NCBI GenBank assembly: GCA_965153355.1
Contig: OZ231126.1
Location: forward strand, 16,182,001 to 16,246,000
From: Flaccisagitta enflata
Taxonomy: Eukaryota
Direction: 5' to 3'
Length of the DNA: 64,000 bases
In this document: in pieces, positions 1 through 64,000 of the stretch
Layout: every line of letters begins with the position of its first letter
How positions within the stretch are numbered: the first letter of the stretch is position 1
Made by a program: the position numbers and the translations under genes
Notes under the pieces: model-generated
What the model saw: the letters and a program-made list of their open reading frames with translations, nothing else
Database searches by the model: none
What the model was told of the DNA's origin: nothing

Positions 1-404
1 CAAATGGTAAAATCGTAACCGCAATTCGGCGAATAAATCGTCATTCAGGATATCATATCTTATTCACTGCGGTATGAAGAATTTCATCTCATAAATTTCG
101 ATGTCTCTGTTTCTTTTGGCCTGTTTCTCTATTTAATAATCTGTTTGTCATCTTCTCTATCTCTCTGCACGTCGTCCCCATCAGTCAGGAAAAAAGTCGA
201 GTCAGATCTTCGACGACGAATATGGTTTTCATTTTCTTATGGGGGTGAAAGTCTCATCATTGTTGTGACCTCGTATTTTGATAATTATAACCATTTATTT
301 TCTACAGGAAATATTCTAGGAAGAAACATTTTTTGGGTTAAATTTTGAATTTTACAAAATTCAGAATTAATTTTTCAGTCTTTATGATTTAATAAGTCAG
401 AAAA

Positions 405-850
405 GAAGATTCTTATTATTTTTAAGCATGCAAATACAGAAAATATCTTATGAGTATAATATCATCTGTGAAAAGTGTTTTACAATATTCTAACAATTAA
501 CTACTATTTAGCTCAGTGTTTTTTCTGATTCCAAATAGAGTTGAATGAAAATGTTTGGACTCTGTGGAGGCATGCAAATAATGGCTCAGTGTATAGCTAG
601 CATCTGTGTTGTGGCTATTCTTCATTTAACAGTTCTCTATATATTTGAAAGGACAAATATTGGATTAAAAGCAAATACAAAAAGGGCATGTCAATGATTT
701 ATCTGGTGAAACAATTTAAGTATATTGCTCATCTATCATTTGACGATTTTAATTGCAATCCACGATCTATCAAAAAAAAAAAAAGAAAAGTAAATGATGG
801 TCACTTTAACGCGTTCTATTTTTCCTGCGGCGGTAGCCACCATTACTGAA
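405..850 (+). repeat. Degenerate copy of the ~150-bp-core interspersed element also present at 10960-11710
   Basis: AGCATGCAAATACA...CATCTGTG...TTTAGCTCAGT...TTTCTGATT motifs and the end TTTCCTGCGGCGGTAGCCACCATTACTG match the 11.1-11.7 kb copy. Boundaries approximate. Confidence 0.6.
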
Positions 851-1920
851 ACATCATTTTTAACATTCTGCTGTAATGGCTATATCACCATAATGGTTGA
901 TTTGTTATTCATAATGTATGATTCCAATTGTCCTATTCAGCAGATACATATGAAGCAAAGCTGGTGAAGATGCTCGAAAGAACACTGAAAACTATGGAGT
1001 CGGAAAAAACTCTCATGATTTTATTGCGAAAACGCGTTTACTGCTTGCGATGCTTAAACGCTGGGAACATGTTCAATTTCTGAAAAGCTGACGTGGTGAT
1101 AGAACTGTTTATAAAACATTAAGGCACTCAGATTTGGAAAAAACAGAACAATCATCATTTGTGTCAACTTTACATAATAGAAAGGATTATAAGATACTGT
1201 TATTTTATGCTTGATGAAAAAGAGAACACTGTAAATAAAACAAAGAATTATTACTGTATTATTATTATAGATTACGTATCAGTCTTGCTAAGCTGATGAG
1301 CTGTGATGTATTTCTCATGTCTTTGGTGGCGTCAGAGTAGACCGGCCTACAGTATAAACGATGATCAAAATAAGAATATCACAGAACAATTTGAACTCAA
1401 ATCTTCTAAATAGAGCATTGAGCCTCAGGGAAAGAGATGGCATGTTATAAGAAAAGGTGACAGGCAGTTTATAAACACCCTCTATTCATTGTGTACAGTA
1501 TTTTTATTCTGTCACTCAGATTTCTTATTTTGTTATGGTGTAACATGCCAGTCATTCCTGCTATGCGCCCATTCAATGCCTCACCTAATAACATTCTATA
1601 TTAAACCTCTTTTGTCAACTACTTCCACCTCTGTGAAAAGCAAAATATTCTTTTCATTAGGCCTGGAAGTGGCTCAGTTATCTTGCACTCAGCCCAGAGT
1701 GAAAGAGGCTAAGTGCAGTCTGTGACCAGGCAAGCACATTTGATGTTATATTCTCACCAGCAACAGCAAATCTATGCCACTCCATAAAATTATCCCCTTT
1801 CAAGAAAAGAAAAGAAAAGAAAAGAAAACACATCATACTAAGAGCAATCAATATTGGACCTGAAAGTGGAGGTACAAGTTGTGTGGCATGCGACAGAGTG
1901 TTTAACGTGCTCAGCCTGCC

Positions 1921-1933
1921 TGCAACAGCAGCA

Positions 1934-1974
<41 letters not shown>

Positions 1975-2086
1975 TGGGCAGCAGCAGCAACATACAGCAC
2001 AGCCACTAACAACAGCAACAGCAACAGCAACAACAACAACATGCTAACAAAGTAACAGTACAACAACAACAGCTGTAACAGCAACA

Positions 2087-2119
<33 letters not shown>

Positions 2120-2642
2120 TCAACAACAAAAACAACAACATCAGCAACAAAACCAAATTCAAGAAAAGCAGCAACAACAAAACCAACACCAAGAAGAAGA
2201 AGAAGAAGAAAAAGACGAAGAAGAAGAAGATGAAGAAGAAGAACAACAACAGCGGCAACAACAACAAAAACAACAACAGCAACATAGCAGCAACAGCAAC
2301 AGCAGCAGCAACAGCAAACAATGACAACAACAGCAACAGCAAGCAAGCAACAGCAACAGCAGCAACAGCAACAACAGCAACAACAACAACAACAACAACA
2401 AAACTAGCAACCTTGAAACCAACACCAAGAAGAAGAAAGAGAGAAGAAGAAGAAGATGAAGAAGAAGAAAGAAGAAGAAGAAGCAGAAAGAAGAAGAAGA
2501 AGAAGAATAGATGGAAAGAGAAGAAGAAAGAAGAAGAAGAAGAAGAAGAAGAAGAGAGAACGGCAACAACAGCAACAGCAACAACAGCAACAACAACAAC
2601 AGCATCAACAAAAAGCATCAGCTATAACAGCAACAGCAGCAA

Positions 2643-2674
<32 letters not shown>

Positions 2675-2690
2675 ACAGCAACGGTAGAAC
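1921..2690. repeat. Compound (CAG)n/(CAA)n/(GAA)n microsatellite
   Basis: Direct reading; explains the low-complexity ORFs at 1911-2734. Confidence 0.9.
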
Positions 2691-2811
2691 TCAGCAATAA
2701 AACTCAGCAATACCAAACCTGGTCCTTATCCTGAACCTGAGTCTCTAGGAGTGGGATCATGACGTCCAACAACAGCCAACAGGCAAAAAGTCTCGGCAGG
2801 CCATTGTGCCA

Positions 2812-2869
<58 letters not shown>

Positions 2870-3253
2870 TAAAGACAAAGCTCGCTCTACTCGGCTTCTC
2901 GGCATAAATGGCATCGATGCCTTCGGACTTCGCCGCGTTTTCAAAATGTCAATTTGGACAAATTTTGGGCACATTTGGAGGAATTTAAGCAAGAGGAATT
3001 TAAGCAAATTTTGGGTCCGAAAATGCTGCCACTCACCCGCCGCAAACTGAGCCCTCCCCCACCGCCGCCGCCGCGCCGCAGCCGCAGCAGCATCATCAGA
3101 CGCAGTTCATGCAGCAGATTTCCAATGTTCCGCAGCCTTTGCCAAATGCTATTTAGAAGGAAAATGAATGGGAACAGAATATAGTTGAGCCTCACTAGAG
3201 CGTATGTCTAGGGACCAGGTATATAGAGAAGCTGTTTTACTGCTGGTATGGGA

Positions 3254-3650
3254 AACTAGTCATTCAAGGATCGCACATGGTCAGCGATACCCAATTCCCT
3301 GCTGGGAGTGATCCAGTGAAGAAGTGGAGTGAGAGCAGGGCCGATGTCCTGTAGAGCACAGAGGGGAAATTCCAGACGTCCTGAGGGGGCATATTTCAGG
3401 CCTTAGATGACTGATTTAGGCCACTGACACTGCTGAAGGCATATTTGAAGGCTGGAGGGCAGAATTAAGGCTTGGAGAGCAGATTCGAGGCTAGGAGGGC
3501 AAATTTGAGCCACTGAGGGCTGATTTGATGCTTGGAGGGTTCATTTGATGCTTGGAGGGCTCATTTGATGCATGGAGGGCAAATTGAAGGTCTGGAGGGC
3601 AGATATGAGGTCTTTGGGGCCTTTGGGGCTTTTGGGGCCCCTGCCCAAAA
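3254..3650 (-). mobile_element. Helentron-associated non-autonomous element (HINE/DINE-1-like), family A (subtype as 29635-30152)
   Basis: Reverse complement ends ...GCTGACCATGTGCGATCCTTGAATGACTAGTT like the 30152 copy; degenerate 21-bp central repeats; begins TTTTGGGCAG. Confidence 0.75.
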
Positions 3651-3835
3651 AGGCTGGATACATCGCAAACTGAGTCGCAGTGCAGTACCCTGGTTACTGG
3701 TTAGGCACTTTGGCAGGACTTTGCCGCCGCAGGAGCGACGACATGAGACACGCAATGTGGACAAATGTGAGCGACTAATGGATTGATGGACGGACTGAAA
3801 AGTAGCTTATTGACTGACGTAGCACGCAACTAGAT
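3648..3835 (-). mobile_element. Degenerate HINE-like family B copy abutting the family A copy
   Basis: AAAAAGGCTGGATACA...AGTCGC end and GCACGCAACTA start resemble the family B copies at 14274 and 20794. Confidence 0.5.
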
Positions 3836-3961
3836 GCTGCAAGATTTATTAAAAGACAAAAAGTTGAGTGCCTTAAGGGTGGATAGTGGATATGCCTTGT
3901 TAGCGGGTGCGCATTAGTGGTGCTGCACTGAAGTCGGAAAAGCGTTTTCTGCTCCTCCGGT

Positions 3962-4056
<95 letters not shown>

Positions 4057-4229
4057 GAAAATTAGAGCGGTGGATTTGGCGAGTTTTGTAAATTTGAAAA
4101 ACAATTTCAAATCATTGAGAAATTGTGAGGTGACAATAACTCTGAAGATAGCGCTGACGACATTGGAAACAATCGATATCAGTGACTAGATAACATTTGA
4201 CAATGCTACACATATTGATGCCTTGATGG

Positions 4230-4847
<618 letters not shown>

Positions 4848-4950
4848 ATTTTCAGTCGCGGACACGCAGCTCTTCAAGTGGCCGTCTGTTGATCGGTCCG
4901 TCGGTCGCTTGGTCCGTGGTGATCGAGTAGTAAAGTGTGTGTGTGTGTGT

Positions 4951-4997
<47 letters not shown>

Positions 4998-5031
4998 TTT
5001 GTTTGTTTGTTTGTTTGTTTGTTTGTTTGTT

Positions 5032-5118
<87 letters not shown>

Positions 5119-5827
5119 GTGTGTGTGTAAGTGTGGATGTGGGGTTTTACACCCCTACACGTATATTTCTTGTCTTGGTAGAATCTTGATACTGACAAAC
5201 GATCTTTGCCCCAACCTCAAGCCCTAACCTTCCATTACTTGATGTCGGTCCGTGACTCCGGCCACGTTTAGGCCGAACTCTGCACGCCTACCAACAAACA
5301 GCTCTCACTCGGTACAAGATCATCACCCTATCATTGGTACTGAGTGAGCAAGCATTTGTTTAAAAATAGTTAGTTTGTTTTTCAAAATGAAGATCAATCA
5401 AAATGAAAGAATCGTTGTACTTGTAGCGGAGAGCGAACTTTTCTTTGTCTCCTTTCCCCGACAAGTGACGCAAACATATCATTTTCTCAATGAACTACAC
5501 AAATTTCCATCAATTTTTCCTTTTCATATGCAAAGTGCAGATTTATAATAAATCTTTTCTCTATATTTGTTCAGGCAAAGTTTAAAAATCTGGTTAAATA
5601 TGAAAAAAAAAATCACGAGAAAAAATTCCATTTGACGAATGTACACCTGAATCGATATCGAGGCGAAAGATTAAAATTGTTGAAAACCTTTAGAATGTTT
5701 GATGAAAGATCTTTTGGCAATAAATTGAGGATAAGAACAAACCTTTATTGGCCCAAAAATGGATTTTGAGGCTGCCCCTTTCTGAGCTGGGCAAACAGGG
5801 GGGAGATGGGGATAGAAATTTCTCTCT

Positions 5828-5933
<106 letters not shown>

Positions 5934-6454
5934 TTCTGAATCGATTTTTTAGATATAATTTCATATTTTATAAATCCAAAGATAAACGGAAAAAAATTAT
6001 GAAATTGTAAAGATGTGCGAAAAACTGAAATAACGCAGATTTGGTTCATGATTTCTTATTTTTCTTGGCGATTTGCAAAAAAGTTGTGGGTTGAAATGAA
6101 TTCATAACTGTGGCGGCTTTTCTTCCATTCCAAATCAGTGAATCAGCCGTTCTAAATGTTTTCTTTTGTCCTTCGTTTTTTGGTTTTATTTTTGCAATTT
6201 TGGGAGTCATAATCAATAACAAAGTAGTGCTCATTAAAGTTTTGAAATGTGTTTGTTCTGTTTGTTTGGCGGGGAAAGCGATCACATCTGTTCAGAAAAA
6301 GAAACTAAAGTATTTTTTAGTCCTGATATGTTTTTGAACATAAAATTCTTTTTTATCATTTACAATGAAGTGCGGGTAAAGTTCAATCGGTAGATGGATC
6401 CCGTTAGAAAAACCCCTTCTTCTGCTCCATCGTTTCTCGTCATCATCGTCATCA

Positions 6455-6978
<524 letters not shown>

Positions 6979-7277
6979 ATTTTTGGTATTGCCGTTTTCA
7001 ACACCATCTTCTCCATTTCCTCTGCCTGCACCATCCTTCCCTTGATAATCTTCGTCTCCATCATTATCACCACGATAGCGGGCTTAGCGGCAGGCGGCAG
7101 GCGGCAGGCGGCAGGCGGCGGGCGGCGCGGCAAACAGCACGCAGCGGGCGGTGAGGTGAGGAACGGGCGGCGTCGCAGGCGTTACGTGATAAAGAGGGAG
7201 GCGCGGTTTCCGCTGACGCAGCAATTGCCGACATTGAAGGTAGAAGGGAAAACTGATTGAGAAAATGAGAGAGAGAC

Positions 7278-7328
<51 letters not shown>

Positions 7329-7990
7329 CGGAGAGAGAGACACAGACAGACAGACAGATAGACAGACATGGAAAACTGCTCAAACAACCATGAAGAGCGA
7401 CATACAGATAACGACAGAAGTAATGGTGAATATAAATGAACTTAAAAGGTGCGTGAACCGCTTCATTCCGAACCCACTTGGTATGTAGGTTAGCCAGCTA
7501 TTAGCCGCTAGATAGACTGGTCGTTGGTCTGGGTACCAAGTCGGGCCTTCCAGCCGACTTTTGCTCATTGGTTCATTTCCTTCACTATTATTCTATCCGC
7601 TGAATCGGCGATTTAACGACCAATTTTGCCTCTTTTATTTCGTACAATTGTTCATTCTCTGTTTCGCTCTCGGCTCCTGTTCCGGCGAATAAAGATAAAG
7701 ATATCTGTTCAAATAAAGATATCAGTTCAAATAGTCGTTATTACAGCAAAAAGCGCGGGAGTCATGTGACTCGTAGGGTACGGTACACTGTACAAATAAG
7801 GAACCGAAGATCGGTGACACTAGATTTTATACGCTCCATGTCTACGACATATGAATTTGAGATTGATACCGTTAAGATACCATATTTTTCCTTTTTTAGC
7901 GCCCGAATGAATATGGTACATCGCCCATAACTTCATCTCTGACTAACCTCCATTTCTCAATTCTCATTCCGTTTCGAATTCTTACTCTAA

Positions 7991-8250
7991 GGGGGCGTTT
8001 CTTGTCAAAGATGATCGTGTTTTGAAAGGGCCACTCGGTCGCTAGCTACGTTCGTTCGCTCGCACCACTCACTTGCTCCGCAGCGCTCTGCTTCGCCCCG
8101 CTCGTTTTGCTCGCTTGCTCCGTTCATGGGCTCGCTCACTCACTTCGCTCACTCCCTCGTGGGACAGTTGAAATTCTTGAATATGTGTTCACACTGTTAT
8201 CGCGTTTCACGGGAACAAACGCGTTTTTGGCGCTCACTAGAAACACGCCC
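7991..8250. mobile_element. PIF/Harbinger (Tourist-like) MITE
   Basis: TAA direct repeats at 7988-7990 and 8251-8253; ~15-bp imperfect TIR (GGGGGCGTTTCTTGT vs GGGCGTGTTTCTAGT); internal CGCT-rich repeats; related copy at 12700-12872. Confidence 0.75.
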
Positions 8251-8611
8251 TAATTTCATGTTTGACGTCGCGTAAAAAAAGAAATATTCCTTCCAAAATT
8301 TTCTCTTTTCGAACTCGTGTGAGGAATCAAGTTAACCAACGCTGAAAAGGTGACGAAGCGGCATTTATCAACGCCCTCATCCCAAGAACCGGCGTCAATT
8401 TCTGACGCGGCGACGTCACCAACCGGCGTCGTCATTCGATTCGATGTACCGCCGCCGCTGCTTACGTTGCTGCTGTTATTGCTGCTGCAGCTGTGGCTGT
8501 TGTTGCTGCTGCAGCCTGCTGTCGTTATCATCAATGCAATGCCGGGGCGTCGCCGAGTAACATTTTCTCGTTTCTTTTCTCCCTCTCTCGGCAAATTTTG
8601 TCATTTTCTTA

Positions 8612-9180
8612 ACAGGGTGTGCAAAATTATCCGCACTTGGCACTTAATTTTTTCAAAAACTGTAGAAGAAAAAGATTTATGAAAGCATGAGTGGTAAGTT
8701 TTTTAGTAATCAAAACTGGAATTCACATAGTCAGTAATAAACTTTTTTAGGTATATTCTACTCTGATAAAAAGTTCCTTAAAATATTTTATCAAAATAAT
8801 CTTCTGAAATTCTGTTGTTAGTTTTTGCTCTTTAGGCTTAGTTTATTTGCTTTAGTGAGCTCCATTCATGTTGATATAATTAATCTCCCTCGGCATAATG
8901 TGTGCCAAGCAAAGAAAATTATTAAATGAGTAGTCACAAGTACAAGAATCTATGATATTGTTACTTATTTTACCTATGAAATAAAATCCTGTCAAAATCA
9001 AAATCTTTGTATCAAATCATTTGTCTCCCATAGTGACAGAGAGTACAGAAAATACCTGCAATCACTTTTAGCTTTTAATATGACTAACTGGGCTAATTTG
9101 GTCCAAATTTCATGATGCTGGGTTATTTTTAAGTATTTTTTTTTCCATGAAGCGATTGCGGATAATTTTGCACACCCTGT
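8612..9180. mobile_element. Tc1/mariner-type MITE
   Basis: Perfect 24-bp TIR ACAGGGTGTGCAAAATTATCCGCA, TA on both flanks, AT-rich non-coding interior. Confidence 0.85.
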
Positions 9181-9489
9181 TATTCCTCGTAAAGTCATTT
9201 TCTGTTCCATTATTTCGATTTCGTCTTCCCTTAAAATTTCTTTTCTCTTTCTATTTTGTTTTCTTTTTTTTTCTGTCGGACTGCATCGTCAGTTAGTTAA
9301 TCTTTTGTCCTGATACAAGTCTTAATCAATAAGCCTTTGCTTATGTTTGCGTACCTAAGATTCATTTTATTTGGCTTCTGCAGATCTTGGCAAATGTGTA
9401 CTAGTGGAATCCCTCTCTTTCTATCCGTCTGTCTCAGCTCTGTCTGTTTCAGCTCTTTGTCTAGGTCTGTCTGTCTCAGCTCTATAGAT

Positions 9490-9824
<335 letters not shown>

Positions 9825-10386
9825 CTTTCCGGTTCCCGGCGTTTCCCTCTGCCTTATTAGTAATCAAGGAACCTGACAATGTTGAAATTGCCCCCGTTTA
9901 TCAAGAGGCGGTCGCCGAACCGCCGGCGCGGCAAATCTCTCTTTCACTCTTTCGTTTTACGCCGGCAACATTACAGCCGCTACAACCACCACCACCAATA
10001 CTACCAACACCACCACCACTTCACCATCACCGCCACCTGACACTCGAACCGCCAGGCGCTCTCCCAGCGGAAACGCGACAGCTGACGCCCTACGTGTCCG
10101 CACGCCTCGCGAGTTACACTTTCATTCTGTTTTTCTGCCTCTTTTTCTGATTGTACAATTGTGTGTCTGTCTGTCGCTCTATCGGTCTGTCTATCCGACT
10201 GTGTGTCTGTCTGTCTGAATAAATGTGTGTCTATCTTTTGTCTGCCTGAACTTTAGCTAGCTATTTGTATTTGTACTTGTCACTCTGTCTCGCTACGTGT
10301 GTGCTAGACTGTTTGTTTGCTTGAACTTGCTCAATAAGTCTATGCCTGTTAGTCTTTGTGTCCTTATGCCTTTGTGACTGTCTGAC

Positions 10387-10514
<128 letters not shown>

Positions 10515-10959
10515 CGCGGCGCCGTTTAAGCCGCGCGCCGCCTTCGTCGATTTCGTCGTCATCGCCGTGGGTGGCGGCGGTGGGGTGGCGGCGGCGACGG
10601 TCCCGGCCTTCGCTGTTCGCAGGTGAATTAAGGGCGTGATTGCTCTCAACCAATCACAAGTCCCGAAGGTAAAATCACGTAAATTAAGAGGACCAATGAG
10701 AGCAGCGGAAAGAAAATGGTCAATCAAAGGCGATGATGGACTCGAGATTTGGACGATGGCAGGAAAGAAAATGGAGAAAGAAAACGAAAGGGAGAACTGA
10801 GAAAGGGGGTACGCGTACGTGAGGAAGGAAGAACAAAGAGGCAGGCAGGTGACTGCGCTGTAATTGGTTATCGGGAAAAAAAGTCGAAGTCAGTCTTTGA
10901 CTTTTTGACATATTTGAGAGAAACATGGTTTTTATTTTTATCTGAAAGTTGAAATCTCC

Positions 10960-11710
10960 TTAACCGAGTGCACCCTCGGACAAAATTGATAGGGTAATAT
11001 CTTTAATTCTCTTTCATTTGGCATGGCAAGTGCTCTCTACGGCGAATATTTTTGCACTTATAATTTTTAAAGATTTATTTACGACCAATTTAGATTTAAT
11101 TTTTTTTAAATTTTCTTTCATTTTGTGTAGGATCAAGTTTGTTTCAGCATGCAAATACAAGAAAACATGTTTATGAGCATAGCTGCTCATCTGTGAGGGA
11201 GATTTTGAGCATTTTAGCTCATTTAGCTCATTTAGCTCAGTCTTTTTTTCTGATTTCAAATCTAATATATGAATAAATATATTGATAGATGTTTAAGCAA
11301 GCAAATACAAGAAAGCATGTCAGTGAGCAGAGCTGCTCATCTGTGAGGGTGTTTTTAAAGTATTCTAGCTCATTCAGCTCATTTAGCTCATTAAGCTTGC
11401 TCTTTTTTCTAATTTCATAACAGATGAATAAATGTTTTGATTTAAGCATGCAAATACAGGAAAGCATGTCAGTATGCATGGCTGGTTGTCTGGTTGAGTG
11501 ATTCTGAATATTTTTGCTCATCTAGCTCATTTGGCTCAGTCCTATTTTTCTCTGATTTTCAGAACAACCAATACATACAATTGCTTTTAATTTGATCTAA
11601 CAAATAAAAAAATTGCAGTGAATTAAGACAAAAGCTTGGTGAAAAGTGAACAACGCTTATGACTTTTTTCCTCACGGCGACAGCCGCCATTATTGGTATA
11701 TACCTCGTTA
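10960..11710 (+). mobile_element. Interspersed element with ~150-bp tandem core repeats (probable HINE/pearl-like)
   Basis: Core units start at 11146, 11296 and 11445 (periods 150 and 149); 5' hairpin CCGAGTGCACCCTCGG after TT; 3' end GGCGACAGCCGCC...CTCGTT; second copy at 405-850. Confidence 0.6.
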
Positions 11711-12303
11711 TGTCTAATCTAAATGGGTTTTGGGCTTAAGGCAATATTTTCTGTTAAACCTAGCTACACCTTCCATTTGTAGTTGTAAACTTGCTCACAC
11801 AGCGTGAAATAGAGAAAAAAGAGAAATCATAGTTGTTTCTTATCAAGTTATAGTGATGCAGCTTTAATGTGAGTCATACCAGAGCTCCAGTTATTCATTC
11901 ACAACTTCGAACAGCTACTTCCTCAGTCGATAGTTTGAAATGTTGATCAAATTATCATTATTACTGTTTAGACACAAACTACACATATAAGTCGTTCTTC
12001 TTATTGATCTTTTTTTTTAAACCAGCTTCGTTTCGGCGTCGTCGTCTTCTTCATGATGGTTTCCGCCGTGTTGCTCTCTCCAATCTGCGACTTGCCCTTG
12101 ACCTGTCATACAAACGATTGATTGATAGTGATGACGTCACAATATTAAAATCTAGATGCGTCATCCGCAGTGATCCGCCGTGATATTTGAAGAGGCGTAA
12201 CGGAATTATCAACGGACCGACATACCGACAGACCCTTTTATAGATACGTATCACACATCCTATAGACTCCTGCTGAAAAAAAATCATTGAAAACGTCTCT
12301 CTC

Positions 12304-12398
<95 letters not shown>

Positions 12399-12405
12399 CT
12401 CTAAC

Positions 12406-12654
12406 TTTTTAGTTGCAGTCACGCAACTCTATAAGAGGTCTTGTCCGTCCGTCCGTCTGTCTGTTGATGTGTAGGTCCGTCCATTGGTCAGTCCACGAGC
12501 ATGAGTCGAAAAGTGGAAAAACGAGCGTTTTTAAGCTTTTTTGTGTATGTGACTGTGTTGGGTAAGGTGTTGGGTGGGGTGTTGGGTGTGGGTGGGGGTT
12601 GGCTGCCCCTGCCCACCCGTCTGCAACGATATTGTGACCCCACGTCACTTGTTT
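12406..12654 (+). mobile_element. HINE-like family C
   Basis: TTTTTAGTTGCAGTCACGCAACT 5' inverted repeat, (GTCC)n microsatellite, 3' GCAAC subterminal repeat, GTGACCCCACGTCAC hairpin, ends in TT; matches the interrupted copy at 36285-36986. Confidence 0.75.
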
Positions 12655-12699
12655 GAGTGCTTCATCTGATGTCAAACCTGGGCTGCTTCTGTTGGCTTA

Positions 12700-12872
12700 G
12701 GGTGTGTTTCTCATGACGACCAAAAATGAGATTCTTCCCTTTAAACGCAAGGGAGTTAGCGAAGTGAGTGAGAGAGCCCATGAATGGAGCAAGCATGTTA
12801 AGCGCCGCAGAGCTGAGTGATGCAAGCATACAAACTTAGTGAGGGCATTTGTTTGTGACTAGAAACGGGCCC
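12700..12872. mobile_element. Degenerate inverted copy of the PIF/Harbinger MITE at 7991-8250
   Basis: TTA|GGGTGTGTTTCT ... ACTAGAAACGGGCCC ends; interior AGCGAAGTGAGTGAG...CCCATGAA is the reverse complement of ~8120-8150. Confidence 0.6.
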
Positions 12873-13537
12873 AAACTGTTTTTTAACATCAATTATGCCA
12901 TGAGATTTTGACAGCGATTTTTGAGCAATTTTTTAACTAGTCTTGAGGCTCAAACTCTAGTTCCAGACTTAAATTTGAGCCTCAGATCATCACATTTCTG
13001 TATACAGTTGTGCAATAACGGATGTCAAGGAGTCAATTAGTTTCAGGCATTATGGGCAATATTGCCTATTTTGTGGAAAACTAGTAGTGGTGCGCATATC
13101 AACTAGTCAATGAGGGTTCACAAGGCCCTCTTCCATTAATTTCAGTTTGGGTATAGTGACCTTCCATCCATCCGTCTATTTGTCTCTCTGCCTGTACATC
13201 TGTCTGCTGGTGTTTCCATTTTGCTCCTTCTATAAACAGGCAGATGACACAGCAAGTTGCCCAATCGGGCATGTTCTTTTTGACATTATCACTGGATCTT
13301 TTTGTCACGTGCAGCCCACTTTGTCCATTGGTTGGTTGGTCACGTTTCATTTCTACTTTTTATGATTTTTTTCTTAGTTTTTTTTTCTATTGCAGAGAAG
13401 CAGATCAATCAAAAAGGGATAGACTGATAAAGTGAGATTGTTATCAAAAAAAAAATCTTGATTGTCTCATCCTGCAATCAAATCCCATGATGCATGGATC
13501 AAACAATGTAAGCCATCATATGTTAACTTGATCATGT

Positions 13538-13639
<102 letters not shown>

Positions 13640-14015
13640 ATTTCAGTCATTGAAGCTTTCTTACCCTATTTTCTGTCTCTCCTTCTTTTTATCTTTGTTT
13701 TTCTCTCTATCCCTCTCTCTCTCTCTCTCTCTTTATTTCTCTCCCTCTCTTTCTCTCCTGTCTGTCTGTTTTTCTCTCTCTCATAAACGAATGTATGCCG
13801 GAGTTTCTCCGTTGGAAGTGGCCAAATTCTTACGTTATCCTTCCGTCAATCTCCCGATACCTTTTCTCTGCCCTCTCTCTTCTCCTATCTCTTTCCCTTT
13901 CCTTTCTCTTTCTCCGATTCTCCTCCGTAAAAAAGAGAAAGTATTTCGTCAGATTGACGACAGTATGCAAGCGTGATAAAAAAACGGTCCGATGTAATTT
14001 CCTCCCTAGCCATAT

Positions 14016-14156
<141 letters not shown>

Positions 14157-14273
14157 ATTTTTCTTGGTGGATTAGACCTACATAGATTAGGTTCGCTGAT
14201 TGCGATTAAACACAAGTCGGCGTTGAGCCAAGCATATGAAATCGATAAGAACCAAACATCCAATGAAAGCGAG

Positions 14274-14447
14274 AAACAAGGCCGGATACACGGCCAATAC
14301 CAGTCGCGGACGGGTGGGCAGAGGCGGAAATGCGTGTTTTTCGACTCGAGCGTGACGGACCGACGGACCGACGGACCGACCGACGGACCAACCGGCGGAC
14401 GGATGGACAAAGCCTCTTTTAGAGTCGCTAGTCCGCGACTAAAAAAA
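14274..14447 (-). mobile_element. HINE-like family B
   Basis: Minus strand: TTTTTAGTCGCGGACTAGCGACTCT, (GGTCCGTC)n, CGCGACT subterminal repeat, GCCGTGTATCCGGC hairpin, TTGTTT end. Confidence 0.8.
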
Positions 14448-14541
14448 GTGGAAAAGAGTGGAGTCTGGCATTGGCATTAATGCATCGTTACAGGAATAAG
14501 ACCGGATACACGGCAGCCTTAGTCTCATGCCGGTGGGCAGG

Positions 14542-15170
14542 CACCCTCTCCAGAATGACGAAAAAGGATGGCCCTCTCAGGGAGGCTCCTCAATATGATA
14601 CAGTGGAGCACCGCTAGAGCGCACCCGCTAATAAAGCATGCCCGCCTATAAGGCATCTAACTTACTGTCCTTTGAGAGATTTTGTAGTTATTTCTATATT
14701 GGCAATAAGGCAGCTTCACTATAAGACATAATTTGGCCCAGTCCCTTGGCGTTTATTCAATACAGTGAAAAAATTGATAGCTGAAATAGTTTTTTCTTTT
14801 TCTTTTTTTTTGCGTATAACTCGTAAACAGTTGATCGTAGAGTAAAATGGACCTCATTTTTAGCCCCCTTTAATAAACTTTACTCACATTGAGGGTAAAT
14901 CACTAACAAAATTTCATTATAAAAAAAAAAATCACATTTTAATTGAATAACTTATTTTACCTATTCTGCCCTGTGTTGTCTCTTATCATTTAACCTACAT
15001 GTGTCTCACAACAGTCCCTCTTCTCAATACTGCCCCTTGCAATTTTGTCATCAACATATCATCCCAAATCTAGAATAGATAGAGAGCAGACTATCACTTT
15101 CTGGAGAGGCTTTTTTATTTTTTTCCTTAGATGTTCTACTTCGCAAAATGATAGCAATCTGTAGAAGGTG
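14542..15170. mobile_element. CAC-terminated non-autonomous DNA transposon with 4-bp TSD (Chapaev/CMC-like)
   Basis: Imperfect TIR CACCCTCTCCAGAATG vs CACCTTCTACAGATTG; TSD CAGG; removal restores GGGCAGGGGCAGT of the host HINE; second copy inverted at 39190-39674. Confidence 0.7.
14601..14750 (+). mobile_element. Truncated Tigger/pogo-like MITE nested at a TA in the CAC element
   Basis: TA|CAGTGGAGCACCGCTA start; absent from the 39190-39674 copy; related copy at ~21960-22111. Confidence 0.6.
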
Positions 15171-15664
15171 CAGGGGCAGTGATGTCGGATACTCTAAAAG
15201 CAGCCTTTCAGAACGTCGATCGGTCGGTCAGTTAGTTGGTTGGTCAGCCAGTCTTAGTCGGCTGTAGCCCGTTGAATAACTCACGGATCGTAAGGGCCGT
15301 TCTTCAATTGCTAGGACGTGCCCGTTGTAAAACCTATTCGAGAGTGGCGTTAGCAAACTTTGTCCCCAACCTTATTTCTTTTGATGTTGAAATGGCTCTT
15401 TTTTTAAATTGACGTGTTGACGTGTTGACGTGTTGTGGCCATATGCACGACAGGGTTATTCATGTATACTTCAAACTCGGATGAGCAGAAACTTAGGTGC
15501 CAGACGGTTGCGTTACTTGCGTAGGGGCAGCTATACAATAGACTACTGTTATAAAAAAACAAATGACGCGGGGTCATGATATTGTTGCGGACGGGTGAGC
15601 AGGAGCGTCCAACCCCCATCCACCCTCCCCTTCCCCAGACACACATACACAGAAAGAATCAAAA

Positions 15665-15729
<65 letters not shown>

Positions 15730-15730
15730 C

Positions 15731-15866
<136 letters not shown>

Positions 15867-16238
15867 CTTTTTTTCAAACGCTCTCCTTTTTTGCTGTAAG
15901 TTACGTGTTCAAGTCATCATTCTCTCATCAGAGTCACCTCAAAATCAAACAATTTCAGGATTTACATTCATTTGACTGAAGTCTGATCAAAGCAGAAAAA
16001 AAAAAACAAATCAAAATATTATTCAAAGCAAAACACGATTTATCAGCATCGAGTGACGTTAACCTACTAGTACTACATGGAGAGAGAGAGAGAGAGAGAG
16101 AGGACAAAATGACTGGGACCGAGAGACAAAATGACAGCTACTTCTATACTGAGATAGATAGATAGATAAATAGATAGATAGATAGATACAGATAAACAGA
16201 CACAAACAGACACACAGACACAAACAGACGCACAGACA

Positions 16239-16292
<54 letters not shown>

Positions 16293-16624
16293 GACTGTTT
16301 AAAACATTTTGAATAGACATTAGACAAGAGGTTATGCGATATAAAACTTTCAAAGAGGAGGGCAAAGCATTAATCTTTGACGATGATGAGAGGGCGTGCG
16401 CATGCGCAAGCCGGTATGAACAACGGAGGAGAATTATATTTGTAAGAAAAAAAAAAATCAAATTGATTACCGCGTGGATGAATACGAGAAAAAAAAAAGA
16501 AAAAAATCATTTAACTTTCCCCCCTCAAAAAAAGGGTGATGAATGCCACACGTTCATGAAAGTAGCGATGCGAGAAAAACTTGAAACTACGCTTCTAGGC
16601 GGATGGTAGAGACAAACTTGAAGT

Positions 16625-16935
16625 AAAGAAGAAGAAGATGAAGAAGTGGAAGAAGAAGAAGAAGAACAAGAAGAAGAAGAAGAAGAAGAAGAAGAAGAAG
16701 AAGAAGAAGGGGATGATGATGGAGAAGGAGAGAAAGAAAAAGAAGGAAGAAGAAGAGAAGAAGAAGAAGAAGAAGAAGAAAGAAGAAAAGAAAGAAGAGA
16801 GGGTAAGGAAGAAGAAGAAGAGGAGAAGAAGAAGAAGGAGAGGAGAAGAAGGAGAAAGATATGAAGAAGAAAATGAGGAAAAAGAAGAAGAAGAAGAAGA
16901 AGAAGAAGAAGAAGAAGAAGAAGAAGAAGAAGAAG

Positions 16936-16967
<32 letters not shown>

Positions 16968-16992
16968 GAAGAAGAAGAAAAAAAGAAGAAGA
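16625..16992. repeat. (GAA)n microsatellite
   Basis: Direct reading. Confidence 0.95.
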
Positions 16993-17701
16993 ACATAGGA
17001 AGACAGAAAAAGGTAAATAGATGAGGAGGAAGAGATTGTGAAGGGAGAACGGAAGAAATAAAGAAGGAAGGTGCGGAAAGGAAACGGAGGTGGAGAGAAA
17101 GATGTCTGAAAAGGAAACAGTAAAACAAGAAAAAAGTAAAAAACGGAAGAAAAAAAAGTGTTTGATTTTTGTTTTTGGACAACGAAGTGAAAATAAGAAA
17201 AGTTCCGTCAGAATATTTACTTTCTGCCTTTTTACCCCTTCGCCCTTATGCTTTCATTTGTTTATTTTTTGAATGTTGTACTTTTAATCATTTGTTTTTG
17301 TTTTTTGTTTTTTGTTTTTTGTTTTTTGTTTTTTGTTTTTTGTTTTTACTTCATTGTTTATTTGTTTTTGTTATCTATTTTTTTTGGTTTTTTTTCTATT
17401 CTTTCCAGTTTTGAACAAAATTCTCAACAAAACAGAAAACCGTGGAAAAAAAAAAGAATAGGAAAACAATGAAAATGAAAAGAAAGGAAAAAGAGAGGAG
17501 AGAGAAGAGCAGATGGACGAGAAGAACCAAGGTGATGAGGAGAATATATTTTTGCGTGAGATCGAAGTAGGGATGTACTATCGTCATATTTCATTCTCCT
17601 ACCACCAACTCCTCCCTTCCTCTCCTAACAACATTCACTCTCCCTTCCCCCACTTGCCTTCATTTGACTCTTTCTAATGCAATCCTGACGATACGCGAAA
17701 A

Positions 17702-17740
<39 letters not shown>

Positions 17741-17949
17741 TAGACAGATATACTGACTGACACACTAACTGGCAGGGACAGAAGAGAAACGATAGAAAAA
17801 ATGATTGCAAGGAGTTAAGAAAAATAAAAAGAAAGAAAGAAAGACAAAAGGAAAGAGAGGAATAAAGAAAGACAGAAAGAAATAAGAAAAGAAAGGACGA
17901 AAGAAAGAGAGATTGAAATAAAGAAAGAATGAAATAAAGAAATAAATAA

Positions 17950-18064
<115 letters not shown>

Positions 18065-18330
18065 ATGAAAGAAATAACAGATAATTGATGAGAGAAATGG
18101 AGATAAAAAGATGGAGAAAGAGATGAAGAGAGGTGATGAAATAAAGCTTCAAAGGAGAGGACCACGTATTGATAACGCAGGAAGATAAATGTAATGAGAA
18201 AATACAACCAGAATGAAAGAATAGAATGCTTAGAGTGAAGTGAAAAATGATCTAAGCTGTTGTGCCGGGCGGTTGGGGGAAAGAGGAGGAGGTGGTGGGG
18301 GGGGTTGTTAGGGAGGGAAAGTTTGATCAC

Positions 18331-18870
18331 TTTTTGGGCAGCGGCCTCGAAGGGGACAAATTCCTGTAGAACACAGGGGGACTTTCGTTCGTCCATTCGT
18401 CCGTCCGTGCGTCCCCCCCCAGGCCCTCTCAGACCTGAAATCTACCTTCTCAGGCCTAAAATCTGCCCTCTCAGGCCTGAAATCTGCCCTCTCAGGCCTG
18501 ATATCTGCCCTCTCAGGCCTTGAATCTGCCCTCTCAGGCCTAAAATTTGCCCTTTCAGACCTGTTACCTGTCCTCTCAGGCCTAAAATCTGCCCTCCCAG
18601 GCCTGAAATCTGCCCTCTCCGATTCAAGGCCTGAGAGGGCAGATTTCAGGCCTGAGAGGGCAGATTTTAGGCCTGAGAGGGCAGATTTCAGGCCTAAGAG
18701 GGCCTGGGGGGGGGCGGACGGACGGACGGATGGACGAACGAAAGTCCCTCTGTGTTCTACAGGACTTCTTCCCCTTCGGGGCCGCTGCCCTGCCTCTCAT
18801 TCCAATTTACAACCATGCAAAGCAGGACAACGGGTATCGCTGACCACGTTTTGCCCTTGGGCGACCTGTT
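18331..18870 (+). mobile_element. HINE-like family A, foldback copy with 21-bp minisatellite
   Basis: TTTTTGGGCAGCGGCC...TCCTGTAGAACACAGGGGGA arm inverted at ~18740-18790; (CCGT)n; GGCCTGAAATCTGCCCTCTCA repeats flip orientation near 18625; 3' AACGGGTATCGCTGACC...GCCCTTGGGC hairpin...TGTT. Confidence 0.85.
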
Positions 18871-19386
18871 AGTGTACTTCACTCACTCCATTCACTAAGA
18901 TGAATTTATCGCCTCAAAATCCTCAAAATCTATAATTTCAAACGATGGCAAAAGATGTCGCACAAATCACGATGAGGTAAAATGAGGCAGACAAATCGAC
19001 CGAAAGATTGGCACTTTTTGGCAGAGTATTGTATAAAAAGTGTAAAGAGTAGACACCCAAAAGTTGTGAGTATCGTTAACGTGCCAAGGTCAAACCTTGA
19101 TCAAAGACAAAGCGCGGATTTGATATTGATGATTTGATGTTTGATGTTTGAATGACGTAAGTAGGCTTTCTTTTTTCTCTCACTCTCTCGCGCGCGCGGG
19201 GTTAAAACTCATATTATACCATTTTCCTTTTCAAAACTTCAAAAGCAAATTTGTGCAAATGAAGCTTGATGGGCGTTAAAACCATTAAACAATGACGAAA
19301 GTCAGACGGGACTTCTCAAATGAGAGATAATATCACTTCATGACTCGAGACAAAGAGGTGATAACACCTTTTGACTGCTGAAAGTC

Positions 19387-19523
19387 TAGGGATGTGGAAG
19401 CGGTCGATTTCAATGCCGCTTCCACCGCTTTCCACCGCTTTCGCTTCCGCTTCCATTTTTCAGTTCAAACACTAGTTGCTTTCTCATCCTCTAAATTGGA
19501 AGCGGTCAATCGCTTCCACATTA
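19387..19523. mobile_element. Small hAT-like MITE remnant
   Basis: TAGGGATGTGGAAGCG...CGCTTCCACAT inverted ends with internal CCGCTT repeats; AAAGTC on both sides. Right TIR eroded. Confidence 0.45.
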
Positions 19524-19611
19524 AAGTCACTTGAAACAAGGCAAAGTAGGCCATTGAGGAAAATCAAGCATGACAGACAGACCGACAGGCTGACAGCAAG
19601 ACTCGACCGTT

Positions 19612-20050
19612 AAACAAGTCACCCAAGGGTTGCACATGGTCAGCGGTACCCGATGCCCTGCTTGGAGTGATAGCTGAAGACATGGAGTAAGAGCAGGGCA
19701 GCGGCCCCAGAGGGCCGATGTCCTGTAGGACACAGGGGTGAATTTCCATATGTCCTGAGAGGGCATATTTGAGGCCTTTGGAGCAATTTTCCATGATATT
19801 GAATGGGAAATTTGCATTTATTCATCAATTTGCCATGCTATTCAATAGGAATTTCACATTTTTTTCATTTTTCATCAATTTTCCATGTTATTCAATGGGA
19901 AGTTTGCATTTTAACAATTTCTCATGTTATTCAATGGTAATTTGAGGATTGAGAAGCTACAGGGGGGGGGGAGACGGACAAACAGACGTACGTAATGGTT
20001 CACCCCTGTGTCCTACAGGACATCGGCCCTCTGGGGCCGCTGCCCAAAAA
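19612..20050 (-). mobile_element. HINE-like family A with ~40-bp AT-rich core repeats
   Basis: Same termini and long subterminal inverted repeat (GGGCAGCGGCCCCAGAGGGCCGATGTCCTGTAGGACACAGGGGTGAA) as family A; core TTTTCCATGTTATTCAATGGGAA repeats. Confidence 0.8.
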
Positions 20051-20199
20051 GGATTCTTGGTGAACCTAACAAGGCCGGATTCCAATCGCGGTTGGTCGGT
20101 CAGAGGGTAGTAGTGCCTTCTAATGCATGCACGTTCCGACTGAGCGACTGACACAGCAACATATAGTCTTGTGTTCGTTACTGAAAAGAAAGACTAAAG

Positions 20200-20480
20200 C
20201 ATGGACGTATGGGACGCCACGTTCACTACTCCCATGGACGAGGTAAGAGTCAAATTCAAAATTTCTTTTAGAAAAGGTTTCTTTGGGGAAACATTTTAAT
20301 TAGTTTTTTTGAAAAATTAAAGAAAAAAAACACATTTAGTTACAAAAGATCTTCGTTTAACAATGATACAAAAAATAGAGAAAAAAAGTTTTTTTTACAG
20401 TTTTCACCATATACAAAAGTATGTCTTAGTCTTTTCTCGGCCTTAAAATGCTAGGTAAACGTGACTCCCATACATCCATG
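20200..20480. mobile_element. hAT-type MITE
   Basis: TIR CATGGACGTATGGGA / CATGGATGTATGGGA; 8-bp TSD GACTAAAG / GACTAGAG (one mismatch). Confidence 0.75.
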
Positions 20481-20611
20481 GACTAGAGGAGGCTGACGGT
20501 ACTCTACTGCTTAAACGATTATGGGGTTTTGATCCCTTGACTAATCAGTTCAGAGTCAAATTGCAATTTTAAAATGAAAGCGAAAAACTCTTTAGTCTCC
20601 GTCAATAAATA

Positions 20612-20685
<74 letters not shown>

Positions 20686-20793
20686 AATTAGTCGCTCGAT
20701 TTTACGGCCAGAGAGTGAGGTGTGAGTCATGCAAATGCATTGCACTCAAATTGGAGAGAGACAGAAAAAAAGCGATAAAATGCACCCCCCCCC

Positions 20794-20997
20794 AAAAAAA
20801 AGGCCGGATACACGGCTACCCTTGTCGCGTGCGGGTGGGCAGGAGCAGTACTGGAGAGGGTCACTGGGTCATCTGGGCAGAAGCTGTATGCTCATAAAGC
20901 TCAAAAACGCCGAAAAAGTAAAAAGGGGACCAACCGACCGACCGACCGACGGACCGACATAGCGGGGTGTAGAGTCGCGTAGCACGCGACTTAAAAA
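20794..20997 (-). mobile_element. HINE-like family B
   Basis: AGTCGCGTAGCACGCGACT inverted repeat, (GACC)n, GCCGGATACACGGC hairpin, A/T-run ends. Confidence 0.8.
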
Positions 20998-21959
20998 TGG
21001 ATGTGATCGAGTGAAAGTCCAGTAGGCGATAAAAAGATCTTTTCTTGGCGCACCATATATATCAAGCACATTCTTTTTGATTTAGACGTGATTAGAAAAG
21101 TACTTATGATGCCCATTCATTACATGCCTTTCATACACATATATCAAATTACATCTTGGTTTATTTATTAGTTAGTTGGTGAGCTGATCTTGTAGAGCAA
21201 TTTTGAATTCTTTTCTCTTGTTTTTATTTTTCGTTCAATAGGTCGTAACTTATGATTTTTATATTTTAGACTCATTCAGCCATTTTGAAGGTCAATCATG
21301 TGTGATTATGAAGTAATATAATTTTGCACCTATCAGGCTTGTCAAGCTTGTCTCCTGCTTTCTCTATGGTCGGTTTTCTGCCATAAGGACATTTGAACCA
21401 ACGACTCTGAAATATACTCGTAAACAGAAGATAATCAAGGACAATCATTCCCCATTAGGGACCTCTCTATAACATCAAAAACAAAAACAATGGGAGAAAA
21501 ATATCCTTCCTCTGACAATTCCACCCTCCCCCACGCTCTCTTCCACCCCAATCCCATCCTATCGTAAGTCTCTTCTTCACCTTGCCGGGGAGTCGTATAC
21601 AATTATTGCAAAAAGGGTTTTGATACATTCCTTCGCTTTTCTGTCCATCGAGGAACTCGACCCCGGACCAGTGGGTGATCATAGCCGCCCGTGAGAGAGA
21701 GAGAGAGAGAGAGAGAGCATTCCTAATGAAACCGGAACTGACCTTGATGCAACGACCTTACATGACTTTTTCTGCCCCTTTACAGTTGTAACCCCCTACT
21801 AGGGGCCCAAGATGCTATTGTAAACTTATCTTTGGAATACAAAATCTTGAGGCCCTGTAGAAATTCTCTAGTTACAGTTTGTACCTACAGTAATGTACAT
21901 CTCTCTTGGGCAATATCACAGTCTCATAACAAAAGCTTGACTTGAATTGCAACATATTT

Positions 21960-22111
21960 TGGAGCACCGCTAGCGCGCACCTGCTATTAAGCCATGCCCG
22001 CCTATAGGGAATACAAATTACTGTCCTATGAGATATCTTATGGTTATTTCTAAATTGGCAATAAAGCAGCTTTGCTACAAGGTAAAATTTTGCTCAGTCC
22101 CTTGACATGTG
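21960..22111 (+). mobile_element. Tigger/pogo-like MITE (same family as 14601-14750)
   Basis: Collinear similarity GGAGCACCGCTAG...CAGTCCCTTG with the 14601 copy; ends GCTCAACTG. Confidence 0.55.
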
Positions 22112-22365
22112 CTCTAATGAAGCTCAACTGCACTAACTATGATATAGTTAATATAGTGAGAATCTACTGTACGTCGGACTATCATCAAATTCCTTCAGGA
22201 ATTCTTATTCTATTCAAAATCCTCTCCGGAAGGAATTGGCGCATGGTCGGCTTCTTCGCATTTCCTCTACTCTTTATCCCCCTCATCATTTCATTTTAAT
22301 TTTGCATTTTGTCTAACAAGAGAAAACCTGGTAAAAAGATATTTTGATTTTGTTCTAGTAGAATG

Positions 22366-23168
22366 AAGAGTCGCAAAAGCGTTAGATGGTCAGCGGTAAC
22401 CGAGGCCTGCTTAAGCAGATTGTAGTGGAAGTTGAAGGAGGGAGCAGGGCAGCAGCCTCAAAGGAGTCGATGCACAGCGCAATCTGTAGTGACATTAATG
22501 CCCTGGGGAATTCCCCCATTACGATTATTCATAAGTGAACCGGGCACAGTCTAAAAATATCAGAGTTTGATCCAAGGGAATTCCCCGGGGAATCCCCCGT
22601 TTAGACTAACTTATTTTCTTCATTTCCCAATTTTGATTAAAAAAAACTAAACTAAACGGGGCATATGCCCCGCTAAGTCCCCGTTTAGTCCCTGAATCAT
22701 TTTTTTCATTAACTTTTAACGGCGCATAAAACTAGGCATATCCAAACTCTAACCTTTTTTTACCGGAGACATCAAGGCTTTTGCCCGGGGCATTAATGTC
22801 ACCTTTTTGTACTACAGATTGCGCTGTGCGATGGCCTATATATTCTTTCACACATATAGGGAATTTTCTCCTCCTCTTTCTAGCAATTGAAATTTGGGTC
22901 CTTTGGCTGAGATTTGGGCCGGGAGGCTTGGATGTGGGCCTGGGGGCTTGGATTTGATTCGGGAGGCTGGGATTAATGTCATGAGGCTGGAATTGGAGCC
23001 TTGAGCCTGGGATTAGAGTCTTGAGGCTGGGATTAGGGTCTTGAGGCAGGGAATAGGGCCTTGAGGCTGGGATTTAAGCTTTGAGGCTGGTGTTTGGGCC
23101 TTAAGGCTGAGATTTGAGCCTCAAGGTTGGGATTTAGGCATTGAGGTTAAGATTTGAGGGGGGGGGGA
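22366..23168 (-). mobile_element. HINE-like family A (subtype 3), 5'-truncated, carrying a nested MITE
   Basis: Collinear with the adjacent copy 23178-23653; ~21-bp GAGGCTGGGATTTGGGCCTT core repeats. Confidence 0.75.
22473..22828. mobile_element. Transib/RAG-like MITE (CACAGCG termini, 5-bp TSD)
   Basis: Perfect 18-bp TIR CACAGCGCAATCTGTAGT; TSD CGATG at 22468-22472 and 22829-22833; the empty site GTCGATGACC is visible in the sister HINE at ~23277. Confidence 0.85.
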
Positions 23169-23177
23169 AGGAGAAGG

Positions 23178-23790
<613 letters not shown>

Positions 23791-23956
23791 GTAAAATGGT
23801 GAAAAATAAAAAAAATCAAAAAATCAAACTGGCTGCATAGTGATTTTCACCGTTCAACTATTTGGCCGCCGGCGATTTCCCATCATTCAGGCTTGTTGTT
23901 CACCTTTGTTTTGCCTTCTTGGGTTCTTGTGCTGCGATGTTGCCAATTTCCTATGG

Positions 23957-24056
<100 letters not shown>

Positions 24057-25461
24057 ACATGTTGACTACAAAATTTCTACGAGTTTTGACCGCTCGGAGG
24101 TTTCGAGGTCACAGAAGTAAAACAACCCAATTTTGAAGGATGTTAGGGTTTCATGACGTAGATGATGATGAGCAAGCCTTGATGGGCCGATTGAGTGGGT
24201 GTAAAAATTTGATGGTCAATCACCTCAATGGAGGCCAATGATAATAGCCAGATGGTCAGTGGTCGGAGGGGTTGTTAATAGGTCAACTATCAAACCGCGA
24301 TCCTAAGCGAGATCGACCATGAATCAAAGGGATGCACGTGAAAAAAAAAAAAAAGAAAGAAAAGAAAAGAAAGAAAAATTAAGAATTTAAACAAAGATAT
24401 AAAATGTCACGCAGGTGTGTACACTGTTCAATGACTCGAATTTGCGCGTGACGGACCGTCGGACGAACCGATGGACCGACCAGGGATACGACGCGACCAG
24501 GTGCTTTGGTGTCTAAAAAGATAAATGCTTGTTCGAAAGTATTAACAAGTGACCGATCGATTGACAGTCTAAATGAAGTATGAAGTCTAATCCTCTCTCT
24601 CGAATTTATCCATAGTCTATTGATTGCCATACTTAGAATGTTTTATAGATTAAATGCGATTGCATCATTCTGTGGATTCATCGCTTTGTTTTTCAGGGAT
24701 TTGATGGTTGTCAAAAGATATGTTTTTGTCTACGCCGAGACAATGAGAATGAGGAAATTTCAGAGGGTAAAAAGTGCAAGTAGGCCAGTGCGCCGGGTGG
24801 ATCATCGAGTATCTGCTTGACGGACAGACCGACCGACTGAAAATCGGTTATAGCAGTGCCTCGGCACCCATGATCCAGCACTGCTCCTGCCCATCCGCAC
24901 GCGACTAGGGTAGCCGTGTATCCGGCCTTCTTTCATTTTTAAGATCATTAAAACGTCATTTTCGACGTCTTTAATTCTATCAAGATTTTGAACCATGCAT
25001 ACGTCTGTAATCAATTCTTTGGAATCAAATTAAACATGAAAGTAAAGAAAGCTGCTTTAGGAAAGAAGCTAGTGCAGCTTCTGTGCGTATTACTGACTAA
25101 TAAGAGAACATGTTTTCACTTAACTCTAACTAATTTTTTTTTATTGGTAATCAAGAATTATTGGGGAAACGAAATTTGAAAAATATATATAGGAAGGAAA
25201 ATGACATTCTGAGCAATATTCGTAAACTTCTTACCTATTCACTCGTTTTACACGCACCTGCGATTCTGAGCCTGGACTGTATCTACTGGACTATTGAATG
25301 CACGCACATTAGGACATGAAAATAAGAAATCAGTGATGGATTTTTAAGGATTCAATTTCTTCTCTCCCTTTCCCATTTCGGCGCGGCCCGTGTGAAGCGC
25401 AAAATCGATTAAATCGGTAAGCAAAATTGCCTGCTGTATCAAATTTACGTGATCTCCTTAA

Positions 25462-25552
<91 letters not shown>

Positions 25553-25555
<3 letters not shown>

Positions 25556-27237
25556 GGAATGGAGTTTGGGTTATCCAAATGCAAATGTGTGAATATGGTT
25601 AGTGGAAAACACAAGAGCATTGGTGGGATCACACTAAAATCTGGAGGGGTCATGGAAGAGTTAAGTGCGGATGAGTTCTACAAATACCTGGGAATTGAGG
25701 AATTAGACTCAATCAAGCACAGTATGGTAAAGGCAAAGGTGAGTAAAAATGTAAAGGCAAAGTTACGCAAATTACTAGAGTCGGAATTAAATGCCCGTAA
25801 CCTTTTCCATGCTATTAACGAGAGCATTCTCCCAATAATCACCTACACATTTGGGGTGATTGAGTGGAATGAAGAAGAACTAAAAGGATATGATGTACAA
25901 ATACGGAAAATGCTTAACTTATATAAAGCATTTGAGTTGAAAAGCGACATAGACAGACTGTATTTGCCAAGAATTGAAGGCGGCCGTGGACTAATATCTG
26001 TATGGGACTCCTTCCAGTCTAGCACCTGTAGAATTGCACATGCCATATCACACACAAGTAACCAAATCCTCTCACAGTGCATAGAAACCGAGAAAAAAGG
26101 CATCTACTCAAATATTAACCGGGCCAAAAAGTATGAGCAAAATGTAAAAATTACCCTCCCAGAAAATTACCTTGACAAATCACTCATGACCCAAGCAAGA
26201 GTCAAAGCGAAGGCGATGAAAGATGCATTGGCTAAAGTTCACCTAGCCACATATAAAGAAAAATCCCAACATGGTGCATATTTACGCATGCTTGACGATA
26301 CCGGGGCAGACAAAAAACTCTCCATGGCCTGGCTTAGGAAATCCTTCCTTGACCCCCACACTGAGAGCTACATCTGCGGCGCCCAGGAACTTGCGGTAAT
26401 CACCAAGTACCATGAAAAACACATCTTGAAAAACAGCAATGACGACCTGTGCTGAATATGTAAAAAGGACCCAGAATCTATCTATCACATATTAGGCGCC
26501 TGTGATGTGCTAGCAAAACGGGAATACTTTGACAGGCACAACAACATTTGCCAGTACATACACTTCAAGATACTGAAGCACTACAACATTGACACTGGAG
26601 AAAACTGGTACAGGCATAAACCCGCTGAAGTTATTCTAAAACCAACATGCGAGATAATCTATGACCAAGTAATAGCTACAACCAGACCAGTGGGTGCAAA
26701 TAGACCTGACATTATAATCAAAGACATTTCGATGAAAAAGGCTTACATTATCGATATCTCATGCCCCGTTGACATAAATGTGGGAAAGAAAGAAGCTGAG
26801 AAAGTATCAAAATATATGGGCTTATGTGCTGAGCTGAACCGCATGTGGGGGATAGATACTGAAATCATACCAGTCATCGTTGGGGGGCTTGGAACTGTCT
26901 CAAAGAACATTGGGGACTAACTTGCTAAGATACCCGGGCTACCTGACGTATTCATGTGTCAGAAAATATGCCTCCTTGGATCGAAGAAAATACTACGTGA
27001 TGTCTTGAGACGCCGCCGATGATGCCGAGCCCAAGGAAACAACAACGCACCAACATACTACAAAACCTTACCTGTTTAAGACAATTCTCTAAGACAGCTC
27101 TAAGACAGCTTTAAGGCAGTTTTAAGTCAGCCCTAAATAAGACAGCATTTATCTCCTATGAGGACAAGCGCTCTTCCGGAGAAATGAACAATGCGCCCAG
27201 AGCTGCAACTCTGGTGATGATTCTTCAATATATCATA

Positions 27238-27240
<3 letters not shown>
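25553..27240 (+). mobile_element. 5'-truncated non-LTR retrotransposon with restriction-like endonuclease (R4/Dong-like clade)
   Basis: One frame 25553-27022 with two in-frame stops (26453, 26918): RT C-terminus (GMEFGLSKC, YKYLGI), RLYLPRxEGGRGL, CCHC knuckle C*IC..HILGAC, RHN, RPD...D...KxxKY endonuclease motifs; ~220-bp 3' UTR; (CT)n on both sides. Confidence 0.9.
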
Positions 27241-27318
<78 letters not shown>

Positions 27319-27621
27319 TTTGAATCAAAAGAAACAAGATATGAGAAAATAGATTTATATCCGGAAAATATTTGTATGATGGCGGAGAGGGAGATGATTA
27401 GATAATGAATTAGTAATATTGAAAGACTAAGTGAAATGAAAGAAAAAAGAAATTAATGTCGCTTGGCAGGGGTGGCAATCACTAATACAGAGGATTTCAC
27501 GTTCCAAAACTTCACGTTACGTCGCTTAGCAAGCGACTAGAAATAAAGAAGGGCCAAAATTGGGGTGGGGTTGAATTATGTTGGCCAATATGGCTTATTC
27601 TTCTTTTTTTTTTCTTTCTAC

Positions 27622-28349
27622 TTTTTGGGCAGCGGCCCCAAAGGGGACGAAGTCCTGTAGAACACAGGGGGACTTTCGTTCGTCCGTCCGTCCGTCCGTC
27701 CGTCCGTCCGTCCATCCGTCCGTTCGTTAGTCCCCCCCTTTGTCAGACCCCTCAGGCCTCACATCAGGCCTCTCAAGCCTCAAATCCAGCCTCTCAGGTC
27801 TCAAATCCAGCCTGAACAGGCCTCAAATTTGGCCTCTCAGGTCTCAAATCTGGCCTCTCAGGTCTCAAATCTGGCCTCTCAGGTCTCAAATCTGGCCTCT
27901 CAGGCCTCAAATCTGGCTTCTCAGGCCTCAAATCCAAATTCTCAGGCCTCAAACCTGGCCTCTCATGCCTCAAATTAGGCCTCTCAGGCCTCAAATCAGC
28001 CATCTAAACCTCAATTTATTGCTTCCAGGCTTCAAATCAGTCCTCTGGCCTTTCAAGCCTTAATCCAGCTCTCGCAAGCCTCAAGTCAGCCCTCTTAAGC
28101 TTCCAATCGGCATTCTCAGGGCTTGTATCAGTCTTCTTAGACCTCAGTTTAGGCTCTTGAATGCCTTCAGTCAGCCCTCTATAGCATCTCATCCACTTCT
28201 TCAGGTAGGACGAACGAAAGTCCCCCTGTGTTCTACAGGACTTCGCCCCCTTCGGGGCCGCTGCCCTGCTTCCCCTCACTCCAATTCACAATCACTCAAA
28301 GCAGGGCAACGGGTATCGCTGACCACATATTGCCCTTGGGCGACCTGTT
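27622..28349 (+). mobile_element. HINE-like family A
   Basis: Same termini as 18331-18870; (CCGT)n; 21-bp core CTCAAATCTGGCCTCTCAGGT. Confidence 0.85.
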
Positions 28350-28363
28350 CTCTTTCTTCTTCC

Positions 28364-29227
28364 TTTTTGGGCAGCGGCCCCGAAGGGGACGATGTCCTGT
28401 AGAACACAGGGGACTTTCGTTCGTTCGTTTGTTTGTTTGTTTGTTTATCCATCCCCCCCCTTCGGCCTGGCCTGAAATCTGCCCTCTCAGGCCTGAAATC
28501 TGACCTTTCAGGCCTGGAATCTGCCCTCTCAGGCCTTGAATCTGCCTTCTCAGGTCTGAAATCTACTCTCTCAGGCCTGAAATCTACCCTCTCAGGCCCA
28601 AAATCTACCCTCTCAGGCCTGAAATCTGTCCTCTCAGGCCTGAAATCTGCCCTCTCAGGCGAGAAATCTGACCTTTCAGGCGTGAAATCTGACCTTTCAG
28701 GCCTGAAATCTGCGCTCTGAGGCCTTGAATCTGCCTTCTCAGGTCTGAAATCTATCCTCTCAGGCCTGAAATCTACCCTCTCAGGCCTGAAATCTACCCT
28801 CTCAGGCCTGAAATCTGTCCTCTCAGGCCTGAAATCTGTCCTCTCAGGCCTGAAATCTGTCCTCTCAGGCCTGAAATCTGGCCTCTCAGGCCTGAAATCT
28901 ACCCTCTCAGGCCTGAAATCTGCCCTCTCAGGCCTGAAATCTGTCCTTTCAGGCCTGAAATCTGCCCTCTCAGGCCTGAAATCTGCCCTTTCAGAGTTTG
29001 AATCTGAATAGGCAGATTTCAGGCCTGAGAGGGCAGATTTCAGCACTGTGAGGGCCTGGGGGGGGGGAGATGGACAAACAACAAACAAACAAACAATATT
29101 CCTCTGTGTTCTACAGGACATCGTCCCCTTCGAGGCCGCTGCCCTGCTTCCTCTTACTACAATTCACAATCATGCAAAGCAGGGCAACGGGTATCGCTGA
29201 CCACATATTGCCCTTGGGCGACCTGTT
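28364..29227 (+). mobile_element. HINE-like family A with expanded 21-bp minisatellite
   Basis: Same termini; ~25 units of GGCCTGAAATCTGCCCTCTCA, flipping orientation near 29005. Confidence 0.85.
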
Positions 29228-29290
29228 TTCTTCTCCTTCTTCTACCTCTCCTTCTCCATTTCTTCTTCTTCTCCTTTCTCATCCTCCCTC

Positions 29291-29637
29291 TTTTTAGTCG
29301 CGGAGACGCGACTCTACACCTTGCCCTGTCGGTGTTGTTGATAACCATGCAATGTCTAATTGGCGTCGTCATGCCGGCGTAACGGCGCCAATCGAAAAAC
29401 GCGACGATGAGCGATTTTCCCCACACCTCCAGTCAATTGAGGCATGGACCCCGATTTTGTATACTCCGAGAAAGTAACAAACTCTTCCACCAAACGATAA
29501 GGCTGGGGTGTTGAAAGAGTGCCCTGTCGGTCGGTAGGTCTGTCGGTAGGTCCGTCGCAATCCTGAATTGCGAGCGGTTTTCGCATCACTACCGCTGTCC
29601 AACCGTCCGCGACTGTCTTGCCGTGTATCCGGCCTTT
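29291..29637 (+). mobile_element. HINE-like family B interrupted by a short retroposed insert
   Basis: Collinear with the intact copy at 48208-48366 once 29334-29519 and one TSD are removed. Confidence 0.8.
29334..29519 (-). mobile_element. Short SINE/LINE-like 3' fragment
   Basis: 12-bp direct repeat TGCCCTGTCGGT at 29322-29333 and 29520-29531; minus-strand end ...GGTTATCAACAAC (short CAA tail); no TIR. Confidence 0.65.
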
Positions 29638-30152
29638 TTGGGCAGCGGCCCCAAAGGGCCGATGTCCTGTAGAACACAGGGGGGAATTTCCAGATGTTCG
29701 TCCTTCCGTCCGTTCTTCCATCCCCCCACCCCCGCTGGCCATCAAGACCACAAATTTCCCCTCCCAGCCCTCAATTTAGTCTCCAAGGCCTCAAATCAGC
29801 CTTCCAGGCTTATAATCAGCCCCCCTCAGCCTCAAATCTGACCTCCAGACCTTCATTTAGCCTCTTAAGTATCAAACCAGCCCTCTGTGGCTCAAATTTG
29901 CCCTCAAAACCTCAAAACTGCTCTCCAAGCCTTAATTCTGCCCTCCAGCCTTCAAATATGCCTTCAGTGGCCTAAATTAGTCATCTAAGGCCTGAAATAT
30001 GCCCCTCAGGACGTCTGGAAATTCCACCCTGTGTTCTACAGGACATCGGCCCTTTGGGGCAACTGCCCTGCTCTCACTTTACTTCATCACTGGATTACTC
30101 CCAGCAGGGCATCGGGTACCGCTGACCATGTGCAATCCTTGGATGACTAGTT
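29635..30152 (+). mobile_element. HINE-like family A (subtype 2)
   Basis: TTTTTGGGCAGCGGCCCCAAAGGGCCGATGTCCTGTAGAACACAGG arm inverted at ~30025-30068; 3' GGGTACCGCTGACC...ATCCTTGGAT hairpin...AGTT. Confidence 0.85.
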
Positions 30153-30727
30153 CTTATCATGATTAGTGAGTCCTTAGTCGTTCCCAGTGATTCGGTGTTT
30201 CGAGCATCTGTTATGTCGATTATCAGTGACAATTCAGCCTCATGGTCGACTTTGCTCGATTCTCATCTTTTCTTCATCAAATGACCGAAGAAAACGTACA
30301 GGTTTTAATTATTATTATTACGTTTATTTTCGTCAACATAAATGCGACAATTCCATACATCAATCATAAAGTCAAGGCACTACAACTAATGTTTGTTCAG
30401 AAAACGGGAAAAAAAAACAGGGGAAAAAACGGGGGGAAAAAAATTAAAGGATTACCGGAGGGGGGAGGAGGCAGGCAATAAGGAAAAATCGACATCTGTT
30501 TCAATGAAGTGATAGAATACCGGTATTGTTCTTACTCTTATTCGCCTTCAGAGCTTTGGTTGCCAATAAATCACATTTTCTTTCCTTCTCTTTGACTACT
30601 ACTAATAAATTTCGTTATTCATTCATTCGACTGGATAGCTAGCGCGTTACTGTTTCTCTCGGAAACTCGCTTTATTTCAAATTAATATTCAATATAAGCA
30701 AAACATAACACACTTTTAAAAAAAATC

Positions 30728-33225
<2,498 letters not shown>

Positions 33226-33617
33226 AAAATTAAAATGATTGAAATTGAATGATTTAACCAAAATAATCATAAAGATATATCATGATTGATATTTATTTGC
33301 ATAAATTTTATTCAAACATGAAAAGGAACCGAATGAAGCTAAGATTAATAACAAAAATATAATGCAAATCACTGAAAATTTTATTTTTGGTAATTGACAG
33401 GGAGCCTTTTGAAATTCTGAGATTGTATAGAAAATGAAAAAATGAGAAAACAAAAAACATAATTCTCTTCCAAAATCGATTACAAAGAGAACTATGTCTT
33501 TGGAAATGCAAAATTTCCTTGCATTTGAGAGTCTTAGAATTTCAACGGCAAGAACAAACAAAAAAATGTAAGCAAAATTTGATTGAAAACTTTGATTTTC
33601 TTGCTTTTCTCACATGA

Positions 33618-33859
33618 CACCTTGATCTGGGGGCTGAGAAAAACCCGAGATGAATCTCAATAGCTTAAATTACATGAAAAGCATACTTCTAGTTGCCCTA
33701 GTGAGATGAAATTTTACATGAAGAAAGCGGATGGTTTTGCAGAGCTTCAGTTAAAATTTCATCTTACTGGGTTAACTAGAAGTATGCTTTTCATGTAAAT
33801 TAAGCTATTGAAACATGCTAGATTCATCGCGGGTTTTTCTCAGCCTCCAGATCAAGGTG
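33618..33859. mobile_element. Palindromic Transib/RAG-like MITE (CAC termini, 5-bp TSD, 12-RSS-like ends)
   Basis: TSD CATGA at 33613-33617 and 33860-33864; ~100-bp inverted arms; both ends read CACCTTG-N12-AGAAAAACC. Confidence 0.85.
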
Positions 33860-34404
33860 CATGAATTGCATAGTTGAAATTACTTTTGAGGTTGGAATAT
33901 GATAGAAACGTATAAACCAAGTGTCCTAAGAGACAATTTATCTTTTAACATCATTATTGCACCATTATTGTCAAAAAAATTATGCAAAAAGTATGGTGAA
34001 ACACTTAGTTTTCCTTCAAAAATTTGCCGTCATACGAATGTACTCCATGTGGGAGAAAATTTCAAGGTGCATCAGGATGTTCATAGGAGACAACAACTTT
34101 TGATGAATGCCGGATACATCATCACGCCGTGGGGAAGGCCTCTGAGGCCTTTGTAGGTTGCATTGAATGACCGATGGCATGGCTCTGACTTGTTGGAGAC
34201 TTCCTCTATTTTCTTTTTCATTTGAATAAACAAATCGCTCTTCAAAATATGTTTGAAAATAAACAGATTATATCCATTTCACAATGTTTCTTGCCTTACA
34301 TCTTTTAAGAGTAAAGATTTACATTTCCTGTAAAATTTCCACTGGTTCGAAAGGTCGTTTGAACGGTTTTAGTCAATTTTCATCCAGCAAAGAGATAACA
34401 ATAT

Positions 34405-34579
34405 CACTACACGGCTACCCTAGTCGCGAACGGGTGGGCAGCGTCCGTATTTGAGCTCACTAGAGCATTTGGACAGGAGCAGTGAGGCCAACGACAGCAA
34501 AAACATAAAAAAGTGAAAAGTGGACAAACCGACGAATCCACGAACCGACGAACCGACAGACCGGTCAGCAGCGACTAAA
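34405..34579 (-). mobile_element. Degenerate HINE-like family B
   Basis: TACACGGCTACCCTAGTCGCG...GGGTGGGCAG...GCGACTAAA, collinear with 20794-20997. Confidence 0.6.
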
Positions 34580-34634
34580 TAGAAAGAAAGAGCGGAGCGA
34601 AGAAAGGAAAGAAAAAGAAAGAAAGGAAGAAGGA

Positions 34635-34705
<71 letters not shown>

Positions 34706-35251
34706 GGAAAAAAGAAGCGGGAATGAAAGAGGAGGAGAGAAAGAAAGAGTGAATGAAAAAAGAGAGAGAGGATGAAAGAGTGAATGAAAGAAGGAAAGAA
34801 AGAAAGAAAAGAACAATAATGAGAGATAGAAACATGAAGGTATATCAAAGTTTTAACTAAAGACAAGAGGTGAAATATAAAAAGACAAAATGATTTGGAA
34901 AAAAGTCGAAGAGACGAAGTCCCTTCGGTCTTTTTGAGTCCTGCAGAGAAAAACGGATTTCCCTTTGTTTTATGAGGCGTTTGGGGAAGTTGCTGCATTT
35001 TGGGGGCAGAACGAGACTACGCATGAAATTAATAGCTAAGAAAGAGCTAAATCTCCTCTTTCAGATGACGCCAAGCAGAATTCTGTGCGATCGATAATTT
35101 TGGAGCTATGATTTTTTAAATCTTTTTTTATTTTTTCGCATTTTTCGCACTTTTCCCCGAAACGCGGAATCGAGTTAAGTGAAGTCTCTCTCTCTCTCTC
35201 TCTCTTGGTCTGTCTGTCTCTGTCTGTCTGTCTGTCTGTGTCTGTCTGTCT

Positions 35252-35372
<121 letters not shown>

Positions 35373-35437
35373 ATTTTCTCCAGCAGCATTTACGACTTTT
35401 TTCCTACGGCGATTAGCCGCCCTTATTGGTAAAAAGA

Positions 35438-35582
35438 AAAACAAGGCCAAGTAGGCCAATAAGGTGCGACGCGTGGATTGTCGAACGAATGCGTTACCCG
35501 ACTAACCAACCGACCAACCGACCAACCAACGGATACAGCCAGTTATAGAGGCGCTTTGCATAATTTGTCGCACCTAAAAAAT
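35438..35582 (-). mobile_element. HINE-like family D
   Basis: AGGTGCGAC / GTCGCACCT subterminal inverted repeat, (ACCA/ACCG)n, GGCCAAGTAGGCC hairpin, A-run ends. Confidence 0.6.
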
Positions 35583-36284
35583 TCAAGAAAGACAGGCAGT
35601 GAAGGAGAAAAACAAAAGAAAACAAACGAAAAATGAAGTTAGGGAAATCCAAGTCGAAGAAACAGTATGAAGTTCATTAAGAATCGAGGTTACATCTCGA
35701 GAAATCACTAAATAAAGGATCGCAGACAAATCTGGATTGCATTTTGTGCTTTCGACCACCGCTGAGGGCGTTCAGGGTTCTGAAATGATGGGCTCACGTC
35801 TTCTGGAGGTTGTTGAGGGTGTCGAAGTAAAATAAACAATTAACGGTAAAAGAGGAGGGGGGGGGGCAGCAGATTTTTCTTGCTTGATTTATTTTGTTGT
35901 ACAGATGTACAAACATGATGTAATGAGTCAAAATAGAAACGAAAAAAGACTGACAATTGAGCAAACAAATGAGCGTGCTAAGAATTATACGAATAGACAG
36001 ATCTCAAGATAGATAGATAGCTAGATAGATAGTTAAAAGATAGATGTATGCAACGAACAATTAGATCATTGTTTTCGCTTTACCTTGGATTGGATCATCT
36101 GCGGTGTCGAACTCGTATTCCCATGAGAAGTGGCAATGACCTCCAAAAACTTATTTAGTGAGGAGAAAAACAAGGACGGATATACGGCGTCTTACGTCCT
36201 GTGCGGGACTCTAGGTGGGCATTGGGCAGGAGATGTAATGTCGGTATGGACACAGGACGTTTTCGACGATATCGTGCTAATGCT

Positions 36285-36986
36285 AAAAAAACAAGTGACG
36301 CGGGGTTACAATGTCGTTGCGGACGGGTGGACGGGGGCATCCAACCCCCATCCACCCCCCCCCCAACCCACCCCCGACATTCAAACAAGCACAAATTGTC
36401 ATCCAAGGATCGCACATGGTCAGCAATGCCAGATGCCCTGCTTGGAGTGATTAGCTGAAGAATTGGAGTAAGAGCAAGGCAGCGGCCCCAAAGGGCCGAT
36501 GTCCAGGAGGGCATATTTTCCATGATATCCTACGGGAATTTTGCATTTTTTCAATTTCTTGTCGATTTGCCATCTTATTCAATGGGAATTTTACATTTTT
36601 TTCAGTTTTCATCAATTTTCCATGATATTCAAAGGGAAACATGCATTTTTTATTCTTTTTTGGTAAATTTTCCATGTTATTTTATGGGAATTTTGCATTT
36701 TGTCAATTTCCCATGTTATTCAATGGGAATTTGAGGCTTGAGAAGCTAGGGGGGATGTACAGACGGACGGACGGACCATCATATGGACAGACGTATGGAA
36801 ATTCACCCCTGTGTCCTACAGGACATCGGCTCTTTGAGGCCGCTGCCTAAAAAGTATCTTAAACGCTCGTTTTTCCACTTTCCAATTCGATGACCCTGGA
36901 CCAACAGACCAACGGACCAACAGACCAACGGACCGACGGACGGACGGACAAAGCCTCTTATAGAGTTGCGTGTCCGTAACTAAAAA
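36285..36986 (-). mobile_element. HINE-like family C split by a nested family A copy
   Basis: 36285-36392 plus 36853-36986 reconstitute the element at 12406-12654. Confidence 0.75.
36393..36852 (-). mobile_element. HINE-like family A with ~40-bp AT-rich core
   Basis: Collinear with 19612-20050; inserted in an A-run of the family C host with no obvious TSD. Confidence 0.8.
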
Positions 36987-37542
36987 GTACAGTTGACAGA
37001 ATTTGAAATGGAGATGCATATATGCATTAAACAAGGCCAGATGCACGATACCCAAGTTTCGTGTAGGTGAGCAGAGGCAGTGATGTGGGTGGCTGCTTAA
37101 GACACTATGCCTATGACATTTAGGGCAGGGGTAATAATGCGAGAATTGCCCTCTACTCGAACACCAAAAAGTATAAAAAAAATAAGAACCGGATGTTTCA
37201 CCGATGGAGGGAAGGACAGACGGAGGGATCGAAGTCACGGATGATTAAGTCTCGTGCTGGTCTAGATGTTCTTTCCTGTTTCTTTAGTGAAGTCGTTGTT
37301 TTTTGAACGTGGAGAAATGTTGTTTTAACAACCGAGAACTAACGATCAACATCGTCTATTAGCGATACTGCTGGATGGTGTGTCCGTCCGTGACTCACGC
37401 TCCTCTTTCTGGCCGTCAGTAAAGAATTTTCTTCATCTCCGCACCTTACCAATTTTAAACCAGAAATGCGCGCATTCCACAGCAACTTTGGGAACCACAT
37501 TTAAATTTTCGTCATTTTATTGCTTATGTAATATGTAATCAT

Positions 37543-38088
37543 CAGGCCTTTTTTTAGTGATTTTTTTTTTTTTGGCAGAGCGAACCGGGCTCTCTCCTCA
37601 CAATTTTACAGAGCCCGATGGCTAAACAGCGAGCCCGGCAAAAAAACAATGTTGAGTGAAAGGCTCAATGAATTGTGTGTGTGGAGGGGGGGCTCAAAGA
37701 TAGTGAGGAAATTTGCTAGAAAACATTTGGGCGGAAGAAGTGACAAAATCACTTGTAAATGCCATAATAGGAATAAGTCAGTTCTAAGGATATGCCAACT
37801 TTTTATACCATCAATATTAGACGCATATACATGATAAAAATGAGATGCTTTACTTGTTTATCAATAAACATTTGACAGGGTGACATGGTAGAAGTTCATT
37901 CTTGTCACTTTTAACTTGTGAATTGGATTTTCTTCTTAGGATTTTACAAGAACCTTTCAATCCATTTGAGTTCAAAACATGGTTTCAATTTTGAGAGAGC
38001 CAGGTGGGCTAAGAGCCAGTGAAACCAGAGAGCCCGAAAGCAAAATAGAGAGCCACGGGCTCGCGGGCTCGCTCTAAAAAAAGGCCTG
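37543..38088. mobile_element. hAT-type MITE
   Basis: TIR CAGGCCTTTTTTTAG; GTAATCAT at 37535-37542 and 38090-38097 (one extra base on the right); subterminal GAGCC/GGCTC motifs. Confidence 0.75.
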
Positions 38089-38274
38089 AGTAATCATCCA
38101 TGTCAGTGACATTATGCGGTATCATCAACGTTATGCGGTATCGGACATTCTTAATCTCTAAAGAAATATTTCTTTGCTGGATTGCATAAAGAGAAATTCT
38201 CTATTTTTCATATTTTCGTTGTCTTATGAAAGAAAGAATGAAAGAGAGAAATGAGAGAGAGAGAGAGAGAGAGA

Positions 38275-38377
<103 letters not shown>

Positions 38378-38919
38378 ATTATACTATAGATACATATACA
38401 TAGTTACCACATTAGTCGGGCAGCACTAATGACTAATGAATGAAGCTGGAGGAACGTTTTCGTTGGGTCTAAGTAGGCATGATGCCGCTCAACATATTTG
38501 CATCATAATAATCGATCATAAATGAAGTAGACTTTTTTTGAAATGGGTAGATTGCATGGTAGTTCAGCTGCAGTGTTGAAAAAATGTTGCTTAGGTCTGA
38601 CACTAATTGCTAATACAGATAGTTACAGGGCTTTCCGCAATTGCAACGGTTGAATTCACATTTCATTAAATAAGTCGTGAGTATTTGTCAACTAGTCAAA
38701 GCCTGAATATTATCACGTGCAGGTAGGTATGGGCACTGAAAAAAAGGTATTTTTTCAGTGGACACTGGATAGGGGCACTTGTATAACATGATGGGGTAAA
38801 TCACTGGGTCAATGAACTTATTACAAATGTTGAAAGTTTGGCTAGACATGTAATGAAATATAATTCAATCTAAATCCAAATCAATTTCACTTTCTCCATT
38901 GCGGATCTAAAATGACTTA

Positions 38920-40018
38920 CAGTATGATGGGAGCAATGGCGACCTAGACTGGAGGATAGATTTTAAGTACCTTAATTCTATTTGTAATATAAAATATTTG
39001 AGATTTAGGCTAATCAAAGGTTGCTTTATTGAGTGAAAATGTTTACGTCTCTCAAACTTCAACTTGCAACTTGACCTCATCAAGACTTCATTTTTCAAAG
39101 TTTTAACCTATCTCAATAGATCGGGTGGAAAATTTCATAAAGTTTTGAAAAAAAAATCAGCTCAATCGGTCTATTTTTACAGGTTTTTCCACCTTCTACA
39201 GATTGCTATCATTTTGCGAGAAACAAAAATAAAAAAGCTTCTCCAGAAAGTGATAGTCTGCTCTCTATCGATTATTTTTAGAACAAGATTCTAGATTTGG
39301 GATGATATGTTGATGACAAAATTGCAAGGGGCAGTATTGATATGAGGGACTGTTGTAGGACACATATAGGTTAAATGGTAAGAGACAACACAGGGTAGAA
39401 TAGTTAAAAAAAGTTATTTAGTTAAAATGTGACTTTTTTATAATGAAATTTTGTTAGTGATTTGCCCTGATTGTGAGTGAGGTTTTGTACAGGGGGCCAA
39501 AAATGAGGTTCATTTCACTCTATGATAGACCATTTACGAGTTATAAGCAAAAAAAGAAAAATAGAAAAAAATTTCAACTATCGATTTTTTCACTGTTTTG
39601 AATAAATTTAAAGACTATCACTTTGAGGAGCCTCCCTGAGAGGGCCATCCTATTTCGTCAGTCTGGAGAGTGTGTTACAGCCATTTTAAGTTTTGCTTAA
39701 AAACTAATTTGCATAACTTTTGTTTATTAAGCATAGTTGTAAAACCTGTAAAAATAGTCTGATTGGGCTGATCTTTTTTTTTAAGTTATATAAAATTTTT
39801 CACCCAATCTCATGAAATTGGTTAGAACCTTGAAAAATGAAGTCTTGATGAGGTCAAGTCACAAGTTGAGGTTTAAGAGATGCAAATGCTTTCACTCGAT
39901 AGAGCAACTTTAATTAGCCTAGATCTCAAATATTTCATGAAACAAAAAAAAAAGAAAAAAAATCAGGAAACCTAAGATCTATCCTCCAGTCTAGGTCGTC
40001 ATTGCTCTCACCGTACTG
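38920..40018. mobile_element. Tc1/mariner-type long-TIR (foldback) element containing a nested CAC element
   Basis: TA|CAGTA...TACTG|TA; inverted arms of roughly 270 bp (e.g. GACCTAGACTGGAGGATAGAT and CTTGACCTCATCAAGACTTCATTTTTCAA mirrored). Confidence 0.85.
39190..39674. mobile_element. Second copy of the CAC-terminated 4-bp-TSD element (Chapaev-like)
   Basis: Reverse complement of 14542-15170 without the nested MITE; flanks TTTC/TTAC, and the host's mirror arm indicates TTAC as the original target. Confidence 0.75.
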
Positions 40019-40774
40019 TAGATAGATTGATTCTTCTTTTTTAATGTGAACGATTTTTTCCGTTATGAGATTCGTGCTTTTCATGATATATTCAAGGTCC
40101 GGTTTTTCCAAAAGGAAGTATGCAACGCTGACAATCCCTGAAAAGTTATAACTAATATTCATTCTAACTCGCCAAGAGACATATAAATCCGTTGATCAGA
40201 TCAGACCTGATTTTATTGGCTTGTGATTTGGCACCTCTTTTATGCATCAAAATTCATGATAGCAGGATTTTTTGGCGATAGGCATGGCGAATGACATTGC
40301 AAAAGTTGACAATTTTTTTCATCGACCAACGTCAACGACAAATGACAAATGACAAATGACAAATGATAAGTTTCAATGACCAAGAAGGCAATATCAATGC
40401 ATTTGTACTAGACATTATTGAATGATCTTCTTAAGTAAGGACTCGACGATGAATGACCTTGAGAATGATATGGACAGAGGACAATGACAATGACTGTGGC
40501 CAATGCCAATGACAAATGCAAATAACAGAACTCTACAACGAAAGACAATGACAACATTTTTCCTCTGCAGTGAAATTTGTGTCGGTCCATGAACTCGTTT
40601 AAATACGACTAAATATCTGTCATTCTACGTCTATACATCTGTTCATCTTTCTCTCTGTGCGTCCCTGTATCTCTCCGTGTCCCATCTGTCTCTGTCTCTG
40701 TCTCTCTCTGTCTGTCTTTGTCTTTGTCTGTCTCTCTGTATCTCTGTCTGTCTGTCTGTCTGCCTGTCTGTCTC

Positions 40775-40930
<156 letters not shown>

Positions 40931-41241
40931 CCATACAAACACTTATTCATTCCACATGTTGACATTGGGTTTTAAAGTCCCATTTCAACAACAGCGCAAC
41001 AAGATCAATCAATTCTGACTCTGAACAAGTGAGACGCGAGTATTCAAAGCTCGCCTCTCAGTCTTATTTGCGGGACACTTGAAGAAGCTGCGTTCGTCTT
41101 TTTTTTTTTAAACCTTTCTAAACAACCAAAAAAACGGTCAAAACAGTCTACAGGTCCAGTTTGGACGGCGCAAAGTGAAAACAAGCCGAATAGGCCAAAT
41201 ACACACACAACTACATTCGAGCTGTAATTGCCAAAACTGCA

Positions 41242-41630
41242 GCTGAGGTGCGATATCGCACCCTAGCAGCAAAGACAACAAGAAAATATTTATTTTGATT
41301 TAAAATAAAGTAGATACCTCAAAACTTCATCAGATGTTCCTACACCTTAAAATCAGATGATGGATTATACGCATTAAGTCCTCAAAAAAGAAAAACACAG
41401 TTTGTCATACATTATTTGAAAGTATGTTTTTCCACGATTTTCATTGATTTGCTAAAAAATCTATCTATAAGTTTCCTCATAACTACATAGCTTATGCAAA
41501 TTTAGAGTGAAAGTTCCAATATCAACAAAAGCCCTGATAATAAAAAGAGAGCAAAAAAGACAAAAAAAGAATAAGAGTAAGAAAAAAAAGTGAGGATTGT
41601 AGCTGCTAAGATGCGATATCGTACCTCAGC
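41242..41630. repeat. Inverted-repeat element with palindromic arms (probable MITE)
   Basis: 29-bp inverted repeat GCTGAGGTGCGATATCGCACCCTAGCAGC at 41242-41270 and 41602-41630; TSD not identified. Confidence 0.5.
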
Positions 41631-42929
41631 AGCATTAGCCTTAACTGGGGGTTTTTACCGGACCTCAGCAGTCCCCCCCTACATTCTCCTTTCATTCCTT
41701 CCTCCCTTTTTCCCTTCCTTCCTCCCCTCCTGTCTCCCTTCCATTCCTTCCTTCCTCGCTCCCTTCCTTGCTCCCTTCCTTTCTCCGTTCTTCCTTCCTC
41801 CTTCCCTCTTGCCTTCTCTCCTTTCTTATTCCTGCTTTGCTTGCTTTCTTCCTTTCCTCCTTCCTTCCTTCCATTCTTAGCTACCTTCCTCCCTCCCTTA
41901 CTTTCTCCCTTTCTTCCCTTAATTCCTTCCTACCTTCCATCCTTCCTTCCTTTCTTCCTTCCTTCCTCTTTTCCTACCTTCCTTCCTTCTTAATCTTTCT
42001 TTAAAAACCAAAGTAAAAAATGTAGAAATATTTCGGATGAACGGACGGACGGACAGACGGACGGACGGCCCGACAGAGCAACGTGTAGAGCCGCGTACAC
42101 GCGACAAAAAAGAAGCTTACACAGTATCGCTCTTTTTTTCCTTCTACCTTTTAAAAGTTATATGTTTTAGATTCAGATTCTTTCAATAAAACAAAAGATT
42201 TATGACGCTTACATTCTTTTTTGGCTTTGTTCTTAAAACTCAAAATCGTCATCAATCGTCACAACAATCGCCGAATCTGATAACGAAAACTATTGACATT
42301 CGTGAAAAATTCACAAGGTACTTATGAATCGATAAATCGGCGCAATTTTCGCGATTTTTTTTTCTTTCCTTTTTTTTTCTCTTTTGATAATTCCCTGTTG
42401 TTAATATTATTCCCTGTTGTTACCAATATCATTGTTATTATTGTTATTATTGTAAATTGTTATTTTCATTGTTATTGTTATTGTTGCCTCACAATTTACA
42501 ACAAGTTGGAGAATGATGAAGAATGAAATGTTAGTTTGTAGCGCATCTTAGGTAGTCGTGCCGAATGCTTTTGGTTCGCCACTGTCATTTCTTTGACGAA
42601 TATAATATCATTCATTGTTATTGTTATTGTTATTGGTATTGGTATTTTTATTGTTATTGTTATTGTTATAACTATTAATATTAATTGATTTTCCATTAGC
42701 CCATTTGCTCATCGTGCAGCCCTCGTGAATGTGTGTCTTTGGGTGTGTTCATTATTTCCATCTTTGTTAATCAACTGTTCAATATTTTTGCCAATTTTTC
42801 TTTTCAAACAAGCAATTGACTTGCGTTTCCCATAACAGATATTCTGTTGTCCATCGATCTAATTCAGGAAACAAGAGAGGACGACGATTTCATATCAAAC
42901 TTAATTTGAAAAACAAAAAGATACACAAG

Positions 42930-43176
42930 ATGATCTCTTCTTTTGGCGATTCCTCCGCGCCTTTTCCCTCTTCCTCCTCTCCCTCCTATCCTCCTCCCAC
43001 CGACACTTTCGATTTCCGCCTTCAGTCGACGACGCCGCCGCCACCGACTTCCAAGTTCCTCTTGAAGACCCTTCCGGGGATTCTCTTGGCGGTCGTTTCC
43101 ATCTTCTGCAACGCCGTCGTCATCGTCATTTGCTGCATCGCTAAAACGCGTAAAAAACGACCTCCGGTTTATTACG
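42930..43176 (+). CDS. Class A (rhodopsin-like) GPCR, exon 1 (N-terminus + TM1)
   Basis: ATG 42930; LPGILLAVVSIFCNAVVIVICC is TM1-like with conserved Asn; phase-1 GT donor at 43177. Confidence 0.75.
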
Positions 43177-44111
43177 GTGTGTACTTATATTTTCACACTC
43201 GTTGCCGTAGTCGTAGTCTTGACTCATCAGCGTCCGACTATAAAAATGATAATCGGCATTCATCAGTAACGTCAGTGCACTTAAGGCTTGGTCATTACGC
43301 AAGGAGCTAATTTGCATATTGCCGACTCAGCAGTTTTATCCTCTTAGCAGGATCCAACAACCGCAATATGGAAAAATGTACTTGAAAAACGTCACATCGC
43401 GATTTGTGATTCTTAATAGTGCTCTAAGGTATAATTGCGTCCATAAGTTTGGTCCAAATCATACTGCATGTGCTCATCAGTATCATCAACGTCATTCATT
43501 AAACAATTATAATCTATTCAAATTCGTTTGAAATCGCACATTACTTCTGGCGAAGAAGCGCTTTTCCTTCTTAAGCATTTTGATAGGTTCGCGGATGTGG
43601 ACCTCAGATATACGGTGCGAGGAGGGCAGCTGCGGTCTTAGCTGCAGTTGGTTGCTACGGCGTCGAAACGCATTTTGCACAGTTGTACTTCGAGGGAGAT
43701 AACAACATGGCCGGATACATAGTCTGGGGTCGTTGGCATGGCCAGGGGTCGTGTTGCAAAAATTGCTCAATAATGAAAATTTGTTATGGACTGGCCAAGA
43801 ATACAAAAATGAAATATTTTTCTTAATTGTTTAAAAACAAAAATTAAAAAAATTGTACCACCCACCCAATTAATTTGTCCGACGATTGGTTGGAGAATCA
43901 GCTGCATTCTTTTTAATCGCGTACATGCTCGGTCGATCGTTCCGCCCGTCCTTCTGATGGTCGGTGGCACTTGGTATTTTCGTTTTTGCATCAACGCCTC
44001 CAATGACCAATATAGCTTCTTCATCACTACTCTTAACCACTCGCACGCGATTCATCGACTTTGACTGGTTTTTACGTGCTTTCGTTCTTACGTCCTTTCA
44101 TCTGTAATCAG

Positions 44112-44501
44112 ATCACGCAGCGCATAACAGCACCAACGCGTCGTCAATCTCGGGTTCTACCGTGTCTTTGAGCGTGCCGCCTTCCACGTCCACGTCGATC
44201 GATTCCTCCGATTTGGCGTCCGCGTCGACGACATCGACGACATCGACGACGACTCCCGCCAACTCACCAAACATGTCGTCGACTCTTTCTCTCCCGACGT
44301 CGTCGTCGGCGCGCTCGAGTTGCTGTAACGAAGAAGTAGCCGGAAGTCGACGCCATCTACAGTCTCAATGCCGCAAAGCCAGTTTTATCAGCACGTGCTC
44401 ATTTGACATCACGGCTGTTTTGAAAGAGAAGGACCGTCGGGAAGGTTACGGCTTTGATGACGGGAATGACAACGACGACGATGAGGGCAACAACAACAAC
44501 G

Positions 44502-44594
<93 letters not shown>

Positions 44595-44975
44595 CCATCT
44601 ACACATTTCACCTCATCATCCGCACGTCGCGCCAAATCATCTACAACTTCCATCGCAACATCTCCAGATTCCACCTCAGCATCTACAGAGGCAGTCTCTG
44701 TACCTTCAGTCGCCCTCCCAGCAGCTGCAAGCTCGTCGCGGATCCGCATTCTCGACGCTGGCGGTATCATCGTCCTCACCTTCGTCTCCCTCGACATGTT
44801 CACGTCTATCAAGCCGGAGGTCGGCCAACTGTTTGGTCGACGTGGAGCAGAATCGGACTCAGCAAGTGCTCCGTCGACTCAACGTCTCCATCAGTTCCAA
44901 ATTCGGCATCCACGTGATGCTCTTAGCCGCCGTGGACATCTTGGTAGCGGTTGCGTTTTTAGTGTATAATTTCAG
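44112..44975 (+). CDS. GPCR exon 2 (very long low-complexity ICL1 + TM2)
   Basis: Phase-1 acceptor AATCAG|; ends HVMLLAAVDILVAVAFLVYNF (LAxxD motif), phase-2 donor at 44976. Needs a 1-nt correction in the (AAC)n run at ~44551. Confidence 0.65.
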
Positions 44976-44984
44976 GTGCGATGT

Positions 44985-45268
<284 letters not shown>

Positions 45269-45676
45269 GAATATTGTGAAATGTGAATGATGATGATGTT
45301 TGGACTTAAGTGCGATTGTGATGATATTGTAGCTTTCGGTGACGATTATGATTAAGACGATGAAGACAAACAGAACAATGACTGGAAAATCACTGTGAAT
45401 TCACCAAGTGCATGTCCGGGTCAACAAATCGAACTTAGACATCATTTTTCACTCGGTTTTGATGTCTCAAACATTTAAAGTTGGCAATGACACGATGAAA
45501 TGCCATTTGTCGTGTCTGAGTCTGAAAAGTTTCTGTACTTCTGCGTTTTCAATCATATAAGTTACATCGGAATCCATGCATGCATGCCTTAAAAGTTAAC
45601 AGCGGGTGCGTTATCGCGGTGCTCCATTGTATAATCGTTATTCAATCTTCATTTAACTTTAAAAACACAACGACAG

Positions 45677-46135
45677 CGCCATCGCCTTCGGCAGCTACGA
45701 GGGTCTCATCGTTCACTTTGCCTCGGGACTCCTTCACAAAGACGACGACGAGAAGGAAAACACGACTTCATCGTCATTCTTTCCCACAACCACCACGTGG
45801 CCGACTACAACCACAATTACATTAGCGTCAGAAAACGTGAACCGCAGCAACAGTCACAACGTCACCCACGCCCTCGAACACACCACCGCTGCCGACGATA
45901 ACGTCGATGACATTAACGGCTTCGACCAACACAGCATTTCCCAATCCTACCCACGAGTTCAGTTTGACGCCAACGGCAGCGTCGATCTGTTCGCGTTTAC
46001 GCCAATGTTTATGGCGTGGCGTCAAGGAAATTCGGTGGCCGGGTTTCCGCCACTTTTGCTCTTCGCCGCCACCGCCACCAGAAATATCACCACCTTCATC
46101 GCCGTCGATAGAGCGCTTAGACTTCATAAATTCCA
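45677..46135 (+). CDS. GPCR exon 3 (long ECL1 + TM3)
   Basis: Phase-2 acceptor ACAG|C, open frame, LLLFAATATRNITTFIAVDRAL (DRY-like DRA), strong phase-2 donor GTGAGT at 46136. 5' boundary less certain. Confidence 0.7.
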
Positions 46136-46278
46136 GTGAGTGAAACTTTTTTGGTTTCTATTTTTCTTCCTTTTTTCCTCTTTTGTTTCTTTGTTTAGTG
46201 TTTTTTTGGTCTCTTTGTTTCTTTGTTTCTTTGTTTCTTTTCTTCTTTGTTTCTATCTTTCTTTGTTTCTTTCTTTTT

Positions 46279-46356
<78 letters not shown>

Positions 46357-46357
46357 G

Positions 46358-46412
<55 letters not shown>

Positions 46413-46571
46413 TTCTTTTTGGTCTTTCATCGTTTATTTATTTCTTCTTTCCACTTTCCCTTCTATAATTTTTGATTTTTGTCATTTTTTTATCTGTCTT
46501 TCTCTAATTACTTCATTCTTTTATAATAACTTTTAAGAGACTTCTCTGTTTGTTTTTCAGCAAGGCGCTCA

Positions 46572-46666
<95 letters not shown>

Positions 46667-46673
46667 CCTTCAG

Positions 46674-46812
46674 ATACGGCCTAAAGCAACTACGCCGGTC
46701 TGATCGTTCGACTTTGTTCCAAACTTTGTTGTTTGGAGTTTTGCCTTCGTTTGTTTTGGAACTGGCATTTGTCATCGTCATGTCACTCGTGTCATCGCAA
46801 GAGGCAATCATG
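46674..46812 (+). CDS. GPCR exon 4 (ICL2 + TM4)
   Basis: Polypyrimidine tract + CAG acceptor (phase 2); LFQTLLFGVLPSFVLELAFVIVMSLV; GTAAGC donor (phase 0). Confidence 0.75.
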
Positions 46813-46834
46813 GTAAGCATGATACTAATCGATT

Positions 46835-46873
46835 ATAATGATGACGACGACGACGATGATGATAATAATGATA

Positions 46874-46907
<34 letters not shown>

Positions 46908-46965
46908 CGATGACGGTGACGATGACGATGACGATGACGATAACGATGACGATGATGACGATGAC

Positions 46966-47037
<72 letters not shown>

Positions 47038-47173
47038 AATGATAATGATAATCATAATGATAATGATAATGATAATGATGACGATGACGGTGATAATGAT
47101 AATGATAATGATAATGATAATGATAATGATAATGATAATGATAATGATAATGATGATGATGATAATGATGATG
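46835..47173. repeat. Intronic (GAT/GAC/GATAAT)n microsatellite
   Basis: Direct reading. Confidence 0.9.
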
Positions 47174-47968
47174 AAAAACTTCAATGTTTGGAATTTACCT
47201 TTGTTTTGCAACTGGCATTTGTCATGATGTTCTCGTCATGTCACTTGTCGCGTCGCATGAAGCAATCATGGTAAGCATAATGATAATGCTAATGAAAAAA
47301 AAATGGTGGTGATGTTCATGATGTTGGAACTCGTTACAATGCAAGGCACAATTCGGTCATTCAATTTTTGCAAGCGATGGCTTAAAAGATAAGTCCGCTT
47401 ACACGTAAATTGAGCCATGAAAGATAACAACACGCGGGAAATATGACCAATTGACCAAAGTGGACGCGATTACATCGGGTTGGATAGATCCAAACCCTGA
47501 CTCGCTTGACGATGGGCGAATTTCTGACATATTATCAAGACCGATTTCACCCATCTCTCAGTGTATTTTTTTTTTGAATGATGAGTTGACAATGTAATTG
47601 TCTTTATCCCCAATGATAGACATGGCTATAAAGCGAAGAAAATCTAATCATCGGATTTTCTCGACGCAAAAATGCTGTTCGGCGCCTTATCAAAACTATG
47701 ATTTTAAATAGCGCGATGTTTGTCACAGTAGCCTTAATCGCAACAAGGTTGGAAGGATACAATTCTGCTGTATGCTAATTAGGTTTTGGATGAGGGTATG
47801 AGAGTCGGTTTGAATGCATATTACGCTGAAGCATTAACACTCACGGGTCTTGAGACGCTTTGGTTCGATGAAAATACCATCACACATTGTATTGTATTGT
47901 ATTGTATTTGTATTTTTGTCGTGGATATATGCTTTTGTGGCCGTGTTTGATTCTTAGTGTGGCTTATT

Positions 47969-48059
<91 letters not shown>

Positions 48060-48207
48060 TGTGTGTGCGTGCGTGCGTGCGTGTGTGTGTGTGTGCTCGA
48101 GTTTTTGCTGAATTTTAAGCGTGCATTTGTGTCAACTCAATGAAAGTTTTATTATCTAGTAGATGGAAGTGTATCCTGACGAATCCTAACGTTGTTATTT
48201 GATTCTA

Positions 48208-48366
48208 TTTTTTTTTTTAGTCGCGGACACGCGACTCTACACCTTGCCGTGTTGGTCCGTCGGTCCGTCCGTCGGTCCGTAACATTTCTGAATTGCGAGC
48301 AGTTTTCGCATTACTGCTCCTGCCCAACCGTCCGCGACTGAATTGCCGTGTATCCGGCCTTGTTTT
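48208..48366 (+). mobile_element. HINE-like family B, intact copy
   Basis: T-run, AGTCGCGGACACGCGACT inverted repeat, (GGTCCGTC)n, CGCGACT, GCCGTGTATCCGGC hairpin, TTGTTTTT. Confidence 0.85.
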
Positions 48367-48533
48367 TGTTGTCGTTAAATCTCCAGATGACTTTTATACA
48401 AAAATTCTTCGCTTGTCTAACAAGTGTCAAACTTTTGGTCTCAATCACGCAACTCTTTAGGTACATTTTTGGTATTTCAATTGTTATTTGCATAATTGCC
48501 TGTGCTGTTTAACCGGCCTCGTTTCCCGTCTAG

Positions 48534-48674
48534 GTGGTGGTGCATTTTCATTGGGCGATGACATATCCTTTGCCGTTGTTGATTCTATGCGTCGCCACGG
48601 CGGCGATTCTCATCAAAACAAAAGCCAAATCTTCACCTATACTAGGCAAAAATGTCAAGATGCAACAATTAAAA
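48534..48674 (+). CDS. GPCR exon 5 (TM5 + start of ICL3)
   Basis: TAG acceptor (phase 0); HWAMTYPLPLLILCVATAAILIKTK is TM5-like; GTAAGT donor at 48675. Confidence 0.75.
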
Positions 48675-49497
48675 GTAAGTGGTGATTTATATCTATTATC
48701 TTTTCATCTTTACATCCCAATACCTTGATATCGTTTATCAAAAGAGGATGCATTAATTGGACATCTCTTGGCCTTGGCCTTTTTTTTTTCTTTTTGCCAT
48801 GAAATAATCATTTTTTCGGGAAGAAGTTATGATGCAATTTTTCCATAATCCCAAATTGTTACAATATTAGTATGGTTTAATGTAAATGTTATTTCTATCA
48901 ATAAATTGATTTAGATGAACATCAATGTATGAAGGTTCATTCATCTGTGAACTCAACTCTTGCTCTTTTTTTTCTCGATCTTAAATCCTAGAACGGTTGA
49001 ATTTCACTGCCTCATTTGTATAACGCAGTCATTCAAAATTACCGCTCACATAGAAAAACTCCATAAATTGGTTTCCCTATGAAAGTATATTCAATTAGAA
49101 TCAACAATAACGGTATGATGTATTCGTTGGTTTATATGTCTTAAAAAAAGACGGTATATCGCTTTCTTAGCATCGTATTTGATCGCGTCCTGTTCGTTTT
49201 TACTGTTTTGTGCGCTTTCCCGTGCACTCGGAGTTCGGAACAAACCCGGCCCGAGAGTGAGAATCGAATGTCATGTCTCCTCCTCCCCCTCCTGCCCGAT
49301 GATCAAGTTTTATTCTAAGCCCGGCGGCCGTTCGAACCCGCCATTCATTCCTCTGTGGTGATCGTTCATCGGGCCGCTATTCGTTCATCTATGTGTCTTT
49401 ATCCATTCATCAATCCCCAACGATTGGCGGTTCTCTCTCTTCGTCTATCCTCGTCGATCCTTCAGCTAAGTTACGTCTATCTTGTCTGTTTGAAGTG

Positions 49498-54032
<4,535 letters not shown>

Positions 54033-54278
54033 TGCTTTGTTTCAACTTTGTCGCCATTCTTGCGCAAGTTCTGAACTATTTTACTATCGTCATTGTGATA
54101 TGTAGTTGATTAGTCTTTTATCCAGAAAAACCAACAAATATTATTTTAGCGATAGAGAAAATCAAACAAAAATTATTGTAGCATTTTTTCTATGATTGAT
54201 GTCTTTGATGATTTTTTTAGTGACATGTTTTTAGAATTTATCTAATAATTATATAATATTCTAAGGTAGAACCCCCCA

Positions 54279-54288
54279 NNNNNNNNNN
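54279..54288. other. Assembly gap (10 N)
   Basis: Direct reading. Confidence 1.
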
Positions 54289-55462
54289 CTTCCTTCGTCG
54301 CCTGACCATGCGACGAACCTCCTTATCATGCTCCTCCTTCTCTTATTGCTTTGGATTTTGCGCTCCAGAGTCTCCGAGCCAAGCTCTGTTTGATTAGCTG
54401 ATGAGCGCATGAGAGTTTGTTTGTTGCAGCATACCGAAAGTTTTTCAAACTCTTTGAAGAGGAGAGATACTCCGACGTCCGGGCTGATGATACGATACCA
54501 CCAACGCGCCTGCATCCGTTGGTGCTTTTCTTCCGGCGCCGCAGTGTCCACTTCCGGGTCAATGTCTTTCTCCACCGCCCCCATTCACTAACACTCCTCC
54601 TCTGTTTCATCCCTCCCCCCTCCACTCTTGCTCCATCATTGACCGATCTCTCTCTCTTCGCCCCCGCTGCGTTGACGTGCAGCTGCAGACGCTTGATCAC
54701 GAGACGCTGGGCGATCGAAATCAAGGCAAAATTGGCGAGGCGATGGGGGCAAATCCGATGATGATGACGCGCCCGCATGAAGTGTGGAAAGTCCGTCGGC
54801 GGCCGATTGATCGAGATCTGGCCGTAAATCTCCATCTCTGATGACCACCAATGGAGGAAGCGACGCGGGATCAACGGCGCTGGATGGCTGTTGACGATTT
54901 ACCAACGCATCATCTTGCTGACGCTTTTTATTCGCCATTTTTGCGTCTACCACGGAACGAAGGTCGCCATTGAAGGCTGCCAATGCGACAGCCTCCTCCT
55001 CCGCCCCGAACGACGTCGTGGATGCAGATCCTTCTCGAGTCGAGCCGTCGCTGAAGAGTCGATGAAGATCCCAAGGATCCTGAGCTGACGACACGTCGGC
55101 TTCTGCCTCGAGACGCTGTTGACGGGACATCTTGACTTCGACGAATGATTTTAAGATGTAACTGACTTCGTAGATGGAATGACGTCGCCAGCGGAAGCTT
55201 TGAAATGTTCGTTTGAGAACTGACAAAGATAAGAACGGATTTTGGCACAATAATATGTACATATAGAGTTTTTAATGTGTGAGTGGAAATGGACAACATA
55301 ATTGACAAGAGGAAAGATGAAAGCATGGATAATCAGAACCAAATATGAATAATAACAACTCTTTGTAAATATAACAAGTCAGAGTTTCAATCACTCATAT
55401 CTATAGTTACTAATGGACAGGCCCATGCGCCTTTTTCTCTCTCTCTCAAAACTTAGCGTTTT

Positions 55463-58400
55463 TTATGAGTCCAATTCCAGCCGCACGAGCTTCGTGCGGT
55501 CTTTCGTCACGATCTTTCCATCTTAGCGCTGGATGTGAGCTCCTCCGGACATGTGTGGCTGACGAACCACGCCATGACACGTCCTAAGCTCCACCAGACG
55601 AGGTAGTTACCACCATGACGACGACACCATGTCATCAACCTGCAAAGTCTCTCTCGGATCTCGACCATTTGCTTCGCGCATGAAGAAGTGACAAATATTC
55701 GACCCTCCATGATTTCCAAAATATATCCACACGCGATTGCCACGCCTCCGTGAATCTTCGCGGAGTCGGCGGCAGAATTGACGCCTTGTTGCACCAGATC
55801 CAGAGGGCATGGCCGGATGTTGATGGATTGAGGATATGATTCTGTGTAAGGGCCTCAGAGTCATTTGGATCATCGCTGAGCGCTGTTAGAGGGCGATTGA
55901 GAATTCCTTCAGCCGACGACGGCAGTGTTGAAGGCGTCGACGTGGAGGATGGCGCCAGTTGAGATGGAGGCAAGATGGCGCTTAAAGAGAGCGACGATTC
56001 TCTCCCACACCCCTCCATAGTGGGGTGTTCTCGGCGTGATAAAATCCCACCGAAGGCCGCGCCGCTGCAATTCGGGAGTTGACGAGCGGTTCCAAGCTTC
56101 CATTTCCTTCTTGAGGATGTTGTTACGCCGACTAGATTCGTTCCACAATCTGATGTGAAACGGCGGATTCCTGGGCGCCTTGCTGCAAAGCGGATGATTG
56201 CATTTACCATCGCATCGCTGACATGTTGAATTCCACATGGACGGCGCGTGACACGAAACAGGTGAACACTGCGATCCACACCTTGTGATCAGCACGCCCG
56301 TTCATTTTTACCATGAAATGCCCCATGACGTCCAATCCAGTCTCTGCAAAGACAGGCGCCGGATTGACGCGATTTGATGGAAGATTGGCCATTTGCTGAT
56401 TTGCGTTCTTTTTAAAGTTCTTCTGGCATCTAAAGCACGTGTTGATGACGCTCTTGACGGCCTGAAGACCTTTTGTAATCCACACAAATTGGCGTAATTG
56501 GCACAATGTAAGCTTTGCACCCGCGTGAAAATCATTATGATGATAATGGCGAATTAATGATTTCACATTCTCGTCTTTGGCGGCAGGATGAAGGGAAATT
56601 TAGCGTCGTGAGAGATGTCGGCATTCTCCAATCGACTGCCGACGCGAAGGATGCCGTAATTGTCGACGAAAGGGTTCAGCTTCCGCATCTCCTTGTTCTT
56701 TATGATAAAGTCACGACGGCTTTCTGGCTTGAAGACTTTTCCCAATTCCAATTGTTCGAAGACGTCAGAATAATGCTGCCGCTGCATTGACTTGACGAGC
56801 TGTTTGCGCGCCTCCTCCACGACGTCTTGCGTCACTTCCCGGTTTGGGAAGGAGATCTCTTGCTGCTCGTGTCTTCGCCCTTGGATACGCTCTCCACCTT
56901 TGACTGCGATGAGAACCATGCCGATGAATCCGCAATTTCTGCATCCATTTTCCCTAGTTGCTGCAAGAAGTATCGCGTCAGCCACTTGTTTCTCTTCACT
57001 CTCAGCCGCATACAGAGCGGCGACCTGTGCAGAAATAGGGCACGTCGCGATGTTCGTCTTTGGCCATTGATCTTCGGGAAGACGCAAAAATGCAGGGCCG
57101 TGATGGAATTGACGCCATTCCAACGTCTTCATGGGCCTGGATGCCTCTGCTGCAGTGGTCCGCCGGGTTGTTTGACGAGTCAACCCAGCGCCACTGCTGA
57201 GGACTGCACCCACTATGGACCTTGAGACGCATTGGCGACAATACAGGCCTGTTTTGCCGGGATTAAAATCATCTTCAGTGCAGATTCAGAATCAGACCAA
57301 AATCGACGACGAGATTGTCCGTTGATGGTCCTTCCGACTTGCCGCCGCTTTGAGCTGGCACTGCTTTTTTCTGCGGATACACCGAATACGGGAACGCTAA
57401 GTTGATGAGAATGCTTGGATTGAGGATGACGTGAGATTTGGAGGTATGAATGAAATGTGAACATCTCCATCTCGGTTGACTTGACGTCGATATGCAACTG
57501 CTCCATATCCGCCTTTTGGAGCTGCATCGCAAAATAACTCGATTGTGACTTCCGCAATGTCGCTATTGTCGACGCCGCCATTCCACCAGCGCTCAATTCG
57601 ATATTGTTGTAGAAGAGGCCAAGATGAAGAGAAGTGGATGAAAGATTCCCACGCTCTCTTCCAAGGCGTATCCCACTTCCACTTCCTCTGTGGACGACAG
57701 AGTTGAAGATGTCGTCTACCGATGTATGCGCTTGGGCTCCAAAAACCCAATGGATCGTAAAGTCTGGCTAGCATAGAGACCAATTGACGAGGTGTTTTTG
57801 CTCTAAGAGTTTTGAATTCTTCACATCAGCAGATGAAGATGAAGACGTCTTCCGTCGGAAGCCATGAGACGCCCAACACCTTCGTCGGCGCATCATCTTG
57901 CTTATCTGAAATAGGGATTGGCACATTTGGATCTCCATCCATCAATTGCCGCGCATTGCTCTCATTTCACAAGATCCATCCTGCCTTAGTTATCACACAT
58001 TGAATCACTCTTAGTTGCAGTAAGTCACGAATGAATCCCCACTCTACCCCCGCTGCCGACGTAAAAAACCATAGTGCACAAGATCGAGACGTTGTAGGGA
58101 TATTTGGGCCGGATTACTTCAGCATGCTTTCTGACGGTGAAAGACGTGACGAATGAGCTGGATTGGCTAATGAAGACATGTGATAAGAACAGATTCAAAA
58201 TGGCTTCAGAGAGTACTGTCTTTGGAACTAAAGAACTGAATGATCAGCGGCTGCCAGGATGGACGCTGATCTGTGGAAGAACGCCTTTATGTCACACATA
58301 AAGGCGATCTTCCACTGACGAAAACGCATGAGGATGTCCATTAAGCTATTCATCAAATTTGGACCTCCGACGAGCAAATCATTGAGTGAGATCCCGTCGG

Positions 58401-61400
58401 TCGCCGCACGCCCATCGTGACATACGCGCGTTTTTCCGCGCAGTTCAACAATATGAAGCGGTAAGTACCAGCGCGGTTTCTCAATGCCGCCGCCGCCGCC
58501 GACGCATCAATCTCACCGCACTCCTGCCTCGTAAACTCGGCCACTGAAGACTCTTTTTTGTGGTTGCTGATCACGCTAATAAAACGTGACACGAGTCGCC
58601 TTATCGAGTTGGTCGTGATTTCACTCTTCAGAATTTCCATATTCTTCTGATGAAATTTCCATGTGACGTGAGCAAAGTACTTTTTCACAATTGGGCAAAA
58701 ATATGTCTTTTCCTCTAACGTTTTGCACGCTCTGACATTTTCAAGGAATTACCCATCTCCTCTTGCGAGACGATTGACGATGCAAAGTCATGGCAGTAGA
58801 TGCGGTCAATGTTGTTGAGGACGCGATTGTCGAGGATGCGATCGATATTATCGTTGAGGACGCGGTCATCCGTCAAGCGTTGATCGACGAATATTCCTGC
58901 CCTCTCTGCCCAAGTTTCACATACAGTCCAACCGAACAGACATCTGGAAGCAAGTCGAAGATCCTGAAGGCCCTCGACGGATTTCTTGAGCGACGGCGGT
59001 ATCCGCATGCGCCGCTCCGATGATCATCATCACACCGCCTTCAGCTTCTGGAAATTTTATGCTTTCGACGTGAGGTTGGTCAGATAGGTCGCGGAGAAAA
59101 GGAGGAATGTCATACCACCGTTAACAAATCACCCACCAATGCGTCGCTGATGTCGACGATATATTCTTCGCCGACCGATTGCATAGTGAATGATGCGATG
59201 AAACGATCCTCAACAACATGACTTCCCACAGTAATTACCGTCATTTGTACTGCTTTTGATGGAATCAGAAGACCGTTAATGACATTGGTACTGATCACGT
59301 CGCGATCAGCGCCTGAGTCGATCATAGCGTAAATCGTCCTCTGCGCACCCGAAGAATTGTTTATGATAGTCACTGGAACAATCGGACGGACAACGTCGTC
59401 GAATGAAGAGACGGACCGCGACGTTGCCGTCGCCGCCAGTCATGCCGTGACGTTAGAAGAGATCACCAGAGATTGGCTGCTCACCGCCGACGAGCTGTTG
59501 CAGGTTGCTGCAGCCGCATCTCATTCTCTTTGAAGGAGCCAGCGGTAATTTTATTTCCCGCTTATTTTCCTTTCTTCCTTTCAGGTGCTACCGTGATAAT
59601 CGGCAGGCGCTTTCTTGCAGATCTGGCAAGTTGGTCTGTTCGCGCATCCTTTGGCGTTGTGTCCTGGCGCGAGACAGTGGAAGCAAAGACGACGAGACAT
59701 GATCTTTTGGACTCTCGCGTCAACTTCCAACTCTAACAGCTGATGACATTCTTCTGTCTGATGCATTCCACTGCAGATCGGTCCACATCACGTTCTTTTT
59801 GCTTAAGTTATTGGTCAAAGCATCTTCATATGATGATGGCTCTTTTTTCTCTGTAGTTGCGACTGCTGTCACTGATGCTGTTTTGCAGCTTGCGCCTTTG
59901 CTCACCACGCTCATGTTCCGATCATATTGACCAAGTTGTTTAATGAAAATAATTGTCCATTTTGGGCTGCTTCATGTTGCTTTTCCCAGAATTTATCTGC
60001 AAGATGAGGGACCCTCTTGTTGAGGATCTCCTGCAGCAGCTCGTCACGATAGCATTGTTGCACTTCTCCACAGGTCCTCGCAATCTTCTTTGCCTTTTGC
60101 AACCTTGCAGACAAATTGAAATGCCTTGCATGGTCGTCCGTCGACCACCCTTCGCCCCGCGACGATTTTCATGGAACAAGCCGCAATGTTGCAGCGCCGC
60201 TAAGAAGACACGCCCATTTTTGGCGGCTACGCCATTAATTTTCTCCTCTTGCTGTCGCTTCAGTTGCATCAATCGCCGCCGTTTCGGCGATCTCTTTTGC
60301 CGGACCAGCAAACCACTTAGGCAATTCCAATAAGATGTCCATTTGCGTCAAGCCTCATGCTTCTCAGCATCTTTGAACTTCCTCTTCCACATCATAAAGG
60401 CGGATGAAAGCTCCTGCAGAGGCTTCTCAGGCCTTGCTCTCTCCAAGCTTTGAGGCCGACCTCCCTTGCTCGCATGAGATCATTGTACGTCGCTCTTTCC
60501 AAAACCTGTCCAGAGCTGGATTGTTGGGCATCTGAACATGGACTTCCGGTTGACGTGCTACTTGATGATGCTCCACTTGATGATACGCTGGAGGTTGTTG
60601 GATGAAGGCGTATTGACCCCCGACTTTTACCGGAGATCTCTTTTTGGTGGTTTTTACACTCCACCCAACTTCCTTTTGCTGATTCACTTGTTGTTGACGA
60701 TCATCTTGATGGAATCTGGGAGCATCAAAATCTTGATGGACGTACTTTCGCTGTTGTTGTTCTTCTTTTCGTTGTCTCTCTGCTCGCAGGCAAGGTCAAA
60801 GTCTCTTCATGAATCTGCATCTTCAAACTATCCACTTGCTGCTGCAAACGTTGATTCTGCTGGAAGACTTCCGCTTGAGGCGTTGCTAGAGGCGCTTGCG
60901 CTACTTTCGGCGCCTTCGGCTGCAATCCACTCATTGTCTTCTTGGGAGCGACTTTTCTTCTTTCTTTATCTTGCAGCTGCCAAGTTAACTTCGCGTCAGC
61001 GGCCTCTTGCTTCTGCCTCCTGCGCATTGCCTCCGCCGCATCACCTCCGCTTCCGGCTGTGTTGAAGACCTTTTCCTCTTGACGGGGAAGACCAGTCTCC
61101 CTTCTAGCAGAACCAATCTGCTTCTCGAAGATCACTTCCGGTGCGGTAGGGAGAATCGCTGCTGCTGGGGTTTGATGATGTTGATCCTGATGTTGCTGTT
61201 GTTGTTGGAAGCCGCTATGCCGTTGCCACTGTTACGTTGAAGCTGCTGTTGCTGGTCAGGACGCTGTTGCTGTTCATTCTGCTGCTGCAGTTGACGCTGG
61301 TGCTGTCCTTGCTGCTGCTGCTGCTCCAACTGTTGCTGCTGCTGCATCGGCTGCTTGACGGACGTTTCCACTGACTGCACATGACGCTGCTGTATGTTCA

Positions 61401-62926
61401 ATTCGAACAACTCGGATTGAAATTTCTGAAGATAGATCGACGGTCTTTGGCGGATGCTGCGTTGTTGCTGGTCCAGCTTCCAGACAGTTGTCTAAGTCAC
61501 ATCCCGCTGCTCTAGCTCCACTAGTCAGCCATTCGCTGCTCAGGCTATTCCAGTGCTTTCGTTGCATTTCTGCCGCATTGTTGAATACTCCTGCTCTTCT
61601 ATCTTCATCTCGTTGCTGCTGGCGAAAGTTCAAGGCACATCTCTGTCATATAACTCTTGTCTTCTTGTGATGAGCTTCGCTGTTGGAACCCCAATGGCTA
61701 CCGCGACGGCTTTGGAGTTGCTGCTGGCACCACTCACCTCACCTTCAGCCATCATAACAGACGTTGATCTGCAAGGCGTTGCTGTCTCTCTTCTGTCTCT
61801 CACTGACGTTCTCATGCTTTCTCGACAAGATGGTTGTTTGAAGCTGGAGGATCTGCTCGCCACCGCTGGGATTCGTGGGCGGAAGGTTGTTGCTGCCGTT
61901 GTTGCTGTTGCAGATTTTCTCCCGCATCGCTTTTGCCGCTGTTGCTGTTGTTCCTGTGCGGCTGCATTGCCGTTTGTCGCAGCTCTTGCTGTTGTTGCTG
62001 TTGCTGTTGTTGCCTGTTGTTGATCGTGTTGTTGTTGTTGTTGAGCGCCGGCTGCAGGATCTTGTTGACAAAATTGTTGAGCTGCTGTAACTGCCGCTGC
62101 TGCAACAGCTCTTGTTGCCGCCGCTGAGCCGTCGCTTGCTGCTGCTCCTGTGGTCGGTGGAGTTGACGCTGCTGTTGGAGCCGCTGCCGCACCCGCAACT
62201 GATGCTGCTGCTGTTGCTTCTGCTGCCGCCGCTGCTCCTCCTCCCGTTGTTTCTGCTGCATATCGCCAATCAGCCGACGGCTTTGTCGCATTGCCTCCTC
62301 CAACTGCCTGCCCCATCTGTCTCTCACAGCACTCCTGTTGATTGCTGCCGCTCGCTTCCTGCTAATCCGTTGATGATCCCACGGTTTCTTGTGAGCTGCC
62401 AAGGTCGTCGAGATCCGCAAGCATCTCGTCAGCTTGCTCCATCGGAGACGCACGCTGCAGGTTCACTTTCTGAGACCAAATTCTGATGCCCATTGATTGA
62501 CGGTATCTCCTTCTTTGGATCAGCGGCAGATTTAAAAATTGGCCGCCAGTTGGAGATTGTTATGCGCACTGGCGTCGCGACCGGAAGTGGTAGATACTCG
62601 GATCTGTCGGGGTTCGGCGAAGACGTTCGCATCCCGGGAGTTCGAGCGCCGGTAACATTGTCACGGGTGGCGTGGGTGTCAGTTGGGAGACTGTTCCATG
62701 AGAATTCGTTGACGGGTCTTTTGCGATTCCCAATGTCATTATGCACTGCGTTCACGATGTCGGCGTTGGAAGGAAAACCCTCTGGATAGTTTTTACGATC
62801 AAAGAAACGCATGGAAACCCACTCGCGCCGGATTCGACGCAAAGAAGACGCCGCGACTCGAAGAGGGTCGCCGGGCATCGAGTCGAGCGCCATTTGTCTT
62901 GCATACGATATAAAGTCGTAGACCAT
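55463..62926 (-). mobile_element. BEL/Pao LTR retrotransposon gag-pol, heavily frameshifted
   Basis: Minus-strand order: Q-rich Gag, knuckles LCFHCLAPGHNAKGC..CQIC (~59.6-59.8 kb), protease YAMIDSGAD (~59.3 kb), eroded RT region, RNase H (LYDPLG, FCDAA..GYGAVAY, FWSDS, NPADHCSRG), integrase (HH..HAG..CFRC, GLDVMG, SDCGTN, PHYGGVWER), C-terminus KLVRLELDS* at 55463. LTRs not identified. Confidence 0.9.
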
Positions 62927-64000
62927 GTCCCGAAGGCCGTGTCGAGCGCCATCCGATTCACAGGCGGCGTTGTTAGAAATGTATGTCCGTCCGTTTCAGG
63001 GCATGTAAGTGTCTCTTTTGTAGTGTTTTTATTTTTTCTTCTCTACTATTCAATGCCCGTCTTTTTGTTTCTTTTGCCATTTTTTATATTGAACGCTAGA
63101 TGGTAAACTATATGGTTGCGCCTTGATTTTGTGCCATTTGTTTTTACTACGTAGGCAAATATACGTAACTCGTCCTTCGTATCATCCAATTTTTGATTGA
63201 TTGATTTTATTTATTTACGGCATTGCTTCCTAAAGTGATTGATTGATTTTTCGTGATCGATTGAATGCGCCTTGGGAATTTGCTAATTTCATTAATCTCT
63301 CATCTTTTTATTGCAGATAACTTATGAACGGACAATAATCTAGTTTGACTTCGATAGACTGTGGTTGAAACCAACGAAAGTGGGCCTAAAAGTAGTTTTA
63401 TAGATACATTGCTTTTATTAACGTTTTGTTTTTATCTTGTTTCCGGTCTGTTATTTTGTCTTTTGCCTTTGCATTTTTATTAATGCCGGATTTTAGCATG
63501 GTTTTTACCGCTTGCCCGATCAGCTTGCTATAGGGATGATATGGATGAATCTAATGGGATGGGCTGGGGCAGGGGCAGGTATTATCAGGTGGCATGGGCT
63601 CTTAAAGAAGATGAACATGTTGTCATAAAAAAGGTTTCTGTCCTTTTATTGTGTCCTATCTCGATTTCATGTTATCTTTTGCGTTTGCTGATCACAATTA
63701 ACGCCCACTTTCCCTTTCATTTTTCCCTCTCTTCAGTTGTTGAAATTTTATGGAATAAACGAGACGATCGCCTTCCTATTTCCGCCAACTTTCTTTTCAC
63801 CACAAGTCAGTCGATAGACGCCATAGACAGTGCCAAGAAAATCAGGCGTAATTTATATTTCAAATACGAAAAACGACTGACTTTTACATCTTGACCAACG
63901 AATAATAATGATGTCGCTACACCCATTTACACCGCCCCGACTGCTTCAACGCCATCTCGTATCCCACTTCGGGTTGAACTGCGTCCGAGGTCGATCGCTT

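What the first reader, a model, noticed from the sequence alone, without database searches (positions are those of the whole stretch)
22468..22833. Second, unrelated RSS-like MITE with asymmetric ends
Seen: CACAGCG termini (6/7 heptamer match) and a 5-bp TSD CGATG validated by the empty site in the neighbouring HINE. The right end reads CACAGCG-11 nt-ACAAAAAGG (7/9 nonamer match). The left end lacks exactly the 10-nt ACAAAAAGGT block and then resumes the shared GACATTAATGCCC, so that inner motif lies one helical turn closer to the left terminus. Inference: either a copy-specific deletion or a built-in one-turn asymmetry reminiscent of 12/23 and ProtoRAG TIR asymmetry.
Basis: partly seen in the sequence, partly recalled or inferred. 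Interest (0 to 1): 0.72.

Follow-up and report, generated by a model that had tools for sequence, protein, structure and literature searches.

The report
Transib-type MITE with offset ends
A 356-bp non-coding jumping element of the Transib (RAG1-like) type sits inside a very abundant repeat of a marine animal genome, and its two ends differ by a 10-bp insert, a kind of end asymmetry already described for a few Transib families.

Summary
Window 22473-22828 is a 356-bp element. It has perfect 18-bp termini (CACAGCGCAATCTGTAGT), a shared inner block (GACATTAATGCCC) and 10 extra bases (ACAAAAAGGT) at the right end only. CGATG is duplicated at both flanks. The neighbouring paralogue at 23279-23283 carries one CGATG, and so do hundreds of contigs of the host repeat in four public runs.

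The element is multi-copy. Other copies stop aligning exactly at 22473 and 22828 and have unrelated flanks. It has no coding capacity, and no RAG1/Transib-like ORF lies in the window.

CAC...GTG termini plus a 5-bp duplication place it with Transib/RAG-like transposons. Three other copies keep the 10-bp block at the right end. Block-less left junctions are about as abundant as right ends, so a private deletion is unlikely. No set of full-length copies could be aligned, so this is not proven. A functional role for the offset is also not shown.

Kapitonov and Jurka (2005) already reported 12/23-like end asymmetry in Transib, including non-autonomous families. Verdict: a new member of a known kind, of modest interest.

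The parts
22468..22472 (.). Left copy of the 5-bp target-site duplication, CGATG
   Evidence: There is a single CGATG in the paralogous empty site and in the family consensus of the host repeat (loose ends at 22472 and 22841).
22473..22828 (+). The whole 356-bp non-autonomous element (MITE)
   Evidence: Inverted ends. Other copies stop aligning at 22473 and 22828 with unrelated flanks. No ORF longer than 41 aa lies wholly inside it. As single-stranded DNA it folds to -68.1 kcal/mol, z = -8.4, and 0 of 100 shuffles fold as well.
22473..22490 (+). Left terminal module: heptamer-like CACAGCG (22473-22479) plus 11 nt
   Evidence: 100% complementary to 22811-22828.
22491..22510 (+). Left inner module, GACATTAATGCCCTGGGGAA, directly abutting the terminal module
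   Evidence: (I2, 91% complementary to 22781-22802).
22781..22800 (-). Right inner module (read inward: GACATTAATGCCCCGGGCAA)
22801..22810 (-). The 10-nt block ACAAAAAGGT, present at the right end only. With the terminal module it reads heptamer, 11 nt, ACAAAAAGG.
   Evidence: It is retained in other copies: records 4, 8 and 24 have 0-2 gaps across it.
22811..22828 (-). Right terminal module, identical to the left one
22829..22833 (.). Right copy of the target-site duplication, CGATG
22752..22763 (-). Second, subterminal copy of the block-like motif on the right arm (ACCTTTTTTTAC, against ACCTTTTTGTAC at 22801-22812)
   Evidence: family D5, 92% identity. Its significance is unknown.
22357..22472 (+). 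Host repeat, the part left of the insertion
   Evidence: 83.6% identical to 23169-23283. Very high depth in the runs.
22834..22881 (+). Host repeat, the part right of the insertion
   Evidence: 22841-22881 is 87.8% identical to 23287-23325.
23279..23283 (+). Unoccupied target pentamer CGATG in the neighbouring copy of the host repeat (the empty site)

Best explanation
Window 22473-22828 is one copy of a multi-copy, non-coding cut-and-paste transposon (MITE) of the Transib/RAG-like type. It inserted into a CGATG pentamer of a very abundant host repeat and duplicated those 5 bp (shown).

By analogy with HzTransib and RAG (established knowledge, not tested here), a RAG1-like DDE transposase encoded elsewhere in the genome moves it. 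That enzyme recognises the ends, nicks at the flank/CAC border, forms hairpins on the flanking DNA and reinserts the element with a 5-bp stagger.

Both ends carry the same 18-bp terminal module and the same inner module of about 20 bp. The right end has 10 extra bp between them. The inner module therefore lies one helical turn further in. Counted as heptamer, spacer, ACATTAATG, the spacers are 12 nt on the left and 22 nt on the right.

The offset is most likely a trait of the family, inherited from its master copy. It probably arose as a 10-bp indel at a GT/GT microhomology, which the transposase tolerates. That the transposase requires it is possible but not shown.
For: - Anatomy and statistics of the ends.
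- The 5-bp duplication is proven by the neighbouring empty site, by in-window paralogues (4 of 5) and by the uninterrupted family form in 4 runs. That form is seen in 180 contigs at 22472 and 494 at 22841. Five contigs bridge 22472 to 22841 with only ACC or ACT in between.
- Multi-copy with exact boundaries. The interior depth is 10^4 to 10^5 summed word depth in X1 and X2. In X2, 35 contigs have unrelated sequence before 22473. Records end at 22473 or 22828 and run on into other flanks.
- No coding capacity.
- A second CAC-ended element with a 5-bp duplication lies in the same window, at 33618-33859. This kind of element has therefore been active in this genome.
- Transib is described as the only eukaryotic DNA-transposon superfamily with 5-bp duplications, with invariant CAC ends (PMC1131882, passages read). 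HzTransib duplications were invariably 5 bp (PMC4840297, passage).
- Family-level asymmetry, all. Records 4, 8 and 24 reach the right terminus from 22643, 22735 and 22695 with 0, 0 and 2 gaps. Depth over the block-less left junction is 140k/109k in X1, 140k/115k in X2 and 3.3k/3.0k in X3. Depth over the right end is 77k/125k, 134k/169k and 4.8k/3.1k. No insertion at 22490 and no deletion at 22801-22810 reaches 5% of depth. The joint 22497 to 22805, one contig each in X1, X2 and X3, links a block-less left end to a right end that carries at least part of the block.
- The GT microhomology at the indel is seen.
Against: - No transposase was found. None of the 272 stop-to-stop ORFs of 80 aa or more in the window hits a RAG1/Transib family. 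No genome is held. The superfamily assignment therefore rests on end and duplication features alone.
- The heptamer is CACAGCG, not the Transib consensus CACAATG.
- The nonamer likeness of the right end has a 2.8% background per end. The shared block ACATTAATG matches the RSS nonamer at only 5 of 9 positions and misses the critical position 5.
- Because the two arms are alike, a short contig from any block-bearing end maps to the right arm and one from any block-less end maps to the left arm. Depth alone therefore cannot show that each copy has one end of each type.
- The two listed contigs that tie the left junction to left-specific interior (records 12 and 21) carry 12 and 11 extra letters whose place the table does not give. 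I attribute them to a GGGAATTCCC duplication seen as a loose end at 22515 (17 contigs in X1, 4 in X3). That is an inference.
- In run X6 the left-end bins are about 4 times lower than the right-end bins (16 against 57-77).
- Depth is a sum of contig depths, not a copy number. The tables show only the best-supported rows: 31 variant positions, 20 joints and 492 loose ends were not shown.
Confidence: 0.55

Rival explanations
1. The offset is functional. The cognate RAG1-like transposase pairs one short and one long end (a 12/22 arrangement of the shared inner module, or a nonamer-like A-rich block needed at one end only), as RAG does with 12/23 RSSs.
For: - The offset is 10 bp, one helical turn. 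Counted to the shared ACATTAATG, the spacers are 12 and 22 nt.
- Both end types are abundant and the right block is kept in 3 of 3 bridging contigs.
- None of the 40 listed variant positions falls in 22473-22503 or 22776-22828, while 25 fall in 22504-22775.
- An independent metagenome contig, L001, shares the terminal 18-mer followed by an A-run, matching 24 of 25 positions of the right-type end.
- There is precedent. 12/23-like TIR pairs are reported in Transib5, Transib2_AG and TransibN1-3_AG (PMC1131882). A 10-bp length asymmetry is reported in PflRAGL-A TIRs (bioRxiv 10.1101/2023.08.20.553239, passages).
Against: - A MITE family descends from one master copy, so a shared indel needs no selection.
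- HzTransib TIRs show little nonamer similarity (PMC4840297). Invertebrate RAGL enzymes are proposed to rely on the terminal 15-17 bp and to be insensitive to asymmetry (PMC7204232).
- The arms differ by further indels deeper in.
- The other Transib-like MITE in the window has symmetric 12/12-type ends.
- Apparent conservation of the ends may partly reflect how short contigs anchor when aligned.
Confidence: 0.25
2. The missing 10 nt are a private deletion of this copy, or of a small subfamily. The family proper has the block at both ends.
For: - The GT/GT microhomology fits a simple deletion.
- L001 and all three right-end contigs show the block-bearing form.
- In X6, right-type ends have about 4 times the depth of left-type ends.
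- The gap positions in records 12 and 21 are unknown.
Against: - Block-less junction bins carry depth equal to or above the right-end bins in X1 to X3.
- In X2, 35 contigs start at 22473 on the left-type arm.
- No insertion at 22490 reaches 5% of depth.
- No loose end at 22491 is among the rows shown, even in X3 and X6, where rows with 2-4 contigs are shown.
- Record 21 starts at 22485, only 6 nt before the junction. A 10-nt gap is unlikely to have been opened there (all).
Confidence: 0.12
3. The element is not a Transib/RAG-like element. It belongs to another or an undescribed superfamily that also makes 5-bp duplications, and its CAC ends are a coincidence.
For: - No transposase is linked to it.
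- The heptamer deviates from the Transib consensus.
- It matches the protostome RAGL TIR consensus CACTWMCAAACKTYKBB (PMC7204232) at only 9 of 17 positions, by my own count on the sequence.
Against: - The combination of a 5-bp duplication with 5'-CAC ends is given as distinctive for Transib (PMC1131882) and is shared by RAGL (PMC7204232).
- hAT ends have G at position 3 (legend of Fig. S7 of PMC1131882).
- hAT elements make 8-bp duplications. CACTA elements have CACTA ends and 3-bp duplications. Solo LTRs end TG...CA. These three points are my own recall of standard classifications.
Confidence: 0.08

Closest known systems
TransibN1_AG, TransibN2_AG and TransibN3_AG (non-autonomous Transib families of Anopheles gambiae), with Transib5 and Transib2_AG; Kapitonov and Jurka 2005, PMC1131882
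   Same: These are non-autonomous elements with 5-bp target duplications and CAC-initiated ends. The 5' and 3' ends differ in the distance of an inner conserved block (RSS12-like against RSS23-like). I read the text of section 9 and the legend of Fig. 4C.
   Different: Their sequences are in figures and a PDF supplement that I could not see, so no base-by-base comparison was made. Here the shifted shared block (ACATTAATG) is a poor nonamer match (5/9), the A-rich block is itself the insert, and the host is a marine animal rather than an insect.
HzTransib of Helicoverpa zea (an active Transib transposase with its TIRs)
   Same: It makes 5-bp duplications invariably. Its heptamer-like CAC ends are essential. 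Cleavage is by a nick-hairpin reaction (PMC4840297, passages).
   Different: It is autonomous and encodes its transposase. Its TIRs are described as having little or no nonamer similarity. No transposase is known for the present family.
PflRAGL-A transposon TIRs of Ptychodera flava (bioRxiv 10.1101/2023.08.20.553239)
   Same: Heptamer-like ends, 5-bp duplications, and a spacer with a 10-bp length asymmetry before an AT-rich block (passages).
   Different: That element carries a RAG1L-RAG2L gene pair and an A-rich TR2 region next to the heptamer. Here the 11 nt after the heptamer (CAATCTGTAGT) are not A-rich, and no genes are linked.
Vertebrate 12/23 recombination signal sequences
   Same: CAC-initiated heptamer (6/7 match to CACAGTG), an A-rich nonamer-like block (7/9) 11 nt away at one end, and an offset of one helical turn between the two ends.
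   Different: This is a mobile, multi-copy element with target duplications, not a recombination signal beside a gene segment. The two ends share a conserved spacer, unlike RSS spacers.

Membership tests
Transib / RAG-like superfamily, non-autonomous element | 5-bp target-site duplication | tested here: met
   CGATG flanks both ends. There is one CGATG in the neighbouring empty site, in 4 of 5 further in-window paralogues and in the uninterrupted family form in 4 runs. The boundaries are fixed by other copies ending at 22473 and 22828.
Transib / RAG-like superfamily, non-autonomous element | Ends begin 5'-CAC (heptamer-like) on both arms | tested here: met
   CACAGCG at both ends; a 6/7 match to CACAGTG and 5/7 to the Transib consensus CACAATG.
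Transib / RAG-like superfamily, non-autonomous element | A second conserved, A-rich nonamer-like block 12 or 23 (+/-1) bp from the heptamer | tested here: inconclusive
   The right end has ACAAAAAGG (7/9) at 11 nt and the left end has none. The background for such a match is 48 of 1736 CAC sites. The shared block ACATTAATG lies at 12 and 22 nt but matches only 5/9.
Transib / RAG-like superfamily, non-autonomous element | Shares its ends with an autonomous element that encodes a RAG1-core-like DDE transposase | not testable with these tools
   No genome is held. There is no other copy of the ends in the window. None of the 272 ORFs of 80 aa or more hits a RAG1/Transib family.
MITE (generic definition) | Short, non-coding and multi-copy, with inverted ends and differing flanks | tested here: met
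   356 bp. The longest internal ORF is 41 aa. Many contigs in 4 runs have unrelated flanks at the termini.
Transib families with 12/23-like asymmetric ends (Kapitonov and Jurka 2005, Fig. 4C) | The inner conserved block lies about one helical turn further from the heptamer at one end | tested here: met
   There is a 10-nt gap in the alignment of the two arms of this copy.
Transib families with 12/23-like asymmetric ends (Kapitonov and Jurka 2005, Fig. 4C) | The asymmetry holds in the family consensus, not in one copy only | tested here: inconclusive
   The right block is kept in 3 of 3 bridging contigs. The block-less left junction is abundant. One contig per run in 3 runs joins a block-less left end to a right end carrying at least part of the block. 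No full-length copies could be aligned.
Protostome/deuterostome RAGL transposon TIRs | TIR consensus CACTWMCAAACKTYKBB with AAA at positions 8-10 (PMC7204232) | tested here: not met
   9 of 17 positions fit. Positions 8-10 read CAA. This is my own count on the sequence against the consensus quoted.
hAT, CACTA/EnSpm, solo LTR (considered and rejected) | 8-bp duplication with G as third base (hAT); 3-bp duplication with CACTA ends (CACTA); TG...CA ends (LTR) | tested here: not met
   The duplication is 5 bp and the third base is C. The ends are CACAG...CTGTG. The hAT third-base rule comes from the PMC1131882 Fig. S7 legend. The other rules are recalled.

The most novel reading that the evidence does not exclude
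A Transib (or RAG-like) family of a marine invertebrate has a transposase that really requires one short and one long end. The arrangement would be heptamer-12-ACATTAATG against heptamer-22-ACATTAATG, with the 10-bp insert itself being nonamer-like (ACAAAAAGG). This would be a natural 12/23-type pairing rule outside vertebrates and outside the few insect Transib families. It could be tested with a high-copy MITE as substrate. It would bear on the dispute over whether RSS asymmetry came from Transib or from RAGL ends.
Probability: 0.2. Interest if true: 0.6.

Novelty: new member of a known kind. Interest (0 to 1): 0.3.

Why it matters
Transib transposons are the accepted relatives of the RAG1 recombinase, and their ends are the accepted relatives of the V(D)J recombination signals. 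How and when the 12/23 asymmetry arose is still debated. Yakovenko 2021 (PMC8355894) argues for a Transib with asymmetric ends. Martin 2023 (bioRxiv 10.1101/2023.08.20.553239) argues for RAGL-A ends. I read passages of both.

A further family with a one-turn offset, from a marine animal rather than an insect, adds a data point. Because it is abundant, it is also a convenient natural substrate.

On present evidence it is only an ordinary Transib-type MITE with an inherited 10-bp indel between its arms. It does not change the picture unless its transposase is found and shown to need the offset.

Tried and rejected
- **Scans for the 18-mer terminus in collections.**
  - Metagenome contigs gave 4 loci. 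L002 to L004 do not continue like the element. L001 continues for 24 of 25 nt like the right-type end and then diverges, and its contig ends 423 nt further on. It is a lead only.
  - Viral contigs gave 0.
  - Prokaryotic genome contigs gave 7 matches. None has the inner block. All are taken as chance.
- **Protein-level look-up of ORFs that read into the element's left end.** A 21-aa query was under the tool's 40-aa minimum. The 42-aa ORF 22426-22551 found no candidate of 23-74 residues. The right-end peptide and longer proteins were not tried.
- **Earlier findings of this scan.** There is nothing on this genome or this sequence. The 23 notes that hold 'Transib' concern another organism and do not bear on this element.
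- **Rfam and tRNA scans of the window.** No hit.
- **Pfam scan for a transposase.** No RAG1/Transib hit. Genes with introns or heavy decay could be missed.
- **Literature search for the end sequences.** There was one unrelated hit for the 12-mer and none for the 13-mer.
- **Runs not laid.** Nothing is concluded from them.
- **A 3- or 4-bp duplication with G...C-extended ends.** Considered, then rejected because other copies end at 22473 and 22828.
- **hAT, CACTA or solo-LTR identity.** Considered, then rejected on duplication length and end sequence.
- **Figures and supplements not seen.** Figures 4C and S4 of PMC1131882 (the sequences of the asymmetric Transib ends) are not held as text. The additional files of PMC7204232 were not opened. 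Both could sharpen the comparison.

Full report
**1. What is in the sequence**

The element runs from 22473 to 22828 (356 bp).
- Its outer 18 nt, CACAGCGCAATCTGTAGT, are perfectly inverted (pair I3).
- With up to three mismatches the 18-mer occurs only at these two places in the 64-kb window. The chance expectation is 0.04, and 0 of 100 shuffles gave two or more matches.
- A second inverted block, GACATTAATGCCC, follows at both ends.
- On the right arm, ten bases, ACAAAAAGGT, separate this block from the terminal module. The left arm lacks them.
- The indel can be placed in three equivalent ways because GT stands on both sides of it. A simple deletion or duplication at a microhomology would look like this.
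- Similarity between the arms extends over about 38 nt on the left and 48 nt on the right, then decays with further indels.
- Read inward, the right end is CACAGCG, 11 nt, ACAAAAAGG.
- Counted to the shared ACATTAATG instead, the spacer is 12 nt on the left and 22 nt on the right.
- The element has no ORF over 41 aa of its own.
- As single-stranded DNA it folds into a long hairpin: -68.1 kcal/mol, z = -8.4.

**2. Target-site duplication**

CGATG flanks both ends. The element sits in a repeat whose next copy lies 700 bp downstream.
- That copy aligns to the left flank (22357-22472 with 23169-23283, 83.6%) and to the right flank (22841-22881 with 23287-23325, 87.8%).
- It reads GGGGTCGATGACCTATGC across the site, with a single CGATG.
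- Four of five more distant in-window paralogues also have one CGATG there.

I laid Logan contigs of four public runs on 22380-22920. Two runs were of a coded 'organism A' and two were marine metagenomes.
- This showed that the uninterrupted form is the norm for the host repeat.
- At 22472, 67, 79, 20 and 14 contigs continue with ACCTATGCTTTCACACAT.
- At 22841, 203, 203, 59 and 29 contigs are preceded by ...GGGGTCGATGACC.
- Five contigs bridge 22472 to 22841 with only ACC or ACT in between.

One subtlety remains. The bases just outside the termini, G and C, are also complementary, so this insertion alone would fit a 3- or 4-bp duplication with longer ends. Other copies decide the matter.
- In X2, 35 contigs stop aligning at 22473 and have unrelated sequence before it (agreement 0.41).
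- Listed records end at 22473 (record 12) and at 22828 (records 4 and 8). Record 24 ends at 22829, as a chance match would allow.
- The ends are therefore CAC...GTG and the duplication is 5 bp.

**3. It is a family**

- The window holds no second copy.
- In the runs, the interior of the element carries summed word depths of 10^4 to 10^5 in X1 and X2, and 10^2 to 10^3 in X3.
- There are internal-deletion variants, for example a joint from 22626 to 22749.
- Many variant positions were reported.
- Depth here is a sum over contigs and not a copy number.
- Whether 'organism A' is the source species is unknown. The best share of sampled words was 0.21.

**4. What kind of element**

- A scan of the window for CAC...GTG inverted ends with an exact 5-bp duplication finds this element and one other, at 33618-33859. 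Thirty shuffles gave one hit in total.
- Kapitonov and Jurka 2005 (PMC1131882) describe Transib as the only eukaryotic DNA-transposon superfamily with 5-bp duplications. They describe its ends as heptamer-like, with invariant CAC and an A-rich nonamer-like block. I read passages and section 9.
- HzTransib made 5-bp duplications invariably (PMC4840297).
- RAG-like transposons share both features (PMC7204232).
- The present ends fit the RAGL consensus poorly, at 9 of 17 positions by my count.
- I therefore file the element as a Transib/RAG-like MITE. The defining link to a transposase is untested. No genome is held, and none of the 272 ORFs of 80 aa or more in the window hits a RAG1/Transib family.
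- Other coding remnants in the window are BEL/Pao retrotransposon genes and C2H2 zinc fingers. An Atlas look-up of the 833-aa gag-like ORF points to animals, most often arthropods.

**5. Private deletion or family trait**

A caveat governs this question. Because the arms are alike, a short contig from any block-bearing end maps best to the right arm, and one from any block-less end maps best to the left arm. Only contigs that also reach arm-specific interior are decisive. With that in mind, one search gives the following.
- (a) Records 4, 8 and 24 reach the right terminus from 22643, 22735 and 22695 with 0, 0 and 2 gaps. The block is therefore kept next to right-specific interior in 3 of 3 listed cases.
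- (b) Bins over the block-less left junction have about the same depth as bins over the right end in X1, X2 and X3, but about four times less in X6.
- (c) No insertion at 22490 and no deletion at 22801-22810 reaches the 5% listing threshold.
- (d) No loose end at 22491 is among the rows shown, although X3 and X6 rows with 2-4 contigs are shown.
- (e) One contig in each of X1, X2 and X3 joins 22497 to 22805. This is a block-less left end joined to a right end that carries at least the terminus-proximal part of the block.
- (f) Records 12 and 21 tie the left junction to left-specific interior but carry 12 and 11 extra letters at unstated positions. A loose end at 22515 (17 contigs in X1, 4 in X3) reads like a duplicated GGGAATTCCC motif of that size. 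Record 21 begins only 6 nt before the junction. I therefore infer that the extra letters are not the block.

Together these make a private deletion unlikely (about 0.12). They do not show that every copy pairs one end of each type. Many table rows were not displayed: 31 variant positions, 20 joints and 492 loose ends.

**6. Function of the offset**

- For a role:
  - The offset is exactly one helical turn.
  - The insert is nonamer-like, and a similar motif recurs 49 nt further in on the right arm (D5).
  - None of the 40 listed variant positions lies in 22473-22503 or 22776-22828.
  - An unrelated eukaryote-like metagenome contig, L001, shares the 18-mer followed by an A-run (24 of 25 nt).
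- Against a role:
  - A MITE family inherits its master copy's indels without selection.
  - The nonamer match has a background of 2.8% per end.
  - The shared block is a poor nonamer.
  - The other Transib-like MITE in the window has symmetric 12/12-type ends.
  - Invertebrate RAG-like enzymes are thought to rely on the terminal 15-17 bp (PMC7204232).
- I put a required asymmetry at about 0.2 to 0.25.

**7. Comparison with what is known**

- End asymmetry of this kind is in print. Transib5, Transib2_AG and the non-autonomous TransibN1-3_AG have RSS12-like 5' ends and RSS23-like 3' ends (PMC1131882). Yakovenko 2021 takes this up (PMC8355894).
- PflRAGL-A ends have a 10-bp length asymmetry (bioRxiv 10.1101/2023.08.20.553239).
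- I could not see the figures or the PDF supplement with those sequences, so the comparison is at the level of architecture only.
- The end sequences of the present family were not found in the paper library (one unrelated hit).

**8. Verdict**

It is a new member of a known kind, of modest interest (0.3). The decisive test is an alignment of all genomic copies, together with identification of the autonomous partner.

Noticed in passing
window 33618-33859: A second CAC-ended MITE, 242 bp long, with the 5-bp duplication CATGA. Both ends read CACCTTG, 12 nt, AGAAAAACC (8/9 match to the RSS nonamer), which is a symmetric RSS12-like pair. The whole element is a 79% imperfect palindrome. No empty site and no other copy were found in the window.
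   Followed up: partly
window 22357-22472, 22834-23160 and 23169-23628: The host repeat is extraordinarily abundant. Summed word depth reaches 1.6 to 2.2 million in X1 and X2, and it is also high in two marine metagenomes. The second copy has a head of about 115 nt. After it come inverted 40-nt modules (23284-23325 against 23584-23628) that enclose arrays of GGGCCTTGAGGCTGGGATTT-like units (about 20-25 nt; period not measured). A related subfamily has 5 further heads in the window. Its class was not determined; there was no tRNA or Rfam hit.
   Followed up: partly
L001 801-825 (metagenome contig): An AT-rich, eukaryote-like contig carries the same 18-mer terminus followed by an A-run, matching 24 of 25 positions of the right-type end. 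It then diverges, and the contig ends 423 nt further on. It may be a sister family that shares the transposase recognition end.
   Followed up: partly
window 49303-51804 (+) and about 55600-57830 (-): Remnants of BEL/Pao LTR retrotransposons. The first is an 833-aa gag-like ORF with a weak DUF1759 hit. On the other strand there are Peptidase_A17 (E 5e-16), Integrase_H2C2 (E 1.5e-9) and DUF5641 pieces in different frames.
   Followed up: no
window 30698-31304 (+): ORFs with C2H2 zinc fingers (zf-H2C2_2, E 1e-16), possibly exons of a host gene or of a transposon.
   Followed up: no
window 28403-29008 (+): Two ORFs hit Pfam LbR_Ice_bind (E 3e-6 and 2e-9). They lie in a tandem-repeat-rich stretch next to host-repeat heads and may be repeat translations rather than a gene.
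   Followed up: no
window 54279-54288: A run of 10 N, which is an assembly gap.
   Followed up: no

Follow-up and report, generated by a model that had tools for sequence, protein, structure and literature searches.

A high-copy foldback MITE with RSS-like, probably Transib-type ends in Flaccisagitta enflata

Introduction

A short inverted-repeat element lies in a 64,000-nt stretch of the Flaccisagitta enflata genome; the whole of the stretch that was analysed is called the window here. Each end of the element carries a CAC heptamer, a 12-nt spacer and a block resembling the nonamer of the vertebrate RSS. Two questions arise from this locus. Which superfamily does the element belong to, and does the nonamer-like block have a role of its own? 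An earlier note on this DNA had described a non-autonomous MITE derived from a Transib or RAG-like transposon, with symmetric 12/12 signals that were relevant to RSS origin.

Sources available to us as excerpts are marked as such. Among eukaryotic DNA transposon superfamilies, 5-bp duplications have been described as unique to Transib (Kapitonov and Jurka 2005, PMC1131882, excerpt). Its 38-bp ends consist of a CACAATG heptamer, a variable spacer and a AAAAAAATC-type nonamer, and an A-rich second box is conserved over 21 Transib families (PMC1131882, excerpt). In several families the 5' end is 12-like and the 3' end 23-like, and non-autonomous TransibN families occur in mosquito, fruit fly and sea urchin (PMC1131882, excerpt). 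A preference for GC-rich targets was reported (PMC1131882 and PMC4840297, excerpts). Duplication length and terminal bases vary within Transib (2026 preprint, excerpt). Both features can therefore support a classification and cannot settle one.

Results

The element is a 242-bp foldback with RSS-like ends

The element occupies window positions 33618–33859 (242 bp) and is flanked by a perfect 5-bp duplication, CATGA. The left end reads, 5' to 3', CATGA, CACCTTG, ATCTGGGGGCTG, AGAAAAACC, and the right end reads GGTTTTTCT, CAGCCTCCAGAT, CAAGGTG, CATGA. When the 28-nt ends were compared, a single mismatch was found, G versus A, in the spacer. The element termini are CAC...GTG, and the third terminal base is C. 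Re-reading the sequence thus bore out the earlier description of CACCTTG, exactly 12 nt and AGAAAAACC at both ends within a perfect CATGA TSD. The earlier match counts (heptamer 5/7, nonamer 8/9, exact spacer) also held. The heptamer match consists of CAC and TG only: CACCTTG and CACAGTG agree in CAC and the final TG, as in the Transib consensus, and differ at the two middle positions. The features of the element are as follows.

33613–33617, no strand: target site duplication, left copy, CATGA (sequence; a single copy is kept in empty-site contigs)
33618–33859, no strand: whole foldback MITE, 242 bp (sequence, inverted repeats, fold, contig ends)
33618–33624, + strand: heptamer-like terminus CACCTTG, 5/7 to CACAGTG with CAC intact (sequence)
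33625–33636, + strand: 12-nt spacer ATCTGGGGGCTG, one mismatch to the right-end spacer (sequence)
33637–33645, + strand: nonamer-like AGAAAAACC, 8/9 to ACAAAAACC (sequence, CAC-site scan)
33618–33723, + strand: foldback left arm (inverted-repeat pairs, fold)
33724–33744, no strand: 21-nt centre separating the arms (inverted-repeat search)
33745–33859, − strand: foldback right arm, with 8 bases more than the left arm, at 33812–33819 (sequence, inverted repeats, fold)
33832–33840, − strand: nonamer-like AGAAAAACC, forward-strand letters GGTTTTTCT (sequence, CAC-site scan)
33841–33852, − strand: 12-nt spacer ATCTGGAGGCTG, forward-strand letters CAGCCTCCAGAT (sequence)
33853–33859, − strand: heptamer-like terminus CACCTTG, forward-strand CAAGGTG (sequence)
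33860–33864, no strand: target site duplication, right copy, CATGA (sequence, empty sites)

The terminal inverted repeat spans 40 nt at 95% identity, and a second arm pair of 67 nt at 90% lies directly inward. Together the foldback arms match each other over about 106 nt. The 242-bp element folds as one long hairpin of −97.9 kcal/mol, compared with −22.5 in shuffles (z = −22.5). The MITE is a near-perfect foldback without coding capacity.

Over about 106 nt each arm is a copy of the other, and the MITE therefore reports only one end of its parent, whose second end could well differ. The 12/12 symmetry is accordingly a by-product of the foldback form and does not count as two observations. The symmetric 12/12 signals of the earlier note had to be given up as an independent feature, since the arms duplicate each other.

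The MITE is a mobile, high-copy insertion in an older repeat

Contigs from four public runs (X1, X2, X3, X6) were placed on window positions 33300–34200, 901 bp with the host repeat included. Sequence words of this stretch occurred in small shares in 18 marine metagenome runs; of these 18, X3 and X6 were used as evidence. On the 901-bp stretch (MITE plus host repeat), X1 gave 4612 contigs, X2 5418, X3 1843 and X6 34. Contigs of other MITE copies begin exactly at 33618 (pieces 4, 14, 15 and 19 among those listed). In X3, 13 contigs carried unrelated sequence 5' of 33618, and one X6 contig left into unrelated sequence beyond 33859.

Empty sites were also recovered. The best-supported joint ran from 33612 to 33862 with 2 letters between, and was seen in 12 contigs from all four runs. 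Its net loss is 247, that is 242 + 5, the element plus one CATGA. The inserted letters were listed for ten MITE-spanning joints, whose net loss was 247 in four cases, 248 in two, 246 in two, 252 in one and 392 in one. An eleventh joint, from 33613 to 33861 (3 contigs), skipped exactly 247. A net loss of 247 at paralogous empty sites fixes the target duplication of this insertion, one copy, at 5 bp. The MITE is a real mobile, multi-copy and high-copy insertion. The empty sites and the ends of other copies at 33618 and 33859 confirmed the earlier view of a non-autonomous MITE as a multi-copy inverted-repeat element.

This copy landed within an older, high-copy AT-rich repeat (about 33424 to 34031/34034), of which many paralogous copies are empty at this point. 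Contig depth drops about 1000-fold past 34043. No terminal inverted repeat was seen in the two parts of the host repeat, which are listed here.

33424–33612, no strand: host repeat, left part, AT-rich, high-copy (high depth, loose ends at 33423, joints 33612 to 33862)
33865–34034, no strand: host repeat, right part (loose ends at 34031 and 34034)

Among the best-supported 40 of 139 variant positions, none fell in 33618–33698 and one, 33829, lay near the right end, so the heptamer, spacer and nonamer could not be separated in this way.

Contig collections were searched for further copies. Neither viral nor metagenome contigs contained a locus of the internal 20-mer common to both arms, and the 28-nt end with one free base had 0 loci in metagenome contigs. 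The 18-mer gave 18 loci in prokaryote genome contigs, and heptamer–N12–nonamer gave 42 loci in viral contigs. All 60 were single-ended chance matches; the longest extension by BLAST of the MITE against them was 31 nt at 87%. These patterns revealed no MITE copy in any of the three collections, viral, metagenome or prokaryote.

End anatomy points to the Transib superfamily

The window was scanned against Pfam with 264 ORFs, comprising all 98 stop-to-stop frames of at least 120 aa and all 166 higher-complexity frames of 70–119 aa; 115 low-complexity frames of at least 70 aa were left out. Neither RAG1 nor a DNA transposase was found in the 264 ORFs. The only real matches in the window were Bel/Pao pieces (DUF1759, Peptidase_A17, Integrase_H2C2, DUF5641) and C2H2 zinc fingers. 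As no coding capacity was found in the element and no transposase among the scanned window ORFs, the classification rests on end anatomy and the literature. From these we infer that the element is probably a foldback MITE, high-copy and non-autonomous, that belongs to the Transib superfamily (RAG1-like DDE transposases). Its CAC...GTG ends and 5-bp duplication fit Transib or RAG-like elements, and no other superfamily compared in the literature. The derivation from a Transib or RAG-like transposon in the earlier note therefore kept its support from the CAC termini and the exact 5-bp duplication; no Transib or RAG1-like gene accompanied it in the window.

The Transib features were compared one by one. 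The 5-bp duplication is present as CATGA on both sides and in the empty sites (one copy). The termini are CAC...GTG with C at position 3, and contigs from other copies begin at that C as well. The bipartite RSS-like end is present as CACCTTG, 12 nt and AGAAAAACC, with a spacing of 12 versus about 23 in the published consensus. The target CATGA, 2/5 G or C, lies in an AT-rich repeat and does not itself show the GC-rich preference reported for Transib, though one site is too few to establish a preference.

Other cut-and-paste groups were considered. The MITE might come from hAT5, from Ginger2 or from a CACTA/Chapaev/Mirage-type element with an unusual duplication length, its RSS likeness being chance. 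We regard such an origin as unlikely. hAT5 is defined by 5-bp duplications, according to the title of a cited reference, and the MITE has that length; hAT termini always have G at position 3 (PMC1131882, excerpt), whereas the third base here is C. Ginger2 makes duplications of 4 or 5 bp, but its termini are TGT...ACA and do not match CAC...GTG. The EnSpm–Mirage–Chapaev–Transib clade has CA..TG ends and duplications of 2–5 bp. The CA...TG ends of CACTA/EnSpm, Chapaev and Mirage fit the MITE, but CACTA, Chapaev and Mirage give 2–4 bp (2026 preprint, excerpt), and the empty sites here give exactly 5. In favour of another group, duplication length and termini are labile (2026 preprint, excerpt), and no transposase in the window is linked to the MITE.

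The inverted-repeat scan bears on the same point. It sought CAC...GTG with at least 12/14 terminal bases paired and a perfect direct repeat. For a direct repeat of 5 bp the window yielded 2 elements, compared with a mean of 0.0 over 20 shuffles. With 3-, 4-, 6-, 7- or 8-bp direct repeats it found no element in the window, and the result at 3 and 4 bp speaks against the other groups. When the criteria were relaxed to tolerate one mismatch in the duplication, 5 candidates emerged versus 0–3 in block shuffles, and the three extra candidates were treated as noise. Overall, the element fails one defining feature each of hAT5, Ginger2 and CACTA–Mirage–Chapaev and none of the testable ones of Transib. 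It is best filed as Transib-type.

A RAG-like parent would explain the same ends. The MITE would then derive from a RAG1L–RAG2L transposon whose transposase had a genuine nonamer-binding domain, of the sort suggested for the acorn worm family A RAGL, and the block at 12 bp would mirror that domain. RAGL transposons likewise end in CAC heptamers and make 5-bp duplications (Martin et al. 2023 preprint, excerpt), a combination that the MITE has but that does not discriminate, being common to Transib. Non-autonomous RAGL elements with flanking duplications exist in pearl oyster and several deuterostomes (Martin 2020). The ends of PflRAGL-A contain an AT-rich nonamer-like block (Martin et al. 2023 preprint, excerpt), and the nonamer match of the MITE is 8/9 at exactly 12 nt. 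However, the 264 window ORFs scanned contained no domain of RAG1L or RAG2L (kelch). RAGL elements are reported to be low-copy, whereas thousands of contigs were placed here, on a stretch that includes the host repeat. The ends of RAGL-B consist, in an excerpted account, of the heptamer and an adenine-rich TR2 block of 9–10 bp beside it, with no nonamer; judged by this verbal description only, the MITE differs, with ATCTGGGGG adjoining its heptamer. No RAG-like sequences were found in Arthropoda (Martin 2020), which would count against a RAGL parent if the very microsatellite-rich host genome were that of a crustacean. We consider a RAGL origin quite unlikely, and less likely than a Transib origin.

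A second CAC/5-bp element lies about 11 kb away

The other element found by the strict scan is unrelated to the MITE. It is a CAC...GTG element of 356 bp at 22473–22828 (22468–22833 with its repeats), about 11 kb from the MITE and represented by one copy. Its perfect 18-nt ends, CACAGCGCAATCTGTAGT, include the heptamer CACAGCG, 6/7 to the RSS, and its perfect 5-bp repeat is CGATG. One further base could be added to the inverted repeat, in which case the duplication would be 3 bp. A shared second box, GACATTAATGCCC, is located 11 nt from the heptamer at the left end and 21 nt at the right. The right end has a 10-bp insert, ACAAAAAGGT, containing ACAAAAAGG, which matches the nonamer at 7/9 at 11 nt. 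This one-helical-turn asymmetry of the ends recalls the 12/23-like Transib ends (PMC1131882, excerpt) as well as PflRAGL-A, whose ends are asymmetric by 10 bp (Martin et al. 2023 preprint, excerpt).

A second CAC...GTG element with a perfect 5-bp duplication suggests that the superfamily is active and diverse in this genome. A four-end alignment showed ATCTG just past the heptamer in both elements (33625–33629 and 22482–22486), offset by 2 nt. The shared ATCTG is possibly a common transposase contact, or chance.

The nonamer-like block and the role of chance

In the window the pattern of the 28-nt end occurred 2 times, and 100 shuffles yielded 0 occurrences. The two strands of the window together hold 1736 CAC sites, of which 4 have at least 8/9 to ACAAAAACC at a spacer of 11–13 or 22–24. 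Two of these are the ends of this MITE, and two are in an ACAACA microsatellite. The analytic chance of a nonamer-like match is about 9e-4 per CAC site, six spacings together. This figure of about 1 in 1000 is weakened, because the match was chosen after the fact from a very large scan. Since both ends were copied from one arm, their agreement says nothing about selection on the nonamer-like block. A search of published text for the MITE end sequences listed two papers, with an unrelated primer-type match.

The MITE could thus be of Transib type while its AGAAAAACC block has no role of its own. The block would then simply belong to a long arm that was duplicated recently, and it would resemble the RSS nonamer by coincidence. 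We take this to be a serious possibility, somewhat short of an even chance. The arms match over about 106 nt, far past the block, and the finding was picked post hoc from the scan. The ends of HzTransib also lack a nonamer (PMC4840297). The low chance of about 9e-4 per CAC end argues on the other side, as does the A-rich second box conserved in 21 Transib families (PMC1131882, excerpt). So does ACAAAAAGG in the second CAC/5-bp element, with 7/9 at 11 nt from the heptamer at one end.

HzTransib transposes a 12/12 RSS pair and responds to whether a nonamer is present and where it lies (Carmona 2016, PMC4840297). Its protein is without most of the nonamer-binding domain, and its own ends have little or no nonamer similarity (PMC4840297). 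Transib ends thus need not carry a functional nonamer. Most likely, by analogy, the A-rich block at 12 bp from the heptamer is the distal contact of the transposase, namely the second conserved box of Kapitonov and Jurka. It is not a signal for a V(D)J-like recombinase.

A functional 12-RSS was considered and rejected. The motif is present (5/7, exactly 12 nt, 8/9), but the signals form the two inverted termini of a multi-copy insertion of 242 bp, and both are of the 12 type. No immunoglobulin-like domain was found in the scanned window ORFs, which gave no sign of antigen-receptor-like genes near the MITE.

A further reading goes beyond a distal contact. The MITE, and perhaps also the second CAC/5-bp element, would be substrates of an invertebrate RAG1-like transposase that truly reads the nonamer at RSS spacing, with a GRPR/K-type nonamer-binding domain. 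The evidence for such a live transposase in this animal is the motif, and we find the proposal very doubtful.

Other sequences in the window

Bel/Pao remains were present in two places. At 49303–51804 (+), an 833-aa open frame has a weak DUF1759 (gag-like) match; no homologue of this frame was found at E <= 1e-5 in a large protein collection. At about 55500–57900 (−), broken frames carry Peptidase_A17, Integrase_H2C2 and DUF5641. Bel/Pao is not known outside animals. The Bel/Pao domains in the window and the presence of the repeat in marine plankton metagenomes agree with the animal host implied by the earlier note, which had spoken of an invertebrate genome.

C2H2 zinc-finger frames occur at 30698–31307 (+), about 2.3 kb upstream of the MITE, with zf-H2C2_2 at E 1e-16. 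No other likely host-gene exon was seen in the window. A family with long inverted ends is located at 18340–18786, 19700–20041, 27631–28262, 28373–29140, 29650–30058 and 36481–36844. Its ends are of the AGCGGCCCC.AAGGGG...GATGTCCTGTAGAACACAGGGGG type and enclose arrays of 20–21-bp satellite units of the GGCCTGAAATCTGCCCTCTCA type. The microsatellite load is extreme: 126 tandem-repeat rows were recorded in 64 kb, with many perfect di-, tri- and tetranucleotide arrays of 100–600 bp. The tRNA and Rfam scans of the whole window gave no match.

Discussion

We propose that the MITE was formed and moved in the following way. It would stem from an inverted duplication of about 110 bp of one transposon end, which would account for the same signal at both MITE ends. 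A transposase supplied in trans would bind about 30 terminal bp of each arm, by analogy with HzTransib and RAG. By the same analogy, it would nick at the CAC terminus, form a hairpin on the flanking DNA and free the element. Insertion would occur with a 5-bp stagger, and repair would give the CATGA duplication.

The closest counterparts are TransibN1-N3_AG, TransibN1_DP, TransibN1_DM and TransibN1_SP, which are short, non-coding and present in many copies, with CAC-heptamer ends, an A-rich second box and exact 5-bp duplications (PMC1131882, excerpt). Their duplications were proven through insertions into other repeats, as for this MITE (PMC1131882, excerpt). In the published Transib consensus, about 23 nt separate the A-rich box from the heptamer, or one end is 12-like and the other 23-like (PMC1131882, excerpt), whereas this MITE has 12 at both. 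Compared by description only, and on an excerpt, this MITE also differs from the TransibN families in being a foldback of one end and in its target, which is not GC-rich.

HzTransib of Helicoverpa zea resembles the putative system in its essential CAC terminus, its nick-hairpin cleavage and its invariably 5-bp duplications. It differs in being autonomous with a known transposase and in the low nonamer similarity of its own ends, whereas this MITE is known without a protein. HzTransib is said to have been studied both biochemically and structurally, by Hencken in 2012 and Liu in 2019.

PflRAGL-A of Ptychodera flava shares a near-RSS heptamer, an AT-rich nonamer-like block and 5-bp duplications with the MITE (Martin et al. 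2023 preprint, excerpt). PflRAGL-A has a conserved TR2, a 10-bp length asymmetry of its ends and RAG1L and RAG2L genes, and is low-copy (same preprint, excerpt); this MITE has no genes, symmetric ends and a very high copy number. The vertebrate 12-RSS (CACAGTG, 12 nt, ACAAAAACC) is similar in CAC, the 12-nt spacer and the 8/9 nonamer, including a run of five A's. In contrast, the heptamer of the MITE matches at 5/7 only, and its signals face each other 162 nt apart as transposon ends and flank no gene segments. The 12/12 pair of this MITE would break the vertebrate 12/23 rule.

RSS-like Transib ends, a 12/23-like asymmetry and non-autonomous Transib families were already published in 2005 (PMC1131882, excerpt). 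As RSS-like Transib ends are long established, the novelty of this MITE is small. Its bearing on RSS origin, which the earlier note had stressed, is small as well, both the ends and the asymmetry having been described in 2005 (PMC1131882, excerpt). With the MITE, a class known since 2005 gains one probable Transib-type family, from a marine animal that has been little studied. The MITE will help in annotating the repeats of that genome, and it is an example of a putative Transib-type end with the A-rich box at 12 and not about 23 nt.

More would follow if this genome encoded a RAG1-like transposase that had both these ends and a real nonamer-binding domain. With its thousands of copies, the family would then offer a natural experiment to learn which positions of the ends are under constraint, and the 10-bp end asymmetry of the neighbouring element would bear on the origin of the 12/23 rule. 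Recognition of heptamer, 12 nt and nonamer, together with a one-helical-turn asymmetry, would be a live transposon system in a marine invertebrate beyond the few known cases. It would offer natural substrates in abundance for work on how the 12/23 rule came about.
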